Positions 1 to 64,000 of a stretch of 64,000 nt of DNA are shown piece after piece. A program made the translations under genes and the position numbers. The stretch spans positions 1,984,001 to 2,048,000 of the forward strand of contig JAMWBK010000002.1 in assembly GCA_029953675.1 (NCBI GenBank), read 5' to 3'. A model generated the notes under the pieces. It worked only from the letters and a program-made list of their open reading frames with translations, did not search any database and had not been told where the DNA came from. Origin of the DNA: Rhodosorus marinus CCMP1338 (Eukaryota > Plantae > Rhodophyta). How positions within the stretch are numbered: the first letter of the stretch is position 1; the number at the start of each line of letters is the position of its first letter.

Positions 1-283
1 GCCGAGCCTGCATGCGCATATACTTCACCCTCATGTCCTTCAACATATCCAGTCTCAACAGTCCCATAGGCGATACCTCACCGGTTGGCGATCCAACCCC
101 CGTATCTACCCCCACATTCTTCAAAGGAAGTTCTCCAGACGGACCTTCACCATCGCTCTGATTCATATTCATCCTCACACCACCAACGGCCCTCCTCGCC
201 AAACTCCGTCGGCTACAATACGACCTCCCCGAGGCAACCTCCCCGATTCCATGTCCACTCAACCCAACACCTACAAAAGCCAT
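1..283 (-). CDS. 5' part of a plastid-targeted protein of unknown identity (runs off the left edge)
   Basis: Open frame from ATG 283 to the window edge: MAFVGVGLSGHGIGEVASGRSYCSRRSLARRAVGGVRMNMNQSDGEGPSG...MRVKYMRMQAR. It has a MAFV-type transit peptide and a G-rich sense-strand leader like other genes here. Confidence 0.75.
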   Translation of the reverse strand, partial: MAFVGVGLSGHGIGEVASGRSYCSRRSLARRAVGGVRMNMNQSDGEGPSGELPLKNVGVDTGVGSPTGEVSPMGLLRLDMLKDMRVKYMRMQAR

Positions 284-2283
284 CTTGTCAAATCGCTACA
301 AAAATTCTCAGAAAAGCTCAACTAACCCTCCTCAACTTATCTATTACCCCCCTATCAAACTCACTTCATCCCTAACTCCCACCCTTCCGCCTCCCCACCC
401 CTCTTCCACAAACTCTCATCCCCTCCTTTATAAACGGATCCATTTCACATGGTAATCCCGAGACATCGGGGATTATTCATATTATATATTTTTTTAGGAT
501 TGCTAAAGGAATTGACCAATCAAAGTTATTTTTAGTTTGGATATTTTTTGATCGATTTTCAGAGGAAGTTAGATAGATATTTATTAAGACGTCATAAATA
601 TTTGATAAGCATTTCGGGTGAGTACTGGATGGGGAGAGGCAAATATTTGGTCAATCGCCAGAATTCGGTTAGGGGTGAGCAATGGGACTGCATAAGCTGT
701 TCTGTGGTTGTTCTCTTGAGATGCGAACAACTCTGGACAATGACTTGGTCTTGTTTTGTTCGACATCGAGCATGGGTCCGCTTCTGCTTTTGCACTTCCA
801 TTGAAGACATCCTCACAGAAACCTTCAGAGTATCGACAAACGATGACCTCGCATTCCTACCATGAATTCTAGGAAATGCGTTCAATCCTCATCAACACAT
901 CCCAGCCAGAACATGGATAAGTACTAGTCATACCGCGGATCAGCCGACGGCTCTCCACCAGCGGTGCGAGTTTGCGACTAACATCGGTACAAACTTTGAG
1001 TTAGTTGACTACACCACTGCTTGTGTCCATGTTCGGCCCTCAAGCTTTTAAGAAATACTGCATTACCCTTGTAATCCGCTTAGCAGCCAGCCCCACCACA
1101 CTCACATCACAAGACTAAAGCAAGATATAAATTTATAATGACGTCTTGTTTAATATCATAATGTCACATTCCTCGACTTCCGCATTGCAAAACGCCCAAA
1201 AATCTCCCCCCCTCCCCGTTTCTAGAAACAAGCAACAAATTTCCACTATACCCGTAATACATTTCTAAAATACATGATGCACTCAAGCTTCGAGCTCAGT
1301 TTTGAACCATGCAAATACTACAGCTGTCCTGTTGAGGTTTTTCTGAGCTTCCCATTGGGTAAACAACTAAAGCCACCAATACTTTGCATTGACGTCCATA
1401 TGTTGATTGAACAGAGGTGATATTTTTTTCATGGAAATTTTAGTGCTTCCTGTCATTCATTGGTGAATGCGTACAACAGTTGACACGTGGTGAAAAATGA
1501 ATGGATTTAAGGAAAAGTTAAAGAAATTGATAAGATGAAAGAACAGCTGTCTATACGGAGTTTTCTGGAAGGTGTGTACTGGGAAGACATCACTTGGGCC
1601 CGGATTTCCGTTGAGCGGTATCGCTGATGGGCGCTGGGCTACATTAGTAGGTAGGAATTCTGCACAACATCTTTTGATCTTTAGGAATCTTTTCTCCAAG
1701 GACATGGATGCACCTTTTCCCCGGAAGTCGTCTCCTAGCAGCGTCGGTCTTGCAGCTCATTGACAATGAGCAGCACCTGTCGCAGCTTTATTTTTCAAGA
1801 GCTTTCCTTTCCGCACAAAATCAGATGGCAGGAGGTTGGGGGTTACCATGTGCAGGTTATGCGCGATCATCACACTATGATTTGAGGTGATCATAGAATA
1901 AACAAATTACGAAACAAATCGCTCTGTAACAAGCAACTGAATGGATTTCTAGCTTCTTGGTGAAGCCATTCATTTGATGTTCCATCCTCCAACGGGATAC
2001 CGACTAAAACTCATTCCGAACCTCTTGTAGTTCACGGAGATACCCTAGATGAACTTGTTTTCGACGCAGCTGAATTCCCTCCGCTCTCGATCTAAGAAGC
2101 TGTCTTATACGAAAGCAATGCGCTCATTAGGGTAGACGCTTTCATGCTCCCCGAAGATTGGTTTTCCAGGGCCGCGATCGCCACTCCCAACTCTAGTGAA
2201 GGTTCGGCATTTTGCTGGGGCAAGCTCAGGAAGTTATAATGGTGGATCATTAACTTGAACAGTGGTCATAGATCGAGGACAAG

Positions 2284-3651
2284 ATGAATCTTTCAAGATT
2301 AAGAAGTTGTTATAAGCGAATTTCAGCAGTCGTAGAGTGCCCGGATCAGCTCGGGATCGTGGCAAGCATCACAAACTTCTTATCGAGCAGAAATGCCAAC
2401 ATCACGGCTGTTGATCAGTATCTCGCGCCCTTGTGCGGTGACGAAGTTCACTCCAAAGATGGATTGGAGCGCGAGTCGCACTCGCGGAGCTCAGATGCAA
2501 TAAAGAACTTCATCATGCGCTTCGAGTTCTCATATACAGACTCCAACTGGACGCGGGAAGACATAGAGTCGGATATGGATGAGCTCGAAAGGTGCGGGCC
2601 CGAGCCTCCCTCAACCGCTCAGGGCCAAAACCGAAAACTTCTTTCTCAATCCAGAACTATGCTTCCAACGCAAAACAGGAACCTAAACGGCAAGGTGACA
2701 TTGCGATACGAATCTGAACCACTGTCCTTGGCCATACTGCTCTCCAAATCTTCGCACTGTGCAGATGAGCTTCTATATCGTTGGAGAACTGGTGAGGCAG
2801 AAGAACAAACTGAGAAGATCTGGATCCAACTAGACTTCGCAGAAGCCAAGCATGAAGTAATACTTTCTTGTCTCCTTCTAAATAATCGGAACCCCTTGCC
2901 TTTGGATGCATGAACGAACTCTCAGGTGAACTTCCCTGCAAGATAACATCGATCATGAGCAATCACAAATCGGCAGAGACGTTGGCAAAGGCATATGACC
3001 TGCCTTTCGTGTTCGTGGACGTCTCTAGACCTGACAAGAGCGAAGGCGAGATCCTTGGCCGTGTCGTGGAGACAACAGATCTGCTGGTCTTGGCCAGGTA
3101 CATGCAAATCCTATCTTCGCACTTTCTGGATTCATATAAGAAGCCGATCATCAACATTCACCATGGATTGTTACCGGCATTCAAGGTAGGACACATGAGC
3201 GGTTTTATTGCGCTTCTTCTCCTTAATGGGGACTTTGGGGAAACGCAAATTCGTTCAGCACCACCATTGCTTGTTCCCGAAAGAAGAATCTTTAAAAAAG
3301 GAATCGTCCCGTCTGTCCAGGGTGCACGACCTTATCATCAAATGTACGAAGCAGGCGTGAAGATCATAGGAGCTACAGCTCACTATGTGAGTCCACAACT
3401 CGATGCCGGTCCGATAATACAGCAGGATGTCGCTCCCGTAAATCATAGGATGTCGATAGCTGAGCTGAAACAGGTACGCGAAGAGCACTCTTCCGTTCGA
3501 TGATAGGACACAATCTGAAGTTCTCTAGTGCTCACCTGGTCTCGTGTACAAGGTGGGCATTGGTTTGGAAAGAAGTGCTCTCGTATCTGGAGTCAAGAAG
3601 CACCTGGAGAACAAGCTTGTACGATTCGGAGACCGAGTCATCGTGTTCTAG
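2284..3651 (+). CDS. purU: Formyltetrahydrofolate deformylase (ACT + formyltransferase domains), intron-containing
   Basis: Motifs CPDQLGIVASITNFL, LAILLSKSSHCADELLYRW, INIHHGLLPAFK|GARPYHQ..GVKIIGATAHYV..LDAGPIIQQDV. The last exon, VGIGLERSALVSGVKKHLENKLVRFGDRVIVF, ends at TAG 3649-3651. Confidence 0.93.
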
Positions 3652-3709
3652 AGCTGCTTTCAAGCCGTCAGCTGGAAATGGATTCGAGTGCTCATCGACT
3701 CCAAGTCAT

Positions 3710-4865
3710 TCAGTTCTCGCACAAGAAAGTTCTCCTCAACTTCTCCTCCTCTTCAGTTTGCTCGGCTGTTGGTTTCCTAGATGTAACGGCCACGAGCTTC
3801 ACGGCCCCGGCACATGTAGCTTCCAAACCAAATCTGTTTTGCACATTATAGAAAGAAGATCAGCCTTCTTGGGAAAGCACAGCGGGAGCCCTTTCTGCAG
3901 GATTTCCTTACAAGAAGTTTGGATAGTGCGCGAAGCTCCAATATTCTTCTACATCCCTAGTGCGGTCTTCGGTTTCAACGAATCTGAGACCCGCAATTAA
4001 GGAGGCACTGACAAGCTCCGACTCGGCGTAGATGTATTCTATTCCGAAGATACTTCTAAAGTTGGAAACTACCTCTATTTCTCTTTTGGTTAAAGGAGGA
4101 GGCACTGCACGTAGCGTCCAAGCGAGAACAACGACTAGCCCACCAGGCTTCACAGAAAAAGAAATTAGGTGGTCAGTTGGGGATGCCTATTGAGACGCCC
4201 TACTATGTAGGATACTAGGACCGGGATCACCTTCAAGCGCTGGGCAGCTGCGCTCATCAATGACCTCGGGTCAAGAAGCGCTTTCCTATCGTGGACTGAC
4301 ACGATCACATCTACTTGGTCTTGTGCATCGAATGGAACAGAAGTGTAATTTTCAGGGGCCTCAACTTCAGCCGTCCAGTTGTCTAATAGGAGTTTGCGCG
4401 GAGCTCCATTGTTGTCGAAATCGTTGCTTTCCAGCAGCGTATTCACAGCCATTTGCTGCCCAAAAACGCAAATTCGACGTTGAGAACGCTTCCGTAATCG
4501 CAACAGTGTCTTAGAACACGGACAGGCGACATTGAACTCACCTGTGCTTCTTCTGGATTGTGTCGTCCGAAGCCATGAAGCCAGCGCTTCCCCAGCTCAT
4601 CCACGACAGAGAGATCAGTGTCTGGGGTGCGTTCTCTACTTTTTCTCTTCTTAACCAGAGCAGTGGACGCTGCGATAACACCAGAAACCACAAAAGCTCC
4701 GCCCACGAGCATTCCAGAAGCATCGCCCCATCCTGCTCGCCGCTCACCAGCTTCCAATGGAGGCCCCTTTCCAACTGAAATCTCCCGCACAAGCCGCTTA
4801 TGGGTCGCAGGAACATTCACCGTACTAATCTGCCGACCACTGGCATATAATACGAATCCTACCAT
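3710..4865 (-). CDS. Class I SAM-methyltransferase-fold protein resembling gamma-tocopherol methyltransferase, with a degenerate motif I
   Basis: Spliced ORFs 4443-4865, 4165-4503 and 3908-4153 plus a last exon from 3833 (LFGLEATCAGAVKLVAVTSRKP...CEN*, TGA 3712-3710). The segments WLHGF, PFDAQDQVDVIVS, RLK|PGGLVVVLAW, ETEDRTRDVEEYWS and SRKP match the layout of gamma-TMT. The 5' end may have extra exons. Confidence 0.65.
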
Positions 4866-7800
4866 CGCTCTGTCGCACCTATCCGTCCTTACATAGCTGT
4901 GATCCTAACATAACCCATCGGTCAAAAACAAGGGTCATCAGCAACCACCCCAGTTCACCGACAGCCGGTCTCCGAGCGCATATCAAACCCTACTGTCCCA
5001 AAGGTAAAAGACCCTCCCTGTCCCACGGAAAGGGTTTGGGACGAATTGATTGATTGATTACGTACGGATTTGGACTGATTCAATCTATTTTTACATTGGG
5101 CGCCCCTGCAAGCTCGTGATGCCTGGGGAAAGCTCGTGATGTGCATGCGCCATCCTCGCCCTCCCGCTACTTATGTTGGATTTTCGTGCTAGTGTCCGAA
5201 AGTTCATGCTGAGTGAGCCTCGATGACGGATACCCGTGACCATTCTTGGAGCGGATGTCAGAGCTTGCTAAGTTGGCCTCGGAGCTCGAACTTTGGACGA
5301 TGTTTGCTGTGGGTGTGAGTTGAGCGCCAAGAGGGTTTCCAAAGTGCTCCCCGGCTTGGAGGGGTGCGGCTCTCAATGTCCTCTTGAAGCCTGCATGTGT
5401 CCATGCAGACTTGAGAAAGCTTGCTGGAACCTCGGATCAGATGGCTAGTCCCTATGGACCCTGGTCGACACTTGGAGATCTATCTCACTCGCTCGTCCAG
5501 GACACTAGATCGGAGTAGCGTTTCAAAACAAAACTATTCACAGATCAGTGGAACTGTATCACACAGACCTCCCTCCTCCCTCACGACAGTAAAAATGCGG
5601 GTTAGGAGAGCGCCATGGCTCTTCACCAAAAGCACACGAAAGAACTAATAATTGCTGATCCAGTTCCTCCCTCCTAAGAAACAAAATAAACCAATAACTA
5701 AGCCCCACATCACGAAACCAAACCAATCCAGAAAATTTATATCGAACTATCGAAAACCCGAAACGCCTTTTCGTCGAATATCTTCCTCCGTTCCTTGCTG
5801 TCATCTGCAGGATGAAAATTGTGCATTGCCGAAATCGAACCAAGTCGGAATAGGGAAGACACACCCAGCCCCTTTTTCGTTTCTCCTGCTACACGAACGG
5901 GCGTTATTTTGAAAACAAACGTGACACTCATATATAACAAACTTGCCCTTACCCCTGATGGTTAAAAAGCGGTTGGCTAGGGAGGCGGAGTTTTGGAATC
6001 TACCCCCCGGAATAGAACTGTCTCCAAACCATGTTCTAAAGTTATTTTAATATAATATTAAAATTCGCCAATGATATTAGTTGACTGATATGTGTAAGAT
6101 TCTGGTGGAGATTACAGAAAACGAGGAATTTCGAGCAGGTTTTTTCCTTCCATTTTTTAAGGTTTTGGAGTTCTCGAGATAGGGATCTCTTCCCCAATCG
6201 TCGGTGAATCTGATGAAAAGAACTTCATTTCAAGGGTTTTCATGTTCTTTCTTTCATGCCCCAGCGGAATTGCCATTTTGGAGGTGCGTGCCCGTGTGAT
6301 CTTTCGGTTCCAGCCTCGCTTCCAAAGTCCGCCATGTTCATCATCGGAATGAACCCTACCAACCCTGGCGCAGCTTCATTTCATCTCCATTTCATCATCG
6401 AGTTGTGATTCCGTTTGTTGACTTCGGGGAGAGCCTTACCAATAACTTGCGCACTTTGACCAACGGATTTCGGACTCTCCAACTTCCGTTTCTTGAGTTG
6501 GAGAAGAGCTGTTCCCAATGAAGTGCGATACCCTGATCCACCAATTCGCATACTCCAATACAGAAGCTAGATCCAGGTTCGACAGCTATGTGAAACATCC
6601 GAATCGGTAAAGCCCTAGCTTCAACAGTGTAACATGATCGAGCTCTTTCAAAACCCTAAATCTCAAACACGGGCTTTGGGCAGCTTAACAAGAGCGATAT
6701 GCCATATAGATTAGTCACGCAGGCGAGTTTCAACGCAAGACAACAGCATGAGAGACCATGCACATTCTTAGATCACAAAACGAAATAAACTCTTCCACAC
6801 CACGACTCATCCACATTTTTTTTATGTCCCCACCTCTAGAGCAATAAATCCCAAACTACCCTGGTTGCTGACCGGTAGGCGCCACTTTTCGTACCGAATA
6901 GTTCTCATACCCACCCCCGTACGGACCATACGAATCATCAAATCATTTGCCCCTTCAATTTCCGCCCGTATCCTCCCCCCTCTCCCTCTCCTTCAATCCC
7001 ATACCCTCTCTCTTCTCCCTTTTTTCTTACTCAGGCCTTTTTCAGTTGGCAAGGTTGACTTCAGCTCGAAACCCCCAAAACCGAACATTTATTTTACAAA
7101 AAAAACAAATGAAAAGGACAAAAATCATGGAAACGATATCACTGACAATAACCAATCACAACTTGAGAAAGCCAAATCAAAGTAAGAAATGAATGGATTC
7201 GATGTAAAAAAAAATTGCTGTCTGAAGGAAGCGCTGTTTTCCTCGCATTCCTGAAAAAGCAAAGAAAAAAATCAATGCTTTGAATCTCCGTATCACGAGA
7301 TCTACGTCTATTGGTAATTGAGTTGACCAATAATTTATGTTTATTGATGTCGGATCAAGATGACTTGTACTGATTGGATATTGTCCTTCGCAAAAAGATT
7401 TTACGAGAACTAAACTCTTGGCCAGTACCGGGGCAGATATTCGATCTCGGGAAAACCACGGGCTTTTTACTTCTTAAAAATTATAGCTGATGAAAGTTCT
7501 GAGATGGTTCCACGGGGTTTTCTATTTGGCACCAATAAAAGATGCTCCAACAATATCTCTTCTGTTTTGTTCTACTTTTCCAGCCGATCGGCGTAAAATC
7601 TAGCGAACAGGTGCGCTTTCAATAAAAATCACAAGTACTAAAAACATTCTATAAGGGGGGTATACTAGTAGAAAACTGTTTTTCTGAAATACATAATGTA
7701 ATATTTAAGAAGCTAAACAATCCAGAAAATATAGAATGAGCCCCCCCTTCATGATTGTATTCGGCTTGCGTCTTGACGACGTTTCGTGGAAATATAAAAA

Positions 7801-8174
7801 TAGATATTTCATCAGGTTCGCAACGGGTTCGCTCCTCAGCTAATCTTCCTCAAAGAGCCCGATATTTCTATCACTTTTCTATGATCATGCTTTTACCTCC
7901 AATGGTTAAGGGGGGAACGTGTTGGCCAACTGCAGTATTGGTATTGATAGGAAACTTAAGATTTTAAGTGTTTTATTTGTTCTGGCTGGGTGGGGACGAC
8001 ACGCACGAGGGGGTTGGGGAATTAGGGTTTGGCTACTTAACTGATGCGTTTTGGGTTTTGAGCTGAAGGGCTGGTTTGAAAGGGTTTGGCGAGGAAAGCT
8101 ATGAGGAATCAGGTGGTGGATGTGAGCATTCGTTTGGTAAAGATCGCGTTGTGGTTTTGAGAGTTGAAAGGAGG

Positions 8175-8573
8175 ATGATGGAAATCGGGAATGAGAGGTC
8201 TTTTGACCTGGAGTTGGGGGGAGGCAATGATGGTAGCGATGTTTTGGACTATTGGCTGACGGGAATGGAAGAACAGCTGTTCTCTCCGGTTGGCTCGGAT
8301 ATCAGCGACTTTCTGGATCTTAAAGAAGATTCAAAGGCAGAAGTTGAGCTTGCGAAGAGCTCTGAGGCTGAGAGCAGAGACGAAGCACCGGTTGTGGTTG
8401 TCGACTCGCTCGAAACGTCCAAGGTATGGACCAGGTTTGAGGCCCTGCAAAGGTACAAGCTTAAGCGCCAAAACAGGAAGTACGGAAAGAAGATTCGATA
8501 CGAGTGCAGAAAGAAGATCGCTGCCGGAAGACCAAGATCGGGTGGGAGGTTCGTGCGAGTGGCGAACAAGTAG
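8175..8573 (+). CDS. CCT-domain protein (CONSTANS/CO-like/TOC1 motif, no B-box), single exon
   Basis: C-terminal RFEALQRYKLKRQNRKYGKKIRYECRKKIAAGRPRSGGRF is a CCT motif. ATG 8175 is in frame with ORF 8076-8573, and the N-terminal half is acidic. Confidence 0.88.
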   Translation: MMEIGNERSFDLELGGGNDGSDVLDYWLTGMEEQLFSPVGSDISDFLDLKEDSKAEVELAKSSEAESRDEAPVVVVDSLETSKVWTRFEALQRYKLKRQNRKYGKKIRYECRKKIAAGRPRSGGRFVRVANK

Positions 8574-8986
8574 TCCTTCTCATCGAGGAAGGTCCTCTGG
8601 CGCGCTCATTCCCAAGTCCACCAGAGAGCTCCAAACCCTGGTCCATGTGAGCCCCGTTATCGAGCAAATGGAAAAAGTAGATCAGCTGGCTGCGTTCTCT
8701 AGTTATAAGGTCGTTCAAGTATTCTGAAGTTTTTTCGTTGTTGCGCAATGAGCACCCTGCGTTATCACGCGTGTTGTACTCTTTTAACGTTTTTTTTTCG
8801 TATTTAATGTGTTGTTGCTCAACCTGTTTTGAAATTAAAGTTCGTTCCCAGTTTTACAAATCCATAGACTTCTATGTAACAGCAGCCTCAGGCGAACTGG
8901 CTTCGAAGAGGGCCACCGGGTTTCGGATTTGAACTCCCACCTCGCAACCTGCCTGGTGGTTGAAAACCACTAATTTATTAAATAGA

Positions 8987-11758
8987 CTAATCTTGGTGCG
9001 GATGCGCCTCCGGGGCGTTTGCAGTTATTCGTCTCAGACGCAGCTTGCCAAGAACTATCAGCAAGGCGACGCAGAGGATCCCTAGCAACGCCATATCTAA
9101 ATTCGCGACTATCGATTGCCGCTTATCGTGGGGCAGCAGACGGTGTAGTTCTTCCCAAAGCAAACGCTGGAAAACCTAGACGACGGGAAAGAGAGGAAAA
9201 TTTCAGTTCGATCGCTGCTTAGCACAACGAGCAAAGAATCTTGGAACCCAACGCTTCGATTTTCAAAAACGTGGTTGGTTATCCGGCTCACCTGCTTCTC
9301 CGGAATCTCCAAGTCCTTATAGCTCATCTGTCCGCGTAAGACATAGGCAACATCAAACACAAGAGTACACAGCTCCTGCCTAGGTGTGCAGAACCTCAGC
9401 GCCCACAAGGCGATCTCTGAAGGTATGTACCCATCCTCACTTTGTGCCGCAAGGTCAAAGTTTCGCTTCGCCATATGATAGTCCATAGCCAACCCCTTGC
9501 CCGTCATGTGCATCACCCCAAGATTAAACTGCGCTTCAGGTAGCTTCGCAAGGCTTGCCTTCCGATACGCCTCAGATGCCTGCTCGTAAGCGCCGTGCTT
9601 GTACATCATGTCCGCAAGCTATGCAATGGGAATGGGAACGAAAAGACAAGTGTTGACCTCAGCAAACAAAAAAAGAATTGAGGCGAGAAAAAAAGTCGCC
9701 GCGCATCCCGATGCACAAAAGCTTGCCCTAACAACATCCGACATCCAGCACACTCACCCTCATCGTTGCAATGCTCAGCTTCTGACTCTCGGCCTGCTGA
9801 TACAGCTGGAATGCAATCTCAGATTCGTTGCCAATCATCGACCCCTCCACACCCATCTTCCTCTCAATCATAAATGCCGCGTTGTACTGGGCAGGCTTGC
9901 TTCCCATGAAGGCTGACTGTACAAATCGATACAAGGCGGGCTTATACTCGCGCCGACAGAATGCGTCAGTCGCGTGGGACTGAATTGGCCCAAGGAGCAT
10001 GAATTCAATAACTTTCTTAAAGGAATCCACCGCCTCACTGCAAGAATCATACTTGGCCAAGCGTCCCAGCTGTTAAACGAAAAAGGGGCAGCAACTGAGC
10101 AAACTGGCGGATGTAAAGTCGCCCGTGACGTACCGAGCCTACCTGATAAGCTGAATAGAGATGGCTCCGTCCCGCTCCATCCCGAAACCAAGCCTCTGCC
10201 TTCTTAGCATCTCGTTCGATGCCAGGCAGCCCAAGCAACCGCATGAGTCCAAGATTATAGCCTGCCTCAGTGTGCCCTTTGCTGTACGCAAGTTCGAAGT
10301 ATCGAAAAGCCCTTTTGTAGTCCTGCTTGACACCGATTCCACGAGCATAGCATATCCCAAGTGCATAAGTACCATACGTATCACCTTTTTGTGCGGCTTT
10401 CTTGAATTGCTTCACTGCCATCTCGTCAGCTATCTCCTCTGTCTCATGCAGTTCATCGCCTGCCACGTAGTATACATAGCCCAACTTTGCAACCGCGTTG
10501 GCATTACCAGCCGCAGCAGCGTTCTGGAAGTATCTGACAGACGTCTCAATGTCTCTCGGTACTCCGTCGACTCCATACATCAAAATCGAAGCCACTTTGT
10601 ATTGGTCGTCTGTGTTTCCCTGCTCAGCCCTCCCCTTCAAGAAGTGCAGATACTCCAGCTGCTCGTCCCAAGTCAAAAAATCCACACCGTCATCGAGGTA
10701 TAGGTTGTCCAAGTCTGTGTATTGTTCCCTGAACTCAAACCTATCAGCGTCGTCGAGAATCAGACCACTGGCCTTTTCATAGTACAATGCAGCTTCCCAG
10801 CAGTCCTCCTTAACGTCAAGTCCATACATGGTCTTGTACCCAAGCGCAGCCAAAGCGTATGGGCTGTTCCCCTCTGCAAAAGAGCAGGTGAATGAAAAGA
10901 CAAGAAGAATGCGCTTATGAGCGATCTTGTGAAGTGGGAGAGTAGGCCTTCTGAAGGCGCCCTGTCTATTGAACTTCAAAACCTCCACTTACTCGCTGCC
11001 ACATCCAAATAAAGCATTTCCTTCGTCTTATCCATTGGAAAAAGCGCTTCCGCAAATCCACTCGAGTGCAGCATTGCCGCCATGGCATGGGCATCGGGAT
11101 TGCCCAGAGACATAGCTTGCCGCAACAGCTCGGCTCCTTTCGGAATATTCTGTCTGATTTGCCTATGGTATCCGCTCAAATGCATTAAGGCCAAAGTCGT
11201 CAGCGCACCATCATGCCCCTCGTTTGCAGACTCGCGGAACAACTTGACCGCCTCGTCTCTCCTCCCGTAGATTAAAGCCTCCTTGGCGTTTTCAAACTTC
11301 AGCTCCATCTCCTCGTCCACATCGACTCTGGCAAAATGATTCTCCATAAAAGCTTCCTCCAGGTCCTTGTTGGTTACCTTGACGTTCGTCTTGGCGATTA
11401 GCTCTTCCAACTCCAGACTATTCTCCCTAGGTCCATCCAGGGAGAACCCGAACCGAATCTTGTTGTCCTCATCGAACACTTCAGGAAAGCTCTTACTCAG
11501 AGCATGTACGTTTGCGTATACATATTTTGCAAATCTAGCTTGAGATTCCACCGGTAGAGTCTCCCAAGAGTACTTGACTTCTACCAGCAGGAGGCGTAGT
11601 CGCTCGGCTTGTTCCGCATCATATCCAGCAGAGGAAGGCGTTTCCGCCGTTATCCGAGAGACTACATTTTCCAAATCGGATTCTTCTGCAAGGACGAAGC
11701 AGAGCAAGACCGAGGACACTGTCAAGGCCACCAATCGATACCTCCAAACGCCAGACAT
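8987..11758 (-). CDS. HRD3: SEL1L/Hrd3 ERAD component (signal peptide, Sel1-like repeats, C-terminal TM)
   Basis: Signal peptide MSGVWRYRLVALTVSSVLLCFVLA and many Sel1 repeats (AQYNAAF, EAQFNLGVMHMTGKG, EAGYNLGLMRLLG). The last exon has a TM segment, MALLGILCVALLIVLGKLRLRR, and ends at TAG 8989-8987. Confidence 0.9.
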
Positions 11759-14700
11759 CTCCAGAACATCCACGAAAAAGGGAGCTCAACACACTCACAC
11801 ACAGGCGCCTTGTCCGTACTACAAAAAAAAAAAGCATAGAAATCTCAGACGACCCTCAATCTCTTCATCGCTTCACACCATCACCAAAACTCACAAGACT
11901 CCCCTCGAAACAAAAACCCTTCACACATCCAGACAAGAAAAAATTTATCAACCCAAACCCCAACCAAATCTCCTTTCACTACTACAAAACAAAAAAAAAT
12001 ATTGCCCTTTCTCCGCTTCCCGTCCCCCTCCTTCCCTCCCTCCCCCCCCCCCGCCCCCAACAAAAACAAAAAAACAGACTGCAAATTACATCATGTCCTC
12101 GGTGACTCCTTCTCCAAATCCCTTCCAAAACCAATACAGCTTACACGCATCTAAATCCCACTCCATTTACCCTCCCCGTCCTCCTCCTCTTCCCAAAAAA
12201 AATCCTTCCAAAATTCCCCCCAAATCCATGAGTATCAACCGCTTTCCCCAAAACGCCATCCTAAAAAAAAAAAAGCCTTCAAGACAAAACCAAAAAAAAA
12301 AATCTTAGTTGCCCACAGAATCATTTCCTCACTCGATCCTAATGCAAAAAAACAACGACTTTCCCCCCCCCCCTCCATTCTATTATATATTGTACATAAA
12401 TCTACCAAAATTACATTATTTTTGTTTTTATCTTGCGTCACCCCACCCACCCCCCTTTACTCCTTATTTGTATTCTACAAACCCAATTCCACGTTACTTC
12501 ATGATTCGTGGAGTGAAAGAGAACACAAATTTAAGGTCGATCAAACCCTCCCCCCCCAACATCTCTTGTAGAAAAGTATTTATCCTTATTTTTTAATAAT
12601 TAGGATAATATCAGTCTAGAAGCACTTTGACTATACCCCCACTAATTTCGGGATGAAATTCTAGAAAGTCACCGGATGAAATTTTGTGATTTTGACTGAA
12701 GCATATCATTATTATGGTTTTGACTGGGTATGGGCCTCAGTGGCAGTCATTACGTACTTCCAAAGATTGACTGGCGATTATATTACTTTGTTTCTATATT
12801 TATTGGACAGCTGTCCAGCCGGAAGCTTGTATTGGGAAGGAATTTGAAGCTCTTTCTGGGTTAGATGTATTTGTAATGACTGAACTACACTGTTTTTGAT
12901 TGATGAGTAGGGTTTGGCTGCTGTTTCTTTTTCAGTTTCTTCTGTTTTGAGTTGACCAGGTGTCCTTGCTGACAGTAGTGAGACTTTGCGGAGAAACGTT
13001 TATGGGAGGTATTCGCCGACGGACGTGTGGACCATGGTGCTATGGGGGCATACCCCCCGTAAGGACATTTATTGTGAACGTTCAGACTCAGGCACCGGTT
13101 TGCGGCTTCTTCCGTGGATCCTGACCACCCATGACTGAGTGAATCTAAAGATCCACTCCATTGGCAAACGGGCGATCAAAAGGATCGCTAACACGGAACC
13201 TGAAGTCCCCCACGGAACAAGGGGCGCATCCTTCTCCCGCCAAAGTGCTCTTAATTGCTCTTGGAATCTTCTGCTGCTCTATCGAGAAAGCCACTTTGGG
13301 TTTCTACCGCGAAAGTGCGTAGAGGTTTGCCTTCTTTGCCCGGGCCGTCGAAGCCTAGAGTTCGAACGTCGGACGGTCCCCTATTAAGTGGTAGTGGCGT
13401 GGTGCTTATAGGATGAAGCTTTCTGAACACGCAGCATCTCCTCTGAGTCTTTGGCATTATGCACAAAACCTCCGGCTCACTGATGGAGCCTGGAAGCTGG
13501 GCTCCGCGTTCGGACTGGAATACTCCAGTGGCGGGAGCATTTTTGACGTCTTGCTTAGCGTGAAAGGGGTTTATTTCATAGTGTTTGTCCACGACTAGAT
13601 CCAAAAGGGTTTGACGATCTGACCGATCGTCCCTGTAATGCCAGTGCAGGTTTACGTCCAAGTCTGCGCCGGCGACGTCCCGAATCCTACTTTTGATTCT
13701 ATCCATACAACCGCCTAGTGATCTAGATCATTGGGAAAAGGGATATTCTTTCATAAATGCAGCGACGAGGGGAGAAAGAGGATCAGAACGTTGACGAAGA
13801 TTCGAATGCAACAAAGAAACCGGGTCAGCTGCAATACTAGAATTTATTGAGTGGTCGACCTTTTTTTTTCGTCGTGACGTTTCACGTACCTAGTCCTTCA
13901 TGCCATGTTCTCCTGGACTGCAGCTACTTTGTTAAGGACCTCGCTAGGAGTAGAACGAGCGGGAAGATTCGTTCTAATTTCAGATTGGTTTGGTTGCAAA
14001 CTGTCTGGGGCCCAGTAAGGATTCCCCGTTTCGCTAGTTTGCTTAACCGCTGGCTAACTGCACCACCAAAAGCCTGAGTAGCATTACAAAAGTCGTGGAT
14101 TAGTTGAAGCCGAAAAGGGGGCACCTCGTGCAAAAAAATTGCCTCATCCAGAATAAGAAAGTATAGTTCACATTGTTTCGCTGTATCTGTTACTCTGTGC
14201 ATATCTAGATACAATAGCTGCCCTGAGCACAAGTGCGCTTCAAACCAATGAAAGTTAAGGAGACGACTTGAGCGTCGACACATCTCTGCTTAGCATAGCA
14301 CAACTGAAAGTTCTAAAGGTCAAGGTGGCTGACATAGTACCACACGTGGTTTGTCACTGTTCGTCCGAATGTCAAAGGGACTTGAGCATTACCAGAAACA
14401 CCTGGCAAGGTTATTGATGGCTCAATGGTGTCCAAAACTAACAGTTTGGGATCGCCTCTTAGGGGATGACCAGGAGCATTCGCTTGGACAGCACCACGGT
14501 CATCCGTACTCGTCGCAAACGGGGCTTTTCAAACCCTTTCGAAAATCTACAGATTTTCATGCAGGATGCCCTGCATGGGACAAAAAGACCGAACTCAACG
14601 ACACGAAAGGAGAACGGAGGAAAACGTAATCTGTTCCGATTTATGCTGTCTGGACTCATCAATACAGCCTGCCTGAGGCATTTCATGACAACACGAGGTA

Positions 14701-15070
14701 AGTATGACATGCCTCTGATAGCCGCGCAGCCTTCCATCTGAAGATACCACAAAGAGTAGACCCAGAATCTACTCAAGCGAAACTGATTGAATACAGTCAT
14801 TTTATCGTGCTCAATCACTACTGGCGCCTTTTTCCGTGAATTATGAAACAAATATGTACGCCAGAGACTATTTATTAGATAATTGAGTTATTTGAGTTTT
14901 GAAATGGAACATAGCCGTTGAGCTTTTGATCCAGCCCTTTTCTTCAAAAAAGGAAAACTTGTAAGCGACCGCTTGCAGAATAGTTTCTCAAAGACACGGC
15001 AATAGGTGAGCGCGAAGAGGGAGATTCCGAGGAAGCGCTTGAGTGAGTTACTGTATCCGTTCTTCATAAA

Positions 15071-15197
15071 CTGACTGCGCCAATAACACCTATTGAGAGT
15101 TTCTAAACAGATGCTAAGTCTTAAGTCTTCAGCAAATGCTAGCTGACTGCGCAATAACACCTATTGAGAGTTTCTAAACAGATGTTAAGTCTTAAGT
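15071..15197. repeat. Two-copy ~55-bp direct repeat (15071-15126 and 15143-15197)
   Basis: ctgactgcgc(c)aataacacctattgagagtttctaaacagatg(c/t)taagtcttaagt occurs twice, with one indel and one substitution. Confidence 0.9.
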
Positions 15198-16337
15198 AAA
15201 GCTAGCTTGAGTGTCCAACTTGATGTTTGCCGGATCAGAGTTGACAGGGTCGAGCCTCAAGCCACCCCCGATGGCGGAGTGCCAAGTTTGGGGGGGAGGG
15301 GGGTTGGTTTAGTTCTATGTTTTGAAGTTCTAGTTAGCATGCGGGAACGCCGGTATCTGACGATCTCAGCTAGAAGCTAGTAATGGCATCATACATGCGC
15401 AACCAACAAGCACAAAGCTAAACTCGCGGACGCAAGTACAAGACCAAATCTGGAACTATCGGAACACAAGTTCCTGCAAAATCAATTTCATGTCCCCGTG
15501 CTCAACGCTTGGAGCGCGTAAGCCAAAATTTTTTCAAACTGGGACAAAAATTTTGAATCGTTGAACGAAGAAGAACCGGTGCCGCAATAGAGAGGGCTCC
15601 AACTTCGGAAACAAACAGAGAAACACCCCCTGATATCGTAAACAGGACAACCTATGAATCCACACAACCAATCCATGTTTGCTGAATGAATAAAAAAAGG
15701 ATCGATCGATCCTCTGGTCCATTAAACAGCTCCCTCCGCTCAAAGCAAAAGGCAAGATTGTCCAGGGAATTGGGACAAGAAAAACGAAAAAAATCCGATC
15801 GATTTAGTGGCAGCAATTTGAAAAAAACTTTGGAAAAAGGTCTATTCAAAGTTGGAACGGTCTGAGAAAACTAGGGTGGGGCGCTGGGACCCTTCTTCAT
15901 TGCTACAAACCAACCAGCTTAATTTGGAATTGCCTTTAAAAATTGGGTACAATGACAGTGGGACAGAAGAAAATAGCCCTCGACTTGAGCACTGTAGTAA
16001 CCTTCGCCAACAATGAGAGAGTAAGAGCTGTCAATCGCCAAAGTAAACGTTACGTGCTCACGAAATTTGAAATTTTTCCATTTGCAGAGAATGGGGACTT
16101 TGGCGTTTGCGCTGTGGTAGACTGGGCAGTGGATATGGATGTATGTGCGAGATGATGAGGAATAGTTTCCGTTATTCTTTTCTTTCTGATCCGATGACAA
16201 TCCTTTCTGACCTCTGTGAAGGCACTTCGTAAAAATGAACTGAATTTTTACCAATGGCGAAGACAAAGTAGGAATAATTGAGCCTTACATTTCTCTTAGT
16301 AGGATTTCGGTTGATACGATCAGGTCCGATACAATCC

Positions 16338-18900
16338 ATGCCTGTGGATGAAGATCGTCTGGTGCTCGATGGCCAGTGGGAGAGACCACGGAGTGGTTTG
16401 GATGGACTGAAGCTGGACGATACAGCACCGAAACGGAAGAATAGCGGCTTCGGGAAGTTGGTGAGAGCTTGAGTGAGAAGGAGAGAACTGAGCACAGACC
16501 AGTTTGACGCGTAGTTCTTTCGAAGAGCCAAAGTATCTTCGATCAGGCTGCATTCGAATGTCGCAGGGAGTTGCTTGATTTTTACTAATGGAGTAGGATG
16601 CTGAGTCTCGCTAAACTGAGCAGCAAGCATCGTGAATCTAACTTTTATCTCCTGCTTCGAACCCTTCTATCAGGCAATTGCGAAACGATGACAAGAGAGC
16701 AGTGGGTTATACTGATGCTGCGTTTCTATCTGGAAAAGCCCCCAACAACGACTTTCCAACAAAAGGAAGCGAGCCATTGTTTGACAGACATTCCAGACTC
16801 CCTAGCAAGATCAAGTCCAACCTCAGCGAAGAAGTTCTTCGAGTTGCTGAAGGAATGCGCCGTCCTCCGACTAGAAAATCTGCTAGAGGGTAGGCTAGCT
16901 GTTCCAGGATGGGTTTTCCATTGGCCAAATCATTCATTAGTTCTCGTCTGAAAAGGAAACCCGGACTTTGAAAACTTTTTGACTCTATAGAAATTGGACA
17001 GAGCCGGAAGATGAACTGCTCAGATTGGCCGTGATTCAACATCAAGGAAAGAACTGGAAGAAGATCGCGGAAGCTGTTGAAGGCAGAAACGATGTGCAAT
17101 GCCTCCATCGTTGGCAGAAAGTGCTGGACCCCGGATTAACGAAGGGAGCATGGTCGAAGGAGGAGGATGAGAAACTCGATCAGCTCGTGAGAGAACACGG
17201 ACCAAAGAAATGGTCATTGATTTCAGCACAGCTGCCTGGAAGAATCGGTAAACAATGTAGAGAAAGGTATGTATAAGAGGACACTCCACTGCTCTCCGCA
17301 TTGCCGCCTCCAGGCGTTGTTGTGTCCGCCCACCGGTTCTGCATCCCGAGAAATTGATATCGATGCCGATAAGTACACCGCCTGCTCCTTTTTAATTCCG
17401 TCCGTTTCCGAAACAGATGGCACAACCACCTCAACCCATATGTAGATAAGACCCCCTGGACAGAAGGGGATAAGAGGATCTTCGAGGAAGCTCATAAGAA
17501 GCATGGAAACAAGTGGGCGAAGATTGCCCAGCTGCTCCCTGGGAGAACGGACAATTCCATCAAGAACTATTGGAATTCTCTGAAGAGAAGGCAGAAAACT
17601 CTTGAGAACGGCAGGGGGAGAAAAAACAAGAACAATAACAGTAACAACGGCAGCAGCAGCAGCAACAACAACAACAGCAACCCCGATCAGAACCGTGCAC
17701 CGGCGAGAGCCAAGCGTCCACCAAGGCCTGTTGGTGGTCAAATCCCTCAGGGCCCTCCTGGGGTTGGAGACAGCTTTGGCCTGCCCCCTACCGGTAAAAT
17801 GGACTCCGCCAGGAGTGGTTGGTTGCCGCCCAGTTCGTACTACAACGTCGCAACGGATGAGAACAAGAATCAGTTCATGCTGAACCAACAGGCACCGCCG
17901 CCGTCTATGCAAGACCGCAGATTGAAGAGGACCGCTTTACCTAGCCGACCTAGGAAAGCACTTCCACTTCAAGGTGGATCAATCAACAGAAAACGCGTGA
18001 TCAGCAAAACACCAGAAGCACCCGCTGCGCCTCGTGAAGTTGGCGCTACACCGACCAGGGATATCCACCGTCTGTTCGCCTTGGATTCGGACCAGGTAAG
18101 CTCAGCTTAGAGCAAGTTGACACGAGCCAGTAGCCGAAGACAGCCTTTTGCTAACTTTCAAGCGTAATTGTCGTGAACCGCAGATGGACAATTTTGCTCG
18201 CTGGACCGGGAACTCTCCTCAACTAAACATCGCTGAAGGGCAACTGCAACTGGACTATGGAACCCCGGGGTCATTCCGTGGTCAACTTTCAGAGGCTCTT
18301 GGTCTGTGTTCAACTCCAGGAAAGAGACAGCGCTCCGTGCCGGTCTCGCATTTTGAGGACCGAGAAAAAGATTTCCACGACGAGAACAACCAAATCATGC
18401 TGGACACACCCTCGAAGTTCTTAGCGACACCCAATCGTGAGCTCACGCCGGTGAAGGGCAAGTCACTGTTCGACTACAACCTAGCGGCGCCGAACTCAAA
18501 ATCCAAACTGAGCGGAGGGCACGCCCTGCAGTCACCATCACCGAGTACCTTCCTCAACTTTAGCGTGAGCAAGCTAGACTTCCCGGATGTGCGGTTTGAT
18601 GTGACTCCAAGATCACTCGAGAAGCCTCTGGATGACGTAGGCGGCAGATACAACCCGTCTCCGTTGTCGTTTTTGCACAAAACGCCTCCAACGTACCACA
18701 GACAAGGTAAGTTGAGTCCTCTCGAAGAAAGAGAAACCGAACCGCGCCCTCGCGATAGAGCACGTAAGTGATCTAATATCGACGTGATTTTTCCTGTTTG
18801 ACCAGGGCTTGGTCCTAGTCCTCTTGGAAGCTCTAAACATTCAGCTCATAGAAATCTACCTTCGATTCTGCGAAGACGGTTGAGCAGGAATAGACCGTAG
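16338..18900 (+). CDS. MYB3R: Three-repeat Myb transcription factor (MYB3R / c-Myb-like); 5' exons uncertain
   Basis: R1 KSARG|[34 protein letters not shown]2 [32 protein letters not shown]|WHNHLNP and R3 [32 protein letters not shown]. The last exon contains PSILRRR and ends at TAG 18898-18900. Confidence 0.9.
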
Positions 18901-19210
18901 GAAGACTTTCCCAACAACGATACATGAACGCGCCGGATCAGCGACGAAAAGCTTGTTGAGTCTCTCACGACGAAGACTTGCTCCTCCGCGAATGGGGATA
19001 CTACCAAGAAGATTAGAGATAGAATGGCGCTCTAAGATCTTGCAGTAGGAGGAAACGCTACTCCTCCAACCCTAAACGGCTCATCTCTTAGAGTCTCTTT
19101 TCGAAAAAGCTGTCCTTGTCGATCCACTATCCTATGTTGTTGTATGGTGTGTTCTTTACATTCTTGCTCTCGTTGGTTTTTGTTCCTTTAAATTATGGTG
19201 CTTTCGTAGT

Positions 19211-20678
19211 CTAGTTTTCGTGCCTCGTCGCCGCGTCCACGCTCCTCGATGGAAAAGAAGCGAGATCCCCTAGCCGAAAAGCGCGACTTAAGATCCGGGT
19301 TGAAAAGATTTTGTAACAAATTGTTTCTGTTAAAGAAAATAAATCAGCGAAATGGACCTTGAGCGTCTTCTTCTCTTGCACAACGAGACTCTTCCCTACG
19401 AACAGGACGTCTGGGTGCACGTTCATCGGCCACCGGTTGCAACCAAGACAAGGACGCTATTCTATTTTTCCGTGACGGAATTTGCCGAGTAAGGTGAATC
19501 AAATACACGGGGTGGAGTGTCTCTGGGCAGCGCCTAGGACAATAGCCAACACACACGGATTAAATCCTCTGTACGCTTCTAAACGACGGCGATCGGAAAG
19601 TTTGCGTTGTTGGCCTTCTGGCTTCTTCCTCACCTTGGCTAAGAGAGCTGCTAAATACAGTGCGTCAGAGGGTACTGTCTTGCGCGTTGATTCAAGGGCA
19701 ACCGTAAAGCAGGTATGCGGATCGCAAATCATCTGCGGGGTCCTTTGGAGCGTCTTTGTGACAGGTTGTTTTTGAGCTGCGAAGCTCTCCGTCTGTGCTC
19801 GTTTGAGAACCATTGGGATTAGCTTCGAAGAGCCTCCGGGGGATCTAAATGTTTTGTTCCGTGGGAGTATTCTGGTTCTTGAAGTTCCTCTGCGGCGCAG
19901 CTTCTCTCTTCCACTTTCCGCGGAGGGGCGTTCCGACAGTCCCGTTCTCTTCAAATCGCTTTCTGTAACGAGCAAACTGGCGGCAGCCTTTTCCAATCAA
20001 CCAGGCGGCCTCTTCTTCGGCAGTTCGAGTAGTATACCCGTTAAGCTGCAGCTTATAGAAGTAAATCAGAGCGACTATCGTCGATATCGTTGTACACCAG
20101 TCATTGGGACCCCAGTGCTCATCCAGAGCGCCAGCTTTTACGTTGCGGAGATCCTCCATCTGTTGTCTGAGCTTTGAGATCTTCAAGTTTGCTTCCTCCT
20201 TGTGTTTTGAAATCTGAACGCTTCCTTCTACACCTGTCTGGAACTGAGCGCCACTTCCCAATTGAACAAACTTGTTTACACCTTCCTGCACACCACGCAT
20301 GTCCCTCCCTGTGTTTTCAACGGTCGCGACGGATCGTGATGGGAATATTCTAATTCTTCCTGAATCCCCCGTTGAGTCAACCGCAAAGTACTGTCGACAT
20401 CCATCCCCTCTAAACTCTACACAACCCTCCTCCAAGACTATATCAGAGAGATACTCCACCACCATATTCACCACCTGAGATGCCTCGCCACCTGAGAACT
20501 TCCTCTTGGAACCCTCTTGGCTTCCAAGCTCCCCAGCACCTTCATCAGCAGTCTCACCAACCTGCACAAGGAACTCAACTTCTGTTGAAGCACTCCTTTT
20601 CGTCTTCGTCAGGCAAACCGTTCGCCGTTTGGTCAAGCTTCGAACTGGCTTCAATCCAGGTTCTTTCCTTCCCTCCAT
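19211..20678 (-). CDS. Hypothetical protein with a coiled coil and one hydrophobic segment; 3' exon structure uncertain
   Basis: A 277-codon ORF from ATG 20678 continues in overlapping ORFs 19499-19996 and 19211-19426. It has the segment KHKEEANLKISKLRQQMEDL followed by TISTIVALIYFY. No family recognised. Confidence 0.6.
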
Positions 20679-21860
20679 TCTTCACCAGGAAGTAATATGG
20701 AAAGAGCTCAAACAGACCAATCCAAGTTAGAAACAAAACACAAAAGAACGGTTTGGGTTGAAGCTGTACATGTCATGATCCACATATAAATATATCTCTC
20801 AGATCATCGACCCCCCCTGATGGCGCTTGCACCCTTTAGCGAATTAGGCTTTGAACACTCAGCACGGTGAAAACTGCTTAATGGCAATCGCACACAAGAA
20901 AATGCCAACTATTCAATGTTTTGAAGATGATAGTGAAGAGTGGTCAAGAGCCTCAACTCTTCTGAGAATTGATCAAGCCCAACGCTGACTGCTCACCAAG
21001 ACTGATGTTCTTCGAAGGACTATTTTGCCATAACGCGATTAAAGCTCGTACAGCAACTCAGATACTCCTTTGACAATCATGATGATCAAGGTTTAGCGGC
21101 AAGGGCGAACGATTATCTTCTGGACTGCGTGTTTGCGCTTCAAGAACGATGTTCTACAAAGACAGCGCTCAGAAGGGATAAGAGATCATGACAAACGTTG
21201 ACTACGCGCGAAAAAGCTGATGCTCTTTGGTGTCGACTTCGGCTTAGGCAGGAGGAATGAATGAACGGCGAAGAACCAGCTGACGACTACCGTATGGGCG
21301 ATCCAAGAGGGAAGAAGTGTGGAATGAGGTCATCACGGACGGTGGCGGTTCGGCCAACCACGAAGGTACTGGAGTACGGCCGAGAAATGTTTTCGTTTCG
21401 CTCTATTGACTGAAGAGAACAATGCAGTCATCATGGAAGGAGCCGGCTGCAAAGTTTCTCGGTCATAATGTTTCGTACGCCGTCAAGTGCCATACGATAA
21501 GAGGCGTTTGAGGACTTCTTTATAGGACCGCAATCCCTCAGGCAGCAATTTTAAGAACACCCGGCTCAGACTGCGGAAAGCCGGTTTAGTAGTATATCCA
21601 AACTAGACGCGGAGACAGTTAGTTCGTCAAGGACGTACGATCCCTGGCAAGATCGATCTTAGCTGTGGACACATCCCAACCCCTAGCCTCGGTCATTCAT
21701 CCCATCTGCGCTGCACTCTCGCCCCGGTGATGCTTGGTAGTCCTCAGAACCCGACAGGCTCGGAGAGACTATGTTGATAAGGAGGATAAAAACAATCCGC
21801 AATCTGAGCTCCATTCAATCCTATATGCCATGCTCAGGCCGTATCGTAAGTGGCCTACAG

Positions 21861-23435
21861 CTAGGCTTGATCTGGTTCCTGAGGACTTGAAGGATTGCTT
21901 GGTTGCCATTGCCCCAAATCTGATTGCTGGGTTTGGCTTTCTGTTTCCTGTGAAAGACTTTGCTGAACCTGGTAAGATGTAGTTCTCAGAAAGCCCGTCG
22001 AGTTGTTCTCGACGTTTGTCTTGGGATCTGGAAGCGGCGACAGTTCAAGCGGTTCCGATTCCTCACGTTTTGGTCGACCTCTGCGCTTCTTTCCTGCATT
22101 TTTAGGAGGAAGGCCATGAGCTGAGCTATGACATCAGGAGAGGGAGTGCGTCAACGTTGATGTCCATGCAATACCTGTTGCGGTTGTTGGTTTATCTGCT
22201 TCTTCCTTCTTCTTCCTAGGCGTTCTCCCGGGTCTCTTTTTCCGTCGCCAAATTGTGTATCCAAATTCCTCGTTTTCCGTGAAAGTGCCTTTGTCGACAT
22301 CGTCAATAAAACCCAGCGATGGCGATTCTTTCGGTTCTTCCTCTATTATGCCACTCCCAAGGCACTGGAGGCATCGCTCCCTCCGCAGTCCTCCGCAGAA
22401 TGGACACAAGTAGAGGTCCTTGCCAGCAATCTTCTTCGCATCCTCGGCCACTGAGCTTCTAAAAACAACCTGCAACGTTTCGTTTTGTTTTGACGGCGAA
22501 GAGGCATGTACGAGCATATACACAGGAACGACAAAGATGAGATTATGACATTTTCGCAAAGCGACCTATTGAAGAAAAGTGAAAAGATTGTCGGTGCTGC
22601 ACTGAAAGCCCGCAACGAGGTCTCTAACAAAGGACTTGCTTGGCCGTGTTTCAAAGAGGTTATAGCCACGAAGGGCCGTGTCCGACCCTTTGTCCGGCTC
22701 CCCTCTACCAAGACATATGTGTCTCCTATCGATGCCCTTGTCGGGTTGAAGGCCTATTCTACAGAATTTTCTCGCCAGTGAATACTTCCAATAAATCTTA
22801 CGAGGAAAGAGCGTGTACTTGACGATTTTAAAGCGCAACATGGACATAGAACGCTCTTTCTTCGGAACACTTTGTAGATGAGAAGAAGTGCTCATTGTCG
22901 AGAAGATTTGCATAGGGGAAACTTAAGAAAGAGCTTTTTTGGCCGTTTTGTTTCTCACCCTACGTGCTTGGGCCGCATCCAAGTTTGAAACTCCACGTCC
23001 AGCGCAAAACTCACACACTATCATCCCAGTTCCCAAGCAGTCTATGCACTCCTTTCTTTTCTTCCGTTTATCAGCGATCGGCTGTAGACCATGGAGACTC
23101 GGGGATTCGTTTGCCGTATCGATCACCATTCCCATAGCATAGTCCGCCGCATATCTCCATGCTTGCTCTTCTTCGCTTATCTCCAGCTTACCAGTCGAAC
23201 CAGAAATTGCATCCAGCATCGCTTCGTCGTCTTCAGAATCCAGCAACTCCAAATCGGCTTCTTTTAATCCTCCTATCGAATCCTTGTCTCCTCCAAGAAC
23301 ATTAATCATGAACGCCATGAGATCCAGCTCACGGTTATCAGGTTTCGCTCCAGAACAACATACTACCCTAGGACAAGTTCTTGCCACCTGACTCTCAGCT
23401 AATCTAATCGCAGGAAAGCAGCAGAAACCTTCCAT
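21861..23435 (-). CDS. Probable plastid DnaJ-type zinc-finger protein (4 CxxCxGxG-like motifs) with a basic AT-hook-like tail
   Basis: MEGFCCFPAIRLAESQVARTCPRVVCC transit-like start, then CIDCLGTGMIVCEFCAGRG and CPFCGGLRRERCLQCLGSG. The last exon from 22093 reads GKKRRGRPKREE...EPDQA* (TAG 21863-21861). Internal exons are uncertain. Confidence 0.75.
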
Positions 23436-23997
23436 CTTCAAATCTTGCTTCCTTTCAACAACCTCCCCATCGCTTCCCTTAGCCCTTAGCCAAACCGTCC
23501 CATCCATTCTCATGTTAACATTCTCCACAATCTCGTCCTTTCCTGTCCAAGCAAAAATAACTCCCAAATTTCTTTGCTCACAAAACTATAACCCTAAAAA
23601 CGGAACTCAATCGAGCATCCTCAAAAGTATCATTCGCCAAAATATCTCCCAATTTATGGCCAAACAAAAATAACTGCCAAGCAAATTAAAATCTCATCCA
23701 CGTTGAACCTTGTTCATGAGCAAATTAGCAAGCATGTTGGGTATCAGTTACCAAGATGGGTTTGTCCAGATAGAAATTACTGGGAATCTTGAAAGGGTTC
23801 GCAGATGTTGAGGGAAACTGTTGCTGGGCAACCTATCGGGCAGGTAGAGGCAGTGGACAAGCGGCGGTCTGTCTTTCAATACAACAATTGATGACCACAT
23901 TTGCTAGCCAAGTGGGCAAAGAGACGTTGTGCTTTTCCGACTTCTACCATCATGAAAACTTTCCAGGGCAGTGAATAGCAACACGGGTACAATCAGA

Positions 23998-24037
23998 AAT
24001 CCGACTGGTTTCTGGAGAATCCGACTGGTTTCTGGAG
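23998..24037. repeat. Perfect 20-bp tandem duplication
   Basis: aatccgactggtttctggag occurs twice, at 23998-24017 and 24018-24037. Confidence 0.95.
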
Positions 24038-24541
24038 TATCAGACAGAACTCGTTACTCGAAAGACCAAACAGGGGCTCGTTAGTACCCTCCACACGAAA
24101 CCCAGAAACTCTCCAGCTCGACAGACACTCACGCGGAAGCGTTTGTAAAAGATGAATGATATGATTGATAAATACCTGGGGTCAGTCTACAAGACCCAAC
24201 GGCCTTCAACAAGTCTGCTCATCGCTCCAAAGCCCAGAGCTTCAATACCGCTCCAAAACATGGTTTTAGTACACGTAGTAAGATTGTACTTTTCAAGAAC
24301 ATGTACTAAGGTAAACAACGGATGGAGAATTGGAAACATCAGTAGAAGACCTTGGGGGAGGTGTGTAGCAGGTAGGGGAAGGTAGGAAGAGTCTATGAAA
24401 GCGCAGTAGAATGAGGTGTTATATATATATATATAGATTTGACTTGAAGAGGAATACGATGAGTATGTACAGAAACGTTGGGTTTTCCTGATAGTTTTGT
24501 TGTTTGGTTGCATTTTTTGTTGGCTTCTTTTGGTATTGAGG

Positions 24542-26382
24542 ATGTTGAGGGTGTTTGGGGTTCGTAGCGGTGGCGTTGGGAGGGTTTTGAGGAGGTTTGG
24601 GAGCTTTTCTGGGAGCCGAATAGAGTATGGACGGATTTTGAGTGGATTTGGTGCGTCCTCGAAGGATTTCGCGAGGAGAGATGGGGGTTTGTCAGGGGTT
24701 GAGTGGTTGGATTCGAGCAAGTTTGGAGGGGCGAGATGGAGGAGTAGTGCAAGGCCGCAACCGGAGCCCGAGAAAGGTTCTGGTGAGAAAGAGATGGCTG
24801 AAAATGCGACGAAGGAGTTGGTGAAGACTGCGGCGGGCTTGACGAAGATTGAAAGGAGAGACTTAGTTCTTTCACCACCGGCTCTGGTGGTGACGAGGGA
24901 ATACGAATGGGGAAACATCCTGATTGGGTTTGAACAGGTGAGATTTTCTGGGAAAGCGTCCTTCGATTTGCTTGGTTCATGGGCGCTGCTTCAGTAAGCA
25001 TGCAGCTACAAGCTGTTGGCGGTCAGCGATCTCTTGTTGTCTGGTTTTTCATCATGTTCGAAGAGGCTGAGGCCAGCAAAAATAGTTTTGTGTAGTCAAC
25101 GAAACAGGACGAGAGTGAAGTTTTTGTAATAATCTGTACCCATTTCCTGAACTTTAGGAGTATTCCGTTTCACGTAGGCGAATCGTTATACGATTCGGGC
25201 GGCTCCAGCTGGGCAAGTAGTCGGATATATAGCTGAAGAGGATAGTCTAGGGAAGAGCTTGACCAGAAATTTTCTGCGCACTCATCGGCCGTTCAAGGCC
25301 ACGATTCTGGACTCCGCGGGTGAACCATTTTTTCAGGTCAGAAGGCCCTTTTATATGGTCTCCACTTCGATGTATGTAGAGACTTTGGAGGGAGAGACCA
25401 TGGGAGAAATCCACATGGACTGGCACCTTTATCGGAGACGGTTTGTAGTCCGGCTCAATTTGCAAGTCGGGATGTTGCCCAAGATGCTCAGAAGCAGAAC
25501 GGCCCGTTGTGCACGCTATCTTCCTGTAGGTACAACCTCTACGTTGATAAGGAGCAGTTTGCGAGGGTGGACTCTGGATTTCTGGCTGTGGACTTCGATA
25601 TGCGAGATGACCAGGACAAAAAAATGGCAAGCGTGAATAAGGATTTCACGGGCTTTGGAAGAGAGATCTTCACCGATGCGAGGCAGTACGTGGTTCGATT
25701 GAAGGCGGACTACTCCGGGGAGGACTTGAGCCCCGATGCATTGGTTCAGGAAAACGCAAAGCCGGATCCCAACGACATTTTCTCCGACTCGAGCAAGCTC
25801 ACCATCAACCAGAAGGCTACTATTCTGGCCTGCGCTATTTCGATCGACTTCGATTACTTCTCTATTCACAGCAGGACGGGAGGCGGGCTGATGGGCGGAG
25901 GATTTCCCATCTTTATGCCTTTTCCCGGTCCAGTTGGGGGAGGATCTGTTGAGGGTGGTGAACCAACGGTGGGAGACAATTCTGGCTAGCTATCGGGGCT
26001 CGTTGGAATACAGATGAACAAAATTTTTTAACGCAGATTGTCCGTTTTCTTGCAGGGGGATGCTGGTCAGGTAATGGGGGCTGAAACTGGAGCAGGAGCT
26101 GGCGCTGCTCTCGGTGGGGCAGAATCTGCCGCCACTGGAGGGGGCTATGGAGACTATGAGCAAACACCCGCAGGACAAGGAAACGACTCCCAGTGGGCGA
26201 CCTTCGAAGAGGGCAAGTCTGATTTCGCTGAACCAGAGTTCGCCGAACCCGAGTTCGATGACGGCTTCGGCGATGATGATGATGGCGATGGTGGAAGTGA
26301 GAAACCAGCAATAGGCCCTGATGCGGAAGCTCTCCTCGAAGGCGCGAAAACAACGAGGTTCTTTGCGCGTCGACCCGACTAA
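24542..26382 (+). CDS. Phospholipid scramblase family protein (Aim25/PLSCR-like), likely mitochondrial
   Basis: Arg-rich presequence MLRVFGVRSGGVGRVLRRF, then ALVVTREYEWGNILIGFEQ|ANRYTIR, RTHRPFKATILD, WHLYRR|YNLY and LACAISIDFDYFS. The last exon is Gly/acidic and ends at 26382. Confidence 0.88.
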
Positions 26383-26675
26383 CCAATCAACTTTTTCCTG
26401 CGCTTCTAGTCCTAGGTGGTATCATGGACTTCTTCGGAGATGAATAGACCGAGGCTACCAACGCCCGTGGTCCAGCGGGCGTCTAGGAACGAAGGGCTTT
26501 GCTACATGGTGCCTCCACTAACATCCAAAGACTAATATGCTCCTTCGTAAAATGTGCAAATAATATACTTTAGAGAGATCGGGGCAAAATTATGTCCAAC
26601 TGTAAATAATTCTCGGGGCTAAAGCGCGCATTCCACTGCTTTGCGTGGACTTTCTGGCCTCGATTCCAGAAACTG

Positions 26676-29600
26676 CTACAGTAGAATTCCACTAACTTCC
26701 CTGGAAGCCCCTGCCATGGACACCTCGTCAATGTCAGTGACTCTGCCATGCAAGGCATGGTCTTGCAGCACTTGGATTACAGATTCAGCACCCTGAAAGT
26801 CCTTCATCACCATGTCGCGAATCTCCGCTTTCACAGAGAGAGGATCGTAGTCATCAGCTACGAAGACGCGCATGGAGAGCACCTAAAGAACGGGACAGGA
26901 GGCAATAAGGTTCAGTTTCAACCGGAGGCAACATCACGTCATGTAGACAGACCTACCAGCTTCGAAGACGTGAGAGACCACAAATGTATGGAGTGAATGA
27001 GCACGACACCGGAGTGATTCTGAATCTTCTTTTTCAGATTCTTCAGAGCCGTGTCCTTGGCAACCGGTACTCTCAGGATTAAGCAGTCGGCAGAAAGGAT
27101 CATCGGTTGTACCGCAGACGCAAGTACGAACATTCCGACTAGCGCTGAGATCAAGCCGTCGGCCCAGTAAATCTCCAAAAACTAAAAAAACGAAGCAGCG
27201 AAGGACACTTAGCGTTTGCAATCGCAACAGCGTTGACCGCGAAGCTTACCCTTCTCAACGCCGTGGAAACGAAGAGTGACCCACTGGCGAGGGTGTTTGC
27301 CAGAATATGCAAGAAAGCGGTACGAATACTCAGATCCCTTCGATCGAGTGGAAAGAAGAGCAGCCCCAAGCAGTTGAAGCAACAACCGATTGCAGTGATA
27401 ACCAGAACTCGGTTCTCCTCAACTAAGGCCCCTTCGATGCTTCGCTCAACGCTTTCCAGGAACACCAGGATCCCGACAAAAACCAGTAGAACGCAGTTGA
27501 TAAAAGCGCATACTGGTTCTGTACGTTCGTATCCATAGGACAAGAACTCAGACGGACCTCTAGTATCCGCCAGCCTGGCACCAACAAGACTGATGAACAG
27601 GGCGCAACAGCATAACAGGGTGTCGGAACTGACAGTGAGAAGACCCAACGAGCTAGTGATGCTCCCGTACAAGGCCTCCACGAAAACCATGAGCGCCTGG
27701 AAAATCAGAAATGAAAAGAGCTGCCAGCTCTCGTGATCGTCCCTAGTTTCCTTTAAGTGGGCCCGCAGTTGTCGAAGAGATGAAGGAATGGAAACAATCA
27801 GAGCTTCCATTTCTCTGATCAGTGCCAGAAGCGAGCTTTCAAGGTCGAGTACGTCATGGTCCTGATGCGCTTCTCTAGCCAACGTCAACAAACCTAGTTC
27901 CACAACCAAAATCAGTCAGAGCGTCTCTTCATTAGCATCCCTGGGCAACGTACTAAGCATTGAATCCCTGCCGTGCAATGTTCTGGTCTTACCTAGAGCG
28001 TAGATAGGAAGGGCCACAACCAAAAAGAAGCTTACTCCACCGTCAGAACTGTACCCGAAGAAAAAGTCGCCAACCATCACCAAAAAAATTATTAGAAACC
28101 CTGCTGTGAGCTGCGAGATAGTTCGCGTCGCGCTGTAGCTTTCTACTTGGTAAGGAACGACCAGCAAAGTCAACGCTGCTACCAATGTCCACGGGGAGTA
28201 GAGGCTGTTGAAGACAGTTCCCCTCCATAGGCTGCTAATGACCACCAGCGGAAGTGAGAGGAGCCCTGCGGCGGCGAGCGATATTGAGCACTGCCATTTC
28301 TCGCTTCCCAAGACCTTACGAAGCTTTGCATCTGTCTTAAGCATCGCTTGGTGCGTCAGGCAGGCAGTTGCGACAGAACACACACCAAGGAACGGGAGAA
28401 AGCTGAAGCGATACGAGGCTCGGGGTATTGGGTTTTGATCAAGCTCTTCGGCATGGAGAACTGCCTCGATGGCCTCTTTCTCCATCTTTTCAATTCTCGC
28501 TTGCACATTGCCGTCCTCCGCCTCACGCTCCGTCTTCAATTCTTCCTTCGGCTCCTTCCCGTCTTGCGCAGATGCCCCCGTGCCGGACGCCGGGTGGTGT
28601 CGCGCTTCTGAGGCGACCGTCGTATTCTGATGAGTTGTATTTCGAGAATGTACTTCTCGAATCTCTATACGTCTGTTTTCGACGCCCGCCTTGGTTCGAT
28701 CCTCGTCCATATGCTTTCCACTACCCGTTTGCGAGGAGTTGCCCGGCAATTCCGCTCGCGCGTCCTTCTCTCCAGCAGGTTCTGGTTCAATAACCTTCCG
28801 TACCGGGTCCGCCGGTTTCTTTTCATCCCAAAGGCTTCCCTGTTCGTCCTCCTTTCTTCCGCTCTCGCCTTCTCGAAGCTTATGTTCCTCTTTCCCTCGA
28901 TCCATAGCAGGGTCAAGCGCCATTTGACCCTGCGGCCCTTTGTTCTCGTCGCCCCTAAGGCTGCCCGACTCGGCCCCTTCCTCCTGCGATTCGGGCTGAC
29001 GCTCTCTTTTTTCCTTCTCCATCGCCTTCTCTCCGTCCTGACCTTCCTTCACTAGCTCACTATTCCCACCATACTCTCCTACTTTCACCCTCCGTCGATT
29101 ATCGCCTACTTTCTTGTATTCATGTCGGCTATTCCGCTTGGACTCTATTCCTCCTTTGTTGCCCCCTTTTCTGTTCTTCTTCTCTTGTTCTTTGTCATCA
29201 TGGAGGCCCTTTGAATTTGAATCTATTCGCTCCTTGTCGTATCCTGTCCCGTTCTGCGCTTGCTCTCGTAGATCTTCCTTCTTCGCGCCTTTACCTGAAC
29301 GGATTCCTCTCTTGCCATCGTCAGAAATTTTTGTCGTTTTCTCTAATCTCTTCGAATTCATGTTCATGGACTTCGAATCCACCGGTTGTCCAGTTTTCCC
29401 TGCGGGCCTACTTCCGTTGGCCACTTTCTTGCCGGAGTTCACACCTGGGTTCGCTTGCTCGTCGCTATCTATGCTCAGCAGCTTTCTCCGAAGCCTGGGG
29501 ATTTTATTCCGCATCAGGTCAATGTTGTGTGACGTTTCCTTAAGCCGTGTTTTCACTCCAGAGACCATCCGCGTGTTAAGCTCCGAGCTTGGCAGGCCGA

Positions 29601-30174
29601 CCGATGCGTCCATGGCGACAAGGGTGTACGCCACGAGCATGAGCACGAGTCCCTGCTTCTTCCTCTTTGAAAGGGGTTTTCCTGTTGCTCCTCTGTTCAA
29701 CAAGTAAGATAGTGGAAGCTCTGCGCCTTCGATCATGAGGGTTCTCAGAGGGCCGAGTAACCGCAATCCGAAGCTCCACAGCAGCAGGACAGTCATATGG
29801 AGCGCGCCTGATTCTAAAATTTTGTACAAGACTCGCCGGGTTATCTTACGTGCTCTCCATGGTTTGTTGAGCGCGCAGAGAATTGCCGCAGCGGTTGAGA
29901 AGAGGGTAAAGACGACCCAGGGCAGTGGCTCGTTCGAAAGCAGATGAAAACAAAAGTAAACTGCGACAACGACAATAATCCGTGGAAGAATCTGTACACG
30001 ATGACGGAAGAAAACATAAAGTCAGTTATGTAATGGTCCTAAACGACTTATCCTGGCGCGTAGGCAGCTTACCTGGGACGGAAACCCATCCTGCAAACCA
30101 GCCTCGCGATTTCCAGGCAGATCAGCTCCCTGCAGCGATCCCACGGTCGCCCTTGGAAGCGCAAACCCTCGCAT
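26676..30174 (-). CDS. ZnT5/Msc2-like cation diffusion facilitator (N-terminal multi-TM domain + CDF domain)
   Basis: Exon 1 from ATG 30174 (MRGFALPRAT...FPSQ) splices to ILPRIIVVVAVYFCF... The CDF part has FVEALYG..SLGLL, SYGYERTE..AFIN, FLHILANTLAS, WADGLISAL and HSIHLWSLT. The stop is at 26678-26676. Confidence 0.85.
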
Positions 30175-30473
30175 TGTTCAACAGGAAACGACCATGGACA
30201 CACCAATCATCGATACATGAAGCCTAAGCCGCGTCCTGTCAAACATGTCTTCCTGCACCTCTCAATCCAAGGTAGTCAACCTAACTCCATCGAACTCAAT
30301 ACTAATTCTAAAGAAAACTTCTTGAGAATGATTCTTCTTGCTCAACGTGGACAGAGAAATTACCTACAGTGACATCTTCACAACACTAGAAGACCATCAA
30401 GTTACCTCCACCCCAATTAAAACGAGTTGTCGGTCGTCTTCAGCCGGTTTGGTCAAGGAGGGTGTTGATCCAT

Positions 30474-30746
30474 TCATTTGATTGTTGAAGCCTTTGTAAA
30501 TTTTTTCTTCAACGCGTTCAAAGACATTGCTGTGTAAGATGTGATCTTGTTAAGAGCATCTTTGAAGACAAGAAAGTCCCGAGCAAATGGCTGGCTGGGT
30601 TTGCTGTTGTTTTTTGGTGTTTTTTGGGAGTTGATCTTCGTGCTTAGTTTGCCTCCCTGAGATCCAGGTTTGTTGTGATCTTTAGGATCCATAGCGACGT
30701 TTTGGAGAGCAAAACGTGTTGCTACGGAGATGGTCGTTGCGCACAA
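30474..30746 (-). CDS. Possible small Lys-rich hypothetical protein or exon
   Basis: The ORF MDPKDHNKPGSQGGK...FARDFLVFKDALNKITSYTAMSLNALKKKFTKASTIK* reads like protein, but no family is recognised and the start is uncertain. Confidence 0.3.
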   Translation of the reverse strand: MCATTISVATRFALQNVAMDPKDHNKPGSQGGKLSTKINSQKTPKNNSKPSQPFARDFLVFKDALNKITSYTAMSLNALKKKFTKASTIK

Positions 30747-31288
30747 GAGAAGAAGAGTGGATCAACTAATGCAAGGAAGCCATTGACCACGGGGAGAGGA
30801 GAGTTTAGCTTTCTCTGGGCTGTGTTTTTCTGACAATCATTCTCTGCGTTCAGTGCTTGCACTGAAGTGGGCCTGCACGTTGATACTTCAGCATTGCTAG
30901 CCTCCAAGCCTCCCAGAGTAGAACTCTGTTCACCCGTGGGCGCTAAAAGAGAAAGAGTATTTTTAATGTCAAAGCTAACAAGAGCACCGTTAGAGACAAG
31001 ACGTTAAACATGTAAGCCAAAATTTTTCGTGGATTATTCTCGTCGCGAGTCTCTACTGCGTTGAATCGACGCAAGGGGAACACTCTTCATCTTTCTCCTT
31101 CAAAGTTAAGCGGGCCCAAAGGAGCAACACGATTGCTGCTTGCACTTGGCCTGCTATCAAGCAAGCCTGACCTTCGAATCATCAAAAATTTCCTCCAATT
31201 ATTCTAGACAGAAGGCTGTCCGCAGACTACGCAGCAACTTATCGAACACCAGTGGGTGAACATTCACAAAAACCATCAACACGACTAG

Positions 31289-31298
31289 GACACGTGGC
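31289..31298. promoter_or_regulatory. G-box/ABRE-type element GACACGTGGC upstream of ftsY
   Basis: Exact match ~440 bp upstream of the ftsY ATG. The same 10-mer occurs as a reverse complement at 54841-54850, upstream of guanylate kinase. Confidence 0.4.
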
Positions 31299-31734
31299 AG
31301 ATCTATTGGCCACTAAAACAAAATATTTCAAGAATAAATCTAGCTTGTGGAAAACTTCTATATAAAGTCTTTATTAACTAACCAATCATAATCGAGTACA
31401 TTCTCGACCGTGATCTCAATATCGAATCAAGGGCAATGGGGAACTTCGATGAGTTGTGCTGGCGGTATAAGCGAACTCATGTAGGAAGAACTGAGCTCCA
31501 AACATCGATTCAAAGTATTTTAGAAACAGGACCTTGCATTGAACATGTTTATAAGGTCCCCGTCTATGAGCATCACCCGCAAAAGTTTTGGATACGGATA
31601 CGGATGGGAATCGATGGTTTTTGTTTGGATGCTTAAGACATGAATCTGGCAGTCGATAGTGGGTTGCTGAGGAGGAGGCAGTGGTGCATAAGAGCAAAGG
31701 GGAAGCTCTAACCAAGTCTTCAAAGGAGCTCGTC

Positions 31735-33407
31735 ATGATGGAGGATAAGTTCGCCTTTATCTGTGGTGGGATAGCATCTCAGACTCGAAGAAAGTTGAGG
31801 GATGGAGACTGTTTCGGACTCCCTCAAAACCGCGGTCGCGTGAGGCCTAGAACGGTAGGGACGTCCATAAGGATTTATATCTCGCGTGCTCGTTCTGAAC
31901 ACTAGCGCTCCTTGGTTGATTCCGTGGAAAGGCGACTGTTGTGGCAGTGTTTGACTTCCTAAAGCAGGGTCAGAAAGCTGTTGAGGACTCTGGCCAGAGT
32001 ATTGTAGACTACGTCAGGAAAAGGGCGCAGGAAGATATTGCGAAAGTGAACGCGTTCAACGATGGGCTTCAAAAGTCCCGCGAGCGACTTGCTCGGGAGC
32101 TCTCCGCGACCCTTGAGGTGGCTATTCTTTGAACCGGACTGTTGATCATTACGTGCTAGCCATCTGAAAGCTTTGTTTTTTCTGTTTCGTGTGTGAACAG
32201 TCCATCACGACGGACGCAGAGCTTGAGGAAGCTCTTGAGAACCTTGAGGTATTTTTGAAACATCGCATTACTCAACCAAACAGGTGGGATTTTCTGTCCT
32301 CCATGATCTTAAAGTATCCGACTTTTTGTTTAACGAACAGGAAGTGCTGATTACGTCGGACCTTGGCATGGACACAGTTGACATAGTCATGGAGGTAAGT
32401 TGAGCTGTCGATTACCCCCAAAATGGTGCCAAGGAATAAAGTCATTCATCTTTCGATGACGCTTGATCAGGATCTCAGGGCAGAGGCGACACAACAGAGG
32501 CTTAGATCTGAAGAGGATGTAAAAGCAACTCTCAAGGGAACACTAGTACGGGTGCTCAAGGAAAAGGTAACAAGCACCTTTGCTCGCCTTGAACAGCTCT
32601 GTTGGACGCTGGACTGACCGCGTGGATGCTTACCTATTCGGTCAGGGTGGATCGGCTCCACTGTGTGTAGGATCGGAAGCCCCGACAGTCGTCGTATTCG
32701 TTGGAGCAAATGGCATGGGCAAAACCACTACAGTTGGGAAGCTTGCCACGAGATATAGGAAGGAAGGGAAGAAGTGAGTAGCCTGTATTCAGAACCAGAC
32801 GGTTGTCAGTGAGGAATCACCTCGTTTTCATGCCCTGTGCATTTAACTCTAGTCAATTGGAACTGAGAAAGCCATACTTTCCTTCAGGGTATTGCTCGCT
32901 GCCTGTGATACCTTCAGGGCAGCCGCAGTTGAGCAGCTTTCGACATGGGCTGATCGCGCCGAGGTTGACATTGTCAAACCACTGGAGGGGGGAAAAAATC
33001 CTTCGAGCACGGCATTCCGAGCAGTGCAAAAGGGCCAGGAGGAGGGCTATGATGTGGTTATTATCGATACCTCTGGGCGTCTGCATACTAATCACAACCT
33101 CATGGGCGAGTTGAGAAAGCTCGTGTCCGTCGTCAAGAAGTTTAAGGAAGGCGGGGCGGACGAAACTCTACTGGTGGTTGATGCATCGATTGGGCGGAAT
33201 GCAATGTCTCAGGCTGTGAATTTCCAGGAAGAAATTGGACTTACTGGACTTGCCGTAACTAAACTCGACGGCACGGCGCGGGCGGGATTCGTCGTGAGCG
33301 TTGTGAATGACTTGGAACTGCCAATCAAGCTGGTTGGCGTCGGGGAGAAGGTAGAAGATCTTCGGGACTTTGAGCCTGAGTTCTTTGTAGAAGGCCTGGT
33401 AGGATAA
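31735..33407 (+). CDS. ftsY: Chloroplast SRP receptor cpFtsY, multi-exon
   Basis: Transit-like MMEDKFAFICGG. NG domain motifs: EVLITSDLG, VGANGMGKTTTVGKLA, AACDTFRAAAVEQL, DTSGRLHTNHNLMGEL, TKLDGTARAG and GVGEKVEDLRDF. TAA at 33405-33407. Confidence 0.95.
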
Positions 33408-33542
33408 TTTTAACTTTCTGTTTCTTTTATTTTATAAACTTCCTCGCATCCTCTTTTTTCTGATGGGTATGAATATACACTCTGGTCGGTTGATGACATG
33501 ACCTGATTGGACATGGGAGCTTGACCAAAAAAATCCGCCTTT

Positions 33543-35022
33543 TTACAATTTCGCTGCCGATGGCAATACTGCTCCATCATCAGCTGTTAAAATAATTTCT
33601 TCCAGGCACCTCACGAGTTCTCTTATGGAGCGAGCGACGTTATGGGAATGTACGGTGATCCTTATTCTCTCCGTGCCAGGGCTAACCGTCGGCGGGCGTA
33701 CGGCCATCACACGGAATCCCTTCAAGGCAAGCTGATCAGCAACCCAGACGCAAAACTCAGCTCCGACCACCGCAAGCGAGCAGATGTTCGTCGTGCCCAT
33801 GGGCGTCATCACCAGCGATCTTACAACTGGAGACGCATCTATCTCTGATCGGAGATACTCGCTCAGTGTAAATACGCGTGCCCGTTTCTCCCGAATCTCG
33901 GTGCTATCCATTGCTTCATACGCTCCCAGAATTGTCGCGAGTGAACTTTTCGGAAGCGCGCTTGAGAATATCAGCGGCCGTGCGTAGTTTAGGAGGTAGT
34001 CTCTCAGAAGCCTAGATCCCAACACAAATCCACCATGACAACCGAAAGCTTTCCCCAGAGATACGACTCTTGCGAGCAAGTTCGGATGGTTTTCGAAGCC
34101 ACGCTCGCAAACGTAGCCAGAGCCATTGCCTCCATACAGCCCGACGGTGTGTGCTTCGTCGATCACCACTGATACACGCCTTCCTCCAAATTCTATTCTT
34201 TTGAAGAGCCTCTTCAGCGGGACCAAATCGCCGTCCATGGAATAGAGCGACTCGACTACGATGATCACCTGGAGAACGACGGAGGGGTGCGGCTAGTTTG
34301 AGTAATGGTCGACGAAGCTCCGAGACAAGCTCAACGAGCGAAACCGAGCCGCAGGACGCTAGTTAAAGTGCCACGTGGGACTTCCGGGCGTACCGCGCCT
34401 GTGACTCTTTCCAGAGCGGCAGTGAGTTCCTTATGAAGGCTGTCCAGATCGTTGTGCCTGAACGCTTTAACATGTGAAGAGTTTGTGACTCGAGTGCCCT
34501 CGCGCGAGGAGGCGTGGCAACGCTCGTCCCAAAGGATTGCGTCGTCCTTGGAAGCGAGGCACCCCAGAAGGCCATGATTAGCGTTGAAGCCACTATTGAA
34601 CAGAACGGCAGATTCCGAGTTGTGGAACTTGGCTGCAAGTTCTTCCACATCCTCCGCTAGCTGGGAATTTCCGGTTACCAACCTCGATCCGGTGCTCCCG
34701 TTGACACATTGGTACCTGAGCCCAGAGATGATAATACGTAAAATCTGGGCCTCCCAAATACAAGCGGACGGCAGAATACTTCGGCGAGTGCTCCTTACCT
34801 CTCCAAGATCTTGCTCGCAGTTCCTCGAAGCATCTCGCTCCTCGCTAGCCCGAGGTAGTCATTTGAGCCGAAGTCATTCTCCAGACACGAGCTCTGCTCT
34901 AGCGTTAGCTGACGCACTAGCCCGCGTGACTTTCTAGACTCCAGTGCTTTCCTCATCTTTTTCGAAAGCAAGTCCTCTTCCGCACATGGATCTCGGCCTC
35001 GAATCTCCATTGCTTCCTCCAT
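33543..35022 (-). CDS. bioF: 8-amino-7-oxononanoate synthase (PLP-dependent, biotin synthesis) with C-terminal AKL
   Basis: DFGSNDYLGLA, FNSGFNANHG, DERCHAS, VESLYSMDGD, DEAHTVG, SLGKAFGCHGG, ARPLIFSSALP and RPPTVSPGTERIRIT. It ends ...PSAAKL*. Confidence 0.93.
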
Positions 35023-36727
35023 GGGGTTCTTTTGCAGGAAACCCAGCGCCCAAAGCAGAGACAGTTCTTTCAAAGAAACGTGGCGAAGCTATCCGTCAGG
35101 TCGCTAACGCGCACATGGTTCTTTCTCCCACAGCCCCACAACAGTAAAAAAGAAGCCCAACACCTAAAAGACAGATCCCCAGGGGTTGTCGGGACAATGA
35201 CATGCTGATCCTAGGAATTTAAAATACCCCCACGGTAACCAGTTTTCCTGATTCCCTCAGCAGTCTAATATCTCAGCCGCCAAACTGAGTACACGCCGTC
35301 CTCCCGACACTGCTCAACAACTCATCCGATCTGCTGCTCAACAACTATTTCGGAACTGGACGTCCCATTCCCACGTACGCCCCAAACTTTCCAGCAATAC
35401 ATATTTCTTAAGTTGTGATACTATTCACACACTAACTAGAGTACTAACGAATAATTACATTACGGGAGTTTGTATAATATAAATAAAAACAAACCTACTC
35501 TGATTTACTTCACAATATAAGTGCGGAACAATTCTAAGAGATAAATAATTGGCTTGAGCTTTCCATATTAACCAATAGTTTAGTACGAGAACTCAATTTA
35601 TTTCAAATTACAATCAACGACGGTGATTGATCCCCCAGTACCAGGAATTGCAGTTCGGATGCGGAGATTCTACTCACCCTAGCGAGAATTTCCCAACGAC
35701 CTTCGAAAGAAACAATATGTACATATTTAAACGAATAAAAAAGAAGACGTCACCAACTGGAAAGTAACTACCCCCCTCCATAAAGGATCGAATGCTCAAA
35801 TATTTTTCTTCCAATGCACATTCTAACAACCCCCCGTCCCCGAGCCAACGAAAAAAAAAGAAGTGGGCGTGAAAACATTCCAAAACGATATTTTGCGTAA
35901 GCTCTCATCAGAACTTCGAACAAAAAATATTTACAAATTACTATGACAGTTAAACGTGTAATACCACTCAATATTTAATAAAACTTCAAAACATAAATAC
36001 AACAAATCACATTATCACCTAAATAAGAAAAAACAACCAGTTCAATGACAGATAAAAACGCCAGATCCTAAAATATCCAAAACATATAATGACAGTTAAA
36101 TGATCAATCAATAGTCACCTCAAATCAATAGTCAAAAACCCTTATTCTCAATTCTCCTGGGGTCAAATTTATTAAATATAAACAAATACGAAGACGCTTA
36201 TCTCAAGTATAATCTCGTCAAAAGGTAATATAACAAAAAGGTCGGGGTTTGCGCTGTTTTTGGGGAGTAAAAGGGTTGATTTTAAGGGGGTGGGTGAGGA
36301 GAGGGTCAGTTTGGTACTCTTTGGTGACTTTTGTAGCGTTTGATTATTGGAAAAAGGGCATTAAAATCGATCCTGAATGGATGGATGCCGTCGGTGGAAG
36401 CAGTTTTCGCTTTTGTGAGGTCGATGGGGATAATCAACGAATAGTATTTAGGTAGATAAATATATGGATGGACAACTGAGAGTGGGTTTGGACTGTAGTA
36501 GTGGAAGGGGAGGTTTGGCTTGTAGGGTCTGGTTTGGAATCTTTTGTTGGGGATGATTTGACCTGGTAAGTGAAGGATCTTTGTTGCAGGTTGTGGTTTT
36601 TTGTTCCGACGGGATTGACTGGGTATTGCTCTGGAGAGGTTTTGCAGTTTTTTTTTGGTGGGGGTGAGGGGGGTAGGGGGAGGGGGTTATTGTTCGATTA
36701 AGATTCTTTTGATCTGGTAGGGGTAAG

Positions 36728-38342
36728 ATGGCGTTTGTAGGATCTGCACCGGGTGTGAAAGCCCGGACTGGTGTGAGAGGGTCTTGGTGTCGGCGTTGGG
36801 TAATGGCTGAGAAGTCTGCGGTTGCAGAGAAAGGGAGAGGTACAGCGAAGGACGTTTTTCTAGATAAGTTGCTTGATATTCGCGGACCTGTATCCCCTCT
36901 GGCAGAGTCTGTGAGAGAGAGCGGGGAGAGCGCGTTGCAGTTGGCCACTCCGCCAGGAGGAAAAACAGAGGAATGGCGATTCACGAATATAAATGAGCTG
37001 TATAAACAGGCGTTTGCGACTCCTGACAGCAATCAGGCCGAAAGCTCGACTGCCTACTTCTCAGACGAAGCCAGTGTTCGCGTTCTGTTCACCGACGGAG
37101 CCTTCAACGAGCAACTTTCTGACAACTTGACTAGTCTGGAAGGCGTGAAGATCGGCCGCTTGGGAGATTTCAGCAGCGATGAGGTTGAGCGCGTGTTGGG
37201 CGTGACAATGGGCAAGATTACTGGTACCGAAAAGGGCGGATTTTTCGCGCAGCTGAACGCTGCCTGCTCTACGGATGTGTTCGTGATCTCCGTTGGAGAT
37301 GATGTCGTTGTTGATAAGCCGGTCCAGTTGGTGTTTGGATCAAGTCAAGGCCCGGACGCCGAGGCTTTTGTAGTATCACATCCTCGAATTGTTGTGTTGA
37401 CCGGTCGCAGTTCATCGGTCTCTGTCGTTGAGCACCATGCCTCTGCTTCTCCTTCGTTTACGAACGTGTGTACATCTGCTTCTGTGGGAGATAACTCGAA
37501 GCTTAACTACTCCGTGATTAACGAGTCGAAAGAAGAAACCTATCAGATATCAACTGTTCAGCTTGATGCCGGACGGGACTCGACGGCCTCGCTACTCTCA
37601 GTGGGCGCTGGTGGACAGTTTTCGCGCACCACAGCATCTGTTGATCTAGTGGATACAGGCTCGCACGGAGAGATTCTCGGTTTGGGCCTTAGCATGGACA
37701 AGAGGATTGTTGATCTTACATCAGACATCATCCATTCATCTCCCCACTGCACTTCAAACCAGCTACAGAAAAACATCGCGACCGATCGTTCGCGTACCAT
37801 TTTCAGAGGCAAAGTCGTTGTGACGAGAGAAGGCAAGGGAACGGCATCTGAGCAGCTTTGCCGCTCACTTTTGTTGTCCAAGCGAGCCACGGTACGTACA
37901 AGCCCGGCTGCCCCAACAGGAGGTGTTGGATTTTTCTGAGGTTCTCACGAGAAGCTGTCGTTTTCTTGGAATTCCGTGGTTCAGGTGGACGCGATTCCTT
38001 CACTGGAAATTGATACGGATGATGTGCAGTGCTCGCATGGAGCGACTGTAGCGGATCTTGAGGAGGAGCAAATCTTCTACATTACTGCCCGGGGACTCAC
38101 CGTTGAGCAAGCCAGGTTCATGCTGATGCAGAGTTTTGTAGAAGAGGTTCTGCAGGTATGCTGTGGTCTGTGAATTTTACTCTCACCTGGTGCTGCTCAT
38201 GCTAATACCTCCACTGCGTTTTGTCTTGTGAAAGGCCGTTCCGCTGTCTGACTGCAAGGAGAGGGTGGTTGAGATTGTGAGGAGCATTCCGGCAACGCTC
38301 GACGACGACGGAGAGAAGAAAGGCCGTTTTATGTCTGTTTAA
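36728..38342 (+). CDS. sufD: Plastid Fe-S assembly protein SufD
   Basis: MAFVGSAPG transit peptide, EEWRFTN, SRTIFRGKVVV, SLLLSKRAT|VDAIPSLEIDTDDVQCSHGATV and IFYITARG. The last exon ends MSV* at 38340-38342. Confidence 0.93.
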
Positions 38343-40170
38343 GAACAGCACAGGAAGCACATCTAGTATACAGCTTGCTTCCGTTGACAGCGCACACTGA
38401 ATTCCGCATTCGGAGATAGAGCGGAGGTCACCGCGCTTTGAAGTATGTTTGCATATATATATCATCATTTCCATTCTCGTATACCCACAACAGCGAAATA
38501 TCTGTAACAAGATTCAGATAGAGTTTCGTCGAAGAGGAAACAGACGCCAAGACTGCTCGCACGGACGGCATCGCAGATCGGCAGTGGACCAGGTCCTCGC
38601 AAAACGTTGTGGTTTCCTGGCGGACTTTGACTTGAAAATAGACACAAGCTATTGACCGAATAAATCTTTGTTTCGGAACTGCATTTCGTAGCTACTCGCC
38701 AACGAAGACTACGAAGTAAGCCTACCCAAGAACTCGATCGCCTTGATTGGAACAGAAGGCCGTCTCGTTCAGTAGAGTCCGCGGTAACGATTCACGTTCC
38801 CGCCGATGTGTGAGGTATTAAAGTTGGGACTCAACCTCTTAGAGCAGTTGCTTCGGAGAACGGTAATCGTAGTGGTTTCTCCCTACTTGCCGTAGCAACA
38901 CTCTCAACAACTCTGGTTGAATAGTCGACAGGGACTTCAGAGGACGTTCTAATAGACGTTTACGTTAACGGGGATGATCTGCTGATGATCCTTGAAAGGT
39001 TTGCCCAAAAGCACAGCGCGAAAAGTGAAATAGAATTCTGTGTAGGGGTAAGTCAACTAGCAGGTTCTTTTGTTGTGCTGCAGACTAACTGGAGAGGATC
39101 TATTCGACCGGTTCTCCAAGGCGGAAGGTGGATTGTCAGAGTAAGTGGATACTGCCGCTCAGATATCGTCGTGCTTCCTTAACCGCTTTGGCGGCGGTAT
39201 TTTTTGTGACAGGCACGAAGTACGCTCTCGTGCAAAGATAATGCTTGAGGCCTTGATCATGCAGCAACAACTGGGTTGTCCCTTGTGTCATCGAAATATC
39301 AAACGAAAGTTCACAGGATTAGCTGGACTGTTTGGGTTAGCCATAACTTGGTATTCCCTCGCTGATTCGGTGATCATTCTACAGCCGAGGTTTTCAAAGT
39401 TTTTAAGGCCTGATGAGTTGGGAGAACTGCGCATGTCAGATTTCTCCTTTAGATACCAGTCAGATAATCCCAACATATTAATTAAACTGTGTGGTAAGGC
39501 TGACATAACCCTCAGTTTCCGTATACAGTTTCACGGAGTCATGCCGGTTCAGGCGATCGAATCATTCGAGATGTAGGACTCCCGTCTTCATTCTAAGCTA
39601 AAACCAATCGAAACACATATGCTGTCACTTCCGCCACGAAGGATTGGGAAGTTAACCCAAGTTGATCACTTCCAACCTTCCTCCTCCTTCCCACGCAAAC
39701 AAGTATAACATTGGCCAAGTAACCTAAGCAAATCTTTGGCCAGGTAGTTTTTAACGTCCTTTGATGAAATGAAGGAACCACATTTTGCCAGGAATTGATC
39801 ATGTCGTCAAATGTCTTAAAAAACCCTAACGGCCTTTAACTCCTTAAAACCTCTAATTATATGAAAATTCGTTGGAATATTTACGGTTTTCGGAAAGTAT
39901 GAAGAGGAAATGTGTCAATTTCAGATTCGTTTGGAGATCAGTGAAAATTTTGAAGGGTATAAGAAGCAGAGTGGAGGTGAGTTTGTTTGAAGACAAAGGG
40001 CCTGGGGAGGAGCAACAAAGGGTTTGGTTGAAGTGAGAGAATTCTGTTTGTGATCTTTGAACTGGAGTTCAAAAAAATTCGGTCAGTTTGAATCTGAGTT
40101 TTGAGGAACTGACTTTTGGTGGGGTTTTTTCCGGTTGAATGGGAGGTTTCTGCGCCTTACGTAGCGGAAG

Positions 40171-42568
40171 ATGGAGGTGGTTGGAACCTCTGAGCCGGAG
40201 CAGGTATGCGCAGCATTCTTTGGTTTATTAGAATCGGGGCTAGTACGGGGAGCATCTACGACATCTGTTTTCAGACCGATCGTTTTGGTGTAGCTCATTA
40301 AAAACGACCGGCTGCTCTGCTTTTTGCTGACGTAGGGTTCTCCGAAGGTAGAAAAAGGTTTCGCGAACCCTGCATCTGATGCCCACCGATACATTATTCT
40401 AGTCTTAATGTACGCCAGTGAGTACCCGTAAATCTGGATTCAACTTCGACGGGATTCCAACCTGACTTTTCTCTTCTGCTCCTGGTTCTTGGGCTCAGCT
40501 GCATGGTAACGTTTGGTTCGTATTTCAGTTACGATGTTCCCGGGGCAACTGTTGCACAGCTGCTTGACCCCCGGCCAGATAACAAGATGCATATGACATC
40601 TCTGCAGTATAATCTCCTGTACTCCCTGTATGCATGGCCAAATGTTATCATCGTGTTCATTGGAGGCTACTTTATCGACCTGCTCGGAATCGCTATTACG
40701 GGAGTGGCGCTTATGAGCTTGGTGACCATTGGCCAAGTCATTATGACGGCTGGAGCCTTCGAGCACTCGATACGGCTTCTTTTTCTTGGAAGGCTGATTT
40801 TCGCCAGCGGAGCTGAGCTCTTAATTGTCTGTCAGGGGGCTATGATATTTAAGTGGTTTAATGGAAAGGAAATGGCTCTTGCGTTTGGGTTTTCTCTGAC
40901 TCTGGCGAGACTTGGAAGCATTCTCTGTTTTGCGTTCTTGCCTTCCGTGGCGGAGAACCATGGGATCCCTGCGGCTTTCGGACTGGGCTCGATATTCTGC
41001 ATGATCTCCTTTGTTGTGCTCGGCATCTTCCTGGTACTGGATAGTCGGGCGGACAGGGTCTTACAGAGAAACCAGGTTCAAGAGTCGTATGAGGAAACCA
41101 TTCAACCGCAAGGGTTGAGCGAGGCCTTCAAGTTGTCACCCAGCTTTTGGCTTTGTGTGAGTACTTTGATGACCAACTACGGTTGCCTGTATTCTTTTTT
41201 TGCGATTTCGATCGACTATATGCATCACGTGCTGGGTATGATATTTCTAGACCGGGCTGCACTGTCGGATATGGACGTGCAACAAAGCGGTTGACCCAAA
41301 ACGTCTCGTGCGCCAGGTCTCCCGAGTCAAGATGGCGGATACGAACTGACGCTGGTGTACAACATATCTATGGTTTTGGCCCCGATAGTTGGGGGAATCT
41401 TAGACGTCCAGGGAGGGCGAGGCTTGGTCACGTTTTTTGGCGCTGCGACAAGCGCAATTCTGTTCTGTTCTCTGAGGTAGGTTGAAGAGTACGCCTGTGA
41501 GCTTACGTCAGTATCTCGGCATCTTCCCCCTTGAAAAAGCACTTGTGGCTGAAATCCACTATGCCAACATGCTGACGTAGTTGGATGCCGCCGCTAGCAG
41601 CATCTGCAAAGCCTGCAATCTCAGTGGGAACCGCTATTGCGGTTGCTTGTGGTGAGTGGCTTGCACATCATACACGGGAATTTTGGAGTTTCTGTTAATT
41701 ATTCGTTGCGAGGGCTGTCGCGAAGGTATAAGCCTGGCGTCTCTGTCTTCTTCAGTTTGGCCGACTGTCCCTATTATCGTTCCCGCGCATCAAGTGGGCA
41801 TGGCGATTGGCGTCGCACAGTCCTTGCAGAACTTCGGAGTCGGCGTCTCGACGCTAGGGGTAGGGTACATTTACGACCAAAGCGGCTCCTACCACGCAGT
41901 CTTGACGTACCTGTCAGGCATCGCAGTATGCTCTGCAGTTCTTGGAGCCGCTTGGAATGTTTACGACAAGGCGACGGACGGTGTCGTGAACAGAATGGAT
42001 GTAGGAGTGTCTGCGGAAGAAACGATGCTTTTGGAGAAAAGTCAAAAGATAATGATGGTTGAGGTAAGAACATGAAATTAGGACCTCGGATTTTCTCGCA
42101 CGTTGAATGTGCGCTTACGGCAAGTTTTTGGAACGATTTGAAAAGGTTGCCCCAATGGCGGTCCTCGTTGTTCGTCGAAAATTCTACGAAGAAATCGGCG
42201 AGGGAGAAATAGGAATGAAAAGACGCGACTACTACAGGTCACTTGGGATCACTGATCTGGACGTTGCATCACATGACAAGTCCAGCTATGTGGACTTTGT
42301 TCCCCCCCTTCTGCAAAACCCGACCTCATCTGTGCTGGTGCCGGATGCGGTGGAGGAAGAGCGCGAACGGGAAGCGGAAAGTTCTCCTGATAAGCAAAAC
42401 TATGGGTCATCGTTGGGGAGCTCCATCGGTGGCCCCCCCGGCTCCAGCATTTCGCGAACGCGAGTCAGCCAATCCGGACCCGTCGAGTCCGGCCTTCGCG
42501 AAGCGCTTCTTGCCAAGACATTCAGGCTTCCGCTGTCATCGTCGGTCAGGGAGAAACAACAATTTTGA
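40171..42568 (+). CDS. MFSD1-like major facilitator transporter (lysosomal/vacuolar type), multi-exon
   Basis: HRYIILVL|CMVTFGSYFSYDVPG, YNLLYSLYAWPNVIIVFIGGYFIDLLG, GRLIFASGAE, WFNGKEMALAFG and later TM exons. The start and the last exon (to 42568) are less certain. Confidence 0.85.
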
Positions 42569-42762
42569 GGAATCGTGCGGTAATTGGGGAGGAGGGCCGG
42601 ACGCGAGCGTAAAAAAAAAGGACAAGAACGGATGGGAACAAAATTTCGCCTAATGAACAGTTCTTTCATATCGGCGGTTTTTCCAAAAATTCTCTCTCTT
42701 TGGTTTTAGGGCGGATGCGCGGTTAGGAAATTAAAACTGTATTGCTACAATAGTGTACATTG

Positions 42763-44452
42763 TCACGACTTTTCAGTGTTCCCTTGCTCAGTGTTGCCTT
42801 GCGCGGCTAGATTCCTCGGATGTGAATTCTGTTCAGGTTTCTGGGGAGGGGGGGGCGCGATCCGTTGAACAAATCCGGCGAGGACTGTGATGTCGTCTTC
42901 TTTCCCACCTCTGTATACCATCTGAAACTCATCCGACGCGGCGACTGAAAACGGAGTAGACTATTTGAAGTTGTCAAAGACAACGGTCAGTCGTCAGGCA
43001 TAGAATTACAGGCTAGGGAAATTGTAAGTCCATAGAGAACTATCAAACCTTACCTTGTTCTTGCTTTTGGAGTTTTCATATGCAGCATTCGCGAGTCGAA
43101 AGGAAACCTCTCGTACTTGTCCCTTTCTGTCACTGTTCAAGTTGGCGACGTCCTGCACAATAGACATTATTTCGGAGGTCGATACGTTGTCTAGCAGACC
43201 GTCTGAACCCATAATAATAAGATCGTGTTCCCGAATGTTCACTTGAGCAAGCTCCGCGTCGTCTGGGGAGCTGCTGTGGCTATGATGCCCCAACTGGTAA
43301 GGAAACCTTTGGCAACACGACAACAACACCACGCGAAATAGAGATCCCCTTAGTCTTGAACCTCAACTCAGTGTGATGGAACTCAATGAGGAGGGACAAC
43401 CGAACCGTGACGAAGGGAGAATCAACGTACCCAAACCTGTGCTCTTGCGGAGGAGTGTGGAAGATATCCTGCGGCCTGTTGAACGAATCCCATTCACCGA
43501 GCACTACAAACCCAGAATCGCCAAGGTTTGCACTTTTCAACAGCATCTCACCACTATCTAGGATTGCAATGCAGGCTGTGCAGCTGCCCTGAACTCGTTT
43601 CTCTTTGACTCTGGCATAGGACTCTCTGAGGACATCAAGCGCTTCCAACTTGCCGGTTTGGCCAACCTGAAGGACGGGAGAAAGATCCGGGCGGGGCAAG
43701 TCAGGACAGTAATCCTAGAACCCGACACATTCAATTACCCTATTGAGTTGAGCCCGCACCATTGTTATAATCTCCCTCGCGTTGCGCATGAGACAGCGGG
43801 AAAACTTTCCTGCGTCAATTCCACGCTCCCGCCACTGATATACACCGTCTGCGACGCCCATCGCGGGGTTTAAGCTATTAGATTCGACGGTAAAGAAGGC
43901 ATCCTCTCCAGCCCAGCCAAAGCCCTTCTTCAATACCGATTTCGTTCCCTCCAGAACTTTCTCTGAGTGTGGTATTGCGTATGAGGCTGTCACCAGCTGG
44001 AGGGCCTGTGACGAGGCAACTGTCGACCGAACACTCTTTTTAGCTTTGGCAACCTGGAACGGAGTCAACACCTGTACAAAATGCGAGCTGGTATCCCTTC
44101 CAATCCAATTACTGCAAAAGAACGGCCTTCCATTAACTTCAACCTTGTCCAGAAACCATCCAGTTGAATCTCCTCCTCTATCCGTCCCGATCACAATCGA
44201 CTGGATCTCGCCAAGATCATACGGCGCATCGATCACAAACCGATCAACCGAGTTCCTCTCAAACCTACCACCATACAAATACTGCTGATCGGTTTTATCC
44301 AAGTTACCCTTCAACGATACAAACACGTTCGCAGTAGTCCCAGCTCCACGCTTATTCCCAGTATATACACGAACTTCATACTCCAGCCACCTCTTCACCA
44401 CCCGAAAAGAATCTTTCAACCGGCCACGACCGCCCAACAACGATCGAAGCAT
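42763..44452 (-). CDS. PLAT/LH2 domain fused to a PTC7-type PP2C protein phosphatase, likely mitochondrial
   Basis: Presequence MLRSLLGGRGRLKDSFRVVKRWL. PLAT: YEVRVYTGNKRGAGTTANVFVSLKG..FERNSVDRF..DLGEI..WFLDKVEV. PP2C: GEDAFF, GVADGV, GSCTAC, ANLGDSGF, QEHRFG|FPYQLG, MGSDGLLDN and GGKEDDITV. TGA at 42765-42763. Confidence 0.9.
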
Positions 44453-45829
44453 CTCACTCGTCACTTTACCATAATACTCATCACTTACTTCCTTTCAATT
44501 TCACTACTTCAGTTTATATACACGTCCCCAAAAAGCAAATCCTTCAAACTACTACTTCACCATCACAATCAATACCTTATCTTTCCCCACTCGATCACAT
44601 CTCCAAATCCGCTTCTTACTCCTAATATTTCTTTATCCACTTCCCTCACCGTCCGAGTTGAACTTGAGATCCTAGTGGATAGGTATTGGGATTTATCGTC
44701 TGATAACGTTGCAAGTTTGCCCGCTTGGATGCTTTTTGTTTTTTTCCTATGTGCATTGATGAGCAACTTCCTTAGCACAAGCTAGTCCGAGTTCTATATA
44801 TGTTTGATTGTTTTGCAACCTCAATGCAACCATAGTAATCGCCATTGTCGTTGGTCCTGCTGAATTTGCTGTTTGGGGGAGGTGCGGTGTGATCAGGGGA
44901 CTTTGCTGCTTGGTTGCATTGTTTTTAGTTAATATATGAGCAGCGACAAAAAATTAACAAGTTTTTCCCATCTCCGTACAAGCTGAATGTTTTGCAACCT
45001 CAACACAGAACAGAAAAATCTTATCCTCAATTTGCTCACCGTGTGAACTGCTGGATTGCTTTTTGGTCTCTCGTCTGATAAGGTTGGCGGTTAAAATGCT
45101 GTCCTGGTTCTACACTCTCTTAAACGTTTTCCTAGTGCTCCTAGATCTCGTTGCTCGGCCGGCCGAGTGCTATCGGTCTTGCAAGATGGATGGGGCCTAG
45201 CCTGTCGCCTAGCCTGAGGTAGCTCCGGTGTATGAATGCTATTCTACTCATACCTCAGGCGCACGATCTCAGCCTTCTGGACGACCATCTTTCAACCCTC
45301 TTATTGAAAACAGATCCTCTCGCCCAGAGAAAACGAGTGACGCTTAAACAAATAAACCAGTTCCGATCTCGTACTAAAATGCTACTAACGTTTAATATTT
45401 TAATTTAAAAAATATTAATGTACAATAGTACAAAACATGCCAAAAAGCAATCTAATCGATACCAGATGAATATTTGCACTCGGCAAACATTTATCCGATC
45501 TAAATAATATACAGGCTGTCTCGAATGGTCTGGTGTTTGGAGTTGTGGTCCGCTGCTAGGTGAGGTCTCATATTTCGAAGTGTACAGCCACATCCCAGAG
45601 ATTCGTGTGTTTCTTTCCTCTGCAGCCAAAGCAACCACGAGAAATTGCACGTTCTTTCTTCCTGTCCAAGCATTTGTAAAACGAGGCCAACGAATACCCG
45701 AGTAAACAGGAGAGCTTTACCCTGAGGGACATGGACCTACTCCGGACGCTACGTTCCAATACAGTCCTGGACGTCAGCTTCCAGTCGACCTTGGCGAGGC
45801 GTAGACAGCTGTTGAGCTGATGTACCGAC

Positions 45830-48180
45830 CGTGAAAGATACGTGGTCCTTTCATCAATTTTTGCTAGCTAGTACCAGAACAATCTCCAGCACGACTTATT
45901 CTAGACTACAATCCAACATCCTGCTCGCCAAGTTCCAGTTTTCCACCACTGTGAGCACAAGCCAGCTGGCTAGGTCGTTCTCCTCTGTTTGCTTCCCTTT
46001 GCGAAAAAACTGCTCCCAATCATCGTGCGTATTGATTGTATTGATCGCCTCGTTAGTCCTGACGACCTGTCACCCCCAGGACTACAGGGGAAAATCTACG
46101 TTAAAGAAGATCACGGACGAAAGATCATATCTTCATTCCCCTCTTCATCCCTAATTCAGAAGGATCATGAAAAGATCGACTTGATGGCGACTGCTTAACG
46201 CCAAATAACGAGGCCTTCCGAATCAGTTAAGAAGACGAACTCTGATACAGAAACCAAAAAAACAAAAGCTGACTACTAAGCATTCTCTTTTTGGTGTTTA
46301 GATAATGAGGAAGCATATGTACTTGCTGACTTATTGCCGACTTGTTCCATCCTCTTCACCCCTTCCCGTCAGCTTCTTCGGTGACACTGATGATATGGTG
46401 AGATATAGAACTTTTTGACTTTGGGCTGATTAGGGTTGGAAGATTCATGGGGCTTTGGACTTTGACGAAGCAGGTTTTGGAACAGTCTTTTTGCAATTGT
46501 GTTTGTTAGTTTCAGGTCTTGTTTCTCCCGTTTTAAAACGAAGCTTATCAAGTTTTCTTTTTGATCTGAGGGAGATTTCCTTTTAGATCAATGACCCCGT
46601 TCATCACGTAAAGAAAAATGGGGGCAGTCGGAATGACTAGGTGTAAACGTTTTCTGATCCTGTGGATTTGGCTGTTTGTAGCCTGCAAATGTGAGGAGCT
46701 TCCCTTTCATGACATTGAGACGAACCCGTCTTTCATGCCGAGAGAGTTGGTATGGAGGGTTGTGAATGGGTGAGAGATGATTCGGATCGGTGTCCAGCAG
46801 TCTGTGCGCAAAAATGACGAGGATGAACTGAGCGTTAAATTTTTCTCTGTGATCTATAGTTCCGCGTACATTGCCGTTGATCAGAGAGCACAAAAGCATA
46901 ACAGGAAAGCTTATGATGTCGAGGATTCGGAGAGCCTATTGTTTTCTTTTGGAAGGTCGGAAACGAGTTACCCAATCAACGACTCCATGAGGATCAAGCC
47001 TGTTGAGGCAGGACGAAGACCGATGATCACAACTAGAGTTATCAATCCAGATTCCTTTCCTTCCAAGCAAGACGATTTTGCGCTGTTCGATTTCTCCCTC
47101 GTTTTAGACTCGGTTCTCTTTCATGGACCCAGCGGTACGCCTTCAAGCGCTACTCGAGTGCAATACCGTGCTTGACACGTTTCTCAGAAGCGCCTTACGC
47201 ACCTCTGCCTATGTTCTTGGAGAACAGGGAGTGTTGTCAGAAAGTTCAACGAAATCGATTGGCAGCCGATGACGGCCGAAAACCAGAATGTGTACATAGC
47301 GAACGAAAACATCTTTGTCAACACGACGGTATTCAAGCTTTCGAGTACTGACGGGTCCCTAAAGGTTGTGGTAGGAGCTGGCGGTTCGATGCTTAAGTTT
47401 CCATATGGAATTGTCACACCGTACAGTCTCGCAGTGGCAATAGAAGTCTCGACCGGGACTGAGGAAGTTTACGACAAGATTGGAGTCTCGACTCTGATCT
47501 GCAGGTGAGAGCGACTCAAGCAGGGCCTTTCACTGATCTCCTAGGGAAGTATCGCTGATGTCGGTCCTGTAATAATCCTTAAGTCCGGGGAAGAAGACCC
47601 TCTCACATTCAGAAGTCTTCGGGCGCGACCCTTTTGTTGGTATCAAGTCAAAATACAAGACGAAAGGGCAGAACACGCGTTATCACGGATATCTGGCCTG
47701 GAATCCTTGGTAGGGATGACATCCTTCCTTTCAGCGTTGACAACTGGCCCTTGTTGTTAACGTCCGAAATGACCCCTTCGTACAGGATACGAATGAACGG
47801 ATATAGATTCAAAGAGAAGCTCAAGGCGAAACAAGATACGCAACTGGACGACTCTGGTGATTTCGTCGTTGAAGACTTTTCTCAAAAGTATGGATGCGCG
47901 ATGGTCAATATATCGTCCGCTTTCTCAGAAACGTGAGTACGACGTTATCTATATCTCCGTGAAAGACAGATTGCCTGAACGTTGCCCGAAACATTGTAGG
48001 CAAATATCCCCGAGCTCGACGTTGGAATGGCAGCTTCGGGTCGGATTCGGACCAACACCACCACTATACAGACGAACCAGTATTTGGCTTCCAGTGACAG
48101 TCGTCGTCCTAAGCTTGCTAGTAATATCTATTGGAGTATGTGATCACTGCGCGGAAAACCCTTTCAAAAATCGGATGATG
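45830..48180 (+). pseudogene. Fragmented reading frames of a putative beta-rich type-I membrane protein (pseudogene or many-exon orphan)
   Basis: Protein-like ORF pieces at 45989-46198, 46777-47175, 47269-47508 and 47634-47936, plus a last piece with TM WLPVTVVVLSLLVISIGV. Several end in stops without clear donor sites. Confidence 0.4.
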
Positions 48181-48703
48181 TAGTCTAGATGTTTCTGAGG
48201 GCTTACCGTCGTGCCTTTGCTACTCACCGCAGGCTCTCTACTATGTTCGAAAGCTGAGGCTATCATCTGGAGGCGGTGAAGAAAGCGCAAGACAGCTTCT
48301 GCTCGAAAAGTCGTCTTTTGACGAGAACGATTTGGAACGAACCTATTCCTCGGTCAAGATATTGGGGGCGTACGATGGGAAACCTCCTCTGCTACGATCT
48401 GCAGCAGACTGAATATGAAGAACAGGAGAAGAAAGGAATGGGGCGCACGGTATCGGTAACAGCGATCCATCGCGATAGGCATCCCTAATCCGCATTTAGT
48501 TGATTTCCTTATTAAGTTATTCATAGTGAAGTAAGTCGAGTACAGATCGCACAAATGAAACAACTGAAAACAAGAGAAAATTTACGCTGGTTGTTCCTCC
48601 CTTGATCCTCAGCGCCATGGCAGTGCGATGGAGGGACTCAAGGCAAGCTAGATAAGATCCTGGTCCAGAACAGCGAGCGACGGGCACTCACTCAGGGTGC
48701 AGC

Positions 48704-48964
48704 CGATTTATTTTCTGGTGAAAGAGAGCCACTGGGACAAGCAGCAAGTCCTTCTCAGATCATGCCTAGAGACGGAAGCCACTTGGTTCCATTTTGTTGA
48801 TCAAAGGCCACATCTACGTCTCTAGTCCTCCACAGAGCGATTCATTCTCCTGGGGAAGGGAGCCACTGGGACAAGCAGCGAATCTTTCTCAATCAGGCCC
48901 GGAGAGGAAAGACACTTGCTCCTCATCTGATGATCAAAGGCAACTGCTGCATCTCCAGTCCTCC
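48704..48964. repeat. Two-copy ~134-bp diverged tandem repeat (48704-48831 and 48838-48964)
   Basis: The identical core gagccactgggacaagcagc lies at 48726-48745 and 48860-48879. Other shared blocks are tgatcaaagg, cacttg and agtcctcc. Confidence 0.88.
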
Positions 48965-49609
48965 AGGAAGGTCCCTCCCCGTGGTCCCCTCCAAAAGCCA
49001 CGACACCCGTCATCCACTAATTCGACAAAATACCTATCAACCTTCCATAAGTCCCTACTCTATTGGATAAACAGCAGTACGTCCTCAATCTTAATTAGTC
49101 CGCGTACTCTTTCCATTAGCCAACATACTTCAAAACAAACCCTATTTAAGACACGTGCCAGTTATTAACACGATCATAAATAATAATACATCAATTAATT
49201 GGACAATTACTATTTATTAAGTTTTCATTGGTTTATAATACTCTATTAGTATATATTTGATTCGTAATAGTGTCAGTAGTCCGTTGCCCGGAGGAGATAT
49301 CGAAAAACAAATGGCAATTCCAAATCAGAGCAGGAAGGGGAAGGAGAAGGGGTTGGTTGCAGTTAGGTTGCTCGCCGTGCAACTTCTTTTTTTTTTTTTT
49401 GGGCTTTTGCGATGGAATGAGAACCAGAGAGGATTCTATATTGGGGTTGTGGGTACTATAAGTGGGCTGTGGGAGAGATTGTTTGAGAATAGTGTTTGCT
49501 GGTAGTTGTCTTAGGGCTGGTTATAGGAGGATCTGTTTTGGATGATGGGAGTGTGAGGTGTGGTGTTGTGGTGTGGGAGGGAATCTGGTGGAATTGAATC
49601 GATAGGAAA

Positions 49610-51381
49610 ATGAGTTGTTTCGTGGGAGTTGGAATTCGATCGTTTTCTTCTGGTCGGGTTTGCCGGAGCAGTTTGGTGAGGATGGTGACTACTACTGCTG
49701 GTGTGATGGAACAGAGGGTTGAGGGATTTCCCAGGCATCTGTTGAAGGATCCGTCGTTGTTGAAGACTGAGAATTTTGTAGGAGGAGAGTTTGTTTCGGG
49801 GGATTCGGGCTCGTTTGCAGTTTTCAACCCGGCCACAAATGAGGAAATTGCGAGGGTTAGTAGTTTTGGGAAGGAGGAAACTCGGAAAGCTATCGAGGCT
49901 GCCAGCTTGAGCTTCATGAGCTGGAAGAAATCCACACCGTCAAATCGCAGCGACGTGCTTCGGAAATGGTATGAGGCAATTAACGAGAATGCAGAGGATC
50001 TGAGCGCTATCATGACCCTTGAACAAGGAAAGCCGCTAGCAGAAGCACTTGGAGAGGTAAGACCTGGACAGTACATTCACCGCAGCTCATGTCGGAACCT
50101 TGGAGCAGCACCTCGACTCGAATCGTTTTGCTTCGCTGAGCAGCAGGGTTTCACGCACTTTTGCAGGTACGGTACGGGGCTTCTTACGTAGATTGGTTCA
50201 GTGGCGAAGCTGTGAGGTCTAGCGGCGGATACATGGACTTGGACAACCGCAGGGCAATGTTGATCAGGCAACCGGTTGGAGTCTGCGCTGCTATAACTCC
50301 GTGGAATTTTCCTGTGGCGATGATCACGAGAAAGGCTGCTGCGGCGATTGCGGCTGGATGCACCTTTGTGGTCAAACCTGCCGAAGCCACACCGCTAACT
50401 GCGCTCGCGCTCGCCGAGCTCGCGAGACGTGCAGGTATCCCTGCCGGAGTGTTCAACGTCATCTGCGGTTCAAACCCTAAGGAGATTGGTTTAGAACTGT
50501 CAACCAACCCCAGTGTGAAGAAGATTACGTTCACTGGCTCCACAAATGTCGGCAAGATACTTCTGGAGCAGGTAGGCAGTCACCATTCTGGAAGAAGCAT
50601 GCGCTGAGAAGCTAACGGAGCTTCTGGTACCTCCCCGTTTCGCGTTCACTTGCAGTCTGCTTCAACGGTTAAGCGCGCGTGTATGGAGCTTGGAGGTCTT
50701 GCTCCTCTGATTGTTCTAGAAGACGCGGACTTGAAGAAGGCAGCGGTCCAGACGGTCGCAAACAAAACGCGCAACGGAGGTCAAACTTGCATCAGCGCGA
50801 ACCGAATCTTCGTCCACAAATCGGTCGCTGACAGTTTCGTCTCTGAACTGGAGGAGATCATGAAGCCGATGAAGGTCGGCAACGGAGTTGATTCTGGGGT
50901 TGTGGTTGGGCCCTTGATCAACGCTGCAGCAGTGGAGAAGGTTAAAAGTCATGTGGATGATGCTGTGAGCAAGGGTGCGGAGGTTGTCCTCGGGGGAAAA
51001 CATCTCACAGAATTGGGAGAGAACTTCTATGCCCCAACCATTCTAAAAAATGTGAGCATGGACAGCCTGTTCTGCTGTGAAGAAACGTTTGGCCCAGTCC
51101 TGGCGGTGATTCCCTTCGAAAACGAGGACGAAATTATTGAGCGAGCAAATGATACAGACTTTGGTTTGGCATCTTACGTATTCACTGAGTCGCTTTCCAA
51201 GGCAATGAGAATAGGGGAAGCACTGGAAAGCGGAATGGTCGGGATTAACTCAACAGCCTTGTCCGACGCCAGAGCGCCGTTCGGCGGGATCAAACAGAGC
51301 GGCATGGGAACCGAAGGAGGTCCCACTGGTATTCACGAGTACCAAAACTTGAAATACGTTTGCTTTGCAGCGGATTCCTAA
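49610..51381 (+). CDS. SSADH: Succinate-semialdehyde dehydrogenase (ALDH5/GabD family), multi-exon
   Basis: [52 protein letters not shown], catalytic [14 protein letters not shown] and [11 protein letters not shown]. Stop at 51379-51381. Confidence 0.95.
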
Positions 51382-51439
51382 TCGCTAACGTTCCGTACTC
51401 CAAGCTGGATTGAAGAATTAGTGAACTCTTTTACATTAA

Positions 51440-53323
51440 TTATTTCGAAGGCCAACCCCATGAGTCGCCGCCTTCAGCATTGGCTGGATTGGAACTGCCG
51501 TTGCCGTTGCTTGCGTTTTCAGGGGCGAGCGCGGTCCCAGATTTTTGAGCATCTTCATAACCGAACCCTTGGAATCCTGCGCCTTCCATGGCACTTCCTT
51601 GGTTCAGGTTTTCTCTCAGTGCCGATCGCAAGTCAGTCTTCGAGGAAGTCGCTGGAATACGAGCAAACTAATATTTAGCAACTTGCTCCCTGCGAAGCGA
51701 CTATTCCATAAGCCCGAGACCCTACCTCCAGTTGCTTCAGTGACAGAGTTGGCGAACCCTCCAAACCAGCTCTTTAACCCCTCAGCCGCTTGCGACGCTT
51801 GATTGTACATAGCGTCAGTGTCAACCTAGAAAAGAAAACCCAGCAGTCAGTAAATCCTCGCCCTGCAAGCGAAGCAACCTGCAAGTTCTCAAGCTGGTTT
51901 TTACCTGAGACGCATAATTGGTAATGTTCTTCGAAAGGGAGTCTATATTTGATGACACTCCTCTCGATATAGTTTCAAAATCCATACTAGGCTTACTAGT
52001 CTTTGAGGCCGACTTCCTGGGGAAAGACAAAGCGGCGTGACGCTGCTTGGTCAGCTCTGGATTCAAAAGGCGATCTATTGTGACTGAACCTACCCATTCC
52101 ATCCCATGCCAGCCATGCTTGATCCTCCTCCTGCACAAAACAATGCTTGATGCTGGTTAGTTGCAGACCCAAATCCTTCTCCATCCTCCTCATTCCGATG
52201 GACCTGTACTATACCGTTGTACATGTCACTGGACACGCCACCCATTCCCGAAGTCCCAATGCCCGGCATGGGCTGACCGCGGTAGCTACTTTGCTGCTGT
52301 TGCGCTGCGGCAGGGGCTTGCTTGTTCTTATTCTGGGGACTTTCTAGATTGCACCAAGAAGACGAATTGTTCCATGTCAGCATGGCCCTACCACTCCGAA
52401 GAAACGCTTGGGGTTGGGACTTACTTCCCCACGAACTGTTTCCCCAGTCGTCCCATGAATCTTTTTTACTTGGCATGTCACTCCCTGCGTTAAGAAAAGC
52501 CTCGTGAGAACGCACACGGTGATACGCTGGTGGAGACGTTTCTCGATGTTTTCACAGTATGCGACTCACCAACGGCGTTAGACTGTGCCTGTGGCTTTGG
52601 CGGGCTTACGTACGGTTCTCCTGTCGCCTCCTGCAATATACGTCGAAAAGTCAGCAAGAACTTCCCGAGGTCTACGATTGATCAGATCATCTACTCACAG
52701 ATCGTAGCTTGGCGGCGTACACAGCTGCCTCGTACGAATTGTACTTCTTTTCAATTGGCATTCCTTGGATACTGTTCTCCTTCGCGTACTTTATGAACTT
52801 GTCATTTCCACCGGCCTGTGCATCGACTGAACTCAGCTCGTGCGGCGAATTCTAAACTTCACATGCTTGTTTCTCCTACCTCCATTCTTTGTACCTCCCA
52901 CTCCTTCCATTTATCCATACCAACACTCCTCACAAAAGACAAATGTACTCCAAGTCCCCTGTGCTTTCCTAGGTTGTTTGGGGGGAGTTCAGATCCAGTC
53001 AACTTCTTCACCCTCGTCCAGAAATGCGTGACCTTTGAATGCCAAATCTCTAAGGACGGAAACATCCTCACCTGAACACTCTAAACACATAAAAGTACCA
53101 TAGGTGACAGTAGCCCATTGCGGATTTTTTGCTGAACAGTCCGCACATTTCCTAAACAACGAAAGAAACATCACAGCGGCATTCAGCGAAAACAGCGATC
53201 GCTCTAGAACCCGCCTGAAAACAACTCATAACCGAACAAAGCAAAGGTACACGATAGCGATACAACTGACTTGTTCTGTGGGAGCTCCTGCAGCTCCATG
53301 ACCGCCCTCGATAGCGGATCCAT
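51440..53323 (-). CDS. ADP-ribosylation factor GTPase-activating protein (ArfGAP1/Gcs1-like)
   Basis: MDPLSRAVMELQELPQNK|KCADCSAKNPQWATVTYGTFMCLECSG|KHRGLGVHLSFVRSVGMDKW, followed by a low-complexity C-terminus ending WGWPSK* at 51442-51440. Confidence 0.9.
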
Positions 53324-55334
53324 TCTGTTCAACTCTCGAATTCAACGCCAACAACACCACCAACCAAAAATAAATTTATCCCAACCACCACAACAACAAG
53401 AAGCCCTAGCTAGCTTCAACACTCTCCTATTAGTAATTTCCAATCCACTTGGATTCCCCTCCTCACCCCATCCCCCTAATCTAAACGTCTTCTTCCGCCC
53501 ATAGGCTTTTTAAGATTCCATACTTCAACCCACACACACCTCCCTCTACTCTCTCTACTCCCTCCCCCAAACCTTTCTCAACTCCCCATCGTTCTATAAA
53601 TACCTGACACACCACCGCCAACCCCCCCCCCCCAACCCACTTTTCCTAAATAATATAAAAAAGGGGCTCAAGAGAGTCTCCTGTCCAACCCCTTTGACAG
53701 TCAACGCCTCCGCCCTGTCTAATTTTCTTCCAAAAAACTAAAAACGACTTGTCTCAACCACTGGCTTTCAAATCTTTCGAAAAAGTAGAAAAATTGGATA
53801 TCAGTACATCACAAAACAAAATATTATTTTTCGAAAAAGCAAAAAACACGGTATTGAAAAAAAAATTCATTCGAATTCTAAATTCTTCTTTTAGGGGTAG
53901 GGTAAAAACAATAGATATAATTGTCTTTACGATTTATGATTTATTGCTTTATTCGTGAATTAGTTCTATTTCGAATCCCCACACCCACCCCCCCCCCCCT
54001 CCTGGTACGTGGTATGGAAAGGTATTGATTGAATTCAGTCATTATTTTGATTCTTGCGGATAGTGAAGTATGAAAGCTGGGGGCGGAGTTACGGAGTTGG
54101 GGGGGTTTGTTCAGGTATGTTCGTATTACAATATTTAAGTAAAAAATAATCCCAGTATCTAGGGCTTAACGGGGACTTAGCAAGGGGAAACCGGAGCAGA
54201 AATATTATTGGATTGATTGTAGTCATTTTTGGTTTTATCAGCTTTGTTGAAAGATGCATGGCCCGCTGATGCGAGAGGTGCGGGGTCTGGATGGGTGGAA
54301 AGGACAGGGAGAATTCTCTCTGTGGAGATCTGCATCACATGATCTAGGATCATCTTGAGCTAGCAAAACGAGCGTTGAATGGAATGACCGTAGGTTGACC
54401 TGTTGAAGTCGAAAAGAGCAGCGCCGTTGCGCGCCCCACCTTGCCACATGGTTCGATCCTGCGACTTGCCAACTGAGCGGAGCTAGTGAGGACACCGTCC
54501 TTCACTTATACGGTTTACGGGAAGACTTACAGCCCCGGGGTGGGTGTCACTTGTATTGGGGTCAATACACAGTCTTCCTTATTCTTCTCAAAAGTTTACT
54601 GCAAAAGTACAATCCAGCAAAAGTCCAGCGTGCGAGAGGAAGCACCGTCTCGGAGAGCGTACGATATTGTTCATATATATCCAAGGGGGAAATTCGAATC
54701 CAGTGCATCGATACTGCTTCGCCTGACTGTCCGCTGCCACCCCATGCTCCTTCACAACGCCCTACCGAACAACCGAAAACTTTGTAGCGCCAAGTAGAGC
54801 ACTATTGCCATCGCCCTCAAGTGAACAACAAAACTCGAAAGCCACGTGTCAGCAACGCTCGTACTAACCATCCCACAACAATACGATTCAATATAGAAAT
54901 TTGTACGAATGTACTAACCTTCTAAGCAAAAGACCGACGCCTTTAAATCATTGGTTGACCACTTCCCGTTCGTGACACGTGGTTTAAATTTTATGGAACT
55001 ATCGATCATATAGGCATTATTTTCATTGTTTTTCATATTGCCTCGAGCCGAATGCAGATGTTGGCTATGGTAACTGGTGGATGTGTGACGGTAGAGTGAC
55101 ATTTATAGGCTCGGGAGGTGTTGGACTGTGTGTGAGTGTGAGTGAGGAAGGAGGAGGCTTGTATGTTTCAATGTGATTTGATTTACTAAGTCGAACTGGC
55201 TAGATCAAGGTAAGTAAGCTGATTTGTTTGATTTGGACAGTACCGTGTTCCACGTTGTTTTTTGTTAGTTTGAAACTGGTGGGAATGCTAAATTCGAAGG
55301 CTGGTTTTTTAGGTTTGCAGGCTTGTTGACAAGG

Positions 55335-56129
55335 ATGGGTGGTGCTCCGAAAGCTATCGTCGTTGCTGGACCCTCTGGGGTTGGAAAGGGGACTCTGATT
55401 GAGAAGTTAAAGGCTGAATATTCTGAGAAGATAGGATTCAGCGTCAGTCACACTACGCGTCAACCGAGGTATGATGAGGGAATGTCTGGGTGGGGTTTTC
55501 GATTATCGCTGCTCACTAGATTCATACTCTGTACAGGGCTGGTGAGATTAATGGAATACATTACCATTTTGCGAAGAAGGAAGACATGAAGGACGGCATC
55601 GATAAAGGTTTGTTCATTGAGTGGGCAGAGGTTCACGGAAATTATTACGGCACAAGCAAGGAATCCGTTGAAAGCGTCGCAAAAGATGGAAAGGCCTGCG
55701 TTCTAGATATTGATGTGCAAGGGTGCCGGTCTGTGCGCAAGGCTGAACTCCCTGCCAAGATTATTTTTGTAGCACCACCGTCAATGGAAGTACGATCTGG
55801 CCTCAATTACGGGTCACTTCCGGAGCTCGACTTGGTTTAACGGTTTACATATCTTTCGACAGGAGCTTGAGAAGAGACTTCGTGGCCGCGGCACGGAGAC
55901 AGAGGAGAAAATACTCAAACGTCTCAAGAACGCTGAGGGTGAGATGGCCGCCAGAAATGAAGCTGGACTTTTCGATGCTGTGATCGTCAATGATGACCTT
56001 GAAGAGACCTATGCATCGTATGTCGACCTTCTTCATTCGCAACAGGAACCGAATAAGCCGGCAAGTGCTAATCTGCTACGTTACGTGTCTCACAGGTTTA
56101 AAACGCTTGTGAAGGATGAAATAGCTTAA
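55335..56129 (+). CDS. GUK1: Guanylate kinase, multi-exon
   Basis: [60 protein letters not shown] and [11 protein letters not shown] at 56127-56129. Confidence 0.95.
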
Positions 56130-56398
56130 ATAGCGCGATCGTCCAGGCAGAGGACAGTTGCTCCGGGAACTCGACACGGAAGGCCAGTTCTCGGCGCCAA
56201 ACCTTGATGAAATATTATATTGAACCTGATCTCAGTCAGGGACTGACCAGAAGATCAAGTAAAAGACGACCCCGTCAGCAGCTCGACCTACTCCATGCGA
56301 TTCCGTCTGGCATCAATTGACGATTTTCCCGTACAGACCTTTTCAGTACGAACGAGGGGGGCGATCGAACCGTGATACGCTCGCGAACTCGAAACAAT

Positions 56399-56761
56399 TC
56401 AAGCGACTCTATCGGTTTGCCTTTTACATCCTCTCCCCAGCTCCTGCTCGAGATCAGTCCAGGGATTTTCCAAAAAGGAACCCTTGAAGTAACCATTCGC
56501 GTTTGGCGACCCACCAGCAGCAAGCTCCTTCCAGGGGTCTTCTACGAAGGACAACTTGAAATAAGTCCTTACTTCTTCGTTCGATCTTCCGCCTTGAAAA
56601 CCCCGTGTCGACTGGTAGTTCCTCGATCCTCTCCCACACGAGCTCCGTTTTCGGAATTTATTGTCTCTCTGACTCCAAGATGACCTCTCTCTACCACCAC
56701 CCCGTCCTCTACCACCCCAAGAAGAACCACGTCGATCCTCATGAAAGCCGCTACCAGCCAT
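56399..56761 (-). CDS. Small RG-rich protein with two MPLKIP/TTDN1-like YFKxSFxE(D/N)PW motifs
   Basis: Single ORF MAGSGFHEDRRGSSWGGRGRGGG...YFKLSFVEDPWKEL...YFKGSFLENPWTDL..., 120 aa. Confidence 0.72.
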   Translation of the reverse strand: MAGSGFHEDRRGSSWGGRGRGGGRERSSWSQRDNKFRKRSSCGRGSRNYQSTRGFQGGRSNEEVRTYFKLSFVEDPWKELAAGGSPNANGYFKGSFLENPWTDLEQELGRGCKRQTDRVA

Positions 56762-57710
56762 ACTTGTCTTCCAGCGTGGAAACAACAACTTGTGCGTCCG
56801 ATCTCCTAGTCCTACAGCTTCCCACCTCTAGTTGAATGTTGTCAGAACTCTACCCCACGGGCGACGCGATTCGCCGCTACCTTCAAAAAACAAAATAGCT
56901 GGAACTCCGTCACGTCTGCTTCTACTTCAACTGTCCTACATTTGCCTGTACCAACACTCAGTAGTAGATCAGGTCGTCCGCAAGTCGTGGCTATATCTTC
57001 AGGAGAAACGCATCCTTCTCCGTGAGCAGATCAAACCGTTAGGCTTTCACCAAACGCCTCCCATCCTGAGTGAGTTGGGGAGGCTCAAGAAGAAGCGGAA
57101 GGATCGTACATCAATTTGCCTTCTTCATCAAGGATGGATGACTAGAATAACTTGCCACCATTGTTCATCACCTGTTCAGCTTGACAATGCGTGACACCTG
57201 AGTGCTCATCCTCTTAGCTCATGACTCTCGCGGGTTTATGAAGAAGCAACTCTGAGTTATTTTTCATAGATAAAGATGCCTTCTTAACGAACAGCCGCTT
57301 GATACTAGGGTTGTTTCAAATGGATCGTGACCTGTTCAGCTTCAACTGGCCATCTGCTTATCCTCCGCCACGTCGTTGATTGACCATCGAGAGCGACCAA
57401 AATGGATTCCATATTTCCCTTCACAAGTTTCCGAAATTCCGCTTTTCATTCACCACGGCAGTGATGTTGAGAAACGTGAGAGCTGAAGCGGCATTGGTAA
57501 GAGAAAGCTGGGAGTGGGCTTGCTTCTTGACTGAAGAGGTAGTTCTGGTTGAAGCAAGTGAGCATAAAGGCTGGCTACGGAAGGCTACAATAGCGTGGGA
57601 GAGACTTTCCACTCAGTGTGTGACAGGGTAGCTTTGAAGGTTGAGGGGTGAGACAGGGTTGAAATCTGCCTTCCCAGTAGGTGAGAGCTTTGTTTGCTAG
57701 TTTTTGTCAA

Positions 57711-59476
57711 ATGTCAACTCATGTCGATATGGAGCTGGGCTCCCGGTTTCCCGATCGACCGACTCGAACTATGGCAAGCGTTAGACTGGGAGAGACTTCG
57801 TCGCTCCTGCGCAGCCGTCGGGGATCGAGGATGAACTTTGGAGGTACAGAATTTGATGGAAGGAATCGTGGAGTTTTGGGTTCTGTGTTCACGAAACCCA
57901 AACCGAAGCGAGTGCATGAAGGCAATGTAGAACAACGGAGCTGGCTTTACGATACCCTCGACCCGAAATCGAACTCCGGTTCCGCGAAGTTTTACAAGTA
58001 TTCCATGAGCGCTCTAATTCTGCTGAACATGTTAGTATTCGTCATTGCTACGGACGATTCAATCAACGCCAAGTACTCCGGACTCTTCTACGTTGTTGAA
58101 GGCGTGACAAGCGTCCTGTTCCTTATCGACTATATCTGCCGGTTGATCGTCATTACTGAGCATAAACACTTCAGTGATCCTGTTTGGGGAAGGTATGCAA
58201 CCAGCGACGAGGTCACGGTGACGCTTCAGAGATCCTGGTTTCTATCAGACCAGACACAGATACTGAAGAAAACTACATTCTCCCTTGGCAGGATCCGCTA
58301 TTTGTTCACGCCGATCGCCGTTGTCGATGCCATATCAACGTTTCCGTTCTTCATCGAGATCATCTTCAGCACCAATTTGCCCCTAACAACTCCTCTAAGG
58401 CTGTTCCGGCTTACGCGAATTCTCAAAACGGAAACGGTTTCAGATGCTATATCATCCGCATGGAGAGTCATGGTTTTCAACAAGGACATCCTCGTCGTGG
58501 CGTTGATTCTGTGCTTAATTCTTACCCTTATCACTTCGACGTTACTATACTATTTTCAACCGCAACACAAGGGCCACCAGGAATTCGAGAGCATTCCCGC
58601 AACCATCTTCCTGTCTGTTCTCATGCTTACTGGTCAGGGTGGGCCGGACGGTGACCTGCCGTGGTATACGAAAGTACGTCAAAGCAGCAAGAACCTCAAC
58701 CAACTTCTAGAACCCATTACAGGGAAAGTCTCCAGTCTAACAGATCCGTGTTCACTCCGATGAACCACAGATGATAGTCATGATGACAGCAATATTTTCA
58801 GTAGCAATGTTCGCGATTCCAGCGTCAATGTTGACATGGGGCTTCGAGGTAAGACGATCTCGCGCCTGTTCAAGACTTCTAGGGACGCAGAGTACTGAGA
58901 ATGCCTTCGGCGTTTACCTGTTAGGCTGAAGCCGAGAGGCTCGCTAAGAGGAGCCACGAAATGAAGAAAAAGGAAGCAAAAATCAGTCAAGGGCTGCTCC
59001 CACCGGAAGAAGCAAGCAGCGACAGCGACGACGATTTTGGAAGATGGTTCTTTAGGGGAGAGCCTACATCCGACGAGGAAGAGTGGGATGAGTATGCAAA
59101 TGTTATCCTTGGATCATCCGACGGATCCGAGGATGGGGGGGGGGAAGGAGATCTATCTGTCAAGATTCCTGCGACAGTGGAAGAGTTTAGGGTCCTTCAG
59201 AAAGCCAAGGATCTGCTAATGAGCTTGAACCTGGAAACGCCATCATACGAAGGGATCGAGGAAGTGAAATCATTGGCCCGAGAAATCCAGAGCGACAACG
59301 CTGCTCAGGCAGCTTCAACCGCACCGATTGCACAGATTCAAGCTGAGCTGGCGGAAGCGCGTGCCGATATTTCTGCCCTACGCACGAGCATAGAAGCACT
59401 AACGGCCCAACTGCAGAACCAGAATCCCGACCCCAGCAGACCCCTTTTTAACGTTGACGAGGGCCTTGAAGCGTAG
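57711..59476 (+). CDS. 6TM voltage-sensor cation channel (Kv-like topology) with a non-canonical TGQGG filter
   Basis: S1-S3 helices, S4 RLFRLTRILK, pore FESIPATIFLSVLMLTGQGGPDGDLPWYTK and S6 IVMMTAIFSVAMFAIPASMLTWGFE. An acidic linker and coiled-coil tail follow. TAG at 59474-59476. Confidence 0.88.
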
Positions 59477-60397
59477 AGACCCCCTGCATCCAGATGCTCA
59501 AGCTGCTCAAATCCTTTTCAGGGTACTTTATGCGCGCAGACGCTAATGCCACGCCCTACTTCTCTACCCCATAGGCGGCCAATTCATAAATAACCAAACC
59601 GACCAGAACGAGCCGCGGTCCCGTCATGGACAGTCCACTACACCCCCCAAAAAGTAGGCCAAGCAACTTTTTCACACGTTCGGCCTTCAGGATGGAACCA
59701 AAAACCCCCCAAAAAGGTCACATCAAGGCCAAGGAAACGAAATAATTGTATTTATACTTTAACTGTCTTCTTAAGTTTCTTTGATATTGTTCATAAAAGT
59801 AGGATCTATAGTTCCGCAACCCTCTCCCGCCTTCCCGAGCAAACTCCAACCCACATCGAGACGTTGGGACAGAACCGACTCTGTCCCATATCAATCATTT
59901 AGCTATTTCTAACCAACTAAAATATCTCATTCTGATAGTCAATCAAAATAAATGGGACACTCTAATATATTTCTAAACTTTACGTTCAGGTTCGTTCAAG
60001 GTCGTCAATGGGGAACATCAGCCTGTTTTCTTTGGCCGGTGAAAATGGATCAAAAAGTAGGATTTGGAGAGAGATGCTGTCTTGGAGCGACATTGAGGAT
60101 TTTCGGTATTCTGCGATGTAGAAGGGTTGGATTTGTGAGGGAAGGATTTGGGATGGTGGGAAGAAGGGGGAGAGAGAAACGTAAGAATAGATTGTAGATC
60201 AGCAAGATCTTTGAAGTGGGGAAAAGGCTAGGTTTTGTGGTTTCATAGGTGAATCCCCGACTTCGTTGTGGGGGGTGGGGGTTGGTGAGTTTTGCTGCGA
60301 TTGTTTCTGGTAAAATCGGAAATCGTTGGCGGTTGCCTTTGGAGTGGTCCCGTTTGCATCATTGTGGATTAGATTTGGGGAAATTGGCGAAGGAAGA

Positions 60398-62455
60398 ATG
60401 GCTGATTTCGATGAGGAGCAGGCAAAGAAAGAGGCTTTGACCACGTACCGTACCGTGTTGAAGAAACATGAGGATGAGGAGAAGAAGGTTCGTTTCGTTT
60501 AGCTCTCGGGGTTTTGTTTGCAGGAGGACCGGGGTTGTTGTTGTGTTTTACTCGATCGCAAGTTGAGAGCATTTTGGATTGATTTTCTAAATTTGCAAGA
60601 TCGTGCGATCCCAGATTTCGTTGCCTGATTCCCCTGTTGTAATTTGTTTCGAGTTTCTTACATGCTCAGACATCTTCTTACCTACGTAGGTGAAGGAACT
60701 TCGGGAAGAAAATCGAAAGCTATCGAAGCAGCTGACGAAGACTGAGGATGACTTGAAAGCGCTTCAAAGCGTAGGGCAGATTATTGGCGAAGTCCTCCGC
60801 CAGCTAGATGCGGAACGTTTCATTGTTAAGGTAAGGCCACGACGCCGCAATCGAAATCCGTTGTCAGAGAATTTACGAGATTTGTAAGAAAATGCCTAGC
60901 TAATTCTGAATCGTTCTTCTAAATCAACAGGCCTCAAGCGGTCCTCGATATGTGGTCGGTTGCAAAACAAAAATTGACAAGGAGAAGTTAACGCAAGGAA
61001 CTAGGGTGAGGTCCAGAAGGTGGGATATTCTCTTTGGAGACTTATTCTAACGATTGATAATGCATTGCAGGTTGCCTTGGATATGACTACACTTACAATC
61101 ATGCGGATCCTGCCGCGAGAGGTAGATCCTCTAGTACACAATATGCTGACAGAGGACCCAGGGGAAGTTAGTTATTCTGATATTGGTGGACTTGGGGATC
61201 AGGTGAGTCTCGTATCAAGGGTGAACGTGCAGATCGCATGGTTGAGGCTAAAAACATTGAATTCTTCTTTAGATACGCGAACTCCGTGAGGTGGTTGAGC
61301 TGCCAATTAGCAACCCAGAACTTTTCCAGAGTAAGCGCTTGGAAACAACCCGCTTTCCATATAAGCTCCGGATCGCTCACAAATTTATTATTTTCTTTTT
61401 GCTGAAGGGGTGGGAATCAAGGCGCCGAAGGGTGTGCTACTGTACGGACCACCGGGAACAGGCAAGACCTTGCTGGCCAGAGCGATCTCCAGTAACGTTG
61501 ACGCGAGTTTCTTGAAGGTTGTCGCGAGCGCTATTGTTGACAAGTATATTGGTCCGTTTCATCAGCGTTTTCCCCATGCTCTTCATTTCACCAATGCGAA
61601 GCTGACTTTGCAATTGTCCAATTTGAATCCATGGTGGCTAGGTGAAAGCGCTAGGGTTATTAGAGAAATGTTTCACTACGCGCGGAGTCACCAACCCTGT
61701 GTGATTTTCATGGATGAGATTGACGCCATCGGTGGTCGGCGGTTCAGTGAAGGTGAGAAGGAGGACGGAGGATTTTTCGGAAATAATGGTTTTGAGTCTA
61801 ATGCTCCAATGCTTGCGCTTCCTTGATTGGCTAGGAACCTCTGCTGATCGTGAGATCCAGAGGACTCTGATGGAACTTCTGACACAACTTGACGGGTTTG
61901 ACGACCTCGGGAAGGTCAAGCTTATTATGGCGACTAATCGGCCCGTATGTTGAAACGTAGAACATCTCCCCCGTGTTTTTTTTTTGCATCGGCACCAGCT
62001 AAGAGACTACTGTATGTTCGGAACGGTTCTAGGATGTGTTGGATCCAGCCCTCCTAAGACCTGGACGTCTGGACAGGAAGATTGAGATCGCCTTGCCAAA
62101 CGAACAGGGGAGGCTGGAAGTTATGAAAATTCACGCGGCGAAGATCACAAAACACGGGGAGGTTGACTATGAGGCCATAGTAAAACTGTCGGACGGATTC
62201 AACGGAGCAGATTTGAGAAATATCTGCACGGAGGCAGGTAAGCTTTGTTTGCTCTTTCAAACTGAACGGCACACTACGAGCTTTCGCTAAAAAGAAAAAA
62301 AATGACACAATCACACGCCAGGACTATTTGCAATCCGATCCGAAAGAGACTACGTCATTCAGGAGGACTTTATGAAGGCGGTTCGAAAGATTGCTGATCA
62401 GAAGAAACTCGAGGGCAAGCTAGATTATAAGGCTTCGTGGAAGAACGACTCGTAA
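60398..62455 (+). CDS. RPT4: 26S proteasome AAA-ATPase subunit RPT4 (PSMC6), 10 exons
   Basis: [73 protein letters not shown] and [15 protein letters not shown]. It ends [12 protein letters not shown] at 62453-62455. Nine GT-AG introns were traced. Confidence 0.96.
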
Positions 62456-63736
62456 GCCGCCGAATATTGTAGAGAAGGTTTGCGAAAATTGTCGTGGGTC
62501 CTAGGCGGAGGAGGGCAGGAGGGGTAGGAGGGGTAGGAGGGGTTCCTCCTGAAGGAATATCGTGCGCACAACACCCTGCCTGGTGTAACATCTCTTATCA
62601 TCCACGTACGATTCATTAGCACCCCGGACGGAGCGTTCCCAGGTTAGTTTCCCATCGTGGGGTCTGCATGAACTAGCGATTACGTTTGCATTGAGGAAAC
62701 GAAGCCATCGACCTTCACCTGGCAAAAGCTCTCACAGGCGTGGTCGGATACGCCAGTCGTGCAGTGGCGAAATTGCTTTGTTGACAAGTATTGCGAGTGT
62801 TGAAGTCATCTCATCAACATGCATGGTATCCAATCTAAATGCGTGATAAAGATGATAACACACACACCATCATTGCTCGCCTGGATTTACATTTTCAAGA
62901 CTACATAGACAGTTCGCAACAGCTAACAGTTGGCTCTAGCTGGTGGTCGCGGTGGGTGCTGGACAATCAAGTATGATCGAATGAGCAATAGAGCGGGATA
63001 GTTCCCGTCCGACTGTTTACAATGCAACAGTTTGACAGAGCACCTGGTACATAGTCAGGCAATCTTCAGAGGCAAAAGGTACACTGGGGGGAAGCAACGT
63101 TCGTCCAAAACACCAGTCAATGAGCACATGTGCCTAGTTGCTGCCTAATCCATCCTCTCGTTCTGCGACCGGCGAATCGATCTGGAGTGTTGATCACGGT
63201 GAACACGATACTCGAGAAGCATGGCTCTTCAACCGAGGTATGCGGCTCAACTTCACGAAGACGAACATGGAAATCGACACCCTCACTTGACGAAATTGAC
63301 ATCCCATAGAGTAGCCGAAAACAAAGAATCAATTGGCTCCGCTGACAAACCACGATACAAGTGAATCAACCACTACCACAGCATTCCCAGCGGGCAAGGC
63401 GGTGCTCACAGCGATTCTGGCTACGCAGTGCCGCATGCTTTCCTCTACTCGACAACTAAAAACAGATGTAGAAACCGGTGCGACAAAGCCGCCTCACGCA
63501 AGCGTTCTTCCCTTCATAGATTCTGAAGTCAAAAAATGACTAACGAAAAGCTAGAACCCGCCGCAGCACTAGCAGTGAGAGTGCTCACTGCTAGCTTTTA
63601 GGTGACTTTATTACCTCCGGGTTAGACATACATCTAGACATTCCCAAACCGCAGTACGCCGTGTGTCATCTTCTTCGTCGGCGATTGGGAAGTTGGTTTG
63701 CGGTCGGTGGTCGTCTTCTTCATCCATCGAATCGTT

Positions 63737-63770
63737 TGGTCGGTCGGGTGGTCGGTCGGGTGGTCGGTCG
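63737..63770. repeat. 12-bp tandem repeat, ~2.8 copies
   Basis: tggtcggtcggg twice plus tggtcggtcg. It encodes DRPP repeats in the minus-strand ORF 63611-63817. Confidence 0.9.
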
Positions 63771-63955
63771 CGTTTGTCTCTCTTCATTGATGATGGTAAT
63801 AGGGAAGGAGTGCTCATCAGTGTTGTCTTCTTCGTTGTGGATCGGACTGAGATTATGTTGATGAAGACGGGGGGGGGTTGGGTACGGAGTTTGAAGAGGT
63901 AGGGATTGTTTTGAAGATAGGCTTTTTGGGCTTGGATTGAGAAAGGAAAAGAATC

Positions 63956-64000
63956 ATGTTGAGGAGGCTGGCTGTTTCTGAGGTGGGTGGATGGTCGTAT
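63956..64000 (+). CDS. Probable start of a gene running off the right edge (mitochondrial-presequence-like)
   Basis: ATG 63956 MLRRLAVSEVGGWSY follows a G/T-rich leader typical of gene starts in this window. Only 15 codons are visible. Confidence 0.45.
   Translation, partial: MLRRLAVSEVGGWSY

Follow-up and report, generated by a model that had tools for sequence, protein, structure and literature searches.

The 64,000-nucleotide stretch of Rhodosorus marinus CCMP1338 DNA analysed here (hereafter the window) contains a nuclear gene of a Rhodosorus-like red alga (Stylonematophyceae) in which a PLAT/LH2 domain is joined to the N-terminal side of a PP2C phosphatase domain with intact catalytic residues. 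The gene is read from the minus strand, has four exons and encodes 459 amino acids (Table 1). The same architecture, here called PLAT-PP2C7, is conserved across distant eukaryotes; it is neither undescribed nor rare, merely unstudied, and the window gene is a further member. We give about an even chance to the reading that the product is an active, probably mitochondrial phosphatase, in which a rigid PLAT domain would serve as a docking module on a partner or a membrane.

Table 1. Features of the PLAT-PP2C7 gene, in window coordinates
Feature	Position	Strand	Basis
Whole PLAT-PP2C7 gene, start to stop codon	42763..44452	minus	Sequence, splice model, P0001 match
Exon 1, residues 1-231: leader, PLAT, linker, PP2C motifs 1 and 2 (GEDA, DGV)	43760..44452	minus	Continuous ORF; donor set by P0001 and P0003 segment length; L001 orthologous exon with the same parts
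N-terminal leader, residues 1-23 (MLRSLLGGRGRLKDSFRVVKRWL), putative mitochondrial presequence	44384..44452	minus	Composition, hydrophobic moment
PLAT/LH2 beta-sandwich, residues 25-122	44087..44380	minus	Pfam PF01477, PDB sequence matches, Foldseek, AF2
PLAT-PP2C linker, residues 123-149, with conserved short strand VLTP	44006..44086	minus	
PP2C7-class catalytic domain (predicted class), residues 150-428, across four exons	42859..44005	minus	Pfam PF00481, PDB 6ae9
Intron 1, 93 nt, GT..AG	43667..43759	minus	Splice model, P0001
Exon 2: PP2C core including motif 5 GDSG (D281 at 43519-43517)	43431..43666	minus	
Intron 2, 124 nt, GT..AG	43307..43430	minus	Splice model; retained in P0002
Exon 3: PP2C7 signature FGFPYQLGHH, motif 8 SDGLLDN (D345 at 43203-43201)	43054..43306	minus	
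Intron 3, 93 nt, GT..AG	42961..43053	minus	Splice model; retained in P0002
Exon 4: motif 11 GGKEDDITV (D416-D417 at 42897-42892), Pro/Gln-rich tail, TGA	42763..42960	minus	

The start codon (ATG at 44452) is the first in-frame ATG downstream of an upstream stop, and the coding sequence ends with TGA at 42765-42763. Two phosphatase motifs, GEDAFF (43909-43892) and GVADGV (43858-43841), lie in the same exon as the PLAT domain, and the fusion is therefore independent of any splice. It was confirmed by a transcript-derived R. marinus protein (P0001), which is 95% identical to the window protein and carries both domains. At a second genomic locus (L001), one orthologous exon likewise holds the PLAT domain and the start of the PP2C domain. 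Thus, the claim of the earlier note that the fusion is genuine and contained in one exon was borne out by the continuous reading frame and by P0001. That two adjacent genes had been merged, or that the reading frame arose by chance, has practically no probability in our judgement: such an artefact is refuted by the unbroken exon over both domains, the transcript-derived proteins, the L001 locus and the colinear homologues in many lineages.

Comparison with P0001 placed the donor of intron 1 at ATG|GTGCGG (43759), 21 nt upstream of an in-frame GTAATT donor. The latter would add seven residues (VRAQLNR) that P0001 does not have, and with the GTGCGG donor the length of the segment is exactly that of the relative P0003. 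Thus, the product has 459 rather than 466 residues; the longer splice model, in which exon 1 ran on to the GTAATT donor where the long reading frame ends, was rejected by comparison with P0001 and P0003. Another sequence, P0002, represents the same transcript as P0001 but still contains introns 2 and 3, and both are thereby confirmed as introns. Nothing of relevance came up when the window was scanned for tRNA genes, Rfam families and tandem repeats. The genes nearby encode an MFS transporter, SufBD and an aldehyde dehydrogenase; gene context was rejected as a functional clue, this being a eukaryotic nuclear locus whose neighbours carry no operon-type information.

The PLAT domain is complete, as the earlier note had held, and the Pfam profile PF01477 is matched over positions 1-109 of 117, with E=3.1e-19 and a score of 70.3 bits where the cutoff is 23. 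The start proposed there (44380) agrees with our result, whereas the end was put at about 44065 and the Pfam match stops at 44087. Sequence matches in the PDB include the PLAT domains of polycystin-1 (E=5e-11) and 5-lipoxygenase (5-LOX, E=1.4e-8), and Foldseek aligned the domain with the 5-LOX PLAT at an rmsd of 2.3 Å over about 112 columns. AF2 predicted strands at residues 23-31, 43-49, 69-76, 83-90, 99-106 and 109-117, with a pLDDT of about 95. An exhaustive PLAT-only search, which returned 2015 matches, shows it to be, as judged by homology, a canonical PLAT domain; multi-PLAT repeat proteins dominate the top ranks, which makes this list unusable for counting PLAT-PP2C proteins. The close single-PLAT relatives in that search were P0011 and P0003, and PLAT-repeat proteins of the LOXHD1-like type had 35-45% identity per domain. 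The motifs TG..RGAGT, F.R.S, GW.L..V.V and W.G, as well as the beta-sandwich, are shared with the PLAT domains of polycystin-1, 5-LOX, coral 8R-lipoxygenase and LOXHD1-like proteins. However, the PLAT domain of the window protein is joined to a phosphatase and not to a lipid-handling enzyme or a channel.

The homology with the PLAT domains of 5-LOX and coral 8R-lipoxygenase, together with an acidic strand 3-4 loop in green-algal orthologues (for example, GDEEENGFERGS), could point to a Ca2+-triggered membrane translocation as in 5-LOX, by which the phosphatase would move to an organellar membrane upon a rise in Ca2+. We consider this improbable. The acidic loop is not conserved throughout the family, and its counterpart in the Rhodosorus protein (YGGRFERNS) is a short stretch without acidic character. 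The beta1-beta2 loop (GNKRGAGT) resembles that of the loop-trimmed Stable-5-LOX, and both loops of the window PLAT are without aromatic or acidic clusters. In wild-type 5-LOX, the loop matching GNKRGAGT carries the insertion Trp/Phe, and the loops that bear these residues and the Ca2+ ligands are short or polar in the window protein. It should be noted that the loops were aligned to the engineered Stable-5-LOX only; in this alignment, the 5-LOX-type Ca2+ loop and the hydrophobic insertion residues were not evident, and the window PLAT thus appears to lack a 5-LOX-like Ca2+ switch. Ca2+ ligands and exposed, membrane-inserting Trp/Phe characterise the lipoxygenase subgroup and not all PLAT domains. 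Across the family, the PLAT domain carries a slight negative net charge and no basic face is conserved, and comparison of the family sequences revealed no obvious exposed aromatic residues. The negative charge and the lack of obvious exposed aromatics would disfavor direct binding to anionic membranes. The recruitment by Ca2+ or a membrane suggested in the earlier note therefore found no support in the sequence.

The PP2C domain occupies the C-terminal part of the protein (residues 150-428 of 459) and is followed by a disordered, Pro/Gln-rich tail of 31 residues (429-459; pLDDT < 60 in AF2), which differs from that of P0001. The domain opens with a PH(S/P)xK motif, with conservation of at least 90% at P161, H162 and K165, and GEDA (43909-43898) and DG (43849-43844) are also found. 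In the motif numbering of Kerk et al., metal-binding Asp residues are in place in motifs 1 (D184), 2 (D202), 8 (D345/D349) and 11 (D416/D417), as is the motif 5 Asp (D281) of eukaryotic PP2Cs, and those of GEDA, DGV, GDSG, SDGLLDN and DDITV are invariant in 76 homologues. This agrees with the earlier description of a PTC7-type phosphatase that has kept all metal-binding Asp residues. The Pfam PP2C profile (PF00481) gave 29.7 bits, above its cutoff of 20.3, in a match that covers the C-terminal part of the profile only (residues 341-399); matches to the PP2C_2 and SpoIIE profiles were below their cutoffs. The closest PDB match is the PP2C7 member PBCP (6ae9; E=2e-22 by sequence; Foldseek TM 0.87, rmsd 2.6 Å, 30% identity), far above the PP2Cs of the ABI1/HAB1 type. 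Other Foldseek matches (PstP, tPphA, SpoIIE, RsbX and RsbU) pointed to the PP2C alpha-beta-beta-alpha sandwich. The grouping with the PP2C7/PTC7 class is indirect, through the PDB match, the JGI labels ('protein phosphatase PTC7' for many homologues) and the homologues themselves, since O. tauri Q01BE9 (P0093) and Monosiga A9UVZ4 belong to the PP2C7 set of Kerk et al. Most likely, the predicted enzyme is an active Mn2+/Mg2+-dependent Ser/Thr phosphatase.

As PBCP, the photosystem II core phosphatase (rice 6ae9; Arabidopsis At2g30170), offers the closest solved catalytic structure with the same motif set (including FxxPYQL), and chloroplast targeting is predicted for some green-algal orthologues, the window protein could be a plastid phosphatase that acts like PBCP. 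Several observations make this quite improbable. PBCP is the sole PP2C7-class structure in the PDB; it is chloroplast-targeted, has no PLAT domain and belongs to another PP2C7 assemblage in the classification of Kerk et al., whose tables place the PLAT-bearing algal proteins in 'Assemblage B, associated green algae', outside the At2g30170/PBCP group. Beside the PLAT-bearing Cr1g036200, Chlamydomonas has a PLAT-less protein, Cr6g257850, which is listed on its own before the heading of the At2g30170 plant group (Kerk et al., 2015; PMC4524716). Furthermore, the leader of the window protein has no early Phe. Such a Phe is typical of many red-algal transit peptides, Cr6g257850 is presumably the PBCP orthologue, and we know of no N-terminal phosphorylation of the photosystem II core of the green-plant type in red algae.

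We then consider how the two domains are arranged. The AF2 model of the window protein had a pTM of 0.82 and a pLDDT of 88.6, and that of a Myrmecia orthologue (37% identical) had values of 0.85 and 93.1, although the two runs share most of the alignment and are thus not independent. The PLAT domain appears to be placed with confidence relative to the PP2C domain, since pTM would be limited to about 0.64 if only the 279-residue PP2C domain were well placed. Judged from pTM alone, we infer that the PLAT domain is rigidly packed on the catalytic domain, an arrangement that would fit an allosteric regulator as well as a docking module.

Residues 121-150, around the linker, form the lowest-confidence internal segment of the AF2 model, which might suggest that the protein is cleaved downstream of the PLAT domain after import, leaving an ordinary single-domain PTC7 as the mature enzyme. 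This is highly improbable: a folded domain of 100 residues is conserved in > 100 orthologues, unlike cleavable presequences, the linker strand is conserved (at least 90% among homologues for L129) and the interdomain placement is confident.

In another reading, the PLAT domain would be mainly an intramolecular allosteric regulator packed on the switch or flap region of PP2C, where it would control the affinity for metal or the access of substrate until displaced by a ligand or partner. Such regulation would be compatible with the docking model, but PLAT domains are known elsewhere for binding and not as switches, and we hold allosteric regulation to be possible but doubtful. Nevertheless, the high pTM in both AF2 models implies a fixed interdomain contact, the conserved linker strand would fit such a role, and SpoIIE and RsbU are among the fold matches. 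PP2C7s have been derived from bacterial Group II (RsbX/SpoIIE-like) PP2Cs, and 'sequestered substrate access' is the PLAT annotation in a table of the same study (Kerk et al., 2015; PMC4524716). An analogy can be drawn with the N-terminal regulatory domains of bacterial PP2Cs of the RsbU/SpoIIE type.

With regard to location, the leader is Arg-rich (7 K/R versus 1 D/E) and amphipathic, with a high helical hydrophobic moment, and its residues 1-17 have a pLDDT < 50 in the AF2 model. A putative mitochondrial presequence is plausible from this composition, and the short, basic leader matches the presequence noticed earlier. Similar leaders are present in the red-algal relatives P0269 and P0011. 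Most complete green-algal models have leaders of 40-185 residues, as compared with 23 in the window protein; a length of only 23 residues is a point against mitochondrial import. Among the PLAT-bearing proteins of other organisms, mitochondrial targeting was predicted for those of Chlamydomonas and Monosiga, whereas predictions for Ostreococcus and Volvox lean to the chloroplast (Kerk et al., 2015; PMC4524716). Yeast Ptc7 and mammalian PPTC7 belong to the same PP2C class according to Kerk et al. and also have a C-terminal catalytic domain, but they are single-domain proteins without PLAT. Yeast Ptc7 and mouse PPTC7 are mitochondrial, which is consistent with the leader of the window protein; this location, known for these two proteins, is not universal in the PP2C7 class. 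Their known substrates, Coq7 and BNIP3/NIX, are not transferable to the window protein.

The earlier note knew of no described example of this architecture, a view that has to be given up. PLAT followed by PP2C was found in 103 of the 120 best database relatives, most of them from green algae of many lineages, together with the labyrinthulid Hondaea. The choanoflagellate Monosiga brevicollis protein A9UVZ4 is colinear over both domains (31% identity, E=5e-46), and O. tauri P0093 is among the direct matches (33% identity). As these 103 relatives and A9UVZ4 share the PLAT domain on the N-terminal side of PP2C, the fusion is most reasonably regarded as old and kept by selection. No PLAT-PP2C7 protein was seen among land plants in the lists examined. 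In the literature, PLAT had already been tabulated as an accessory domain of PP2C7 proteins in Chlamydomonas (Cre01.g036200), Volvox (D8U5M4), Ostreococcus (Q01BE9) and Monosiga (A9UVZ4), whereas C. merolae, the sole red alga in that set, had no PLAT (Kerk et al., 2015; PMC4524716). These four proteins have the same order as the window protein (leader, PLAT, linker and C-terminal PP2C7) and the same invariant residues. On the other hand, the Monosiga protein has an extra C-terminal LIM domain, and the post-PLAT motif of green algae, W.G.SD.G...GP.ERNL.P, is reduced to WIGRD...VLTP in the window protein. Kerk et al. (2015) was the only relevant paper found, and our literature search revealed no functional study of any PLAT-PP2C7 protein; papers on Tetraselmis and on cilia were rejected as reports of PLAT phosphatases, as they contain coincidental co-mentions only. 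Thus, of the possibility raised in the earlier note that the architecture is already common and characterised, the first part proved right and the second did not.

In a neighbor-joining tree of the PP2C columns, built without support values and in part from incomplete sequences, the Rhodosorus clade fell outside the green-algal cluster, and this weakly disfavors a recent green-to-red transfer. A wider reading, spanning red and green algae, labyrinthulids and choanoflagellates, is that PLAT-PP2C7 proteins represent an ancient mitochondrial phosphatase lineage, in which the rigidly docked PLAT domain would act as an allosteric or membrane-sensing switch; we regard this as unlikely.

Returning to the docking model, the role of the PLAT domain and the mitochondrial location are both parts that we infer. 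The short Arg-rich leader would direct import into mitochondria and would be removed just before the PLAT domain. The latter would remain a permanent part of the enzyme, packed rigidly on the catalytic domain as the PLAT domain is on the catalytic domain of lipoxygenases, and would dock the phosphatase to the surface of a membrane within the organelle or to a partner protein there. The docked phosphatase might then dephosphorylate nearby phosphoproteins only.

In yeast and mammals, phosphatases of the PTC7 class control mitophagy and the synthesis of coenzyme Q, and in plants they control photosystem II repair. A conserved, apparently rigid PLAT domain sets apart a subfamily that carries its own targeting or regulatory module and could be readily studied in Chlamydomonas through the orthologue Cre01.g036200. 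The red-algal copy widens the known range of this architecture and, taken with that of the choanoflagellate, speaks for an old origin. If the reading as an ancient lineage were true, these proteins would represent a regulated organellar phosphatase without a studied counterpart, whose substrates would open up phospho-signalling in algal mitochondria.

Among the candidates scored in a full-length protein search, 204 proteins were significant, and the best 120 of these relatives were scanned with HMMs built from an alignment of 76 PLAT-bearing homologues. PLAT was N-terminal to PP2C in 103 of the 120, a count that takes in both complete PLAT domains and ones cut short by partial gene models. Sources included Trebouxia, Myrmecia, Chlorella, Micractinium, Haematococcus, Dunaliella, Edaphochlamys, Chlamydomonas sp. 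UWO241, Monoraphidium, Picochlorum, Pedinophyceae, Chloropicon, Pyramimonas, Cymbomonas, Prasinococcus and Ostreococcus, as well as the labyrinthulid Hondaea. The PP2C7 class was defined around yeast Ptc7 and human PPTC7 by Kerk et al. (2015; PMC4524716), who named PLAT among its rare accessory domains and listed PLAT with PP2C in four proteins of their supplementary table: Chlamydomonas Cre01.g036200, Volvox D8U5M4, Ostreococcus tauri Q01BE9 and Monosiga brevicollis A9UVZ4 (with a LIM domain in addition). Over PLAT, linker and PP2C, this last protein was colinear with the window protein (31% identity, E=5e-46); Cyanidioschyzon, the sole red alga of that study, was without PLAT. The earlier note knew of no described example of the architecture; to call it undescribed is wrong in view of these relatives and the four tabulated proteins. 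It is common and catalogued, and the new element seems to be only a red-algal member. It is also functionally unstudied, no experiment on any PLAT-PP2C7 protein having been found in the literature; thus, of the possibility that the architecture was "already common and characterised", the first half held and the second did not.

The fusion is independent of splicing, as previously claimed, since PLAT and the GEDAFF and GVADGV motifs all lie inside one exon (see table). Downstream of the 249-codon open frame there were three more coding pieces, all bounded by GT..AG, and the final splice model gave a 459-aa product. P0001, a transcript-derived Rhodosorus marinus protein with 95% identity and the same MLRSLLGG start, reads REIITM|VGQTGK across the exon 1/exon 2 junction; therefore, intron 1 starts at ATG|GTGCGG (43759), 21 nt before the GTAATT donor implied by the open frame. 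With the GTGCGG donor, the NAR-to-LDVL segment has 14 residues, identical in length to that of another relative, P0003. A 466-aa model using GTAATT was ruled out by the P0001 junction and this segment length. Both donors are in frame; GTGCGG is the one used in the relative's transcript, and use of GTAATT would add VRAQLNR inside a PP2C-domain helix. In the R. marinus transcriptome, P0002 is the P0001 transcript keeping introns 2 and 3, which confirms them as introns and the locus as transcribed in a close relative. P0002 reflects either intron retention or unprocessed RNA, and as an isoform it would yield a frameshifted, truncated phosphatase without motifs 8 and 11. The C-terminal tail, APPPPQKPEQNSHPRNLAAQGNTEQGNTEKS, differed from P0001 by substitutions and indels and is thus a fast-evolving low-complexity tail.

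Features of the PLAT-PP2C7 gene, its neighbour and the remaining window (L001, Logan contig)
Feature	Position	Strand	Remarks
Open frame, 249 codons	44464-43715	minus	ORF listing, 42400-44800 read
First ATG of open frame	44452	minus	in-frame stops just upstream
Exons 1-4	44452-43760, 43666-43431, 43306-43054, 42960-42763	minus	final splice model
Introns 1-3		minus	93, 124, 93 nt; final splice model
PLAT domain	44380-44087	minus	Pfam PF01477
GEDAFF	43909-43892	minus	same exon as PLAT
GVADGV	43858-43841	minus	same exon as PLAT
Alternative GT donors, exon 1 end	43739-43759	minus	GTGCGG and GTAATT
Introns kept in P0002	43307-43430, 42961-43053	minus
C-terminal tail	42766-42858	minus	disordered in model
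MFS transporter gene, window	40503-42075	plus	Pfam MFS_1, E=2e-21; tail-to-tail with PLAT-PP2C gene
MFS transporter gene, L001	4177-5950	minus	convergent with L001 PLAT-PP2C gene
SufBD ORF, 403 aa	36728-37939	plus	SufBD core and SufBD_N, E=2e-44
Longest ORF, 637 aa	27916-29829	minus	TTG-started as listed; no Pfam match at E<=0.001
Aldehyde dehydrogenase	50650-51381	plus	exon-sized ORF, E=5e-84
Ion_trans channel	57681-58763	plus	exon-sized ORF, E=6e-10
Class I/II aminotransferase	33543-34268	minus	exon-sized ORF, E=8e-23
Tandem repeat	23998-24045		only one in window; trivial

Pfam placed PLAT at residues 25-122 (E=3.1e-19; 70.3 bits, cutoff 23), in agreement with the earlier position, and PP2C (PF00481) reached 29.7 bits (cutoff 20.3); matches of the window protein to PP2C_2 and SpoIIE fell short of the respective cutoffs. 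Among the 76 homologues, invariant columns included D184, D202, D281, D345, D349/N350 and D416/D417, whose Asp residues are those of PP2C motifs 1, 2, 5, 8 and 11 in the scheme of Kerk et al. (2015), so the proposed retention of the metal-binding Asp was borne out. The PP2C7-type E306..G310.P312.Q314.G316 (EHRFGFPYQLG) was conserved, as were W99, W116 and G118 of the PLAT core. The assignment to the PTC7/PP2C7 class was correct, and judged by these residues the phosphatase looks catalytically intact. An AlphaFold2 model based on the same alignment had a mean pLDDT of 88.6 and a pTM of 0.82, with low confidence only in residues 1-17, in two short stretches of linker and in the C-terminal tail from about residue 430. 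In Foldseek searches of the PDB, the catalytic part best matched rice PBCP (6ae9; E=8.5e-20, TM 0.87 on target, rmsd 2.6 A, 30% identity), followed by bacterial PstP, tPphA, SpoIIE, RsbU and RsbX, and the PLAT part matched the corresponding domains of lipoxygenases (for 5-LOX, an rmsd of 2.3 A across about 112 columns). PDB sequence searches were concordant (6ae9, E=2e-22; polycystin-1 PLAT, 5e-11; 5-LOX, 1.4e-8), and no PDB match, by fold or by sequence, spanned both domains. The Myrmecia orthologue P0013 (37% identical) gave a pLDDT of 93.1 and a pTM of 0.85 in a run sharing most of its alignment with the first. Because pTM is normalised to full length, the 279-residue PP2C alone, confidently placed, would give at most about 0.64; from the higher values we infer that both models position PLAT confidently on the catalytic domain.

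The relative P0011 derives from a 6.5-kb Logan contig, L001, on which tblastn with the window protein located orthologous exons, the first likewise covering PLAT and the PP2C start (53% identity over residues 20-232). The contig also bears an MFS transporter gene in convergent orientation, with 52-54% protein identity to the window's downstream neighbour; thus, synteny of the PLAT-PP2C/MFS pair extends to another genome, more distant and presumably red-algal. In a rough NJ tree built on the PP2C columns, without support values, the window protein, R. marinus and the red-algal P0269 grouped in a separate clade lying outside the green-algal cluster, and nothing in the tree suggested a recent transfer out of green algae. 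Elsewhere in the window, the SufBD ORF probably represents a nuclear gene encoding a plastid Fe-S cluster assembly component, and the aldehyde dehydrogenase, Ion_trans and aminotransferase ORFs are ordinary nuclear genes. Neither tRNA genes nor Rfam families at gathering score were found in the 64 kb.

With regard to location, the 23 residues ahead of PLAT contain seven K/R and one D/E and have a strong helical hydrophobic moment. Comparably short, Arg-rich leaders occur in the red-algal P0269 and P0011, whereas complete green-algal models carry extensions of 40-185 aa. Consensus predictions were mitochondrial for Cre01.g036200 and A9UVZ4, and unclear or chloroplast for the Ostreococcus and Volvox entries (Kerk et al., 2015); Ptc7 and PPTC7 are mitochondrial. 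Taken together, the leader, these predictions and the location of Ptc7/PPTC7 make mitochondrial targeting the most likely reading for the window protein. The Chlamydomonas orthologue of PBCP, the photosystem II core phosphatase, is presumably Cr6g257850. A plastid role like that of PBCP is unlikely on two counts: PBCP sits in another PP2C7 assemblage, and Cr6g257850 stands in the table of Kerk et al. (2015) as a separate Chlamydomonas PP2C7 entry lacking PLAT.

As for PLAT itself, its conserved positions (T31, R35, A37, G38, F64, R66, W99, L101, F111, W116 and G118) are generic fold motifs also present in polycystin-1 and 5-LOX. The beta1-beta2 loop (GNKRGAGT) and the short loop ahead of F64 (YGGR) resemble, when aligned, those of the engineered, loop-trimmed Stable-5-LOX, and presumably differ from the Ca2+-binding and Trp/Phe insertion loops of wild-type 5-LOX. 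PLAT net charge was -2 (family median -2.5; negative in 56 of 76 members). The two loops and the slightly negative charge argue against a 5-LOX-like mechanism. Neither a Ca2+ switch nor electrostatic attachment to anionic membranes found support, and the Ca2+ or membrane recruitment suggested earlier is likewise unsupported. A conserved short strand, VLTP, lies C-terminal of PLAT (L129 at least 90% conserved), and the motif at the PP2C7 entry, P161-H162-x-x-K165, comes next; taken with the pTM argument, these point to an enzyme whose two domains are fixed to each other, as those of lipoxygenases are. The best reading is that PLAT would serve as a module docking the enzyme on a partner protein or membrane surface, which may confine its action to local substrates. 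In the chief alternative, by analogy with the N-terminal domains of RsbU/SpoIIE-type PP2Cs, PLAT might be an allosteric regulator; docking and allostery are not mutually exclusive. The main interest lies in what PLAT would contribute to a PTC7-class phosphatase, a class member with a Chlamydomonas orthologue.
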